Assembly: GCF_963921235.1 (NCBI RefSeq)
Contig: NC_086097.1
Coordinates: forward strand, 41,356,001 to 41,420,000
From: Mobula hypostoma
Taxonomy: Eukaryota
Reading direction: 5' to 3'
Length of the DNA stretch: 64,000 nucleotides
The notes beneath the pieces were generated by a model that was given only the letters and a program-made list of their open reading frames with translations, was not told the DNA's origin and did no database searches. The position numbers were made by a program, and so were the translations under genes. Positions 1 through 64,000 of this stretch are shown one piece after another (position 1 is the first letter of the stretch; every line of letters starts with the position of its first letter).

Positions 1-266
1 GTCAACGGCCATCTAGCAAACACGTGCCGTGAAGCGCAGAAAGGGCATCCCTTGCATTGAAGCCTGGTCTGGCCATTCACTGCAATAGAACATCCCCCAG
101 GCGTCTTGGACCCCACCATGCCGCTGGATCTGGGAAGGGATGTCGAGAGGATGGGTCTGGACCTGTGCAACCCCCTACTCACCTAAAATCCACTCACGCA
201 CACGCTGTTCCTTTCTGTGGAGTGGGGTACCACCCCACTAACTGACTGAAAGGAACCATCATCATC
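1..266 (+). mobile_element. 3' end of an unclassified non-LTR retroelement/SINE with terminal stem-loop and (CAT)n tail
   Basis: GC-rich segment ending in hairpin GTTCCTTTC(207-215)/GAAAGGAAC(248-256) enclosing AGTGGGGT(221-228)/ACCCCACT(232-239), immediately followed by CATCATCATC (257-266). Confidence 0.45.
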
Positions 267-1454
267 CTATGGGATGGATAGCCAGAGAGAGGGAGAGACA
301 GAGAGAGACCCAGTAACAATAGGAAGGTATTAGTTTAGTCGGGTGTCTTTCCCAGTATTAACAGAAAGGCTAAGGAATAGAATGCCACATCATCATATTA
401 TCAGACTATCATTAGCCTAGAATGACTCATTATTAAATCAATCCTTCTTATTCTGTGCAAATATTTGAACAGCACCTTGCCTCATTGTTAAAGTGGTGAC
501 ATTGGTCTGGAGTTCCAGCTTGTCCCGTTATTAATGTTGTGTCATTATTCTCGAATGGCACTTTATCCCTGTATTAAAGTTGTGCATTGGTCGAAAGTTG
601 CACCTTGTGCAGAATAAGAAGGAAGGCACTGATCAGCGATGGCAGTTTTTAAGGATATGTTATGGGTATGGATTGGTATAATGTTCCTGATTTAAAGGAG
701 AAGTGCTTCCAGCTTTAAAATGATAAGACTGCCTTACAATCAGATTCTCCAGCAGCATTTAAGGCACATTGGGATTTATTTCTGATTTTTCACCCAGACA
801 GAGCTGTGCTAATTTTGTAGTAGTCCTGATTCTGTTTGGCTAATAAAGCACATTCCAGGGCCCAGACACATTCTCTAACTTAAAGAAGGAGCCAGAAATT
901 CAGTTTAATTGGATACTGAAATGGTTTAATGAGCCAGCGCCTGTATCCTATCTTACAAATCAGGGATATCTTTCCCTAAAGCATACCAAGTGTTGGAAAA
1001 TTCAGCAACTCCATTACAATGCCGTAAACTCCAGGTATCTCACCTTACTCTGAAAGTTGTAATGAATTCCTGTTTTCTACCTGCAACCTAAGTAATATCA
1101 GGATCATGTATATCTACAAATCTGCTCCTCCATCATAACTGCGCAGCAGGAGGATTTACAATTCACCTATGGATTTAGAGCCTGACCTTACTGGCGTTCC
1201 ATGGGATCAGGGAGTTTAAATTAATCTGGTAAGCTTTTATCTTGCTGTTCAGATAAATCTGATAAACACACAACTTAATCATAAGGTGGTACTGCACTCA
1301 GATGTCAGCAAGTCATGGTGGGTAATTTAGATTATGCTTCAATCAAATGCTTTTATGTCTAGGCTCTGGTGCTTTCAATGGAATACTTCATGAAACACTG
1401 TAGTTGAAGTCCACTCGGAGCCTGTTGAATGCATGCATGCTCCTCCATTACTAA

Positions 1455-2135
1455 ATATCCAAACATCTAACCTGGATGCGACATATTGATGCAGCTATAA
1501 AGAAGGCAAGACCGTGGCTATATTTTATCTGGAGTTGGAGGAGATATGGTTTGCAACTAAAACACTCTTCACACTTCTACAAATGTACTGTGGAAAGCAA
1601 TTCTGACAGGTTGCGTCAATCTCTGGTATTGGGAGACGGGTGGGGCTACTGCACAGGCTCAAAGTGAGTTGCAGAAATTTGTAAGATTAGTCAGCTCCAT
1701 CATGGGTACTAGTCTCTGCAGTATCCAAGACATCTTCAAGGAGTGGTGTCTTAGGAAGGTGGCGTCCATCATTAAGGACCCCCACCACCCGGGAAATGCC
1801 CTCTTCTCATTGTCACCATTGGGAAAGAAGTACAGAAGCCTGAAGGCACTCACTCAGCAATAAGGAACAACTTCTTCCCCTCTGCCATCCAATTTCTAAA
1901 TTGACATTGAACCCATGAATACTGCCTCTCTACTTTTCAATTTCAGATTTTTTTGCACTATTTATTTTAACTTAACTATTTTACATATACATATATATAT
2001 ATATATATATTTATTTATATGTGCTTACTGTAATTCAGTTTTATTCTCTATATTATTTACTATGTATTTCATTGTACTGCTGCCGTAGAGTTGACATCTG
2101 GTGGATATTCTTGACAAAAACCTGATTCTGATTCT
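1455..2135 (+). mobile_element. Rex1/Babar LINE, decayed 3' fragment
   Basis: ORFs 1476-1667 and 1669-1863 give KKA..LYF, FYKCTVES and ASIIKDPHHPGNALF motifs of the Rex1 C-terminus; (TA)n at ~1985-2020; CTGATTCTGATTCT tail. Confidence 0.8.
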
Positions 2136-2156
2136 ATAGATCTCTGCTTTGACTAG

Positions 2157-2245
2157 TACACACAAAATGCTGGAGGAACTTAGCAGGTCAGGGAGAATCC
2201 TTGGAAAGTAATAAAAAGTCAATGTTTTGGTCCAAGACTTTTTTT
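2157..2245 (-). mobile_element. Penelope terminal-repeat (pLTR) remnant, hammerhead region decayed
   Basis: ACACAAAATGCTGGAGGAACTTAGCAGGTCAGG is the reverse complement of the terminal-repeat family seen at 8580-8622 and 35670-35725. Confidence 0.6.
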
Positions 2246-2289
2246 TCCCTCCAGCTTTTTATGTGTGTTACTCCAGATTTCCAGCGTCT

Positions 2290-2940
2290 CAAAGTTCAGA
2301 GTTCAAAAGTTTAAAGTGAAATGTATTATTAGAGTACATACATGCCACTACATATAACCCTGAGATTTTTTTTCTGTGGGCATACTTAGCAAACCTATAG
2401 AACAGTAACTGTAAACTGTAAGCAAACTGTGTAAATGCAGATATAATTAAATAGCAATGAAAATGAGCATGAAATAACAATATAACGGAGTCCTTTAATG
2501 AGTGTATTTCCCATTATGTTCAAGAACCTGATGGCTGAGGGCAGTAACTGTTCTTGAACCTGGTGGTGTTAGTCCTGAGGCATCTGTTCCTTCTACCTGA
2601 TGGCAGCAGCGAGGAAAAAAAGCATTGCCTGGGTGGTGAGGATCTTTGATGATGGATGTTGCTTTTCTATGGCTACATTTCATGTAGATGTTCTCAATGG
2701 TTGGTAGAGTTTTACCCGTGATGCACTGTGCAAAATCCACCACACTTTGTAGGATTTTCTGCACAAAGGCATTGGTGTTTCCATACAAGACCACAATGCA
2801 GCTAGTCAGCACACTTCCCACCACACATCTATAGAAGTTTGCCAGGGTTTTCGATGACATGCTAAAGCTCTGCAGACTCCTCCATAGGAAGTAGAGGCAC
2901 TGTTGTGCTTTCTTCACAATAATATTTATATAATGGGTCC
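2290..2940 (-). mobile_element. Rex1/Babar LINE 3' fragment
   Basis: ORF 2495-2917: KKAQQCLYFL...NFYRCVVGSVLTSCI..LYGN...IIKDPHHPG; (TTCAAAG)-type tail at ~2290-2315. Confidence 0.85.
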
Positions 2941-3859
2941 TGGATCTGGATAATTTCTTGTGTTAATGATCTCTGCCTTGAGTATTCTGGCATCTATCAC
3001 TGCATAGCTTCTTGGATTTAAAGCAGCAAGGGTTCATTGCCCTTAGGATGAAGAAATTAATTCTGAAATCTATCCTGAATGGCCGATCCTTATATTGTGA
3101 TGCACATTCCTAAACTCTTCACATCATCCTAGGGAAACATTATCCCTGCAAATTTATCATTTGAAGATTATAATATTAAAATACTTAAATTTAAAAAAAA
3201 ACACTGTAATGCTGACTGTCCGTTGCGTCTTTTGATGAAGCTCACTAGATTTAGTTTGCAATCACAAGAGAAGGATATGATTCTTTACAGACCATTGACA
3301 AGCAGATTAAAATAATCCAATGATTGATGTCAGCAGACTGATTTTGTAGATTAAAGAACTGCACATTAATTCCTAGATAAAGTCAAATTAACTATGATGT
3401 GAATTTTTGTTGAACCACTTCAGATTTCAGAAACAAGTTAAAGTTTCTTAACCTAAACAGTCAGGCTAATGTGATACAAGATGTAACTCTTAATAACTAA
3501 CAAGTTAATGTGAAGCTAAAATGAAATTCATATCTAATGAAAATGAGGTATTAAATGAGGTATTAAATGTTTAAATGTCACTGGATTTGAATCCAATGTG
3601 CTTTATATGCATTTGACAAAATCTGATGAAAATGCATACAGTGAACTTGACAGTTGATTACCTTTCTGGTCTCATTGAAACATACAAAAGTCTTGACAGA
3701 ATAAATTTAGCAATTTTGTTTTTCCCACCTGGGCTCTCAAGAAGGATTTTGAAAGTGAGATGTTGCCACTTCAGGCCTGAAAAGAGAACAAGTGTCTTCA
3801 CTTAAAGAGGGCTGTGCAGTATAAGATATTAAGTATATTCAAACATATTCTCCCTTTAC

Positions 3860-3957
3860 AACACATACAAAATGCTGGAGAAACTCAACAGGTCAGGCAA
3901 CATCTATGGAAATGAATAAGCAGTCGATGTTTCAGGCCAAGACCCTTCTTCATGATC
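3860..3957 (-). mobile_element. Penelope pLTR remnant with mutated hammerhead motif
   Basis: Reverse strand reads ATGAAGA-AGGGTCTTGGCCT-GAAA-CATC-GACTG followed by the conserved pLTR 3' end; the first core base C is changed to A. Confidence 0.7.
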
Positions 3958-4204
3958 TCCTTTATACTTGTTCCCAGTGTTTGAGATGAATGCAATCATT
4001 GAGTCTAACCAGGTCTGACATGACAGCAGTAAGTGCAGAAGTTGGTATTCCACAACTTCAGCTGGGGTACAGCACAATGATGAGTTAAATATTGGAGGAC
4101 TTCTGTCATTATCTTCAGTACTTTCCATATTTGTGCTGGAGCTCAGAAATTCCTGGACAGCTCCAGATGGAAACACCAGCATTGGCATTTGGAAGAGCAT
4201 TTTG

Positions 4205-4865
4205 AGTCTGGGGTGAGGAAAACAAACGTGATGTTAGCATTCATTGTAAGAGGATGAGAATATAAAAGCAAGAATATAACATTGATGCTTTATAAAGCAC
4301 TGGTGAGGCCTCACTTGGAGTATTGGGAGCAGTTTTGGACCTCTTATCTTAGCAGGATGGAGAGAGTTCAAAGGAGGTTCACAAAAATTATTCCAGGATT
4401 TGACAACTTGTCATATGAAGAGCTTTTGATGGCTCTGCACCTGTACTCACTAGAATTCAGAAGAATGAGGAGTGACCTGATTGAAGCCTACTGAACGGTG
4501 AAAGGCCTTGATAAAGTGGATGTGGAGAAGTCGTTTCCTGTGATGGGAGAGTCTAAGACCAGAAGACACAGCCTCAGAATAGAGGGGCATCCTTTTAAAA
4601 CAGAGATGAGGAGGAATTTCTTTAGTCAGAGAGTGGTGAATTTGTGGAATTCATTGCCACAGGCAGCTGTTGAGGCCAAGTCTTTACTTATATTTAAGGC
4701 AGAGGCTAATAAATTATTGATTGGTCAGGACATGAAGGGATACGGGGAGAAGGCAGGTGATTGGGGCTGAGAGGAAATTTGGATCAGCCATAATGAAATG
4801 GCAGAGCAGACTCAATGGGCCAAATGGTCTAATTCTGCTCCTATATCTTACGGTCTTATGGTCTT
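4205..4865 (+). mobile_element. CR1 LINE 3' fragment
   Basis: LYKALVRPHLEY, ERVQRRFT and RRNFFSQRVVNLWNSLP motifs; short repeat tail CTTACGGTCTTATGGTCT. Confidence 0.9.
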
Positions 4866-6949
4866 GTGACCCAAGCCATTCATTCAGTTCAATCCACCTC
4901 CTGAACTGCAAAATAAAAGGTAAGATAAGCATGTTAATCAAATTGGGAAAGAAAAGGAGACAAGAAATACTGCTGACCAAATTAACAGTTACAGGAAAGG
5001 GAATGGGATAGGAATGAAGATTACATGAGTGAGAGGCAAGTTACAATCACCACAGAAAAAGGAGCAAAGCTTCTTCAATGTCAACATTTCTGGATAAATG
5101 TGTCTTTAACTTCAACATTAGCTCTGCCTGTTTACATATTATGTGGTTCATTTTCCAATGTTTGAATCTAGTGGCATTTCCCTTTTGCCATTGAACTGAA
5201 GGCACTAGCAATTCAAATCACTATGAGCTTAGCCTGTTTTAAATGTTGATTTTGTTCAGATTCAGTTCACAGTTAATGGAAATTTGCACAACACCAGTAG
5301 GAGTACTTTCTGCGGGGATAAACCAGTACAAGAATTATCAGAAGACAGCAGAAGAAAACTATATACCATTCCCTGAAACTCCCACCTGAACTGACTGCTT
5401 ACCCAAAACTGGGCTACTAAACCCTGGCGAACAGAGGCATTGCTGTTTAAAATGCAAAGTGCAGTGTAAAAAACCTTATATCTCACAAGTTCTTTCAATT
5501 TTGCTCCTATTACGATGTCAAATGAACTTCAGTCGACGTAAGCAGGAGAATTCCCTGTTTGAAAGGGTATTGATGTAGGAAGGCTATCTGAGGGATGTAA
5601 CTCCCCAGTGAGGTTGATCACACTGCCACAGCTTTCAGCCCAGCAACTAGATAAATTAATCGTGGATATAATTTTCAATTTATTCTGTGGCAGTGACAAT
5701 AGCAGGACAAGCAATCAAGTTAAAGCACTCAAGCCCTAGTGGTATGTACTGTGTAGCTTAGTAGGCAGAAATTGGTTTCAGAGCTACATTTGCAGAACAA
5801 TGCCCGGGAGAGACAAGGAGACCATTTTATTAACTTGCTGAGGTTGGTGTTAACAAGATATTAACAATCTCAGAACAGTGGGAAATTCACTATCTTGTCA
5901 GCACCAATGTTCTGTCCACTGCCATTTTGCAGCGATTACTGTTGGGCAGCCAACTTTTCTTATTGCGGGTAACTGAATGTGAAAAGCTGATCCTTGTAGC
6001 AGGAATCGGAGTCTGGTTGTCACTTTGGGACTGAATATAGAAGAAGCTGGATCAGATGCATAAGTGATAATTTTTTTTTTGTTATTATATTGTAAGCAAT
6101 GACTGAAATTGCCAAAACCTCTGACTCCAATGCTGATTGTTAGGCTGTATCTGGATTGGGCCTGGGCATCAGGTGAATGACTAAAGCCAGACCATAAGGA
6201 ATTAGGAACCTCACAACCTGGGAACTGGTAGGTTTGTACTTTGCCTGGTTTCTTCCTTTCTGAAGTGTATATGAGGATGCCCCTTCACTCCTTGCAAGTT
6301 ACTTTTTATAACCTCCTTCCCCTTCAGCCATTCGAGTTGGTAGAACTGAATGCACCTTGTTTGCAATCATAACACACACAACACAAGCAACGTGCTGCAG
6401 CACCAATGAACTAAAATATTAGAAAACAGTAACAGTAATAAATGAAAAAGATAAGCAGCCTGTGTATGCTGCACACAAAAGGAAATATGGATAAGGAAAT
6501 GTTACTGAATAAGTGGAAAGGGATTGAAAGATTTGCTCAAAGGTCAGATATAATGCATTTAAAATATTCATGCCTTGGATAAGTCTATAAAGGTTGATGG
6601 GTGTTTGTATTTTAAATTAATTTCCATCATGGGTAGATGCTCCCTTGGGGCTTTGATTTCTTTGTCATTGAACCAGTATTTTTCAATAACCTGACACCAG
6701 AGCATGTTATGAGAATATGCACTAATCAATGCTATTGGAGAAATCTTTTGAAGAAAGAAACAATCCCCAAAGGTTTGACTTCACAGAGTCTTCATTAACC
6801 TAACCGATAGTAGAAACAATTGAACCAGTGTCAATCTGATGAGGATAGCAAGGAAAAAGTATTAAGGATATCAAAATCAGACAAAGAAGATAGAAAAGGG
6901 TGTCTTCCTGAGACAGTACTAGAGACACTTGATTCTTTGTTCTTGCGAA

Positions 6950-7110
6950 CATGGCAATATCACCACGTTCTGTGGAAAGAGCCCAAAGTTAATGTTTCAT
7001 GATGAAGAACCCAATTCTGATGATGGGTGTTCGATCTGAAACATTAATTCTGATGCTCTTACGATGAATGTGACCTGCCCTGCAGAGTAATTCCAGCATT
7101 TTCTGTTTTT
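6950..7110 (+). mobile_element. Older Penelope pLTR inverted pair with hammerhead core
   Basis: AATT-CTGATGA(7017-7023)-TGGGTGTTCGATCT-GAAA(7038-7041)-CATT-AATT followed by a pLTR-like end (..TTCCAGCATTTTCTG); an inverted partial copy (GTTAATGTTTCA) lies just upstream. Confidence 0.55.
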
Positions 7111-7149
7111 TTTGTTTTAGTTTTCTAGCATTATTTTTTGATATTCATC

Positions 7150-7520
7150 TTAAAGATACAAAGATCAGCTTTATTTATCACATGTACGTTGGGAAATACA
7201 ACGAAATGTGTCGTTTGCCTCACCTTTTCTTTGTGATGCACTGGGGGCAGCGTGAAATGTCGCCACACTTCCGGCACCAACAGGGCATGCTCACAATTCA
7301 CTAAACCTAAATGTACATCTTTTGGAATGTGGGAGGAAGCGGAGCAGTCGGAGGAAGCCCAGGTGGTCACCAGGAGAACATACGCACTCCTTGCAGACAG
7401 TAACAAGAATCGAACCCCAATCAGTGATCATAGAGCGTAGTTCTTAGAACATTACATCATAGTACAGGCCCTTTGGCCCTCTTTGGCACTGTAAAGCAAT
7501 AGTGCTAGCCTCTACTCTGT
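7150..7520 (-). mobile_element. tRNA-derived V-SINE
   Basis: V-domain-like TCTTTTGGAATGTGGGAGGAAGCGGAGCA; (AAAGAT)-type tail at ~7150; interrupted by a short CR1 tail at ~7445-7480. Confidence 0.65.
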
Positions 7521-8484
7521 GCTATACTATTAATTTAATTGGCTGTTATCCTTATTTTGTTTTGTCCTGTGTTCTACATTACAACAAAGAAATAAAGATT
7601 TATAGGTACGTAATACAAAGTGCTTTGCCCATGTCTCACATTCTTTTTACAGAGGTACATTTATTTCTATTTCTCAAAGAATCAAAAAAAGTACATTTAT
7701 TGTCGAAGTATGCATAAATTATACAACTTTGAGATTTGTCCACTTACAAGCAGCCACAAAACAAGAAACCCGAAACAACCCAATTTAAAAAGTAAAGACC
7801 AACACCCAATACATAGAGAAAGAGAAAAAAAAACACAAATCATGCGAACAATCGAAGTGAGCAACAGCATTCCGAACCAGATTGAATTTCTCCACCCGTT
7901 CCTAATACCACATGAGGCATTTGTTCAGCCATTCAGTTAGTTTATGACCAATCTGTAACTTATTTTGTTTGGAAGTGGCCTGCATTTAATTATAACATCA
8001 TGCTCTCTGATTCTGGATGCCCACTGAAAAGGACATTTTCTTGTAATCCCATAGGTTCATTTCAAGCAGGTACACACTCTGGAGTATAAACCATGTATTT
8101 TCAACTTGTTTTTGACAAGTGAACACTTTAACACATCATTGAATTTCAATTGCATCCTTCCCATGTAAATATTTCTTTGCAGAATATCCAGAGTTGAGTG
8201 CACACTCCTGAATTCCACTTTAATTATTTAGTTGCAGTTTGTTCTGGTGCACAAGTTTTCAGTTAATCAAATGTGTGTAAGTCTCAGCATTAAATCAAAA
8301 GGGAAGGACCTTTGATGACACATCTGACCAATCTGAGATAAGTTTTGTATTACCAAAAGCTCAGATACTCAGGATTCAACTCTTTAGGATATAGAAAGAT
8401 TATTGGAAGGAGAAATGTGCAGTGAACTAGCAAAATTTGAAAGCATAAGTTCCTTGGAAAATAGTGTTCTTTCTTCCACTTATG

Positions 8485-8848
8485 GTCGGCACCGTCCCAG
8501 AAACCCCTGACAAACCCGATTAACTCTAACCTGCTGAAGGGTCTCGGCCCGAAATGTCAACTGTACTGTTTTCCATAGATACTGCCTGGCCTGCTGAGTT
8601 CCTCCAGCATTTTGTGTGTGTGACTCTAACCTAATCACGGGACAATTTACAATGACCAATTAACCTGCCCAGTATGTCTTTGGACTGTGGGAGGAAACTG
8701 GAGCACCCGGGGAAAACCCACGCATTCCACGGAGAGGATGTTCTGAAACCCCCTACAGAACGACACCGGAATTGAACCTTGAACCCTGAAGCCTGGAACA
8801 CTCGGAGCTGTAATAGCGTCGCTCTAACCGCTATGCTACTGTGGCGCT
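8485..8848 (-). mobile_element. tRNA-derived V-SINE interrupted by a pLTR insertion
   Basis: V-domain GTCTTTGGACTGTGGGAGGAAACTGGAGCACCCGGGGAAAACCC; on the minus strand A box TAGCATAGCGG and B box GGTTCAATTCC. Confidence 0.8.
8531..8622 (+). mobile_element. Solo ~92-bp Penelope pLTR/hammerhead-derived insertion with TSD
   Basis: CTGCTGA-AGGGTCTCGGCCC-GAAA-TGTC-AACTG plus pLTR end; direct repeat ACTCTAACCT at 8523-8532 and 8623-8632 (the last 2 nt of the left copy overlap the element start). Confidence 0.85.
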
Positions 8849-9120
8849 CAGTGTTGATGGGATATTTAAGAGCCTTAAAGTTTCATCTGTAGGTAGACCA
8901 GACCTCAAAAGTACAAAGGACAGGGATCATGGCTGGCAAACTATGAGCTTTGTATCAGGTCAGAGTTCTTAATCATCGAACATCCTTTATGTCAGGCATT
9001 CAAGGGCTGTGCTGCAAATTTGAACGCAGTGCTGAATTGATGTTGACTGCTTCTGTCCCTAATGAATTCATTTCTATTTTTAGTTCTCCTTTGGGTAGGA
9101 GCTTTGGATATTTGGCCATT

Positions 9121-10265
9121 AGTTTAAAGTAAATTTGTTATCAAAGTGTGTGTGTGTGTGTGTGTGTGCGTAAAAGTACATATAAGAAACATATAAAGGA
9201 GGGAGGAGAAGATGGCAGCACGACGCAGCGTGTGTGGCCGTTCGGAATGAATATCGATATGTGTAACTAGGGGCTGTGCATCAATCCGGATTTGATGGAG
9301 ACAGCCGTGAGAAGTGCAGAGGAACATCTGGAGTAACTTTTGAAATGCCTGCTTCGCTGCCACTGCTACTGTGCGATCGAGAATCTCCGGAGACGTAGGC
9401 CCCAAATCCTCGGCTTTGCCTACTGCCTGTTGCCGGGGCCGGGGTCAAAACACTCGGCAGAGATGGTGCTCGGTGCATCGGTGTTGGGAGGTGGTCAGAG
9501 GCTTGGAGTTTTTTGGACGGACTCAGAGTCGGACTGTGGTCGGATCCTTCCAGGATGCTGCATCGGCAAGCTGGCGGCGCTGGGAGTTTACCGTCTGCGT
9601 GAGATGATGGGACTTTGAGAGACTCTGAGACTTTTACTGTGCCATGGTCTGTTCTTATCAAATTACGGTATTGCTTTGCACTGTTGTAACTATATGTTAT
9701 AATTATGTGGTTTTTGTTAGTTTTTAAGTCGGTTTGTCATGTGTTTTTCGTGATATCATTCTGAAAAAACATTTTAATCATTTCTTAATGCATGCATTAC
9801 TAAATGACAATAAAAGGGGACTGCGTGTCCTCATAATCATATCATATCATATATACCACCTTGAGATTCATTTTCTTGCATGCATTTACAGGAAAAAAGA
9901 AATGCAATAGAATTTTATTGAAATCTGTCCATAAACAGACAAAGACTGACAAACAACCTATGTACAAAAGAAGACAAACTGCAAATAAAAGTAATACTGA
10001 GAACATGAGTTGAAAAGAGGCCTCGAAAGTGTATCTGTAGGTTATAGATTCAGATCTGAGGCAAGTAAGTGAAGTTATTTGCACTGGTTCAGGAGCCTGA
10101 TGGTTGTAGGGTAATAACACTTTCTGTACCTGGTGGTGTGGGGTGTAATGTTGTACCTCCTGTCCGATGATATGCTGCTTTCTTATGACAGTGCTTCATG
10201 GAAGTATACTTAGAGGTGGGAAGGACTTCACCTGTGATGCACTGGGCTGTTTCCATCACTTTCTT
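9121..10265 (-). mobile_element. Rex1/Babar 3' UTR/C-terminus (host of the 9198-9850 insertion); (GT)n at ~9146-9167
   Basis: AAAGTAAATTTGTTATCAAAGT tail side resumes at ~9851 (ATATACCACCTTGAGATTCATTTTCTTG), homologous to 2310-2380. Confidence 0.7.
9198..9850 (+). mobile_element. Non-coding, non-autonomous retroelement starting AAGATGGC (copy 1)
   Basis: CpG-rich 5' half, AT-rich 3' half ending AATGACAATAAA plus (ATCAT)n; homologous along its length to 31250-31890. Confidence 0.7.
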
Positions 10266-13200
10266 TGAGATGGTTGACCTTGATCATCTTGGATCAATGC
10301 TCACCAGTTCCACCACGTCTGAAATAACCACCCCACTGTCACAGTGAATTTCAATTTTGACAAGACATTGCCATCAGTGGACAGAACTTTCAAGCTGCTG
10401 GATTGAGTCATAATGTGATGCCAACCATACCCAAACTCAGTGGCAAATCATCTAAAGCTATCTTCCCTCCCATGTTGAACGTATAGTTATATGAAGATAT
10501 AAAGTAGATGCAGGCAAAAACATATTACATTGATCACCTTTTGTCTGAAAATAAGGTTTGTTATATTTGCCATTTCTGTAGTTTTACAAATGAACTTAAT
10601 TTCATATTAATGATTCTACAGCCAAGAAATCTTTTTTTTAAAAGAAATTGATCCCAATGGCTACTTGCTTCTTCACTTGTATTCAACTCAATAAGTCTCC
10701 CTCAAGAAATTTAGAACTATGCGCTCAAGCTCTCAAGCTTCCCATTATTAGTCCATCCTTTGCCCAGTCATTGCCTCCCATCAACTTCGAAGTTCCTGCA
10801 TGCTGACAAATCTTTACTCTCCCTCTTGTTGTTCCCCAGATCACAGAGTGAGCCAGACACCACCATCTTCTCCCAACCCCCCTCTGCCACATAGGACCTC
10901 ATTCATTCCGAGACCTTTTGCCACTCAGTGGCTCAGTTGCACTAGAAGCACTCGACAAAATCACTGACTAATGAGTCGTGTCTACGTGGAGATGCAGAAA
11001 ACTAGGAGCTTGAGCTCCAAGGGGTTTGAGAGTGAGCGGAAGGTCAGTGGCATAGAAATGCCAAAGGACCTGATTGATCCACCCACCTTTTGACTCGAAA
11101 TGGCAAGGAGCACAGGCAGTTAGAGCAGTGACTATTTGCATTCACTTTGAACAATATATGCATGCAACTAGTGAGAGAGCTGAAAAAGTAATGAGGTCAG
11201 TAAAGATAACTACACATGACGTCACTGGCAACGTGGAAAATAATGCATTTTTTTAAAGCTGTAATTAGCAAGAAAGCAGATAAAGCATAAAATGCATGAT
11301 TCTGATTCTTCTAACACTCCACTTTTCTCTATGAAATTGCTTCTGTCATATAGGATTACTGACAATCCAGGAAAAAAAATGAACAGTTAAAAAGAGCATG
11401 TTATCTTCAAAATGTACAGCTCTCTGCCTCAAGACCAGTATTCTTACATTCACAACTCATACTTTGTTACACAGTGAGGATTATATTTTACATGCAAATT
11501 GATTCATTCAAATCAATCAGTTCACTTTCACACACACTACGCAGTCAAGCTTACTCTGAGAAACAAACACAGTAATGGTGTAATTGATCTGCAGACATTT
11601 CACCATCGTCACATTCTAAAACAGGGGAGAACGTTTCACAGAGGCAGATTAGGCATTTTCTTTTGGTCATCACCACAAATGTAAAATGTGGAGAAGAGAG
11701 ACATTAACCTTATTCATTCTTCCAGTAGTGATGGACTGAGCTCTTGGTGTCATTTGGCACACAAGGCAGATAATGATTACTACAAGGTCTTAGTGAGGTC
11801 CTACTGAATGGATGCATTCACTTAACAGAGAGTATCCTTTTGTCATGGGGGACAAAATGACATTGAAACCACATGAATCTGTATGGTTCCAATGTCATTT
11901 AAACCAGTCAAAGAGTCACTGGAGAGCAGAGAAAACACAAAACCAGGAGATTGTAAGTCTACAGAAGAAGGAGATTGCTAATCCATTTTTCTTTGTTCAC
12001 TCTAATGGAGCCTACTATCCCCCAGTTGCAGAATCTGGTTGTCTTTCTAACAATTTCAGAGTCCACTAAATTGGCTACTCTTTGTCTGAAGTGGAATTCC
12101 AGATATCAATCTTTTAATTTGCTCTTTCCTTCAATGCATCTAGTCATACTTCCAGTTTAGTACAAACTAGTTTATCAGATTTACCTTTTCTATATGGTTT
12201 ACCACATTTTATAAGGTCAACTTTTTAACACTTTCCACCATCATGCCTGTAAAGCTCAGTTGAAGATGACTTTGAAAGACCTTGTGAAGAACGGGTCTCA
12301 GAACTCCAATATGTTTGTCTGAGCATACTGCGGTTTGAGATCATTCAAATTGATATGTGTACTGGAGTACAGTAGTTGGATGTGTGTGTAAATGGACCTA
12401 TTATCTATTCCATGTTATTGTTCTTAGATAAAACACAGCTTATGAATATAGATTTCTTTTAGCTTAAAACTATTTTCTGTTAAATTGTTTGATAATTGAC
12501 TTTCTTTGGCAATAAGCTACCAGTTGCTTGTATAATTTATATGGGAATTGCAAATTTGTCTTCGTAAAATTGGATGCAGAGTTACTCCATAAATGTAATG
12601 AAGGAAAGAATGACCATATCAGAAACAGCAGAATTTGGCTTTAATTTTAAGTTGTTATTTCAAATACAGACTGTCTCAGCTACTCCTTCCAGCAAGCAAT
12701 GTCTGTCCTTGGCTATCCAATAACTACCACTGATCAGCTAATAGCATTCCTACACACAGCAACAGTTATAACTAAAAGACATCAGTCAGTTGGAACAGTA
12801 CTACAAGAAAAGGAATTACCATTAAAGCCTATCTCCTGTGGCCAGTATGATTGATTTACAGATGTAACACAGGCAGTACTTCAGGTATGGAGCCGAAATG
12901 AGGATGGAAATATCTTGGTCTGCACTCTAGGTGTACGGGTATGAACCGTGCATGATTTTAAAACAATAGTAGGAGTCAGGCCATTGGAGGATTATTCTCC
13001 TTTGATTAGTTAGCAGGATGAGTCAAAACGATCTTCTTGTCAAAATACTGACTTGTATTTGCAAAAGTGTCTGCTTTGTGACTCCTCAGGGTTTGTGCTT
13101 GTGCCACTAACACAACAAAAATTATCTTCACTCTGATTGTTGGCTGGAGCTGATTGACATTGCAACTGCTTGACAATTCCAAATGTTGGACATCAAGAAC

Positions 13201-13474
13201 ACCAAAACAATTAATGTAATTTGTAGTTAACTTATTTTTTAATGATTAAATATGTTGATAGTTTAAAATATTTTTAGAACTTTAAAAACTTTGCAAACGA
13301 CCTAGAAATTCCAAACCTCAGGCAAATAGATCAAGATAATGTTGATAATTTCGTTTTTAGCTTTACCGAATTGCCAAAGGCACTTCAAGAAGACGTTAAT
13401 TTATTTTGATGGATTTTATGCTAATTATTTGTTACTGATATCCTTGGCACATAACCTAATCTCACATTTAAGAT

Positions 13475-13639
13475 CACACACAAAATGTTGGAGGAACTCA
13501 ATCTATGGAAAAAAAAGTACAGTCAGCAGTTTTGGGCCTGCTGGAGTCCTGCTGAAGGGTCTTGGCACGAAACGTCGACTGTACTTTTTTCCATAGATGC
13601 TGCCTGGCCTGCCGAGTTCCTCAAGTATTTGTGTGTGTA
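13475..13639. mobile_element. Inverted pair of Penelope pLTRs forming a ~165-bp palindrome with a hammerhead-like motif
   Basis: ACACACAAAATGTTGGAGGAACTC...ATCTATGGAAAAAAAAGTACAGTC mirrored by GACTGTACTTTTTTCCATAGAT...GAGTTCCTCAAGTATTTGTGTGTGT; + strand motif AGTC-CTGCTGA-AGGGTCTTGGCAC-GAAA-CGTC-GACT (13545-13580). Confidence 0.8.
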
Positions 13640-13834
13640 TTAAGATAATATTTTATTAAAACGTATGATTCTAAAGGGATGTGGTGGAGGGATGCTGAGA
13701 GGCTGCTTCCCATGGTTGAAGAGTCCTTATCTCAGATGAGATGTTGAGTATTTATGAATGACATCAGGAAGATCCCCTTCATTTGGAGTGTTTTGGATCT
13801 TTAGAATTCTTTCTTGGAGCCTCAGTCATTTAAT

Positions 13835-14430
13835 AACAAACAATGCTGGAGGAGTTCAGCAGGCCGTGAATGGAAAGAATTTGTTAATGCATCGGAACTG
13901 AGAGTGGAGAAGACAGACAGCCAGCATTGAGCGGGGTAGGGGTAGGCCAGAAATGATTCTGAGGTGAATGATGGACTAAGAAGGCGTGTAGTCTGGAAGG
14001 CAGGTAGTAACATGTAGGGGAGGTGACTGGAGGTGGAGCTGGGAGACAGCAGTAGGTGAATGATAATTGGGCACAGATGGAGAGAGGGAGGAAAAAGGAG
14101 AAAAAGCACATGAAGCAATATGGACAAGGAGCTTGTAACGATAGATCACAGTTGCTGGGGGGAGATAAGCAAGAAGACAAAGCATTACCAGTGCTGGATT
14201 TGGATGAGTAAAGGAGGTGAAAATAAGAGCCATCGGAGGAGAAGGGAGAGAGATGAACAACAGAGCCAGTTGGTTGGTGGGGTGGTGGGGTGATCTTTTC
14301 TATGAAGTGGGCAGATTGAGCTGGGAGGGAGAAAGGGACAAAGATGGATGAAGGGAGTCTAGGATGGAGGTAGGGAAGCAGGACAGAAAATGGGAGGTCT
14401 GGAGGATCAGGAGGAGAGTGAGGCATTATG
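13835..14430 (-). mobile_element. Decayed Penelope 3' region (purine-rich on +)
   Basis: Begins with the pLTR end ACAAACAATGCTGGAGGAGTTCAGCAGGCC, then a G/A-rich tract mirroring the pyrimidine-rich 3' UTR at 35340-35620. Confidence 0.5.
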
Positions 14431-14811
14431 TTCAAAATGAGAGATCGTTCAAATTCAGGAGAATTGAAAGAGGTTGCTGGTAAAATAGAATTGAAAGAGA
14501 AGAGCCATAATCTTGTTGGATGAGGGAGAGGGCTTGAGAGCTTGCATGTTTTGCCTGTTCCTGCTTCTCATGCTTTATAGGCCCTTGGCCAGTCTAACAC
14601 CGGGCTAGCCACCAGTCTCTTTCTGCCGGGTTGCGATAAGCAGTCACTTTCTAGAATGGGGCAGCAGGGTAGCGTAGAGATTAGTGTAAAGTCATTATAG
14701 CACCAGCAATTGCAAATATGGGTTCAATTACTGCTGCTACTTGTAAAGTGATTGTACCTTCTCCCCATAAATGCTTGGATTTCCTCCAGGTGCTCTGGTT
14801 TCCTACCATAC

Positions 14812-15004
14812 CTGGCTGTGGAGGCCAGGTCACTGGGTTCATTTAAGGCAAAGGTTGATAGGTTCTTGATTAAGTCAGGGTGTGAAAGGTTATGGGGAGC
14901 AGGCAGTCGAATGGGGTTAAAAGGGAAATGGATGAGCCATTGTGAAATAGCAGACAGACTCGATGGGCTGAATGGCATAATTCTGCTCCTGTGTTTTATG
15001 GTCT
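14812..15004 (+). mobile_element. CR1 LINE extreme 3' end
   Basis: AVEARSLGSFKAKVDRFL; TTTTATGGTCT tail; same type as 4670-4865. Confidence 0.75.
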
Positions 15005-15024
15005 TCCGGCCATAATCCAGACAT

Positions 15025-16253
15025 AAGCCTGATAGAGTTCTTTGAGGAGGTGACCAGGCATATAGATGAGGGTAGTGCAGTGGATGTGATCTATATGGAT
15101 TTTAGTAAGGCATTTGACAAGGTTCCACACGGTAGGCTTATTCAGAAAGTTAGAAGGCATGGGATCCAGGGAAGTTTGGCCAGATAGATTCAAAATTGGC
15201 TTGCCTGCAGAAGGCAGAGGGTGGTGGTGGAGGGAGTACATTCAGATTGGAGGATTGTGACTAGTGGTGTCCCACAAGGATCTGTTCTGTGACCTCTCTT
15301 TTCGTGATTTTTATTAACGACCTGGATGTGGGGGTAGAAGGGTGGGTTGGCAAGTTTGCAGATGACACAAAGGTTGGTGGTGTTGTAGATTGTGTAGAGG
15401 ATTGTCAAAGATTGCAGAGAGACATTGATAGGATGCAGAAGTGGGCTGAGAAGTGGCAGATGGAGTTCAACCCGGAGAAGTGTGAGGTGGTATACTTTGG
15501 AAGGACAAACTCCAAGGCAGAGTACAAAGTAAATGGCAGGATACTTGGTAGTATGGAGGAGCAGAGGGATCTCAGGGTACATGTCCACAGATCCCTGAAA
15601 GTTGCCTCACAGGTGGATAAGGTAGTTAAGAAAGCTTATGGGGTGTTAGCTTTCATAAATCGAGGGATAGAGTTTAAGAGTTGCGATGTAATAATGCAGC
15701 TCTATAAAACTCTGGTTAGGCCACACTTGGAGTATTGTGTCCAGTTCTGGTCACCTCACTATAGGAAGGATGTGGAAGCATTGGAAAGGGTACAGAGGAG
15801 ATTTACCAGGATGCTGCATGGTTTAGAAAGTATGCATTATGATCAGAGATTAAGGGAGCTAGGGCTTTACTCTTTGGAGAGAAGGAGGATGAGAGGAGAC
15901 ATGATAGAGGTGTACAAGATAATAAGAGGAATAGATAGAGTGGACAGCCAGCGCCTCTTCCCCAGGGCACCACTGCTCAATACAAGAGGACATGACTTTA
16001 AGGTAAGGGGTGGGAAGTTCAAGGGGGATATTAGAGGAAGGTTTTTTACTCAGAGAGTGGTTGCTGCGTGGAATGCACTGCCTGAGTCAGTGGTGGAGGC
16101 AGATACACTAGTGAAGTTTAAGAGACTACTAGACAGATATATGGAGGAATCTAAGGTGGGGGCTTATATGGGAGGCAGGGTTTGAGGGTCGGCACAACAT
16201 TGTGGGCCGAAGGGCCTGTACTGTGCTGTACTATTCTATGTTCTATGTTCTAT
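15025..16253 (+). mobile_element. Young 5'-truncated CR1 LINE (RT domain to 3' tail)
   Basis: MDFSKAFDKV, GVPQGSVL, FADDTK and LVRPHLEYCVQFWSP; 298-aa ORF 15289-16185; (TTCTATG)n tail. Confidence 0.95.
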
Positions 16254-16568
16254 ATGGTGAGGTTAGTGAACTGTGGGCATGCTATGTTGGCATGGAAGCA
16301 CATTGATACTTACAGACTATCCAGCTCAATCCTCACTGATTTGATTTGGTGCAAATGACACATTTCACGGTATGTTTTGTACATGTGACAAATAACACTG
16401 ATCTTTACATCTCTACATCTTTATGTTTTCATGATAACTTTATTTCAAACCTGGTGAGAAACTGGCTGTACACAACTAATATTTATTGCAATTTTTTTTG
16501 TAAAATAGATTTTGAAGTCACTATGTGTATAACGATATATATCTATATATATATCTATATATATATAT

Positions 16569-17726
16569 CACCCCGACATTCTTCGTGATCTTCTTCTCCT
16601 TCGTACTGTTGTACGCTTTCAGGACATCTGATGACGGAGTGCACCTACACACTAGGTCCGACGGCAAGCTCTTCAACCTTGTACGCCTCAGAGCAGAGAC
16701 CAAAGTGCGTCAAGTCCTGATCCATGAGATACTCGTCTCTGATGATGCCGCTCTGATGTCACACACACAGTCTGGTCTCCAGATGTTCCCTGGCACATGC
16801 TTGCCAAGAGTTTGACCTTACCATCAGTCTGAAGAAGACAGAGATCATGGGCCAGGATGTCAGCGAAGCCCCCAGCATCAGTATTGGCGACCACACCCTG
16901 CAAGCGGTAGACGAATTGACCTACCTAGGATCGACAGTCTCCAGCCATCTGTCCCTCGATCCAGAGCTCAACAGGCAAATAGGGAAAGCCACTGCTGCTA
17001 TGGCCAAGCTGTCAAAGAGAGTGTGGAAAAACAACAAGCTCACCACAGCCACCAAGATTGCAGTGTACAGAGCCTGCGTACCGAGCACTCTTCTCTACGG
17101 CAGTGAGAGTCGGACAACCTACGCGCGCCAAGAGCACCACCTCAACAGCTTCTACCTACGGTGCTTGCGTTGGATCCTGGGCATTTCCTGGAAAGAGAGC
17201 GTGCCAAACAAGGATGTCCTGGACCAGGCCAGCATGCCAAGCACGTTCGTCCTTCTCACACAGCAATGACTGCACTGGCTTGCATCCCCAAGGACATCCT
17301 ATACAGAGAACTCGCCACACGATCCCAGGCCATAGTGCGCCCACTGCTGTGTTACAGGGATGTTTGTAAACGTGACCTGAAGTCTGCTGATAACAGGGTG
17401 GACACTTGGGAAGAGACAGCTGCAAATCGCTGCACCTGGCGACAGGCTGTACGTACAGGCATTACTAATGCAGAGGAAAAACGAACTCGACTGTGGTCGG
17501 TCAGAAGAGAGAAAAGGAAGGCTGTGGCAGTGACTACCCAGCCGCAGCCATCAGCCTTCGTGTGCAGCAGCTGTGCCAAGGACTGCCGCTCAAGAATCGG
17601 CTTATTCAGCCACAGCCGAGGCTGTTCCACACCCAGTTGAGTCCTAAACCGGGCGCATCCATTGTCTACTTAGACAGACGGAGCCGCAAATACATACATA
17701 ATACATAAACAAACAAACAAGCAAGC
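16569..17726 (+). mobile_element. RTE-clade LINE, 5'-truncated (RT C-half and C-terminal zinc finger)
   Basis: DGKLFNLVRLRAETKV, SDDAAL (FADD equivalent), TYLGS, YRACVPSTLLYGSE and CSSCAKDCRSRIGLFSH; (ATAC)n/(AAAC)n tail; flanked by (TA)n tracts. Confidence 0.9.
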
Positions 17727-17751
17727 CATGTATGTATATATATCTGTGTCT

Positions 17752-18060
17752 TTAAAGGCATCCGTTAGTCTTGCGAGACCATGGATCTGCGCCTGGAAAG
17801 TCTTCACTCTCCAGGGCACAAGCCTGGCCAAGGTTGTATGGAAGACCAGCACTTGCCCATGCTGCAAGTCTCCCCTCTCCACGACACAAATGATGTCCAA
17901 GGGAAGGGCATTTGGACCCATACAGCTTGGCACCAGTGTCGTTGCAGAGCAATGTGATTAACTGCCTTGCTCAAGGACACAACACATTCCCTCTGCTGGG
18001 GCTCGAACTCACGACCTTCAGGTCGCTAGTCCAATGCTTTAACCACTTGGCCACATGCCC
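17752..18060 (-). mobile_element. tRNA-derived SINE with CORE-like domain and RTE-related 3' tail
   Basis: Minus strand GGGCATGTGGCCAAGTGG (A box)...GAGTTCGAGCC (B box), then TGTGTCCTTGAGCAAGGCAGTTAA; TSD ATCTGTGTCT (17742-17751)/ATCTGTATCT (18061-18070). Confidence 0.85.
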
Positions 18061-18169
18061 ATCTGTATCTATCTCTCTACATATACAAACTAAAAAGGGA
18101 AAGGTCACATAAGAGACATAAGTATCTGAATTCTTCATAAGAGGATTTTACACACCAGCTAGATGATTA

Positions 18170-18725
18170 TCAACTGATACGCTGACAGCGCTGCTGCTGG
18201 TGGATGAATCACAGAGGGTGATGAGTCAGTAAGATAGGACATTTGATTGAGCAGTGCTGCAGCAACAACCTCTCACTCAAAGAGCTGATTGTTGATCTTA
18301 GGAAACGAAAGGAGGACAAGCGTATGCCACTCCACATTGGGGGACTGGTAGTGGAGAAAGTCAGCGGATTTACACTCCTTGATTTTAACATAACAGACGA
18401 CCTGCCCTGGACCCAGCAGGCAGGTGCAATCACAAGCAAAGTATGCCAGCGTTTTTACTTTCGCATGAGGTTAAGGAGGTTCATCTTGTCACCAAACATT
18501 CTTACAAACTTCTATGGATGTCCTGTTGAGAGTATTCTTGTTGGTCACAGCATGGTCTGGTATGGCAATTCAAATACACAGGAACAAAACAAGCTGCGCA
18601 AAGTAGTGGGCTCTGTCTAGTATGTCAGTAGCATCAGGCAGGAGGCACTGCCTCGAGAAGGCAACATCCATCACCAGCAAAGCTTCCTACCCTCAGGGCC
18701 ACGCCACCTTTTCACAGCTACCATC
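18170..18725 (+). mobile_element. Rex1/Babar fragment, outer host of the 18.7-26.8 kb nest (left part)
   Basis: ORF 18243-18620: KELIVDLRK, QRFYF..RLRRF, TNFYGCPVESIL; sequence resumes at ~26826. Confidence 0.8.
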
Positions 18726-18930
18726 AGAGAATCACAGAGAACTACAGCACAGAAACAGGGCTTTCAGCCCATCAATCCATGCGGAAATGATTTTAAACCT
18801 GCACCAGGACCATAGTCCTCCATATCCCTAATATCCATGCACCTATCTAAACTTCTGTTAAATGTTGAAATCAAGTACATGTGGACCACTTGTGCTGGCA
18901 GCTCATTGCACACTCTCACGACCGTCTGTG
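18726..18930 (-). mobile_element. CR1 3' end, probably belonging to the 22190-26820 element
   Basis: GAACTACAGCACAGAAACAGGGCTTTCAGCCC and CTGGCAGCTCATTGCACACTCTCAC, reverse-strand CR1 terminus. Confidence 0.7.
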
Positions 18931-19165
18931 TGAATTGAATTTATTTCTTACATCCTTCACATACGTGAGGAGTATAAACCTTTACGTTACCTTTCTGTCT
19001 GAATGTGCAATATGCAAATTATAGTCATTTGTAACAAGTAGTATATACAGTAAGATATACAACAGAACAGTCAATATAGCTTAGATCTACAATTGTATCA
19101 GTGTGAATTAATCGGCCTGATGGCCTGGTGGAAGAAGCTGTCCCGGAACCTGTTGGTCCCGGCTT

Positions 19166-21806
19166 ACTTTATACTTTATACTTTATTGTCGCCAAACAAT
19201 TGATACTAGAACTTACAATCATCACAGCGATAATTGATTCTGCGCTTCCCACTCTCTGGATTACAAATATTAAATATTAAAAATAGTAAAAATTAGTAAA
19301 TATTAAAAAATTAAATTACAAATCATAAATAGAAAATAGAAAAATGGAAAGTGAGGTAGTGCAAAAAAACTGAGAGGCAGGTCCGGATATTTGGAGGGAA
19401 CGGCCCAGATCCGGGTCAGGATCCGTTCAGCAGTCTTATCACAGTTGGAAAGAAGCTGTTCCCAAATCTGGCCGTACGAGTCTTCAAGCTCCTGAGCCTT
19501 CTCCCGGAGGGAAGAGGGACGAAAAGTGTGTTGGCTGGGTGGGTCATATCTTTGATTATCCTGGCAGCACTGCCCCGACAGCGTGCGGTGTAAAGTGAGT
19601 CCAAGGACGGAAGATTGGTTTGTGTAATGTGCTGCGCCGTGTTCACAATCTTCTGCAGCTTCTTTCGGTCTTGGACAGGACAACTTCCATACCAGGTTGT
19701 GATGCACCCTAGAAAAATGCTTTCTACGGTGCATCTATAAAAATTAGTGAGGGTTTTAGGGGACAGGCCAAATTTCTTTAGTTTTCTCAGGAAGCAAAGG
19801 CGCTGGTGGGCCTTCTTGGCAGTGAACTCTGCTTGGTTAGACCAAGTCAGGTCATTTGTGGTATTGACCCCGAGGAACTTAAAGCTTTTGACCTGTTCCA
19901 CTTGCACACCACCAATTCCTTCATCTTGCTGACGTTGAGAGATAGGTTATTGTCTTCGCACCATGCCACCAGGTTTTAATTTCCTCTCTGTACTCAAACT
20001 TGTCATTGCCTGAGATACGGCCTACAATTGTTGTGTCATCAGCAAACTTATATATTGAGTTTGATGGAAACTTGGCTACACCATCATGGGTGTACAGTGA
20101 GTACAGCAGGGGGCTGAGTACACAGCCTTGTGGGGCACCGGTGCTCAGAGTGATTGTAGAGGAGAGCTTGTCCCCTATTTTTACAGCCTTGGCCCTGTCT
20201 GTGAGGAAGCTGAAGATCCAGCTGCAGATCTGAGTGCTAAGGCCCAGGTTCCGGAGCTTAGGAATCAGTTTATTTGGAATGATGGTATTAAAGGCAGAGC
20301 TGTAGTCAATGAAAAGGAGCCTTACGTATGCATCTTTATTCTCCAGGTGTTCTAGGGAGGAATGTAGGGCCAGCGAGATGGCATCTGCCGTTGACCTGTT
20401 GCTCCGGTAGGCGAATTGCGAAGTGTCGAGGTTGACCGGTAGGCTGTGGTTGATGTGTGCCATAACCAATCTCTCGAAGCACTTCATAGCAATTGATGTC
20501 AGAGCCACAGGTCAATAGTCATTCAGGCATGCCACCTTGCTCTTCTTCGGCACTGGGATTATCGTTGCCTTCTTAAAACATGAGGGGATCTTAGACTGAA
20601 GCAGGGAGCAGTTGAAGATGTCAGCAAACACTCCAGCTAGCTCGCTTGCACAGGCCCTGTGAACCCGTCCTGGGACACCATCTGGGCCCATCGCCATCCT
20701 TGGATTCATCTTCTGGGCCCATCGCCATCCTTGGATTTATCTTCAGGAAGGCCCTTCTAACGTCCTCCTCGGTGATGATCAATCTCGATGCCACGAGGTC
20801 TGGTTCATCCTGAGAGAGCAGGACGCTCCTCTTCTGTTCGAATCTTGCGTAGAATACGTTAAGTTCGTCAGGAAGAGAAGCGCCACAGTTATTGATATTC
20901 CCAGCCTTTTCTTTGTGCCCAGTGATCTCATTTAGACCTTGCTATAGTCTACCGGCATCCCTCTGGTTAGCCTGGGCTTCCAACTTGGCTCGATTTTGCC
21001 TCTTGGCACCCTTAATGAATTTCCGGATTTCACGCCTGGATTCCGTGTAGCGACTCATATCCCCAGACTTAAAAGCCGCAGCTCTAGCCTTTAAAAGTGA
21101 CTGGACCTCATAATTCATCCAAGGTTTCCGGTTAGGGAATACCCGGATCATCTTGCGAGGCACACAGTCCTCTGTGCATTTCTAAATGAAGTCTGTGACA
21201 GCTGAGGCATACTCATCGAGGTTAGCTGCCGAGTCCTTGAATACTAACCAGTCCACCAATTCAAAGCAGTCACAGAGGACCTCATCCGTTTCCTCCGTCC
21301 AACGTGACACTACTTTTGACACCATGACTTCGCGCTTCAGTTTCTGTTTGTAAGCCGGGAGGAGGAGTACGGCCTGATGGTCTGATTTTCTGAAGTGAGG
21401 TCGTGGGACGGAACGGTAGGTATCCTTGACTGCTGTGTAGCAGTGGTCAAGTGTACTCGGGCCTCTGGTAGGGCAGGAGACATGTTGGTATAACTTTGGC
21501 AGCGCCTTTCTGAGGTTGGCCTGGTTAAAGTCCCCAGCTTTAATGAGCAAAGCCTCCAGATACCTGGTCACAAGTTCACTGATGTTGGCATACAGTATGT
21601 TCAGAGCACACTCCACGTCCGCCTGCGGGGGAATATAGACCGCTGTTAATATGACCGAAGTGAATTCCCGTGGCAGAGAGTAGGGACAACACTTCACCGA
21701 CAAGTGTTCCAGGCCCGGGCTGCAGGAGCTTGTCAGTGCCACTGTGTCTGAGCACCACGCAGTGTTGATCAGTAGGCAGACACCACCTCCCCTTGTCTTG
21801 CCCGAA
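19166..21806 (-). mobile_element. Young Rex1 LINE, 5'-truncated (APE endonuclease C-part, RT, C-terminus)
   Basis: AGDFNQANL, TLDHCYT, KSDH (APE); [45 protein letters not shown] (RT); (TAAAGTA)n tail; several stops and frameshifts. Confidence 0.95.
20681..20742. repeat. 31-bp tandem duplication inside the Rex1 ORF
   Basis: TCTGGGCCCATCGCCATCCTTGGATT(C/T)ATCT twice: 20681-20711 and 20712-20742. Confidence 0.9.
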
Positions 21807-22189
21807 GCCTTAATGCTGCAGTACTGTTTTCTGGGTGGTAGCAGCTGGAACAGTTTGTGGTTGGGGTGACTTAGTTCCCCAAAGATCCTTCGGGCCCTTT
21901 TTACGCATGTGTCACTCTAAAGGTCCTGAATAGTGGGAAGTTCACATCTACAGATGCACTGGGCTGTCCGCACCACTCTCTGCAGAGTCCTGCGATTGAG
22001 GGAAGTACAGCTCCCATACCAGGCAGTGATACAGCCAGTCAGGATGCTCTCAGTTGTGCCCCTGTAGAAAGTCCTTAGGATCTGGGGACTCATGCTGATC
22101 TTTTTCAACTGTCTGAGGTGAAAGAGGCGCTGTTGTGCTTTTTTCACCACACAGTCAGTATGTACAGACCAAGTGAGATCCTTGGTGAT

Positions 22190-25100
22190 CTGTATACATC
22201 TTTCCTTCAGGTACATAACCAAAACTGCACTCAATACTCCAAATTAGGCCTCACCAACATCTTATACAACTTCAACATAACATCTCATCTTCTGTACTCG
22301 GTACATTGATTTATAAATGCCAATGTGCCAAAAGCTTTGTTATGATCCTATCTACCTGTGGCACCACTTTCAATGAACTATGGACCTGTATTCCAAGATC
22401 CCTTTGTTCTGCCAGACTTCTCAGTGCTCTGCCGTTCACTGTGTAAGACCTACTCTGGTTGGTCCCACTGAAATGCAAAACCCCGCATTTGTCTGCAATA
22501 AATTCCATCAGCCATTTCTCAGCCCATTTTTTCAGCTCATGCAGATCCCTCTTCAAGCCATGATAGCTTTCCTCACTGTCCACTACACCCCTAATCTTGG
22601 TGTCATCCACAAATTTGCTGATCCAGTTAACCACAGTATCATCCAGATCATTGATATAGATGACAAACAACGAAGAAACCAGCACTAATCCCTGTGGCAC
22701 ACCACTATTCACAGGCCACCAATCAAAGAAGCAAGCATCTACTACCACTCTCTGGCTTCTCCCACAAAGCCAATGTCTAATCCAATTTACTACCTTATCT
22801 TGAATGCTGAACGACTGAACCTTCTTGACCAGCCTCCCATGTGGGTCTCTGTTAAAAGCCTTGCTAAAGTCCATGCAGACAACATCCACTTCCAATAACT
22901 TTCCCATAGCTGATGTCAGACTCACCGGCCTATAATGTCCTGGTTTATGTTTAGAGCTTTTTAAATAGCAGAACAACATTGGCAATCCTTCAATCCTCTA
23001 GGTACCTCTTTCATTATGGATCTTTTAAATATCTCTACTAGGGTTCCGGTGGTTTTTGTACTTGCCTCCCCTAGGGTCCAAGCGAACACCTTGTCAGGCC
23101 CTGGGAGACACACTGATTTGCCTCAGAGTAGAAAATACCTCCTCCTCTGTAATCTGTGGAGGGTCCATGAAGTTGTTGTTACTTTGCCTCACTTCTATAG
23201 ATTCTGTATCTGTCTCCTGAGTAAATACAGATGCAAAGATTGCATTCAAGATCTTCCCCATCTGTTTTGGCTCCTCATATGGGTTACCATTTTTGTCTTC
23301 TAGTAGACCAATTTTGTCCCTAACAGTACTTTTGCTCTGAACATACCTGTAGAATTCCTTAGGATTCTCCTTCAGCTTGTCTGCTAGGTCAACTTCATGT
23401 CTTCTTTTAGCCTTCTGGATTTATTTCTTAACTGTAATTCTTATTCTTCATAAGCACCTCGTTTGTTCCTACTTGCCTGTACCTGCTATGCACCTCCTTT
23501 TTTCTCTTAAACAGGGGGTCTCAATATCTCTTGAAAACCAAGGTTTCCTACACTTGTTATCTTTAATTTTATTCTGACAGGTATATACAAGCTTTGTACT
23601 CTCAAAATTTCAATTTTGAAAGCCTGCCACTTACCAAGTACACCTTTGCCAGAAAACAGCCTATCCCTATCCCAAATGAACTTGCCAGCTCATTTCTGAT
23701 ACCATCTGTATTAGCCTTTTTCCAATGTAGAATCTCAACCAGCATACCAGACCTATCTCTTTTCATATTTACTTTGAAATTAATGACATTGTGGGGTCAG
23801 TGGATGCAAAGTTTTCCCCTACACAAACTTTTGTCATCTGTCCTATCTCATTCCCTCATAGGAGATTTAGTATTGCAGTCTCTCTCGTTGGGACTTCTAT
23901 GTACTGATGAAGGAAACTTCTCTGAACACATTTGACAAACTTTATCCCATCGAGTCTGTCTTGCTGGGTGTTAGGGATAAATTTGCCCCGCTGAGGAAGA
24001 TAATGAATGGTAGAGTGAAAGAACCATGGGTGACTAGTGAGGTGGAAATTCTAGTCAGGTGGAAAAAGGCAGCATACATGAGGTTTAGGAAGCAAGGATC
24101 AGATGGGTCTATTCAGGAATATAGGGTAGCAAGAAAGGAGCTTAAGGAGGGGCTGAGGAGAGCAAGAAGGGGGCATGAGAAGGCCTTGGTGAGTAGGGTA
24201 AAGGAAAACCCCAAGGCATTCTTCAATTATGTGAAGAACGAAATGATGACAGAATTGAAGGTAGGACCAATTAGAGATAAAGGTGGGAAGATGTGCCTAG
24301 AGGCTGTGGAAGTGAGTGAGGTCCTCAATGAATACTTCTCTTCAGTATTCACCAATGAGAGGGAGCTTGATGAAGGTCAATATAAGTGAGGTTGATGTTC
24401 TAAAGCATGTTGATATTAAGGGAGAGGAGGTGTTGGAGTTGTTAAAATATATTAGGACGGATAAGTCCCCGGGGCCTGACAGAATATTCCCCAGGCTGCT
24501 CCACGAGTCGAGGGAAGAGATTGCTGAGCCTATGGCTAGGATCTTCATGTCATCGTTGTCCATGGGAATGGTACTGGAGGATTGGAGGGAGGCGAATGTT
24601 GTCCCCTTTTTCAAAAAAGGTAGTAGCGATAGTTGGGGTAATTATAGACCAGTAAGCCTTACATCTGTGGTGGGAAAGCTATTGGAAAGGATTCTTAGAG
24701 ATAGGATCTATGGGCATTTAGAGAATCATGGTCTGATCAGGGACAGTCAGCATGGCTTTGTGAAGGGCAGATCGTGTCTAACAAGCCTGATAGAGTTCTT
24801 TGAGGAGCTGACCAGGCATCTAGATGAGGGTAGTGCAGTGGATGTGATCTACATGGATTTTACTAAGGCATTTGACAAGTTTCCACATGGTGGCTTGTTC
24901 AGAAAGTCAGAAGGCATGGGATCCAGGGAAATTTGGCCAGGTGGATTCAGAATTGGCTCGCCTGCAGAAAGCAGAGAGACATGGTGGAGGGAGTACATTC
25001 AGATTGGAGGATTATGACTAGTGGTGTCCCACAAGGATCTGTTCTGGGACCTCGACTTTTCGTGATTTTTATTAACGACCTGGATGTGGGGGTAGAAGGG

Positions 25101-26820
25101 AGGGTTGGCAAGTTTGCAGACAACACAAAGTTTGGTGGTGTTGTGGATAGTGTAGAGGATTGTCGAAGATTGTAGAGAGATATTGATAGGATGCAGAAGT
25201 GGGCTGAGAAGTGGCAGATGGAGTTCAACCCGGAGAAGTGTGAGGTGGTACACTTTGGAAGGACAAACACCAAGGCAGAGTACAAAATAAATGGCAGAAT
25301 ACTTGGTAGTGTGGAGGAGCAGAGGGATCTGGGGGTACATGTCCATAGATCCCTGAAAGTTGCCTCACAGGTAGATAGGGTAGTTAAAAAAGCTTATGGG
25401 GTGTTAGCTTTCATAAGTCGAGGGATAGAGTTTAAGAGTCGCGGGGTAATGATGCAGCTCTATACATCTGTGGTTAGGCCACACTTGGGTACTGTGTCCA
25501 GTTCTGGTCGCCTCACTATAGGAAGGATATGGAAGCATTGGAAAGAGTACAGAGGAGATTTACCAGGATGCTGCCTGGTTTAGCGAGTATGCATTATGAT
25601 CAGAGATTAAGGGAGCCAGGGCTTTACTCTTTGGAGAGAAGGAGGATGAGAGGAGACATTTTAGAGGTATACAAGATATTAAGAGGAACAGATGGAGTGG
25701 ATAGCCAGCACCTCTTCCCCAGAGCACCACTGCTCAATACAAGAGGACATGCTTTAAGGTAAGGGGTGGGAATTTCAAAGGGGATATTAGAGGAAGGTTT
25801 TTTACTCAGAGTGGTTGTTGCATGGAATGCTCTGCCTGAGTCAGTGGTGGAGGCAGATACACTGGTGAAATTTAAGAGATTGCTAGACAGGTATATGGAG
25901 GAATATGAGGTTCGGGGTTATATGGGAGGTAGGGTTTAAGGGTCGGCATAACATTGTGGGCTGAAGGGCCTCTACTTTGCTGTACTATTCTATATTTTTT
26001 GTTCTATGAGTCATTTTACAGAATAGGATTCCCAGACAATATGTGGAAAGTTAAAATCACCTACTATAACAACCTTATGTTTCTTGCTACAGTCTGCAAT
26101 CTCTTTTGGTACTTACATGGACCATGACCTCCGGCTGTTCGCCCTCCCATTTAAGAATACTGAGGCCTCAGTCTGAGATGTCCAGGCCCTGACACGTGGG
26201 AGGCAACATACCATCCAGGAATCTCATTCTCACCTGCAGAACCTCCAGTTCGTTCCCCTAACTAACTAACTAATCCCCTATCACCACCGTGTGCTTCTTC
26301 TCCCCTCTTCCCTTCTGAGTCACAGAGTCGGACTCGGTGCCAGAGACCTGACCACTGTGACTTTTCTCTGTTAAGTCATCCCCCCGGACAATATCCCAAG
26401 TGATATACCTTTTATTGAGGGGAATGGCCTCAGGTGTACTCTGAACTGGCTCCCTAACCCTTCTTGACTATCACCCATCTTCCTGTGTCCTTCACTTTGG
26501 GTGTAACTATTTCTCTCTCTGTCCCATCTATCACCCCTTCATCCTCCCAAATGATCCAGAGTTCATCCAATTCCAGTACCAGCTCCAGCTCCTTAACATC
26601 GATTTTTAGAAATTGCATCTAGTAGTTCTTCTCGCAGCTGTAGCCATCAGGGACACTGGAGATCTCCCTGCTTCCCATATCCTGCAGGAGGAACATTCCA
26701 CTATCCTGCCTGGTATCTCTATGTCCTAACTAAGCAAATGTAAAGAAGTGATGGAAAAAAAGACAACCTGGAGTTTTCCTTTTCTTTACTTTCTCTGACT
26801 GAAGCCTCAAAGAGCTAAAG
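22190..26820 (-). mobile_element. Older, long CR1 with internal deletions (pieces 22190-23956 and 26013-26820), including ORF1 remnants
   Basis: YRPVSLTS, MDFSKAF, GVPQG and KFVDDTK in ORF 22311-22985; VECSSCRIWE zinc-finger-like ORF1 start near 26670-26705; joins across the + strand CR1. Confidence 0.85.
23957..26007 (+). mobile_element. Young 5'-truncated CR1 LINE with 5-bp TSD
   Basis: KENPKAFFNYVK, KSPGPD, NYRPVSLTSVVGK, QHGFVKGRSCLT and GVPQGSVLGP; GAGTC at 23952-23956 and 26008-26012; same subfamily as 15025-16253. Confidence 0.95.
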
Positions 26821-26825
26821 CAAAG

Positions 26826-27128
26826 AGGTTTTCCCACACCACTATGTTCAAAAACAGCTATTTCCCTTCAACCATTTGGTTCCTGAACCAACTGGCACAA
26901 CTATCGTCACAACAGTTTTGCAATACTGTGACCACTAAAACTTAGCTTTTTTTAATACTAATTGTGCTCTTTCTTGTAAAGAATGTGTTTTATTTATGAT
27001 TAATTTATATTTTTCTTGTGAATATTGTTACATAACACCATGTGTCAGTAATGCTGCTGCAAGCAAAATTTTCCTTACACCTGTGCATAAATGTAATTAT
27101 ACATATGACAATATACTTGACTTTGACT
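26826..27128 (+). mobile_element. Rex1/Babar 3' end (right part of the 18170 element)
   Basis: CCCACACCACTATGTTCAAAAACAGCTATTTCCC continues the Rex C-terminus; CTTGACTTTGACT tail. Confidence 0.7.
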
Positions 27129-28377
27129 GGTGATTGGTCAATAATACTTCTACCCACCAGCAGTAAGACAGAAGGCCTGGTCAGCCTAATGATATTTGAT
27201 AGACGTCAATAGATGGAACAGGACTTTCAAGACAGTGGTGATGAATAGCTGTGCTTTGTCATTATACAATAAGGAGAGGGCAATTACTTATTCAGGGTAC
27301 CTCCCCTTTAGTGAAAATGACCCTTGGGACAGGTGGAAATCTGTCTTCAGCGTCTTCATATAAGGCATTACCTAGAAATAACTTTTTACGTTACCCAATA
27401 TTGGTCTTGATAAATTAAATCTGTTTAGGCTTTATATTTGCATTCAATTAAATTTTCTCTGATTTCTGTTTCTTTTTACTCCCTGTTTTATAAATATGTT
27501 TGCAGTTTTGATCTCCTTACTAAGAAGGCGTATGTTTGCCTGAAAAACAATACAATTAAGATAGATTGGATCTCCAAGCTGACAGGATTGTTCTGAGAAG
27601 AGATTGAGACAACTACACTTCTGTATGATAGAATTTAGGTGATTTCAAAATATATATATTTTTTACTTCTTCAGGGGCTTTGGGCTTGACATGCAGATAC
27701 TGAGAAAATGTTTCCCTGAGTTGGAAATCTTCAGGATAAGGAGTTGGTGTCTAGTACAGGAATGAGAAGAATTTTCCAGTGTCTAGGACAGAAATGAGAT
27801 CAATTTTCTTAACTCAGGACCTGTGAATGTTTGGAACTCTCTGCTCTGAAGCACTATGCTCAGTACATTCAAGTGATCCAAGCTTGAAGGTGCAGTTCCG
27901 GTAGAGGATCAGGCAGGCGTCTATTGAACACTGGAATGTGCACAAAGGACCAAGAACCTTATTTGTTTTATATTATGTTCCAGAAATAACTTCAAGCAAT
28001 GCCAGCTAGCTTTTACAGAAAGCCTTTTGCATTACGTTATGAAACCTTATTCATCAATTTCATTACGATGCCACTCAACTCCCTATTAGCTCTTGTGTAA
28101 ATCTCATTTCATGCAATGACTTACTCGACTGCTCATCACATGCAAGTCTTTACGGATCATTGATCCACATTTGTGTGCGGAAGAATGTCGTCCTGAATTG
28201 GTACATGATGGAGCGATAGAAGGGTCCATTGCTTCAATACCATCGTTGGCTAATAAACCTTAGCATGCTGTGTGAATTAACCTGCACTTTCTCTGTCATT
28301 TTTTTGCCTTCATGTGCACTGTATAAAAAATTGTGAATAATCTTCTGTGCAACTGTAATAATCTCTCTTTTTCTCAG

Positions 28378-28526
28378 GCAAAGCTTATCCTCCTGAATTC
28401 TATTATGATACACCCAACCCACTTTGGCAAAACCGAGCCCGTGTCTATTCGTACATGCTACAGTGGACCCAGATGAACCCTAATGCTGTTGACCGAATCC
28501 TAGCATACCGGTTGGGGATTAGGCAG
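28378..28526 (+). CDS. MDGA2: Internal coding exon (149 nt, phase 1 to phase 0) of MAM domain-containing GPI anchor protein 2; start of the FN3 domain
   Basis: Acceptor TCTCTCTTTTTCTCAG (AG 28376-28377), donor CAG|GTATGA (GT 28527-28528). Translation (G)[49 protein letters not shown] closely matches recalled human MDGA2 [50 protein letters not shown]. Confidence 0.93.
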
Positions 28527-29691
28527 GTATGAAAACTTGATGTTCTATTGTCACTTAAAGGAATATTTGTGTGGATCATTCAGAACCTCTCCTTCTAAAA
28601 ACAGTGAAACTGAACTGCTTATGCATGTGCTGTTTATCTGTTTGGTTGCTTTGATGTGAGGGAGTTTCAAAGTTCGATGTGTAAACAATTCATTATCTCA
28701 GTACACAAAAGATATTGTGATGAAATATTGTAATCTTTTGTACATGCCACAAAAAGTAAGCATACAGTTAAAATAGAATTGTTACCAAATTGATCATTAA
28801 CACTCATGAAATTACAATGATTTATCAAACTAACCAGCATACACGATTGTGTAGAAGAGTCTTTTTCTGTAATTGACTTGGCAAGCATCCCGACATGACT
28901 TCTGAAGTCTGTGACAGATTTCATGAGTTGGCATTTGCATACAAAAGAAATTGTTTGTAGCTCATTTGTATTTCAGTATCACACAGTTCAGTCACTGCCA
29001 TTGATAGTGACTTCCTTTCATCTCAACAGACAGTAGCTAAAAGTAAGACCTGTGGGAAAAGATGGAAGTTCAGCATAAAACACAAATGAATATGCCACAT
29101 TCTGACAGAAGTTATGAATAAAATAACTTTGTGAGGATTAGGTCACATGGTTAAAAACACATCATGCATTCAAATCTCTGTTGATGGAAAAGGTGCCTGT
29201 AAATCCAAGGGGTTTCTGCAAAGGGAATAACTGGTATTGTTGCTTTTATTCTTTGTTTTTTTTTATCTGGGCATGAGTAATTATTACCCTTTATTTATCC
29301 TTGAAAAGGTTGTGGTAACCATTTGAACCACAGCAATTCGTTTGGTGGAGGTACTTGGTATGATGCTGTTGAGAAGGGGTTTTTAGGATTTAGGATCAAT
29401 GACATACTTCCATGTCAAGATTATGTGTGGATAGAGGGGCATCTACATTTGGTGCTGTTTCCAATGTGCCTGCTGCCCTTGTTCTGCTGTTGAGTGTCTG
29501 AAACATCACTGGGGTTAAAATTGCTGCATCAAGTGTTAAAACGGATTCAAGTGAGCCTGCCTATTTCAATGTGTTCAGCAACTCATTGAGATTCTTCATG
29601 TAGTGGGTTTCCTCGAGTGGCTCTGCCTTGTGGGTAAGTGTAGGGACCATCGTATAGAGTTGACTGAGGTTCAAGTGTACCACCCAGCATA

Positions 29692-30291
29692 TGAGGGGTG
29701 ATTGATAAGTTCATGTCCTAAGGTAGAAGGAGTCAATTTTAGAAAACTCAGCACATTTATTTTTCCTACATTTACACACTTAGTCCAGTGGTCGTGGAGC
29801 ATACGGATCCCTTCTTTGTAGAAGTGGTCCACAGCAGGGGTGATTGATAAGTTCGTGGCCTATGGTAGAAGGAGGTGAGTTATTAACTTCAAACTTCCTG
29901 CATTTTCACTCAAAGAGTTGAATTGCATGTGCATGTAACGAGAGCTGTGTAACTCATCTCCTACTACCTAAGGCCACAAACTTATCAATCACCCCTGCTG
30001 TTGACCACCTGGAGGTCCAAGACGCTCTCGTTACATGCACGTGCAGTTCAACTCTCTGAGTGAAAATGTAGAAAGTTTGAAGTTAATAACTCATCTCCTT
30101 CCGCCATAGGCCACGAACTTATCAATCATCACTGCTGTGGACCACTTCTACAAAGAAGGGATCTGTACGCTCCACGACCGCTGGACTAAGTGTGTACATG
30201 TAGAAGGGGACTATATTGAAAAATAAATGTGCTAGGTTTTCTAAAATTGACTCCTTCTACCTTAGGCCACGAACTTATCAATCACCTCTCA
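29692..30291. mobile_element. Fold-back non-autonomous mariner derivative (MITE-like)
   Basis: TIR TGAGGGGTGATTGATAAGTTC after TA (29690-29691) and its inverse ending at 30291; long inverted arms; DHFYKEGICTLHDRWTKCVHVEGDYIEK* (30140-30226) resembles a mariner transposase C-terminus. Confidence 0.88.
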
Positions 30292-31149
30292 TCTTTCAGG
30301 AGAACATTGAGAAACCTAGTCTGGTATTTGTGAGCTATTGAATGCAGTGAGGCAGTACCTAAGGGCATGTCCACAGCATTCATTCACACTCCCCAGCTTG
30401 TGCTCATCCATTCCTGGACCTGATCCCAGTTGTCCTAATGGAAGGTGTGCATAAAGTACAGCATCACTCTTCTGTGTGGATATTTTCTACAGTGTTGTCA
30501 CAGAATGTTATTCTCAGGGTCTGGTTTGCATTTCTACTGTCATAATGTAATGTTGTAACTTCTTTTTATTCCATCTCTGGAATTACTCTCTGTGTAAATA
30601 ACAGCAGATTCTTACCCCTAACAGATGGTTTTATATCTGAGCTGTAATGAATTTAGATGGTCTTAAGCCAGGTCCCCTGCGAACACATCTATTATACAAA
30701 CAGCTTACTAAGGCTGCACAGTCACTGTGAGAGATGCTAGTGCACAGTGAGAGATACAGCAAGTCTGCTCATTTGAGCTTACACTCGACACTGTTTACTT
30801 GGCACAATGCAGAGAGAAAGCAAAGTTCCACTTTGAAAACCCTGAGAAGGATCGTCATCAAATTAGTTCCACGCTCACCAAGGGCAAAACATTTTCTGCA
30901 CTAAATTAAATTTATACTGGGAGGTTTTCATACAATCAGTGTACCTTGGTTAGTCCAAGAGAAGGCCTATCAGTTCTGAATTGAAAAGTTGGAGATTTAA
31001 GTTCCACCTAGACCCTCGTCCGCATAATTCAACAGTGAAAAGCAGAACATCCTCGCGTACAGGTCCTCCCCAAGTTATGGCAGAACCTTTCGTAACCTAG
31101 GCAGTCCGCAATATTTCCAACAATATTGGAAATTATATAAGTGAAAATA

Positions 31150-32305
31150 TTGTTTTGCATACTGTTTATACAGAACAATTCATTACACAAAGCATTGACC
31201 TAGAATAAGATAAATTGCTAAGAATGCAGAATAAAGTGTTAAAGCTTATGGGGTGGGAAGATGGCGGCCTGACGCAGCTCACAGCGGCCACTCCGGTGGT
31301 GATGTCTGTTAGTTGTCAAGTAGGGTGCCATGCACAATCCTGATTTGATGGAGACAGACGTGAGAGCATGGAGGAACATCTGGTGAAACATCTGAAATGC
31401 CTGTTTTGCTGCTGCTGCTACTGTGTGGTCCAGAATCTCTGGAGGGGAAGGCACTGAGTCCTCGGCTTTGCTTGTTGCTTGGCGGCCAGGGCTGGGTCGA
31501 AGCACTCAGCAGAGGATGGCGCTCGGAGAGGCTGTGTTGGAGGCTCAAAGTTTTCGAACGCACTCAGAGTCCGCTGTGGATGAGTGCTTCAAATGGTGCT
31601 GCATCGGCGAGTTGGTGGCTCTTGGAGGTTCATGGCGGGGAGAGTTCCTCCCTTCTGCTGCCTGTGTGGGATGATGAGTCTACCGGGACTTTGAGACTTT
31701 TTTTTTATCGTGCCCATGGTCTGCTCTTTATTACTTTGCACTGTTGTAACGATATGTTATAATTATGTGGTCTTGTCAGTTTTAGTCTTGGTTTGTCCTG
31801 TATTTTCTTGTGATATCATTCTGGAGGAACGTTGTATCATTTTTTTTAATGCATGCATTTCTAAATGACAATAAATGAAACTGAACTGAAAGAGTGCAGC
31901 GCAGGTAAAGTGCAAGATCATAATAAGGTAGATTGTGAGGCCAAGAGTCCATCTTAACGTAGGAGAGGTCCATTCAAGAGTCTAGTAAGAGTTGGATAAA
32001 AGCTGTCCTTAAGTCTATTGGTAAGGGCTTTCAGGTTTTTGTGTCTTCTCCCCGATGGGAGGGGGAAGGAGAGGGGTGTCAGGGGTCTTTGATTATGTTG
32101 GATACTTTACAGAGGCAGCGAGAAGTGTAGACAGAGTTGTTAGAAGGGAGGCTGGTTCCTGTGATGTGCTGAGCCACGTCCACAACTCTTCATAGTTTCT
32201 TGCAGTCACATGCAAAGTAGTTGCAATACCAAGCTGTTCTGCACCCAGTCAGAATCCTTTCTATGGTGCATCGATAAGAATTGTTAAGAGTCATCAGACG
32301 CATCA
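31150..32305 (-). mobile_element. Rex1/Babar 3' fragment (host of the 31250-31890 insertion)
   Basis: YRCTIERILTGCRTAWY in ORF 32190-32384; GGGGTCTTTGATTATGTTGG (IIKDP). Confidence 0.7.
31250..31890 (+). mobile_element. Non-coding, non-autonomous retroelement starting AAGATGGCGGC (copy 2)
   Basis: Homologous to 9198-9850 (e.g. GATTTGATGGAGACAG, GGAACATCTGG, TGCACTGTTGTAAC, CTAAATGACAATAAA); (AACTG)n tail. Confidence 0.7.
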
Positions 32306-34499
32306 AAGTGAGCTTGATATGGTCGCAAAGTGAGTTCCCAGACAGCAGAAGATGTCTGCAGCTCCACAGCAGCCACATTTCCATCCCACTGACCTGCAGA
32401 ATCTCGACTGTATGTATGGGCTACACATAAATTCATCACTTGTAACCCAGGGAAGACCTATATTAGCCTGAAAACAGTAATGGAGTAAGAAATAGTAACA
32501 GGGCACCTGATTGTAATAGGATGGCATTTTGCATGAGGAGAAATTAAGAAGACTGGTCTTGTGTTTAGGAGAATAGGTGGTGAGCTCAGTGACTGTTATG
32601 GAGCCCCACAGGTAAAAAGATGTGACCATGTTTATGCTGGTGAACACTAGGAGTCATGGACTCAAAATGAGGGGTCCGCCGCTTAGGACAGAAAGAGAAG
32701 AAATTTCTTCAGACAGAGGTCAATGCATCGTCGGAATTCTCCACTCAAAGGGCTGTGAAGGGTCTGTTGCCTAGTATAACTATTAACAAAATCAAAGAAA
32801 AAGTGATAGTACGGGCAAATAGCATTGAGGTTGAAGATATAGCTTGATCTTTCTTACTGCTAGAACAGTCACAAGGGGCCAAATGGTCTTCTCCTGCTTT
32901 TACTTCTTGAGTTCTTGGGGGTCAGGATGAAAAAAAAACAGAACTAATATTTCAGATTGATATGTCATCGAGATGTACACTTCACAAGAGACATCTCCAT
33001 GTACACAGGAGAAGTGACGTTCTCTCCGATACATTCAAATTAGATATGAAACTGAGGCTTTAGGTGCATTTACAAGATCCAATTATACCCTTAGAAGATA
33101 TGCAATATTTATCCTCGAATCAAGAAAATAAAAGAATGTGGCATTGTGTTGATCAAAACTTGCTGTCCACAAGATCTCTGTCACTGACCCTGTACTGCAA
33201 AATACCACTACACTTCACAAGGGGTAAACTTCAGATGATTTAATGGTTTTCCTTTTTAAAGCTGCTGTCCTCCCTTTCAAATCTTCCATCAGCATTTCTC
33301 TCAGAAAATATCCTTAACTTCCCCATTCTTGAATGTTACTACCCTGTCTTCAACCTTACTGTAATTTTCACAATCGTTGACTAACCTAGTCTTCCAATTG
33401 TGTGCTTCCAGCTAGCTTTCTGTCCATACCACAGTATTTGGAAAGCTCCACTCATATTCTACAACGACATTTCATGTGATTGTGACTAAAGTAATATAAT
33501 CATCCTTGACCTTTCACCCAGTCTGCAGCTTCTGACATGTTTGACACCCCGTCTTCTCCAGCTTTGCCTGGTGTGGCATCACCCTCACTGCTTCTCATAT
33601 TTGTTGATTCACTGCCACCTCACCAATTGCCTGCCATGGCTTCTATTCCCAAATCCATGTTATTAGAACTAGAACATTATCATATCATACAGACACGTCA
33701 GCCAAAAATGTTGTGCCAACCTTTTAACCTACTCTGAGAGCAATCAAACCCTTCCCTCCTCCACTTCCATTTTCTATCGTCTGTGTGCCTATTTATCCCC
33801 TGCTTCAAGTCCATGATATTTCTGACCTAAAGTTTGACCATCTCTGTGTCAACTCCCACACGCACACGTGTGTCACACAGCTTTAATCCACTGTCTATAT
33901 TGTTAGATTGTTTGTCAAACATCCAGTTCTGGATGAGCAGAAATTTCCTTCAACTAAGTGCTGGGCCAACTGAAGCCAATGATTCTCATCTCTGTTGCAT
34001 GCATTCTGTTTCCTGGCCTCTATGCCTGGCGATAGTTTAAAACTAAATTTGGGTACATGCATTACTGGTGTCACACTTAACCCCACAATAAGCTCCTGAC
34101 CACAATTCCCTATTACCACTGAGCTGTGTATTATTTCTACAACACTGAAAGACTCTGCAAGTGCCTCAGCCCATCTTCTGTTGAAACTCTTATACGTACC
34201 TGTTGGGCTCTTGTTTGCCTTTAACTATGAATATTCCAATGCCTTCCTGACTGGCCCTTCTCATTCAGAACTCTGCAGCCAATGTCCTCAGCTCTATAGC
34301 CCCATTCACCCACCATTCTTCTTTGTGGTGCTGATTAAGTAATATCTCAATCTTAGAGACTCCATCTCTATTTTCAAATCCATCCACAGTCTCACTCTTC
34401 CATATTTAATAGATTTTCAGGTCTGGGGATATCTGTTTTTCTTTGTTTCTGGTCCCAATTTCATTGCTCCATGAAAAAAGACAACACCATATTGAGGTG

Positions 34500-35725
34500 T
34501 CTCTTGCAAAAACGCCATCCCCTTCTCGCAATTCCTCCGTCTCCGCCGCATCTGCTCTCAGGATGAGGCTTTTCATTCTAGGATGAGGGAGATGTCTTCC
34601 TTTTTTAAAGAAAGGGGCTTCCCTTCCTCCACTATCAACTCTGCTCTTAAATGCATCTCCCCCATTTCACGTACATCTGCTCTCACTCCATCCTCCTGCC
34701 ACCCCACTAGGAATAGGGTTCCCCTGGTCCTCACCTACCACCCCACCAGCCTCCAGGTCCAACATATTATTCTCCGTAACTTCCGCCACCTCCAACAGGA
34801 TCCCACCACTAAGCACATCTTTCCCTCCCGCCCTCTCTCTGCATTCCGCAGGGATCGCTCCCTACACAACTCCCTTGTCCATTCGTCCCCCACATCCCTC
34901 CCCACTGATCTCCCTCCTGGCACTTATCCGTGTAAGCGGAACAAGTGCTACACATGCCCTTACACTTCCTCCCTTACCACCATTTAGGGCCCCAAACAGT
35001 CCTTCCAGGTGAGGCAACACTTCACCTGTGAGTCGACTGGGGTGATATACTGCGTCCGGTGCTCCCGATGTGGCCTTTTATATATTGGCGAGACCCGACG
35101 CAGACTGGGAGACTGCTTTGCTGAACATCTACGCTCTGTCCGCCAGAGAAAGCAGGATCTCCCAGTGGCCACACATTTTAATTCCACATCCCATTCCCAT
35201 TCTGACATGTCTATCCACGGCCTCCTCTACTGTAAAGATGAAGCCACACTCAGGTTGGAGGAACACACCTTATATTCCGTCTGGGTAGCCTCCAACCTGA
35301 TGGCATGAACATCGACTTCTCTAACTTCCGCTAAGGCCCCACCTCCCCCTCGTACCCCATGTGTTACTCATTTTTATGCACACATTCTTTCTCTCATTCT
35401 CCTTTTTCTCCCTCTGTCCCTCTGAATATACCTCTTGCCCATCCTCTGGGTTCCCCCCACCTTGTCTTTCTTCCCGGACCTCCTGTCCCATGATCCTCTC
35501 GTATCCCCTTTTGCCTATCACCTGTCCAGCTCTTGGCTCTGTCCCTCCCCCTCCTGTCTTCTCCTATCATTTTGGATCTCCCCCTCCCCCACCAACTTTC
35601 AAATCCCTTACTCACTCTTCCTTCAGTTAGTCCTGACGAAGGGTCTCGGCCTGAAACGTCGACTGCACCTCATCCTACAGATGCTGCTTGGCCTGCTGCG
35701 TTCACCAACAACTTTGATGTGTGTT
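34500..35725 (+). mobile_element. Penelope-like element, 5'-truncated (RT thumb/linker, GIY-YIG endonuclease, pLTR) with 14-bp TSD
   Basis: AIPFSQFLRLRRICS, CKRNKCYTC, VIYCVRCSRCGLLYIGET and PDGMN; one stop (~34985) and one frameshift (~35265); ACCATATTGAGGTG at 34486-34499 and 35726-35739. Confidence 0.93.
35628..35665 (+). ncRNA. Minimal type-I hammerhead ribozyme motif in the Penelope pLTR
   Basis: Stem I TAGTC(35628-32)/GACTG(35661-65); core CTGACGA (35633-39); stem II AGG/CCT or GGGT/GCCT; GAAA (35653-56); palindromic ACGT stem III; GUC cleavage triplet ending at 35660. Confidence 0.75.
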
Positions 35726-37499
35726 ACCATATTGAGGTGCGTTGATTGTAAGCTGTGTATTTTCTTCTGAACCCATCACATCTCCTTCCCTTTATTTTTG
35801 TGTGTAAAATTCTCCTTAAAAGCTGTTTGATCAAATTTTCGGTCATTTGCTCTTATACCTCCTCACACATCATGGTGCCAAATTTTATTTAGCATTGTAT
35901 TTATGAAGAACCTTCTGTCGACATTAAAATGTTTTGAGTAGCCCTTAAAACATGGTGAAGATATGAATTATTTCTTTCTGGGAATGTTAATAATTTCAAA
36001 CTTTAAAACATAATTTCTTTTCAATTTGTAAATATCATTCTGCTTCTTAGACTCAGCATATTTTTTTTGTACAGACTGCACGGAAGATTGTAGAAATGTG
36101 ATTCGAATCCATTTTACTTATATAGATTTGTTTTTTTTCCATTAAGCTTAATATTAGATATTGGAAAGGTTTGTATTTCCTTTGCACAGAATGCCACAGA
36201 TCTAAATAAGATTGCTTTCTTATTGCTATTTTACATTTTCCAAAATATCAAAACAAGAGAAAAATGAGGAACAATAAAAACCCGTCAAGCACACTCTTCC
36301 CAGTCACCTATGCATTATTGATTTCTCAGAATTTATTTATTCCCATGAGAGGTCAATAACCAGCAACACAACCTCTGTGTAAATAAAAATGGCATTTCTC
36401 CTTAGCCCCAGGTGACAATTCAAGAAAACATTAGGATATCAATCTAACATGAAAATGTGAGAATTATTCAAAACTGGCTGCTTTATTCCATAAATACTAT
36501 TTCCATGATCCCAATAGGATTAGAACAATAGTATTTGGTAGAATTCTTCTGGCAGTGTAATTCAATTCTTGTCATGTCAGATATTCATCAAAAATTTATG
36601 GAGAACATTAAGATATGTATGTACAAATTCTCCAGATAAGAATTAAGGAACTTGAGTGAGAAATATTTGAAAGACTGAAGTTATAACCTGCAGAAATTTC
36701 TTAACATTTGAAATTCAGTTTTGACAAGGGTCTCCCAGTTCTGGTTTCTTGGTTATGTCGACCCCAGTCATGTTGTGATGCTTAGCTCTGGGATTCTCTC
36801 ACTTCACTGTTCTACATCTATCTCCTCCTGCAAGTCATTTCTTAACGACTATTACTTTGACTAAACTTGTCTCTCTTTTTTAATATAATCCAGAATTAAT
36901 TTTGTTTGATTATTCTTTTATTAAGCAACTTAAAATATTTTGCATCAGTAAAGATATTTTAATGCAGTTTAATGTTTGAAGAATCATAGCTTTCTGTTCC
37001 TTCTCATATATTCTAATAAATGTAAGAAATGTAGTTCTAAAGAATAATTACAAATTATAACCATCGTATTTGCAGGGATTAGATTGCCTTCCTTTTCTTA
37101 GTTAAATAGAGATGATAATGGAGGCCAGGATCATTCCCTTTAAAAACCCTCAGTAGTGTTCTGGCTGCTGGTATTTAATCAGTTGATCATTTCTTGGAGA
37201 GCCATTTTGTTCTGCCACTAGACTCCTCATAGAGTTCAACAGTGTTTACTACAGGTACTTTGCATACTTGTTAATTAAATTGAATTAAATATTAATATAT
37301 TATTATTTCTAATTGTTTTTGAGCTTTCATAATTGTTTCCCCTTTTTAACAATTGTCTTATAATGCACTGTTTAGTTTTTAGTCATTTGTGAATGCTGAC
37401 GAATGTCAAACACATTCACTGATGTGCAATCTCCTTGCCAGCTTTGACAGGTTCAGAGCTGAACCTACTCTCAAAGCAGTTCAACAGACAATCAAGAGC

Positions 37500-37925
37500 C
37501 AAAGTCAAGTTTATTGTCCATCGCACAACTACATGCAAGTATAAGTGCAATGAAAAGCTTGCTCGCGGCAGCATCACAGGGACATAGCATCAAGTACACA
37601 GCATTCACAAGAAAAGCATAAACATAATTAATACAAAGTTATGCAAGAAAGAACACAATTAGAATAAAAAGCAAAATCTATTGCAGTGCAAAATGGTGTA
37701 CTATTGTTGCTAGACTGAGGTAGTAATTGAGGTTGTGCCAGCTCATTCAAGAGACAAATGATTGCAAGGAAGTAGCTATCCTAAAACATTATGGTGTGGG
37801 ACTAGAGACTTCGGCACCTCCTGCCTGACGGCATCTGCGAGAAGATGCCCTGGCCCAGAAAATGGGAACCTTTAATGATAGATGATACCCTCCTGAGGCA
37901 GTGCCTCATATAGATACACCCAATG
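37500..37925 (-). mobile_element. Decayed Rex1/Babar 3' end
   Basis: AAAGTCAAGTTTATTGTC tail; CCTCCTGCCTGACGG (PSGRR) and CTTTAATGATAGATG motifs. Confidence 0.6.
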
Positions 37926-38669
37926 GAGTCTTGCCAGTTAGCTGGGAGATGGCTGCTTGGCGGCCTTGATTGCATTCAGACACTCGATCCAGTTAGATTG
38001 GGTTTTGAATGAGTGTGGGTGGCTCATCTGCCCCCAGGGTATTTGGCTGATTATGCTTTGTGCTGTTTAATTGCAATTGGATTAAATACAAATTTTTGAT
38101 CAATATTTTATTAAAAGTTGTTAAAATCAGTAAAGCAATTGAGTCTATTGCTGGTGACAGAGTTGAAAAGCTTAAATAATAATACCAGGAATAGCCTAAA
38201 TGTATAAATGAGCCAACTGCACATTATCGATGAAACACCAATCTAATTGCAAGTCATTTAAAACACCACCAGTTCACAAAGTAATAATTTCATTGCTGGA
38301 CCAACAGATGGAAATTAGCCAACAAGTTGAAGAACAATAAGCCGAATTTCTATAACACCCGGAATGCAGGAATAGTCTCCAACCGTACAAATGAAGGGAT
38401 TCGGGGCATGTCATTTACAATGAAACAAATTCAGTCTTGCACTGTGCTTAGAGAAAAGCTTCTTTAGCAATCTGAAACTTGGTGAAATAGCTTTTTGACA
38501 TAATTCCAAAAGCTGTAATCCCCATATTAATCCTTCTCAATGGAGCTGGCGTATTAATTGCAAAACTTCCCTCCATTCTAATGACAGTTTTGAAGCGTAG
38601 ACTGTTGAACCAGAGCCGTGCTTTATACAATAATATTTATACTGCACATTTCAATTTAATTACACAGCA

Positions 38670-39220
38670 ATTCAAGTTTCAAGATTGTTTACTGTCACTT
38701 CCAGTACACAGTGTAAAAGAGAACGAAATGATTGTTACTCCAAATCCGATGCAGCATAAAACATAATAAGATAAAGAAGACAATAATAAAAACACAATAA
38801 ATATAAACATATAAGTGAGCTTATGTACATATATTCATAGTATGCCCATAAAGTGATGCTAGGCAAAGGAGTGTCTGTGCATAAAATAACTCTGAGAGGA
38901 AATGATAAAGCAGTGGTGCTGGGTGATGTGCAGCCTTGGAAGTATTGATCAGCCTCATTGCTTGGGGAAAGTGTTTTTGGGTCTGGTGGGCCTGGCATAG
39001 ACACTACATAGCCTCATCCCTTATGGGAGTGGGACAAGCAGTTCTAGAACAGGGTGGGTGAAATTCATGATGTTATTGGCCCATTTCCTGCACCTTTCTG
39101 TATATATATCCTTGATGGTGGATAGGCTGGTGCTGGTGATGCGTTGGGCAGTTTTGACTACTCACTGTAGAGCCTTCCTGTCTGTCACAGTGCAGTTTCC
39201 ATACCATGCAGTGATGCAGT
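38670..39220 (-). mobile_element. Rex1/Babar 3' fragment, interrupted by Gypsy and CR1; probably resumes at 44298-44590
   Basis: TTCAAGTTTCAAG tail; CAGTTTCCATACCATGCAGTGATGCAG (CITAWYGNC). Confidence 0.7.
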
Positions 39221-39225
39221 GCATA

Positions 39226-39564
39226 TGTAGAAGAATATTGTCGGGAAACGTAGAGGAAACTGGATCCAAAAGCAAAGCAATGGAGATGATTTATTAGTAA
39301 AGAATATTTTACCAATAAAATGAAAAATAACAAACCATGAGGGGCCACAAAACAAGAGAGAACAAATACTTAACATGACAAGGCACCAAGGTAACTGAAG
39401 GCTAGGAGCAACTGGTTGAGGTTGGCTTGTTCAATTGATGAACAAAGGATTGTGAATGAAATATGGGTTTAAATAGGCTGCAGGTAATGAGTTGAAAATG
39501 AGTGGCAGGTGATTTCAGTTAGCTGGATGGAGACTAGGAGGTGCCTGCCTGTGCAGGCCTCACA
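39226..39564 (-). mobile_element. 3' LTR of the Gypsy element
   Basis: On the minus strand a purine-rich PPT TAGGAGAGGTGAGTTC (39565-39580) is followed by TGTGAGG at 39564; the distal CA end is at 39226 or 39239 (uncertain). Confidence 0.65.
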
Positions 39565-42370
39565 GAACTCACCTCTCCTACGGTCAGCACCTGATGTCCA
39601 GGACAATCCAGGTGGGTCGGTGAACTCCTCTGAGCAATGGATCCGAGATGAAACTGGACGGCCACTGGTGACCTCTCCTCTGGGCTGTACCCTTTCCAGT
39701 CAACCAGATACTGCACACCCTATCCAGGGATACATGAATCTATCAACTGGCAAACCGTATACATTGGACTATCCTCCACCATCCTTGGTTTTGAAAGTGC
39801 AGTCTCACGTGGGTTGTGTGGTCTATGAACAATGGCGGCTTGAGGCAGGACACATGGAAGGTAGATGTGATCCTGAGGGATGGTGGCAGCTGGAGATGGT
39901 AAACGACTGGGTTGGTGCAATGGGTAATCTGGTAATTGGGTTGAGAGCTTGTGGGAGTCGGTGCTCAGGGGCAGATCTCAAGTGAACAGCCAAGCGCAGT
40001 CTCCAGGCTGGAGTAGCAGCAGTAGGTGCGATGGGAAGCTGGGATGGCCTTCTGTGTCCTCTTCCAAGCCTTCCAGCATCAGCTGACCAGGGCCTGGATA
40101 GATAGGACCTCCACTGCTGGCTCCTCTGCAGGGAACAACAGGGGTTGGTAGCCATGAAGCATTTCAAAGGTTGCCATGCTTGTGGCAGAGGAGGTGCAGG
40201 GCCAGAGCAGATGCTTCTTCCATGTGGAAGGGTTAGAGGTGGCAAAGCATCGCCGAAACTTCTCCACTGCTGATTGGTTCTGACTGGCCGTTTGTCTGCA
40301 GATGATGGCCAGAGGACAAACTCACTGAGGTGCAGAGGAGGGAGCAGAACGCTCTCTGGAAGCTAGAGATGAACTGTGGAACCCGGTCCAACACAATGTC
40401 CTGAGGGAAATAGTGGAGGTGAACTACCTGTGGACGACCAGGTCTGCCATCTCAGCAGCTGACGGAGGTTTGGGGAGGGGGAGCAATAAAGTTAACTGCT
40501 TTGGAGAACCGGTCTATCACCATTGTAATCACCATGGCCCCATCAGAAGGTGACAAGCCTGGATGAAATGCATGGCTATGTGGGACCACAGGCACTAGCG
40601 GAGCAGTCGGACCTACAGGAGCCCAGAGGACCTCTGTTTGGAGGAATTGGATTGGGCATATTTAGGGCAGGCAGATGAACTGATGAATATCTATGATCTT
40701 GCTGGGCTACCAGAACCATTATTGCAGAAAACCCAGAGTCTGTCCTGCATCTGGATGGCTGGAGAAGGCTGAAGAGTGGACCACAGGAGAGGGTTGAGGA
40801 GTGGGCCTCTGGAGTGCCTCAGAGTGCACGGCTGCTGACATCATATACATGTGGATGACAGGTGTGTCTGCCGGAGCAGGCCTGTGCTCTAGGGCCTGGT
40901 GGATCTGGTTCTCATGATCCCAGATGATCCTGACAAGGATCTCCAAGGATTATAATGATGGACTGAGGGTTGATTTCTGTTTCTATTGGGTCAAACTGTC
41001 ATGACAAGGCTTCCACCTCAGTGTTCTTGGAGCCTGGTCAGTAGGAGATGGTGAAGTTGAATTGCTCGAAGAGCATTCAGCAAGCTTGACATGAGTTGAG
41101 TTGGTGCGTCTGTTGTATGGATACGAGGTTCTGGTGGTCAATCCAGGTCAGGAAGGTCTCGGAGTTTCTCATCTGACAATGTCTCCATGCCTCTGAGGCC
41201 CACTTAATTTCAAGTAGCTTCCTGTCTCCTACTCCGTAACGGCACTGTGTAGAAGGTGGCAGGTGGGTGTGTTCTTCCTGTCCAGTCCTCGCTGGGAGAT
41301 GATGGCCCAAGCACCGATATGACATGAATCCACCTCTTCCACAAAATGTTCAGAGTAGTTCAAATGGTGGAGAATGGGAGCAGTGGTGAAGCACCTCTTG
41401 AGCTCCTCGGAAGCATGGTCTGCGGAGCCATTCAATGATGGTGTGCACTTTGGGTCCATGGTTATGCCTTGGGATGAAAGGAAACGACTGGGGTGTGTGG
41501 AGCTGGCACTTTTCTAACTTGTAGCACAGCTGGTTCTTGAGGAGAAGCTTAAGGACTGAATGAACATGAGATGTGATCTGGCAGTCCTTGGATAAGATGA
41601 GGAATTTGTCATGGTAGATGAACACATACCTGTGTAGCATGTCTGATAGGATCTTGTTGATGAAGTCCTGGGAAAATGGCTGGACGATAGGAAAGCTCGA
41701 AGGCAGACCAGCCGGGCCAGTAGATTTTATGAATTCCATCTTCCATTCATCTCTATGGAGAGTGTGGATCATGTTGTATGCACTCCGTAGATCCAGTTTG
41801 GTGAAGATCTTGGCCCTGCAGTGTTTCAAATGCACTATCCAACAAGGGTTTCCTCCATCTCCATAGACTTACGGAGTGAAGTCAGCTGAGGTTGCAGGCA
41901 GGAGATTTGGCAGATGGGTCCCCAATTCAGTGGTGAACCGGATGACCAGGTGAAGTGATGGTCATGAGTGGACAGCCAGGAGTAATCCAAGATGAGAGGA
42001 GTGTTGAGTGAGTCAATCAAAAGAAATTGCATAGACTCAGGGTGCACAGGCTGTGTATGCACTTTAACCATCCCGGGCACCAAGGGACGCCCGTCAATGC
42101 AGAAGAGGTGAGAGATAGGTTCGGTAGGGAGTCCAAGTTGCACAACAGAGTCTGGTCCTGAAAGCTGCCTGCTGCACTGGAACCCAGCAGAGTCTCCTGT
42201 GCATGTAAAGCCATTAGGGTGTGGAGGAGAACGGAGAAGGTGAAATGGGCTATGGCACTGGATCGAGACACCGGGGTTGTTTACCAGATGAAGGGCCCCT
42301 CCTCTGTAAGTGGTGGTGCTACTTTCCCAGACGCAGTGGGCATTTGATGCCTGGGTGATAGGCAGCACCA
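39565..42370 (-). mobile_element. Chromodomain-bearing Gypsy (sushi-like chromovirus) pol and gag C-terminus, pseudogenised
   Basis: RT AKIFTKLDLRSAYN; RNase H FTTAPILHH..EVDS and TWIDHQNL; integrase WSHIAM...IDRFSKA (~40495-40590); chromodomain QYLVDWKGYSPEERS. Confidence 0.9.
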
Positions 42371-42371
42371 C

Positions 42372-42845
42372 AGTGAGCTCCAGCCATCTCTCTATTCTAT
42401 GCCATAAGCCAAGATTTCCTTCATTATCTCTCCCCTCACTGGGCAACATCCAACATTGGCCACCATTAACTGTGACAATAAAACCACCATTTGCAATATG
42501 TATGAGGAATTCAACAGCAGGAAGTAGAAGGGGGCAGCAGATTGTATACTTCGCCTGCATCAAAGCTCACGCTTAATGCTGGTTTACACTATGGAATTCA
42601 GGGCCTTCCATGGTCGTGTAGAGCTGGAAATCAGAAGTGCTGCTGGCCAATTCCCATCACGGACTCTTAGCACAATTGAGAGACAAGCTGTCTACCTGGG
42701 AGATGCCCACCAACCTCGCAAGCCTCATCACTCTGGTCTTTTAAATGGACACATTTCTAATGAAACAACCAGCCAGAATTCCACTTTTGTTCCTAGAACC
42801 ATTTCAGACTGCAGGATGCACATCATCTCCACCTCCAGAACCTCT
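42372..42845 (+). mobile_element. Gypsy gag core in inverted orientation
   Basis: + strand reads ELQPSLY..AKISFIISPLTG, ADCILRLHQSSRLMLVYTMEFRA and HHGLLAQLRDKLSTWEMPTNLASLITL, resembling sushi-type gag motifs. Confidence 0.75.
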
Positions 42846-42849
42846 TAGT

Positions 42850-44297
42850 AACCTGCTTAATATTATTGGCCAGTTTGCCCTCATATTCATCTTTTCCCTA
42901 GTATAGTGATTTTAGGTGCCTTTTGATGGATTTTAAAAGTTTCCCAATCATCCAAGTTCTCACTTTTGTTATATGCCCTTTCCTTGTTGTTAAGCAGTCC
43001 TTAACTTCCCTTGTCAGCCACAGTTGCCTACACCTGCCATTTCAGAACTTCTTCCTCTGTGGGACGTGTCTATCCTGCGCCTTGTGAACTATTCCTAGAA
43101 ACTTCAGCCACCTCTGCTCTGCCATCATCCCCACCACTATCCTCCTCCAATCCACCTGGACAAGTTCATCTGTCAAGCCTCTGTAATTCCCTTTATTCCA
43201 TTGCGATACTGATACGTGTGGCTTATACTTCTCCCTCTCAAACTGCCGTATGAATTCAATCATATTATCACTGTCTCCTAAGGGTTCGTTTACATTAAGC
43301 TCTCTAATAAAACCTGGGTTATTACACAACACCCAATCTAAGGTAGCCATTCCCCAAGTAGGCTCAAGCACAAGCTGCTCTAAAAAGCCATCTCGTAGGC
43401 ATTCAACAAATTCCCTCTCTTGTGATCCAACACCAACCTAATTTTACCAATTCCCTCGCATATTGAAAGTCCCCTATTACAATTGTGTTATTACCATCAC
43501 TACATGCCTTTTCCAGCTCCCTTTGCAATCTCAACCCCATATCTTGCCTACTATTTGGAGGCCTATATATGAATCCATAATGTTTTTTTTTAACCCTTGC
43601 AGTTTCTTAACTCCACCCACAAAGATTTAACATTCTTTGACCCTATGTCATCTCTTTCTAAAGATGTAATTCCATCTCTTACCACCAGAACTACACTGCC
43701 ACCTATGCCTTCCTGCCTGTCTTTTCAATACAAAGTGTATCGCTTGATCTTAAGCTCCTGACTATGGCCTTCTTTCAGCCATCACTCAGTGATGCCCACA
43801 ATGTCATATCGACCCATCTCTAATTGCGCCTCGAGTTCGTCCCCCTTATTCCAAATGCTACACACATTTAAATACAACACCTACAATCCTGCATTCTTGG
43901 CCTTTTGAATTTTGCCTCTGTGGTACAATTTAACTCTTTGCTTTGTCTGACCCAATCATTGGCTCGTCCTTCCTTAAATTCATGTTATATTCATCATCTA
44001 CTTGTAAGATGCTCAGCTCTATCATCCTGGTTCCCATCACCCTGCCATATTAGTTTAAACCACTCCCAACAGCTCTAGTAAACCTGCCCTGAAGTATATT
44101 GGTGTTCCTCAGATTCAAGTGCAACCTGTCCCTTTTGTTCAGGTCCCACCTGCCCCCAGAAGAGGTCCCAATTATCTAGAAATCTGAATCCCTACCCTCT
44201 GCTCCAATTCTTGAGCCACACATGTATCTGCCACCTCATTCTATTCCTATCCTCACTGTTGCCTGGCACAGGCAGCAATCCCACGATTACTACTCTA
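42850..44297 (-). mobile_element. CR1 fragment (ORF1 esterase C-terminus and ORF2 endonuclease)
   Basis: ATLDWVLCNNP..EPLGDSD in ORF 43042-43371; RVVIVGLLPVP..RNRMRWQIHVWLKNWSRG in ORF 44192-44401. Confidence 0.85.
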
Positions 44298-44590
44298 GGT
44301 ATGCATAGTACAGCTCTTTCCAGTCTCCTGAGAAAGTCGGGGAATTGGTGAGCTTTCTTGATTGTGTTCTGGAACCATAAGAGGTTGTATGAAATCTTCA
44401 CTCCCGGAAGTCTGACTGCTCACAATTTCTACTGCTGTGTCGCCAATGTAAGGAGGGATGTGAGTGATGTGAGTTCTCCTGAAACTGATAACCATCTCAA
44501 TTGACTTGTTGACATTGAGGAAGAAGTTATTAGCCTGGCACCAGGCCTCGAGCTCTTCCACCTCCTCTCTATAGATCACCTCATCATGAA
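44298..44590 (-). mobile_element. Rex1/Babar fragment
   Basis: DEVIYREEVEELEAWCQANNFFLNVNKSIEMVISFRR. Confidence 0.8.
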
Positions 44591-45339
44591 GTCTCATTGA
44601 AAACTTTATGGTATAATGTTATTTCAAGTGTTTACAGTTAAGTTTTCTCCTCTATTTTAAACTGCATGGTGCTTAGTATAAAGAGACATCTTTATGTGCA
44701 ATTCCATACTTTAAAAAAATGTAAATAATTTTATTTAAACTTGCAATAGAAAGATTTTCAGAGATCAATTTTAATGATGGTCAATAGCATGACATTATGT
44801 TTGTTTTAAATGAACAGGGATGTGCACTAAGGGTGAAATTGAGATGCCTGAAAAAAAAGGGAGGTAGCTAACATGAAGAAAGCTAAGAGACCGAAAATAA
44901 ATTTGTAAGACTCTTAAGCCATGATTCTGTTTTGGCGCTGGAGATGAATACAGGAGCTGAATGAAGAAATATTAGAAGAAAATTTGCAAAGGAGTGTGAC
45001 TGTCCTGTAAAGTTGAGATTTCGTTTGAATGAGCTGAGGAATAGGTTACTTTGATACTTTCGACTGCAATGAAGGGCAGAGATTGGGTAGCAGATTAAGG
45101 AATTATTTCGACATGAGATGTGTAGAGAGAAGCATTGTAATTCTGAGAACTGGTTATCTGTGGTCACAGCTGAACCTCTTCATCTCAAAACATAGTTTTA
45201 ATTCTTATCCTCTTCCAAACAAATCTGTTCCACCTTGTATTCTTTGATTCTGCCTGCCTTGTACAGTATTACTTTATTATTTTGGGGGAATAAATACTGT
45301 GGGCAGTTTTTTGAGAAATTATTGCCGTAGGTCAGGTAC

Positions 45340-46470
45340 ATTTCATGAAACAAGGACAGAAAAGCCTGAAAAATTCAGCCAGTCAATCAGCAGCTGTGGA
45401 AGGAAAAAGAAAGATCATGTCTTGTGTCAGTGATCCTTTCTCTGTACTTGGGAAAGAGTGGTTTATAGTTTTCAAAGCAAAGCTCTGGGGGAGGATGAGT
45501 TGCAACAGAAAATATTATGTGAATATTAGCTGAGACAGATCAGGTGAAATGGAGCATGTATACTGACTATTATAAAATGGAGTATGAAATGGAACATGTA
45601 AGTGCAAGAAATTGAGAGGCAGGAGTAGGTCATTAGATCATTTAGGCCTGGCCCAACTATTCAGACTAATCATTGCCAATCTATAGTGGCCTCAACTCCA
45701 CTTCTATGGTGTACTTCTTGAAGTTTCAAGTCTTTATCCATCATAATGACATAATCGTGATAATGGGCCACAATGAGAGAACAGATTATTTGACTTTGGG
45801 AAATTCAATGTTCATCCCAACAGGCCACAACCTCTAGATGAAAGATGAGTTGTTGTTCCTCTAGTTTATGTTGTGCTTAATTATGGTAGTGGAGAAGCCA
45901 TAGAGAGTCAGTTGTTGTCAGAATAACAGTATGATTGAGAATTAAAGTGGCATGCAACAGGGAACTCAGATGTTCCATATGTTCCACAAGATGTGCATAG
46001 ATGTTCCACAAAGCAATCACCCAATCTGCATTTGACCTCCATGTAGAATAGGCCACATTATGAACACCGAATGCCGTTAATTAAATTGGAAGGAGAGCAA
46101 GTGAATCACTGCTTCACCTGGAATGAATGTTTGGGTTCCTGGGTGGTGGGGAGGGAAGTGGTGAATGGACAGGTGTTGCATCTTCTCCAGATGTGTTGCA
46201 AGGTGCCATGGGACAGGGACTGGTGGCTGAGGGTGGGAGAATGGATTAGAGAATCACAAAGTGAACTGGCACTATGAAGTGCAAAATGGAGAGGAGAGGG
46301 AGTCATTCTGTGCTTTCCAAACTAACACCCCTCTATCCTTTTCCAGTTGTGTGGAAAGGTTTCTGACCTGAAATATTAACTGGTTTCTCTTTTCATAGAT
46401 GCTGCTTTGATTAGCTGAGTTCTCCTGGCATTTCTGTTTCCATTTCAGATTGCAGCATCTCCAGTTTTAT
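45340..46470 (-). mobile_element. Old Penelope element with inverted pLTRs at both ends
   Basis: RRCNTCPFTTSLPTTQEPKHSFQVKQ (ORF 46106-46306) is homologous to 34940-35020; minus pLTR at ~45345-45440 and plus pLTR at ~46340-46470 (stem CCAGTT/AACTGG kept, core decayed). Confidence 0.7.
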
Positions 46471-47179
46471 TTGTTTTCCATAATATTTCATGAAAGTTAT
46501 TTATGACGAATTTTAGGGTACTGGTAGATAATGTATGATGGGTCAGAATTTCATCTCATGTTGTACATGCTAATAATACTATGTAGTAATATAAGCCTTG
46601 AATTGCAGAAATGAGGTTCAATATTCTTGTAACTACATTGCACGTTAAGCACTGGGCATGACCCAAAATGAATTGTTAGCCTCTAGTGTTTTGACATAAG
46701 AGACATAAAAGATTGTGCATCTTCATCTGCTTCAGTCTATAGGATATAGTCCAAAGAGGAATATGTGCTGTACTGTTAGAATTGGGTGCCCTTCCTTTTA
46801 AGTTAATCTTTGAGTTTAATGCATTTTACTTCCCAGAAGAAGGTAAAATGAAGATTATTGCTTATTAAAGTGAAGACACAACACTGAGTGTGTGTCTTTG
46901 GTCTCCTGTACAATCTCCCAGATTGTAGTAGGGGAAGAGAGCATGTTGCAGATGGTAAGTGTCTTTGATGGTCAATGCTGCCTTCTTGAGGCACTACCTG
47001 TTGAAGATCTTAATGGCAGGGAAGGGCTGTGCCCATGATGAAGCTGGCTGAGAAACAATGTCCAGCAGCCTCGTTTGATTCTGCAACCTGTCAGAATGCT
47101 CTCCACTGCACATCTGTAGAAATTTGTAAGTGTCTGGTGACATTCCAAATCTCCTCAAACTCCTAATGAACCCTCAATA

Positions 47180-49200
47180 CCACCTCCTTAATCAAGAAAG
47201 CAGAGTAGCGTGTCCAGTTCCTGAGGAGACTGAGGCAAATGAGGCTTGGCCTCCCCCCATAATAACCAATTTTTACAGGAGCACCACTGAGAGTGTCCTG
47301 ACCAGCTGCATCACCATCTGGTATGGGAATTGCAAGATATCTGACTGCAAGACCCTACAAAAGTTTGTGAGGACTACTGAGAGGATCATCAGGGTCTCTC
47401 TTCCACCCATTCAAGATACTTATCACGAGTGCTGCATATGCAGGGCCCTTAGCATTTTCAAGGATCAACCCATGTAAATCTGCAGGGTCTGATAAGCTAC
47501 CTTTACAGGTGCTACGGGACTGTGCAGCCCAGTTAACAGAGGTTCTATCAGACATCTTCAACATCTCTCTGGGACCGTCCTCTATCTTCGCAAGCTTCAA
47601 GGCCGAGTGACAAGAGGACGACAGTACCTGTCTTAATGGCTATCATCCAGTGGCACTGACTTCAACAATAATGAAGTGCTTTTGAGCGACTAGTTATGGA
47701 ATTCATCAAATCCCATCTTCCAGCTACATTGGACCCTTTCAGTTTGGTTGTTGCCCAGATCGGTCCACTGAAGCTGCCGTAGCCTCTGCATTTCACTCAG
47801 CCCTGTCCCAACTGGGCAATGGTTCCTCATACACTAGGATGCCATTTATCCACTTAAGCTTGGCATTTTATATGATTATCCTCAAATGCTGGTGGATAAA
47901 CTGTCCTTATTGTGTCTCAGCACCTCTCTCTATAACTGGATCTTGGACTTCTTGACAGAAAGACCACAGTCAGTCCGTGTTGGCAGCAACATCTCACTGA
48001 GCCCCTCTGCCCCCCGAAGCTGGGAGCTCAGCTAGCTGCTATTCACACTGCTTTTACATGACTGTCAATCAAATGATGAGGTTCGCTGATGACACAATCA
48101 GTGGTTGGCCTCACCCACAACTGTGACGAGACGGTGTATAGAGAGGTGGTAGAGTGGCTGGTAGAAGAGTGCAAGTCCCACAACTGGAGTCTGATCACAG
48201 ACAAGACTACAGAGATGATTGTGGTCTTTAGGAATGTGCAGGCTGACAGCTCCTCACTGAACGCAAATGGCTGCTCCGTAGAAATAGTTAGGAGCACCAA
48301 GTTTCTGGAACTGCTCATAACAGGTGATCTCAGCTGGTCTCTTAGCACCATTTCTCTAGTCCAGAAAGCACAGCAGTGTCTCCACTTCCTGAAGAGACTG
48401 AGGCAAGCGAGGCCCCCCACCTCCAGATTCTACCCATTTTCTACAATTGAATGTGTGCTGACCAGCTGCATCACCATCTGGTACGGGAATTGCAAGGCAT
48501 CTGAGCACAAGACCCTATAAAAGGATTGCAAGACTGCTGAGGGGATCATCAGAGTAGCTGTTCCACCATCAGAGATATTTACCAGGAATGCTGCATACAC
48601 AGAACCCTTAGCATTATCAGTGATCCCTTCCATCCATCCAACAACCTCTTTGACCCACTACCGTCAGGCAGGAGGTATCATGGCATTAGGACAAGAACTG
48701 TTAGGATGGGAAACAGACATGACTCTACTGAAGTCCCTACAACCATCCAGGTCTCATCACACATGAAAAACCTGGAGCATTATACTGTTTACTTTTTTAA
48801 ATTTGTGTCATAAATGCACTTTATTATTTGTTAATTTATTTGTAGTAATATTGTTTGTGAGTTATTATATACTGCTTTGTGCACCTTGTGTACTTAATAG
48901 TTCAGTAATATTTGAGTCATATTGTAAAAACATTGATTAAGCATTCGTTGTTATTTACATAATTCATTACAGGTTATATATAGAAGTTCATGCATGCGCA
49001 TGTCATTACGCCACCCCATCATATCTGCATGCCTCACTAAATTAAAACTAAACTTACATGAGTTACCCCCAGCTCATGTGTTTTTCTTTCAATTAGTTTT
49101 ATGTTTTGGAGTTACAAAACGTAACAGCTTGGCCCAGTGAAACAATGTTTCGGTTGGTGGTATACATGTATATGGTTGATTGACAATAAATGAACTTGAA
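47180..49200 (+). mobile_element. Two tandem Rex1/Babar fragments of one subfamily (~47180-47475 and ~47476-49200)
   Basis: ACCAGCTGCATCACCATCTGGTAYGGGAATTGCAAG occurs at 47301 and 48461; the second copy has ALTSTIMKC and RFADDT remnants and an AATAAATGAACTTGAA end. Confidence 0.8.
48889..49126. mobile_element. Solo LTR (238 bp)
   Basis: TGT...ACA termini, flanked by CCTTG (48884-48888)/GCTTG (49127-49131); interrupts a Rex 3' UTR. Confidence 0.7.
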
Positions 49201-49440
49201 GTAGAGATATTGGTGTGCCTTCTTCGTGATTGCATTAATGTGTTAGCATAGTTGTTTGGCCTCTGAGATGTTGACAGTCTGCAACTTGAAGCTGCTCACC
49301 TTTCCACAGTTGATCCCTGAGTGAGGACCGGTGTGTGTTCTCTCAACTTCCCCTTCCTGAAGTCTGCAGTAGGTTCTTTGGTCTTGCTGACGTTGCATAT
49401 GAGCTTGTTGCAAAATCGGTCAGGCAGCCAATCTATTTCA

Positions 49441-49560
49441 CTTCTATACAGTTCCTTATCACTATCTGAACTTTTATACAGTTCCTCATTATCATCTGAA
49501 CTTTTATGCAGTTCCTTATCACCATCTGAACTTTTATACAGTTCCTTATCACCATCTGAG
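49441..49560. repeat. Minisatellite, 4 x 30 bp, derived from Rex RT coding sequence
   Basis: CTTTTATACAGTTCCTTATCACCATCTGAA-like unit four times; reads (SDGDKELYKS)n on the minus strand. Confidence 0.9.
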
Positions 49561-51389
49561 ATTCTGCCAACAGTGCACCGATTGGATAAAAATACATTTC
49601 CGAGTAAACACAAATATGCAGAAGCACTTAACAACAAATCCATGTATTTTTGGCAAATGAGAGACCAAAATGATAACTCTATGCTAAAAAGGAAATTGAA
49701 GTAGAATTGGATTGGGAAATAAATTAAATGTTTGCAACAAAGACACCTTTCATATGAAATATGATATAAATAGCTGCAGCTATTTTAATGCTTGAAGTGC
49801 CTTTATAGGAAAGTAAATTGCATGGCCTGACTAAAGAGTTACTGATTGCTCTATATTTTCTCATGTTTTGTCTTAATATCTTTGTGGAGTTGCGTGCTAT
49901 TTCCATTCTGTTATACCCATGTGCATAATAACCCAGAGAAGCAGTCCTAGCTCTTCTGTTAGTTGAACTCATAAAATGAGTTAAAGTAGATTACAATGTC
50001 AGAGGATGATGGCTTTTGTAGCTTTCATCGGCTGTATATAATCTAAGTCTGATGAGATATTTTTGGCTGTTGATTCTTGTTTCAGTCCCTTGTGTAATTC
50101 CAGCCTGGAAAGATCTGAGGCTTATGACACTGATTATAAAATTGCTGTGATCTCTGAGCATTTTATTTCACCAAAACTTTTCAGTTTCTTGTTTTGCCCC
50201 AAAGAAAATAGAGGTTATTGCTCAAGAACAATTCTCTTCACTTTTTATTGGAGTTCTATAAGTGTTTTTGTTTTTCCTTTCCGTGTATTGTGCCAATGTT
50301 TGGACAGATCAATTAAATTGTGTTTTAAAATGTTGGGGTTTCTGGCTCATCAGTAGATAGGGCCATTTACTTTGTGTTGACTACATTCAAATTTGATGTC
50401 AGTTAATCAAGCATAAGGAGAGAACAGATTTTTTTTCATAAGACAGAAACTGCACAACATTGTCTTGACAATGGAATATTACCTCCAAGTTGTTCTGAGC
50501 ATCTGATGTAAATAATGAACTTGGTCAATATCAATCGCAGCAAATCTATTTCTATATACAACTAAAATGTTATGCAATATGGATCTACCAGACCTGTCAT
50601 CCATATAATGCTTCAGACAGAAGCATTTTTTGAATGCCTGACAACTTAGAAATTTTGTTACATAGTTTGGTATTTGCATGCACTGCTCTATAGTTCTAGT
50701 CTTGAAAATAGCTTATGAGAAATGAGTGGCAAGTCATTTGTCATAGTATATACAATATACTTCAAATGGAGTCATATATATTGTTATATATGTCATATAT
50801 AATGTACTTTTAAATGGGGGCTGCACTACATAGAGTGACAATTAACATAAAACACACAGGTGCCGCAAATTCTACTGTGCATATTTGCTTCAGAAATGGC
50901 TTGGTTATTGAATTCAAAAGGAATCCATTGCCAGAGTGAATCCCTGACCACTAAGTTAAAAATGACTATCTCTCATTGCTACAGCAGCATTCCATGAATT
51001 TCTCACAAATAAATTGGAATAGGTTGATCTTCAGCAGACAGTTATGCAGAGAACTGCCAGTTAACCGCAGTATGGGCCAAAATTTAGTCCTCAAATCCAG
51101 ATACGTACACTGTAAATGGAAGTCAGAAACAAGCTTCGAAAGCAGTTGGCAGCAATCTTGATTTCAGTCTCTGCCACTGGACACAGCACTGAGTCCAAGA
51201 TTAGAGTGCAGATAGAAGGCTAGATGCATTTCATGTTCACTTCCAGCTCCAACCTGTTTTATGTCAAGCTGGTTGGTGTATGTGGCATAAATCCATTGAT
51301 TTGAATAGGGTAGCCAACCATGATTGAAAAGCTAAGTTTATATTTATTTGATCTTAGTGTTCTAATGTACTTAACTGTATTTCTAATTT

Positions 51390-52035
51390 GAACATAGAAA
51401 CATAGAAAACCTGCAGCACAATACAGGCCCTTCGGCCCACAAAGCTGTGCCAAACATTTCCCTACCTTAGAACTACCTAGGCTTTATCCGTAGCCCTCTA
51501 TTTTTCTAAGCTCCATGTAGCCATCCAGGAATCTCTTAAAAGACCCTATCGTTTCAACCTTCACCACCGCCGCTGGCAGCCCATTCCACGCACTCACCAC
51601 TCTCTGCGTAAAAAAACTTACTCCTGACGTCTCCTCTGTACCTACTTCCAAGCACCTTAAAACTATGCCCTCTCGTGGCAGCCATTTCAGTCCTGGGGAA
51701 AAGCCTCTGACTATCCACACCATCAATGCCTCTCACTATCTTGTACACCTCTATCAGGTCACCTCTCATCCTCCGTCGCTCCAAGCAGAAAAGGCTGAGT
51801 TCACTCAACCTGTTCTCATAAGGCATACTCCCCAATCCAGGCAACATCCTCATAAATCTCCTCTGCACCCTTTCTATGGTTTTCACATCCTTCCTGTAGT
51901 GAGGTGACCAGAACTGAGCGCAGTACTCCAAGTGGGGTCTGACCAGGTCCTATATAGCTGTACCATTACCTCTCGGCTCTTAAACTCAATCCCACGATTG
52001 ATGAAGGCCAATGCACTGTATGCCCTCTTAACCAC
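51390..52035 (-). mobile_element. CR1 3' fragment
   Basis: EYCAQFWSPHYRKDV, ERVQRRF and FFTQRVVSAWNGLP; (CATAGAAA)n tail at ~51391-51410. Confidence 0.92.
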
Positions 52036-52654
52036 ATTTAATCTATTGTTTTTCTTCATTTCAATTATTAGATACAATTTGATCAGATTTTGATTGCCAG
52101 CGGCACTTAAAATTGTTCTTAGACCTTTTATAGCGGAGAGCTATTAATGGACTGTCAGAGCTTTAAGATTCAACACTTCATGCCAAGTCACAGCTGATAT
52201 ATCATCTCTTTTTGTGATTGACACCTGGCTGTAGTTACCAGCACCACTGGATCCACAGGACAGCAAAAAGTATGTGTAGCTGCCGGTCTAGTAGATGCAC
52301 TGAACCAATTGCCTCTTGTCATCCACTTCAAAAAGAATTCCTCTTTCTCTTCAGGATAGTCTTTGATCACTAAAGTCACCTTCCTGCATGCAGCCCTGTA
52401 CTGGGAACATACTCATTAAATGTCAGAGACACATAGCATGCACCATCCACCTACCGACAAAAGCAGCAGTTTCCATCACATACCTAGGTGAGACCGACCA
52501 TTTCAGTGCGTGCGTTCAATTGTGGAAGAATTTGTCCTTTGTCAATTTTATTTCAGCTAGCCTTTGTCGGATCAAATAATCTCTGCTCTAAACATCAGCA
52601 TGAATTGTACCTGTGAATTATTTAACAATGCAACCATTCTATGCCATTATAAAT

Positions 52655-53310
52655 ACTGAATCAGAATCAGATTTATTATCTCGAACATATGTTGTGAAAT
52701 TTGTTATTTTGCAGCCCCTGTACAGTGCAGCACATAAAATATACTATAAACTAGATTTTAAAATAAATAAGTCATACAAGAGGGCAAAAATAGTGAGGTG
52801 CTGTTCATGGGTTCATTGTCTGTTTAGAAATCCGATTGTGGAGGGGAATAAGCTGCTCCTAAAACAATGAGTGTGTGTCTTCAGGCTCCTGTACCTCCTC
52901 TTTGATCATAGTAATGAGAAGGGGGCATGTCATGGGTGGTGAGTGGTCCTTAATGCTGCATGGCCCCTTTTAAAAGTATTACTTTAAAGATGTGCTTGAT
53001 GCTGGGGAGGCAAGTGCCCATGATTCAGCTGGCTGATTCTATAACCTTCTGCAGTTTTTACTGACCCTGGGCAGTGGCCCCTCCATACCAGATGGGTGAT
53101 GCAACCAGTTAAAATGCTCTCCTCAGTACCTCTCTAGAAATTTGCCAGTCTTTGGTGATATATCGAAGATCTCACCGTTAAATGAGTGGACATCGTCATC
53201 GGATTTCGATGGACGACCAAAGAAGAAGAAGGAGGCTAAATCTCCACAAACTTGTAATGAAATGATACTGCATCAGTAGACTGGACCCAGGGTAGGTTTT
53301 CAGAGATATT
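52655..53310 (-). mobile_element. Rex1/Babar 3' fragment
   Basis: (GAATCA)n tail; GTGGTCCTTAATG (IKDH) and CCATACCAG..GTGATGCAACCAGT motifs. Confidence 0.7.
53165..53236 (+). mobile_element. ~70-bp CpG-rich insertion: stem-loop plus (GAA)n tail of an unidentified LINE/SINE
   Basis: Interrupts the Rex motif GGTGACAT..CAAATCTCC; hairpin TCGTCATCG-GATTT-CGATGGACGA (53193-53216); AAGAAGAAGAAG tail. Confidence 0.5.
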
Positions 53311-53583
53311 GTGCTGTTGAACAACTTAAACCCGGCCCACTGGGGGAGGGAGGGAGGGCTGGTAATAACATACACCTTTGGTCAGTGGAATTCAGAGAGC
53401 ATCTCTGTATCAACCACTCGGTTATACTTGACTCCTGTTTAGTTTCATCTATGTTGGGCAAGGGACACAAAGGGTATCTGAACCCACTTGAGCAGGTAAA
53501 GTGAACAACTATCTTGTTGCCTCAGTTTTTCTAAAAATTCAACCATGCTTTCTAAATACACATATTGACAATCTAATCTAATC

Positions 53584-53970
53584 AAGAAGATGGTGCCAGT
53601 GAACAACGCGACCATGGGCGACATCCTACAGACGGTTCATGAGACAACTTCTTTCATGTCCTTTTCTTTCAAATGTGGTTCCACTACTGTTGGAGCCTGT
53701 GATTTACATTCTGCTGGTGTGTCTTTGGGTCGATTGAGCGATCTGCTATCGCCAAGGGTTTTCCATGAGATTTCAAGTGAATTGTGTAGCCTTCAGGCCA
53801 AGAAGCCTGGAGACAAGGCGCGAGCCCATTATCGACTCTATTTCTCACTTATTAAAGTGCCGGGAAGACTGAAATGATCGAGGCGGGTACAGAGGGCAAG
53901 TGTGTGTTAGCGCCATCTACCAGCCTCTCACCCATTGCTGCCAGAGGAAGATGTCTGTTTGTGACAGAGT

Positions 53971-53972
<2 letters not shown>
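53584..53972 (+). mobile_element. Probable 5' part of another AAGATGG-initiated non-coding element
   Basis: AAGAAGATGGTGCCAGTGAACAACGCG start; CpG-rich relative to its flanks; runs into a CT tract. Confidence 0.4.
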
Positions 53973-54021
<49 letters not shown>

Positions 54022-54271
54022 CTCTCCCTCTCTCTCCTCTCCCCCTCTCCCTCTCTCTCCTCTCCCCCTCTCTCTCCTCCTTCCCTCTCTCTCTCCTCCC
54101 CCTCTCTCTCTCCTCCTTCCCTCTCTCTCTCCTCCCCCTCTCTCTCCTCCCCCTCTCTCTCCTCCCCCTCTCTCTCTCCTCCCCCTCTCTCTCTCCTCCC
54201 CCCTCTCTCTCTCCTCCCCCCTCTCTCTCTTCCCCCCTCTCTCTCTGTCTCTCCTCTCCCTCTCTCTCTCT
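53973..54271. repeat. ~300-bp compound (CT)n/CCT polypyrimidine tract
   Basis: Almost exclusively C/T on +, with recurring CTCTCTCTCCTCCCCC units. Confidence 0.97.
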
Positions 54272-55504
54272 TTATCAGAGGAAGGATGATGGCTTTTGCA
54301 TGGATTTTATCCCATTATTTCTCATCAGCTGTTTGAATGATGCTCTTTTAATATCTATAGTAACAGCATTTCTTCCTTCACTGTGATTATGCTACGCACG
54401 TGCCTGCAAGTGCACTGTCAAATGCATTAGAAATGTCACCCAGATGCCATTTAGGGATTGTCCTGAGACTCAGGGTGTTACAACAGGGAAAAAGGAAGTT
54501 TTATTCAAGCTGTGAACATGCATGGAATGGAGGGATGTGGATTATATCCAGGTAGGTAGGTTTAATTTTAATTTACAGGTGAAAGGACCTGTTCCTGGGC
54601 TGTCCTGTTCTGTTTGGTGTCGCGATGGTGCCCAAAATGGGAAGTGGCTCAATTCTTTTGAACAAATGTTACTGAGGTAAATGTAAAATGAAAAGTAATA
54701 TCGGCTATAAAAAATCATACAGAGTGATTGAAATTTGTGCTTCACCAGATTTACCACAATGTGGCAGAGACTGGAAGAAGGCATTATGGCAGGTTGAATA
54801 ATATCACCCCTGGCCTTCACAGTGGCCATGGAGGTCATTATCAGGGCTTCAAGATGGGTGTTAGGCGGTGAAAGAACAAGTGCTGGACGTTGTCTCCCCT
54901 CACCTTCCCCCTAGGGGGTACATGGACAATATAACAACACTGACCACTACTGCAGCATGCACCAAGCAACTACATGGGAAGCTGCAGGGAAGCATCAAGT
55001 GGGCCAAACAAAAATTAAAGCCAGCATAGTCAAGGGAAGGCTGAAAGTCATAAAGTTCTTCATCAGTGATGACCCAATTCCAACAGTGTCAGCAAAATTC
55101 CTCTCCTAGGCTTCAAGATAGCATCAAGAGAGTGGGAGGACACAACAGGGGGTGATTCTGGGACACCAGAAGTCATCGCCGAGCCCTCTGGAGATCTAGT
55201 GGGTTAATTGATGAAACATCAAGGAAGGAGGGTGCCCACTTGAAAACCCCTGCGTGTCAACCCTGTGCCACTTCCGACATCAAGGCAGTCTTGAGCAAGT
55301 GCTCATGAACCTTTGGCATGAGGGATATGAACATCTAATCCCATGTTTTTTGATTTTTTTTTCTGAGGTAAATGTAAAATGAAAAATTATATTGGTTACA
55401 AAAACACCATACAGAGTGGCAGAAAATTGCTTTTGGTCAAATTCATAAACAAACATTATAGTAGGCTAGGCCATAGGAAATCATAGCTCCTTGGTGTTAC
55501 CATT

Positions 55505-56195
55505 TCAAAGGATCTGTCCTGGGTCCAGAAGGTAAATGCCATTGTGAAGAAAGCACGGCAGCACCTTTACTTTCTTACAATCTTGTGAAGATTTGGCATA
55601 TCATCTAAAACTTGGGAAAACTGCAATACATGTGTGATGGAGAGTATATAGGCTGGCTGCATCATGACCTCGTATGGAAACACCAGTGCGCTCATACAGA
55701 AAGTAGTGGATATGGCTCAGTCCATCCCAGTAGAGCCCTCCCAACCATTGATTACATCTACCCGGAGTACCGTTGCATGAAAACAGCATCTATCATCAAG
55801 GACCCCTGGCATCCAGGCCATGCTGCTTTCTCGCTGCTACCATCAGGAAGAAGGTACCCCTCTGCCATCAGACTTTTGAACCAGAGGGGATAACTTCACT
55901 CACCGCCCATCACTGAGCTGTTCTCTCAACCTATGGACTCACCTTCAAGGACTCTTCATCTCATATTCTTGGTATTATTTATTTATTTAATATTATGTCC
56001 TTTTTTTCCCTTCTCTTTATTTTTGTACTTGCACAGTTTTTTTTCCACATTGGTTGTTGTCCACCCTGTTGGTGTATTCTTTGATTGATTTTATTACAGT
56101 TATTGGGTTTATTGAGTATGCTCACAAGAAAATGAATCTCAGGTTTGTATATGGTGACATCTGCACTTTAACAATAAATTTACTTTGAACTTTGA
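55505..56195 (+). mobile_element. Rex1/Babar 3' fragment
   Basis: KKARQHLYFL and ASIIKDPWHPGHAAFSLLPSGRRY; AATAAATTTACTTTGAACTTTGAA tail. Confidence 0.85.
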
Positions 56196-58099
56196 AGTTT
56201 AGTTCCATTAACTTTGAAGGTACAGGATTTTGAGAGTAGAGTACAAAACACCTGTTCTACTATATCTCAGATTCTGTTCGTGTTTGTGGAGACAAATTCA
56301 TAAACTAATAAAATACTATCTTTAACATTGTTGGTGGGTTCTCCCAATTCATGGAACTTCATTTTCTTAAATTCTAATTGGAACCTTCTAATGCACAAGT
56401 CTGATCATTTTCCTTTACAGTAATGTTGCTTTGTTAGTAAAAACCAAAATATATTGTTCACCAATTAAGTGTTTGTCTCATAGAGAGATTGCCTAAAATG
56501 TTGCTGTCTTCTGAGAAAATCAGGCAAACTAGAATAGAGCAAAAGGAAGAGAATGAAAGTTACCTCAGCTCTGGCTGACTGAGAAAAGTGCTCAGTTCCG
56601 TCTAGGTGATATCATGTTAAACTTATCCAGGACAAAAGTACTCAATATCAAGGAAAGCTTTTCTTCAAGTAACATACTTCCTATTTAAATTCACTTAGGA
56701 AAATTCAATGTACAGTGTGCATTGTGGATAGTGTAAGCTAATGAAGGAAATGAAAATTATTAAAGATATAACACAATGTTATTTCTAATTAATTTCTATT
56801 GAGCTATTATGCTGCTTGAATTTGTGCATTATCTAATCACGAATAACACTGAATTATTACTTGTGCATAGTTGTATTGTCTGTTCTAGATCTACAGCTGA
56901 AATTAAAGCAAGTATTCCTTTTGTATTTTTTAGTGAATCTGGTCCTTAACACCATTAGAGTGACATAGACTAATACAGTATGTAACCAGGCCCTTCAGCC
57001 CAACTCACCAATGCTGACCATGGTGCCAACCAGACAAGTCTTATTGCTTTATTTCACCCATGTCAATCTAAGGTCCTCCCATTCATGTGCTTATCCAATT
57101 GTATCTGCTCCACCCACTTTCTCTGGCAGCTCATTCCATACCCTTTGCCCTACATGCCCCTTTTAAATCTTGCACTTCTCACATTTAGCCTGTGTCCTCT
57201 AGATTTTAGTTCCCTGTGCCTGGGAAAAGAACGATGGGCATTCCAACTATTTATGCCCCAGTACATTATATTGGAGCAATCAAGGCTCACTTTTGACATC
57301 ACTCTTTTCTTAACTTCGCTCAACATTTCAACTACATGGGCAAACACCAAACCTGGCTGGTACATCCATTCATTCTATTGAAATATGTTAAATGGAGATT
57401 GGCCTTATTACCTGCTTCACCTTAGTGGGAAAACCTGCTCAATCATTAGCTTAAATTGAAAACCTTGTATTGAATTGAGGGCTCAGAAATTTTACAAGAT
57501 TTATCTCCTCATCAAGGTAACATACTATATACACAGAGAACAGAATATTTCCACTATCAACATCAGATAATCCCATTTTAGACACACAAACAAAACTTTT
57601 TATTAGAAACAACTACCTGCCACGTGTAAAGCTATTTTTTTAAGTTCACCCATGCTCAATTGACCTCCATATCTGCACTACTATGACGTACCAAAAGCAA
57701 CAACCAAAAGGAGACTTCAATTCCAACATTTGAGCCTTAATATCTCAGATCGCCAAATGTGGCTCATCTATGCCCATAGATTTTCATTGCTATGGATTTA
57801 TTCTCTTTGCTATCTAGAGTTTGCGGATTCCATTTCACACATTATTACCAGTGCATTCGGGGTAAATTAAATGATATATACAATTAAGTTGTGGGGCTAC
57901 AGATTGAATTCAGTTTTATTTTCATGGCCCGAATATTGTCTGACTTCTTTATTCATTTGCAGAAAATAAATTGTCATTCTCAATGCCAGTTTGGTGGGGT
58001 AGGGAGTTGGTATGGATTGGCAAGAAACACTGGTACCTCCGCCTGTCCGCATAGAAACCCTAATCTTTGCCTTTGTTAACTCTAAATGAAATATTCAAA

Positions 58100-58560
58100 T
58101 ATTCTCTTTGTTGGCCTTCCACCTTGCATTCTCTCTAATCCTAAACTCATCAAAAACTTTGCTATCCGTGTCTTAGCTCAATAGTTCCCATTTACCCATC
58201 ACTTGACCTTCATTAAACCCAAGCAAATAAGCACCTCAGTTTTCATCATCCTAATTTTTAATCCCTTCATGACCTTTCGATCTTAGAGTGTCCATAAATC
58301 TCTTCCAGCACCCCAAGAGCTCTGAAATATCTCTGCTCTCTGATTCATCATCCCTGATTATAATCTCTTCACCATTGGTGTCTGATTCATAGCCCTCACT
58401 TTAAGATGCTCCTTAAATCTAATCCCTTTGACCAAGTTTTTGGTTGTCTTGTTCCACTAATGTCTCCTAAAGTGCCATGCTCTGTTTGATAATTCTCCTG
58501 AGAAGTACTTTAATATTTTAGCAAGTTCAAGATGCAATATAACTATAGCTTTTATTGTTT
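58100..58560 (+). mobile_element. Old L2-type 3' end
   Basis: CTTTAAGATGCTCCTTAAATCTAATCCCTTTGACCAAGTTTTTGG, similar to 35810-35850. Confidence 0.5.
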
Positions 58561-59824
58561 TTCTTGTAATGTGTTTGTAGTGTAGCATGAGTTCAGGATT
58601 GAAGTATGTTACGTTGACTCTGATCAGCAAGAGAGAAATTGCACTGTACAGTTCCATTTATAGCATTCTATTTGCTGCCCAATCAATTAGTATCTCATGT
58701 TACTGTATATCAAGAGGCACTAGTTTAAAGTAAAATATATTGCATTTTGGAATGATGTCTGGATTAAAATACCTGCCAGAGCCTGTAATGGTGTTCATCA
58801 AGCAAGATTATTGATTCTAGGAATGGAAATTAAATTCAGAAGAACTCACTTTCTCCTCATTTTTTCCTGCACTGACAATTAAATGCTATAATGTTTTATG
58901 TCACAAGTCTGCCTTTTTAGCTGCTGAAATATTGAACTGGGTTTTCATAACTTAATTGGTTTTTATAGTCATACAGTATATATTGTAGATTTAAGATATA
59001 CCAAGAGGTGACTGTTCACATTTCACACAAGTTCCAATTTTCAGTTTAATTATAATGAATGCTTATAATTAGTAAATGGAGCTTAGGAAATGAAAGTCTA
59101 TTGTGTTTCAAGAAGAATTTGGTTTAAATAGGTATTTAAAACGTTCTTTCAGTGTATGCGAAATACTAAGTAATGTAATACATGAAAGATACTCTTTCTG
59201 AGTTGATTTCATCACTAGAGTCATGGTGGGCACCCACAGAACTGTGGATTGTGATTCTTGTGCCTCCTGGACAACCCCAGGCTTGCACGTGTCAAATACA
59301 AGAGCTCAGGTTCTGGATTTCAGAGCTTAAGCAACACAACAATTGGTGTCACCATGATCCAACTGCAAGGCCTGGGTTTTGTGTATAGCTTGTGTCGGAA
59401 GGTGGTTGTCCTGCTGCTCAAGTGGGAGGTGACTGCCAGACAGACGAAACGGAAAAGGCAGGCAGTTCAGGACAACCTCGAGGGCTTCTCACTCTCATTT
59501 TTCAGTTCTGAGTATTGATAACAAAGCGGATTTGCCTGGGAGTACTGCAGAGTCAAGGCCCTGTTATACAGGAAGGATGAGAGGAAGCTAAGAGAGCAAA
59601 GGTAATTATAGTTTGGAAGCAGCCAATTGTTTTTGTAAAAGCAAACGTGATTCCAAGATGGCATGTGGTATCCCTGGTGTCAGTGTTTATAAATATATAT
59701 TTTGAGCAATTGGAAATTCTGGAGAAGTAGTTAGATATTGTGCTCCATATTGATACTGATAATGTTAGTACCTCGATAAAAGGATAAAATCCTGCAGGCA
59801 GATTTTAGGAGGTTAGGAAAGAGA

Positions 59825-60450
59825 CTGAAACATAAAATAGTTCAGCGCAGGAACAGGTCTTTTAACCCATGATAAATTAAGATAAATCTCTTCTGCCTGT
59901 TCGTCCATCCCTTGCCTTCTAAATGCCACTGTCATATCTGATCCCAGCACTACCCCTGGCTGGCTGCCTGTTTCAGGTATTTCCCACACTCTGTGTAAAT
60001 AAAAAAAAAATCCCCACACGTCTCCCTTAAATTTTCCCCCTCTCTGCTTAAATGCATATCCTCTGGTATTGATATTCTACCTTGGGGGGTGGGGGGAACT
60101 GATTGTCTACCCTATCTATGTCTGTCATATTGTAATTTTATAAATGTCTTTTAGGTGTCCCCCCAAACTCGAATGCTCCGGAGAAAACAAGCCAACTCAC
60201 TCACGTACTCTAATCTAGACAGCATCCTTATAAAGCTCTTCTGTATCCTTTCCAAAGCTTTCACGTGCTTCCTGCAATGGGGTGACCAGAAATACAGACA
60301 AAGCTCCAAGTGCGGGTTAACCACAGTTTTAAGTAGCTGCAATGTGATTTCTTTACTCTTATACTCAGTGCCCCGGCCAGTGAAGGCAGGCGTGCAATAC
60401 ACCTTCGTCAGCACCCTGTCTTCCTGTGTGCTGTGGACTTGGGCCCCGAG
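59825..60450 (-). mobile_element. CR1 3' fragment nested in the older CR1
   Basis: KTVVNPHLELCLYFWSPHCRKHVKALERIQK in ORF 60151-60474. Confidence 0.8.
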
Positions 60451-62796
60451 ATCCTTTAAGAAGCAGGACTTCAAAGATAGTAATTACTGATCACTCCATG
60501 CCTTGTGCTGGTGAGTATGGATTCAGGACCAGAGCACAAAATGTGTGGCTGGAGAGATGCTGCAGGAGGAAGGGCTTTAGGTTCCTGGAACATTGGGAGA
60601 GGTGGGACCTGTTGCGATCTCAACTGATCTGGAATTAGTGTACCAGAACACTACACAATCTTCTGGAAGAACTCAGCAGGTCAAGCAAAACCAGTGGAAG
60701 GAAAGGATTTGTCAACGTTTCTCTTTGTTAATGTAGAGTGAAAGTTATGAATATTTTGGGACGGTGGCCGACAGATGCAAGGTTTGATAGGAATATAAAA
60801 TTAAGGATGCATTTGGAGCAGCCACAATCTTAGTAAATGGTGGAACAGGCTTGAGAGGCTATGGGTCAGTGTTACTTAATTTGGTAGGGGATTGATGACA
60901 GGTAGCCTGAAAAGGAAAAGGTACAAGATGGATCAGAATCAATGAGTAATCCCAGAACAGGACATAAAAAGTTTTTAGATAGAGCCAGACTCAGTGTGAG
61001 AATTGGTTAAAGGAAAATTGAATGCAGGAGAGAGAGGATGTCTTGGGGTGACCACGAACAGCATCTATATGTTTAGAAAGAAGAAACAACAAAGGAATGT
61101 TTAAACTACTTGGTCTGTTCTCTAGTGCTTCCAATACTAGGAAGTACATTGAACAGCAGATTTGCAAACAACTGTAGAGATGTACAAAATCCATAGTTTT
61201 TAACTATGCAGACACAGATAGAAATAACAATAACATACTGGGTAAAAGTTGTGAGGAGACTTTGAAGTATACTCCAGAGAACATCACTGATCAGTTTGGA
61301 TCTAGACCAATGAGGAAGGCAACATCTCTGGTTCTATTTTTGGGAAATGAGCCAGGCCAAGTGGAACAATTAGCCATGGGGAAATAGCAATTATTATATG
61401 ATAAATATGTGGAATAGCTCTGGAAAAGGATATGGGCAGAGAAAAAAATAACCAATTAGGGGAGGACCAGTTTCCATAGGATGAAATCAAATCTGATATG
61501 GGTTGACAGGAAGCAAAGATTAGCACACAGAATAATAAACAAAACTGCTGCTCTTACTGACTGTCACTGTTTTATTTCCTATTAAACAATAGGAGACATC
61601 TAAAGGTGTTTCTGCAACTGTTCAGGTACATTCCCATGAGGGACAAGGACAGGAAAATTAGATTCTGTGGTGCATGAATGACCTAAAAGATGGAGAATAA
61701 AATAGAATGAAGAGCAGTCAATAGCTCCCAGGTTGAAAGACAAGTGAAGAACTTACTGATTACAGAAAATTCAGAGGGGAGGAAAATACAGAAGTAGGAG
61801 AGGGCAAGATAAAAGGCTGGCAGAAAGTATAAAGAGGAATCCATATTGCAAAAAAACGAGATGTAATTGAGGTTCTGGATAGGCTGAAAACTGTCAAAGA
61901 GGAAGGACTAGAAAGATAAGCTCCACTGGAGTGGTTAAACCACTTGAAGCAGGTGGTTTGCATCCTTGTTTGTTGAGGGTGGTTGAAGAGGGAGTTACAA
62001 AAGCCCTGGCCATAATCTCTCAAACTCCATAACTCTGAGCACAGGGACACTGCAAATTTTACACCCAGTTTCAATAAAGGATGTAGAAATGAACATGGTA
62101 GCTACAGACCAGTAGGTTTAACTTCAGTGGTGAGAGAGAGCTGAATGCAATAATCTGAGGAAGGATAGTCATAGTCCACACTCGGACAAGTTTGTACTGA
62201 ATAAAGAATATCAGCATAGATTTGTTTACACTATGTACATATTTCTTGAGGAAACAAGTTTTGCCTTCATTGGTTGGAGCATGGAGTATGAGTATTGAAA
62301 AGTCATGTGCAATGGTGTGGCCACACTGGGAGTATTGTGTCCAGTGCTGGTCAACACAATATGGGAAGGGTGTGGAGGCTTTGGCGAGGGTGCAGAGGGG
62401 CTCACCAGAATGTTACACAGATTAGAGATTAGTCACTATAAAGAGAACTTGGACAAACCTGGGCCGTGTTCTCTAGAGCACTCGAGGCAGATGGGGTGAC
62501 CTGAGAGAATTATATAAAATTATGAGAGGCATTAGGAGGGTAGATACTCAAAGTATTTTCCCACAGTGGAAATATCAGATGTTAGTGTGCGGTGATTTAA
62601 ATTGAAGTGAATTGAAGTGTCGGGGTGGGGAGAATTTAAAGAGACAAGTTTATTTTTAAACACAGGCAGGTGGGCGCCTGGAACATCTTGATGGGGCCAG
62701 GTTGCAGTAAGAGCACATACAACAGCACTATTTAAGTGGCATTTAGACAGATACATGAACAGGCAGGGAACAGAAGGATATGGACCACATGCAGGT

Positions 62797-63118
62797 TGTA
62801 ATGAGAGAGCTATGGATGGTGCTAAACTGAAGTGTAGAATGAGGTCTAGAATTAATTCCAACTGAGACTCAAAATAAACAAGATGACACAAACAAAGTCC
62901 AAAGGCAAAATCACGAATAGTAGTACTAGAAATGGCAAGTCTACAATTGAGCACTGAATGCGCAGCACGAGGCCTCTAAGTACAGACTTTCCATGAAGAA
63001 ATGTGGCAGGCAATAATTGGCAGTCTGAGTCTTAAAGCGACAGTGGCAACTAACCATACTCTGGGGAATTGGAGTGCTGAAACTTGGTGCCTGCCACTGT
63101 CCAGTCAGGATCACAACA
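62797..63118. mobile_element. Solo LTR (322 bp)
   Basis: TGTAA...CAACA termini, flanked by CAGGT (62792-62796)/CAGGG (63119-63123); interrupts a CR1 3' end. Confidence 0.7.
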
Positions 63119-63174
63119 CAGGGAAATGGGATTAGTTTAGGCTGGTGTCATGATTGGTGCAAACCATAATGTAT

Positions 63175-64000
63175 AGGAACTTAACATCAGAGATAGGAGC
63201 AGGAGTAAGCCATTTGGCCCATCGAGCCTACTCTGCCATTCAATAAGATCTTGGCTGATTTGGCATGGACTCATCTCCACTTACCTGCCTTTTCCCGATC
63301 ACCCTTAATTTCCCTACAATGCAAAAGTCTATCCAGCCTTGTCTTAAATATATTTACTGAGGTAGCCTCCACTGCTTCATTGCGCTGAGAATTCCACGGA
63401 TTCACTACTCTCTGGGAAAAGCAGTTCCTCCTCATTGCCGTCCTAAATCTACTCCCCTGAATCTTGAGGCTAAGTCACCTAGTTCTAGGCTCACCTACCA
63501 GTGGAAACAACTTTCCGGCCTCTATCTTATCTATCTCTTTTATAATTTTATTTGTTTCTATAAGATCTGTTCTCATCCTTCTGAATTCCAGTGAGTGCAG
63601 ACCAAGGTGACTTAATCTCTCCTCATAGTCTAGCCCCCTCATCTCTGGAATCTACCTGGCGAACCTCCTCTGCACTGCCTACAAAGCTTGTATATCCTTC
63701 CTCAAATAAGGAGACCAGAACTGCGAGCAGTCCTCGAGAATTAGGCCATTTGGCCCATTGAGTCTGCTCTGCCTTTTCAACATGGCTGATCCATTTTCCC
63801 TCTCAGCCCCAGTCTCCTGCCTTCTCCCCTTATCCCTTCATGCCCTGACTAATCAAGAATCTATCAACCTCTGCCTTGTGAATTGGCCTCCACAGCCACC
63901 TGTGGCAAAGAATTCAAAAGATTCACCACCGTCTGGCTAAAGAAATTCCTCCTCATCTCCATTCTAAAAGGATGCCTCTCTTTTCTGAGGCTGTGCCCTC
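63175..64000 (-). mobile_element. Two CR1 3' fragments (~63175-63735 and ~63736-64000)
   Basis: GGCCATTTGGCCCAT(C/T)GAG 3'-end motif twice; AGAAATTCCTCCTCATCTC (MRRNF), reverse-homologous to 4600-4840. Confidence 0.85.

What the first reader, a model, noticed from the sequence alone, without database searches (positions are those of the whole stretch)
35628..35665. Core-intact minimal hammerhead ribozyme motif, sense to the MDGA2 pre-mRNA
Seen: TAGTC-CTGACGA-AGGGTCTCGGCCT-GAAA-CGTC-GACTG, i.e. a 5-bp stem I, complete CUGANGA/GAAA core, short stem II, palindromic ACGU in place of stem III and a GUC site. Established: Penelope-like elements carry minimal type-I hammerheads in their pLTRs, proposed to act as dimers. 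Inference: it lies ~7.1 kb downstream of the exon on the MDGA2 coding strand, so it would be transcribed in the pre-mRNA and could cut the intron.
Basis: partly seen in the sequence, partly recalled or inferred. Interest (0 to 1): 0.7.

Follow-up and report, generated by a model that had tools for sequence, protein, structure and literature searches.

The report
Young Penelope insertion's hammerhead, MDGA2 intron
A complete small self-cutting-RNA motif is really there, but it is the tail of a broken Penelope-like jumping gene that is missing from the same spot in a closely related species, so it is a known kind of motif and most likely an inert passenger, not a control switch of the MDGA2 gene.

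Summary
The motif is real: a minimal type-I hammerhead at 35628-35665 (+), the only hit of my descriptor in the window, with none in 300 shuffles. It lies 7,102 bases after an MDGA2 exon on the same strand. It sits 294 bases after the stop codon of a 5'-truncated, broken Penelope-like element (34500-35725; GIY-YIG endonuclease, Neptune/Nematis-type cysteine linker) flanked by a perfect 14-bp target-site duplication. One contig of a related species (flanks about 98% identical) runs across the site without the element, so the insertion is likely young and not a conserved MDGA2 feature. The family is very abundant in these ray genomes. Such motifs are published: one tested monomer did not cut, dimers cut weakly, and one needed the element's protein. 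No intact partner lies in the window, and folding models bury the core. Most likely an inert passenger. No cleavage or transcription was tested. The scan noted this family before, in this genome (81 notes fit) and in sharks. New member of a known kind.

The parts
35628..35665 (+). Minimal type-I hammerhead motif (stem I 35628-32/35661-65; core 35633-39; extra A 35640; stem II 35641-52; GAAA 35653-56; ACGU palindrome 35656-59; predicted cut 3' of 35660)
34500..35725 (+). 5'-truncated Penelope-like element insertion, 1,226 bp
   Evidence: TSD; laid depth rises in bin 34455-34525 and falls in bin 35733-35803; empty site in run X5 record 17
34486..34499 (+). Left target-site duplication, 14 bp; its last 2 bases also fit the element (microhomology at the 5' junction)
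   Evidence: loose ends before 34498 continue as element coding sequence (table 7, compared with P0001)
35726..35739 (+). Right target-site duplication, 14 of 14 identical to the left
34500..35334 (+). Broken PLE ORF remnant: region after the RT core, linker and GIY-YIG endonuclease; in-frame stop at 34985-34987, frameshift near 35264, terminal stop 35332-35334
34931..34957 (+). CX4CxxC linker motif (fits the CX2-5CxxC linker of Neptune and Nematis PLEs)
   Evidence: translation; definition in PMC8557442 passages
35335..35725 (+). Non-coding 3' end (pLTR part): pyrimidine-rich tract, hammerhead, 60-bp terminal segment
35614..35644 (+). Predicted competing hairpin: the upstream pyrimidine tract pairs with the core and the 5' side of stem II
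   Evidence: prediction only
28378..28526 (+). MDGA2 coding exon (AG before, GT after); host-gene context

Best explanation
The motif is the minimal hammerhead in the 3' end of a broken, 5'-truncated Penelope-like retrotransposon copy that likely inserted recently into an MDGA2 intron, and at this spot it is most likely inert. Shown: the motif, the ORF remnant upstream of it, the 14-bp duplication, and the empty site in a related species. Inferred from the literature on the family: in the active element the motif would cut only when two copies pair through the ACGU palindrome (each copy's core cutting the partner's GUC site) or with help from the element's own protein, and would process tandem element transcripts. 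Inferred for this locus: reverse transcription stopped early and left a lone 3' copy. The core looks intact because the copy is young, not because the host keeps it. With no intact partner in cis and a competing hairpin, the pre-mRNA would rarely or never be cut, and rare slow cuts would likely not stop splicing.
For: Perfect 14-bp TSD around 34500-35725. ORF remnant 91% identical over 258 residues to a Mobula hypostoma protein, and 44-48% to a sea-urchin protein (weak RVT_1 and GIY-YIG hits) and an unnamed protein of the same type. GIY-YIG E=0.003, below Pfam's cut-off. Run X5 (organism B) record 17, 3,094 bases, depth 42.4, aligns to 34100-34485 and goes on with its next letter at 35726-36200, so it has one copy of the 14-mer and no element; flanks differ at 14 of 861 positions plus 3 small indels. 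Run X1 record 1 crosses the left junction with 0 differences. 263,921 of 29,410,082 records read in X1 were laid on the stretch, almost all on the element; X5 248,272 of 34,216,178; X15 81,346 of 20,913,867 (not a copy number). Ten remnant sites of this 3' end in the window, 5 sense and 5 antisense, and 1 of the 10 passes the descriptor. Stems I and II have pair probability of 0.01 or less in 4 of 4 flanked constructs; forcing the hammerhead fold costs 7.2-7.8 kcal/mol. PMC4209133: the tested single motif showed no cleavage, dimers and trimers low activity. PMC11167929: no cleavage without PLE protein, and no RNA-seq reads beginning or ending at the site.
Against: No cleavage assay and no locus-specific RNA data. 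The folding figures come from a nearest-neighbour model without tertiary contacts or protein, and I ran no known-active control, so they may also condemn active PLE hammerheads. The empty site rests on one contig from one run of one other species; precise loss in that species or a shared polymorphism is not excluded. Covariation among 8 window copies is not above shuffles (94 of 500 reach the score). Only 40 of 176 differing places were listed, so I cannot say whether the G-U pair at 10.1-11.1 is family-typical or a decay of this copy. The family is abundant enough that partners in trans may exist.
Confidence: 0.82

Rival explanations
1. The motif does cut the MDGA2 intron measurably, through a partner RNA of the same family in trans or with the element's protein, but without effect on MDGA2 output.
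For: Core, extra A, palindrome and GUC site are intact. G-U at 10.1-11.1 stands in 8 of the 56 published motifs by my reading of Fig. S3 text. Protein-assisted cleavage is shown for an Anolis PLE. The family is very abundant. Slow intronic cuts allow splicing (as cited).
Against: Competing folds; the active dimer scores -11.5 against -30.3 kcal/mol for the best dimer; published dimers are weak; no cleaved ends were seen in Anolis RNA-seq.
Confidence: 0.11
2. The motif is a host-relevant element that limits or reshapes MDGA2 transcripts by cutting the intron.
For: Sense orientation, intact core, long intron. Domesticated intronic hammerheads are described in amniotes (PMC6155905 passages).
Against: Absent from the orthologous site in organism B. 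Part of an ordinary TSD-flanked insertion. Lacks a stable stem III. No Rfam hammerhead match. No intact partner in cis.
Confidence: 0.03
3. In this ray family the motif is kept as a protein-binding or reverse-transcription landmark and is no longer a catalyst at all.
For: Hammerhead mutants did not affect insertion in vitro for the Anolis element. Two window copies share an A6C core change, which is reported to give low activity (PMC3088659 passage). A 90-bp copy with a 10-bp TSD starts at the motif's 5' edge, not at the cut site.
Against: All catalytic core positions and the palindrome are kept here. An older, diverged copy at 7005-7106 keeps the core and has two stem I pairs changed on both sides, though this is not statistically significant.
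Confidence: 0.04

Closest known systems
Minimal hammerheads (min-HHR) in the pLTRs of metazoan Penelope-like elements (Cervera and De la Pena 2014, PMC4209133; read parts 1-2 of 4 and supplement parts 1-2 of 3)
   Same: Type I, core CUGANGA/GAAA, extra nucleotide between 9 and 10.1, palindromic 15.2-16.2 with no stem III, short stem I, lone 3' copy in a 5'-truncated element. The Acropora digitifera Neptune motif in Fig. S3 has the same core, a 4-bp stem II, a 4-nt loop and a CGUC site.
   Different: No shark or ray is among the 56 motifs of Fig. S3. The pair 10.1-11.1 is G-U rather than the consensus G-C (G-U in 8 of 56 rows). The family seems far more abundant than the 4,000-9,000 motifs reported for coelacanth and Xenopus; I have no count of my own.
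Poseidon element PAc of Anolis carolinensis (Frangieh et al. 2024, PMC11167929; read parts 1-2 of 4)
   Same: Vertebrate EN+ PLE with a pLTR hammerhead and an optional 3' tail. Other family copies here also run on beyond 35725 (table 7).
   Different: Poseidon lacks the cysteine linker that this copy has. PAc was tested in vitro (protein-assisted cleavage); this motif is untested and its ORF is broken.
Domesticated intronic type-I hammerheads of amniotes (RECK, CTCL, DTNB introns; PMC6155905, 12 of 13 passages)
   Same: Type I hammerhead in an intron of a vertebrate gene.
   Different: Those are conserved across species at the same site. This one is absent from a close relative and still sits inside its parent element.
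Non-LTR retrozymes (bioRxiv 10.64898/2026.07.22.740005; read part 1 of 5 and 9 passages)
   Same: PLE-derived type-I hammerhead; reported in the one chondrichthyan sampled; 42-44% of Xenopus copies are intronic.
   Different: Retrozymes are non-coding tandem repeats. This is a single copy attached to an ORF remnant.

Membership tests
PLE minimal hammerhead (min-HHR) | Core CUGANGA and GAAA with a UH cleavage site | tested here: met
PLE minimal hammerhead (min-HHR) | Type I topology with short stem I and a stem II | tested here: met
   5-bp stem I, 4-bp stem II; pairing possible by sequence, covariation not significant
PLE minimal hammerhead (min-HHR) | [quoted passage not shown] | tested here: met
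   A at 35640; feature from PMC4209133
PLE minimal hammerhead (min-HHR) | G10.1 paired with 11.1 (G-C in the consensus, G-U in some published members) | tested here: met
   G-U here, so it departs from the consensus G-C; G-U in 8 of 56 rows of Fig. S3. 3 of the 4 closest window copies have C at 11.1
PLE minimal hammerhead (min-HHR) | Palindromic 15.1-16.1 segment in place of stem III | tested here: met
   ACGU 35656-35659
PLE minimal hammerhead (min-HHR) | Located in the terminal repeat of a PLE | tested here: met
   294 bases after the ORF stop, inside the TSD-bounded insertion
PLE minimal hammerhead (min-HHR) | Self-cleavage as dimer or with PLE protein | not testable with these tools
   needs an in vitro assay
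EN+ Penelope-like element | C-terminal GIY-YIG endonuclease downstream of RT in one ORF | tested here: met
   GIY-YIG E=0.003, 18.2 bits against cut-off 22.6. The RT core is truncated away here; a collinear homologue, P0012, has weak RVT_1 and GIY-YIG hits
Neptune clade | CX2-5CxxC linker between RT and EN (shared with Nematis) | tested here: met
   34931-34957; definition
Neptune clade | RT phylogeny groups with Neptune rather than Nematis | not tested
   no RT core in this copy and no labelled references at hand; Neptune is inferred from its reported presence in vertebrates
Domesticated intronic hammerhead (RECK type) | Conserved at the orthologous intron position across species | tested here: not met
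   empty site in run X5 record 17 (one contig, one species)
Domesticated intronic hammerhead (RECK type) | Match to a curated hammerhead covariance model | tested here: not met
   no Rfam hammerhead family listed
Non-LTR retrozyme | Non-coding tandem repeat with at least two hammerhead units | tested here: not met
   no tandem array here; single motif attached to an ORF remnant

The most novel reading that the evidence does not exclude
In ray genomes flooded with this Penelope family, lone intact hammerheads in sense introns are switched on in trans by abundant family RNA or by the element's protein, so that element activity nicks many host pre-mRNAs. This young MDGA2 insertion, with an empty allele in a close relative, is a natural test pair for an effect on a neural gene.
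Probability: 0.05. Interest if true: 0.65.

Novelty: new member of a known kind. Interest (0 to 1): 0.13.

Why it matters
As it stands, little: it is one more copy of a motif described in 2014. Its use is practical. A young insertion with exact boundaries and an empty allele in a relative is a clean specimen for the open question of whether lone PLE hammerheads ever cut host transcripts in vivo. If they do, a very abundant element would couple its own activity to breaks in host pre-mRNAs.

Tried and rejected
No whole genome is held for this window, so I made no genome-wide count, orientation test or partner search beyond the window. Rfam: no hammerhead match; SCARNA7 and four other sub-threshold hits rejected as chance. 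Exact-pattern scans found 0 loci in viral contigs and 0 in metagenome contigs. The protein-based scan of metagenome contigs gave 173 pattern matches, none confirmed. So no outside DNA copies were obtained for covariation. Covariation on 8 window copies: 4 of 11 pairs with a change on both sides, 163 of 500 shuffles reach that, so not significant; several rows are truncated inside the motif, and all rows were kept. Expression: no RNA holder listed. Run X9 (RNA is a guess) covers the element but not the flanks, which is no evidence either way. Contigs cannot show RNA ends. Run X15 gave no piece across either junction among those listed. Loose-end piles at 35629 (520 in X1, 355 in X15) and 35665 (378 in X5, 360 in X15) match the motif's edges and suggest that it is the shared island among subfamilies. 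I give this little weight: only 24 of 5,249 rows were shown, similar piles occur at 35034 and 35265, and short insertions starting at the motif would give the same picture at 35629. TSD search around six other copies: a convincing one only at 8.5 kb. Lunse et al. (RNA Biol, dimer cleavage) is not held; I saw only its title in a reference list. Literature searches for a chondrichthyan PLE hammerhead: 0 papers; one listed and not read. The library lacks most subscription papers and repeat databases, and the 2026 preprint's supplements, which name its chondrichthyan species, were not seen, so 'not in print' is not claimed.

Full report
Observation. They fit a minimal type-I hammerhead: 5-bp stem I, core CUGACGA, one extra A, 4-bp stem II closed at the core by G-U, GAAA, the palindrome ACGU in place of stem III, and a GUC site with predicted scission 3' of 35660. 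The core pattern alone is at chance in the window (8 matches, 7.37 expected). The whole descriptor hits only here, and in 0 of 300 shuffles; it was written after seeing the motif. Rfam's hammerhead models do not detect it. The MDGA2 exon at 28378-28526 (+) is confirmed by 100% identity to four shark MDGA2 proteins. Neither neighbouring exon is in the window, so the motif is inferred to lie in an intron of more than 35 kb, on the transcribed strand.

What it belongs to. Upstream on the same strand is a broken ORF. It matches a Mobula hypostoma protein at 91% over 258 residues, and a sea-urchin and an unnamed protein at 44-48%. It holds a CX4CxxC linker and a GIY-YIG endonuclease (E=0.003, under Pfam's cut-off), with an in-frame stop at 34985-34987 and a frameshift near 35264. 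The motif starts 294 bases after the ORF's last stop. The unit 34500-35725 is flanked by an identical 14-bp repeat. This is the anatomy of a 5'-truncated endonuclease-bearing Penelope-like element. The linker places it with Neptune or Nematis (PMC8557442, 12 of 25 passages). Neptune is my inference from its reported presence in vertebrates (preprint passages); no tree was made. The host is inferred to be a myliobatiform ray from the named protein hits.

Age and abundance. Four public runs were laid on 34100-36200 (all contigs). In X5 (organism B) one contig of 3,094 bases covers 34100-34485 and continues with its next letter at 35726, so it carries one copy of the 14-mer and no element. Its flanks differ from the window at 14 of 861 positions plus three small indels. 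In X1, which may be the source of the window and so is not independent, a contig crosses the left junction without a difference. The simplest reading is an insertion after the two lineages split. It rests on one contig, and polymorphism or precise loss is not excluded. Summed depth in X1 is 2-8 million over the element against 0-37 in the flanks, and 263,921 of 29,410,082 records were laid. The tool warns that this is no copy number, but the family is plainly very abundant. Within the window a profile built from five copies finds 12 hits at E<=1, that is ten sites plus two inverted arms; five sites are sense and five antisense to MDGA2. Only this one passes the descriptor. The others are truncated inside the motif or carry core or palindrome changes.

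How it most likely works. Established for the family: Cervera and De la Pena (PMC4209133; main text parts 1-2 of 4, supplement parts 1-2 of 3) describe these motifs in PLE terminal repeats, mostly as single copies from truncated elements. The tested monomer showed no cleavage, and dimers and trimers showed low activity. Frangieh et al. (PMC11167929, parts 1-2 of 4) found that the Anolis motif cut only with the element's protein, was dispensable for insertion in vitro, and left no read ends in RNA-seq. Inferred from geometry: in a dimer each copy's core cuts the partner's site, so cutting at 35660 needs a second RNA with an intact core and matching stem I. None lies in the window. The nearest sense remnants are 10.7 kb downstream (core decayed) and 22, 27 and 29 kb upstream (two with A6C, one with a broken palindrome). 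Predicted: the isolated 38-mer folds with its core locked in a 4-bp helix (probability 0.98-0.99). These models ignore tertiary contacts and protein and had no active control. Even a cut might not matter: slow hammerhead cleavage in an intron allowed splicing, whereas a fast HDV ribozyme did not (Dye 2006, Fong 2009, seen only as cited in five passages of PMC2995048). I put 0.82 on an inert passenger, 0.11 on measurable but neutral cutting, 0.03 on a role in MDGA2, and 0.04 on a family-wide non-catalytic role.

Results against or short of my reading. The core is fully intact. The G-U pair at 10.1-11.1 is not disqualifying, as it stands in 8 of the 56 published motifs by my reading of the Fig. 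S3 text. Whether it is family-typical could not be read, since 136 of 176 differing places were not shown. Covariation among eight window copies is not above shuffles, so the fold is supported by its match to the published consensus, not by my own comparative test. Nothing here shows or excludes transcription or cleavage.

Comparison and novelty. It meets every sequence feature of the PLE minimal hammerhead that I could test; activity is untested. It fails the test for a domesticated intronic hammerhead (conservation at the orthologous site; PMC6155905, 12 of 13 passages) and for a retrozyme (tandem, non-coding). No shark or ray is in the 2014 alignment, and three searches found no paper on a chondrichthyan PLE hammerhead, but a 2026 preprint reports hammerhead-bearing retrozymes in one chondrichthyan (part 1 of 5 and nine passages; supplements not seen). 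A review (PMC6765202, 12 of 16 passages) and PMC3088659 (five passages) were used for the dimer model and for A6C. Earlier notes of this scan, looked up after my reading was set, describe the same family in this genome (81 notes fit, 8 shown) and in two shark windows. They are unchecked AI notes and are not counted as support.

Verdict. Observation confirmed; interpretation partly supported; new member of a known kind; interest 0.13. The boldest open reading is activation of lone intronic copies in trans, probability about 0.05.

Noticed in passing
window 45356-46437: Older PLE relic in the classic inverted arrangement: endonuclease remnant on the - strand (46351-45789), a decayed 3' end at 45448-45356 (-), and a second 3' end pointing the other way at 46345-46437 (+).
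   Followed up: partly
window 8523-8632: 90-bp mini-insertion of the family's 3' end with a 10-bp TSD (8523-8532, 8623-8632). It starts at the 5' edge of the hammerhead core, not at the cut site, and carries A6C.
   Followed up: partly
window 13467-13638 and 2158-2276: Short copies with an inverted arm (hairpin-like units). The 13.5-kb copy also carries A6C, so A6C may mark a subfamily.
   Followed up: partly
window 7005-7106 (+): Diverged older hammerhead remnant with intact core and two stem I pairs changed on both sides relative to 35628-35665; its palindrome is broken.
   Followed up: partly
proteins P0004, P0005, P0006: Ray gene models named as a kinase-domain isoform, a mucin-2 isoform and a receptor-transporting protein contain this PLE endonuclease sequence; these are annotation artefacts or exonised element pieces.
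   Followed up: no
window 41350-41865 (-): Reverse-transcriptase remnant (Pfam RVT_1, E=8.2e-07); looks like an LTR-retrotransposon relic (recalled resemblance, not tested).
   Followed up: no
window 15025-16253 and 24783-26007: Two 1.2-kb copies, 92% identical, of another interspersed repeat, with further older pieces elsewhere in the window.
   Followed up: no
window 49440-49559 and 53974-54271: A 30-bp unit repeated four times, and a TC-rich tract.
   Followed up: no
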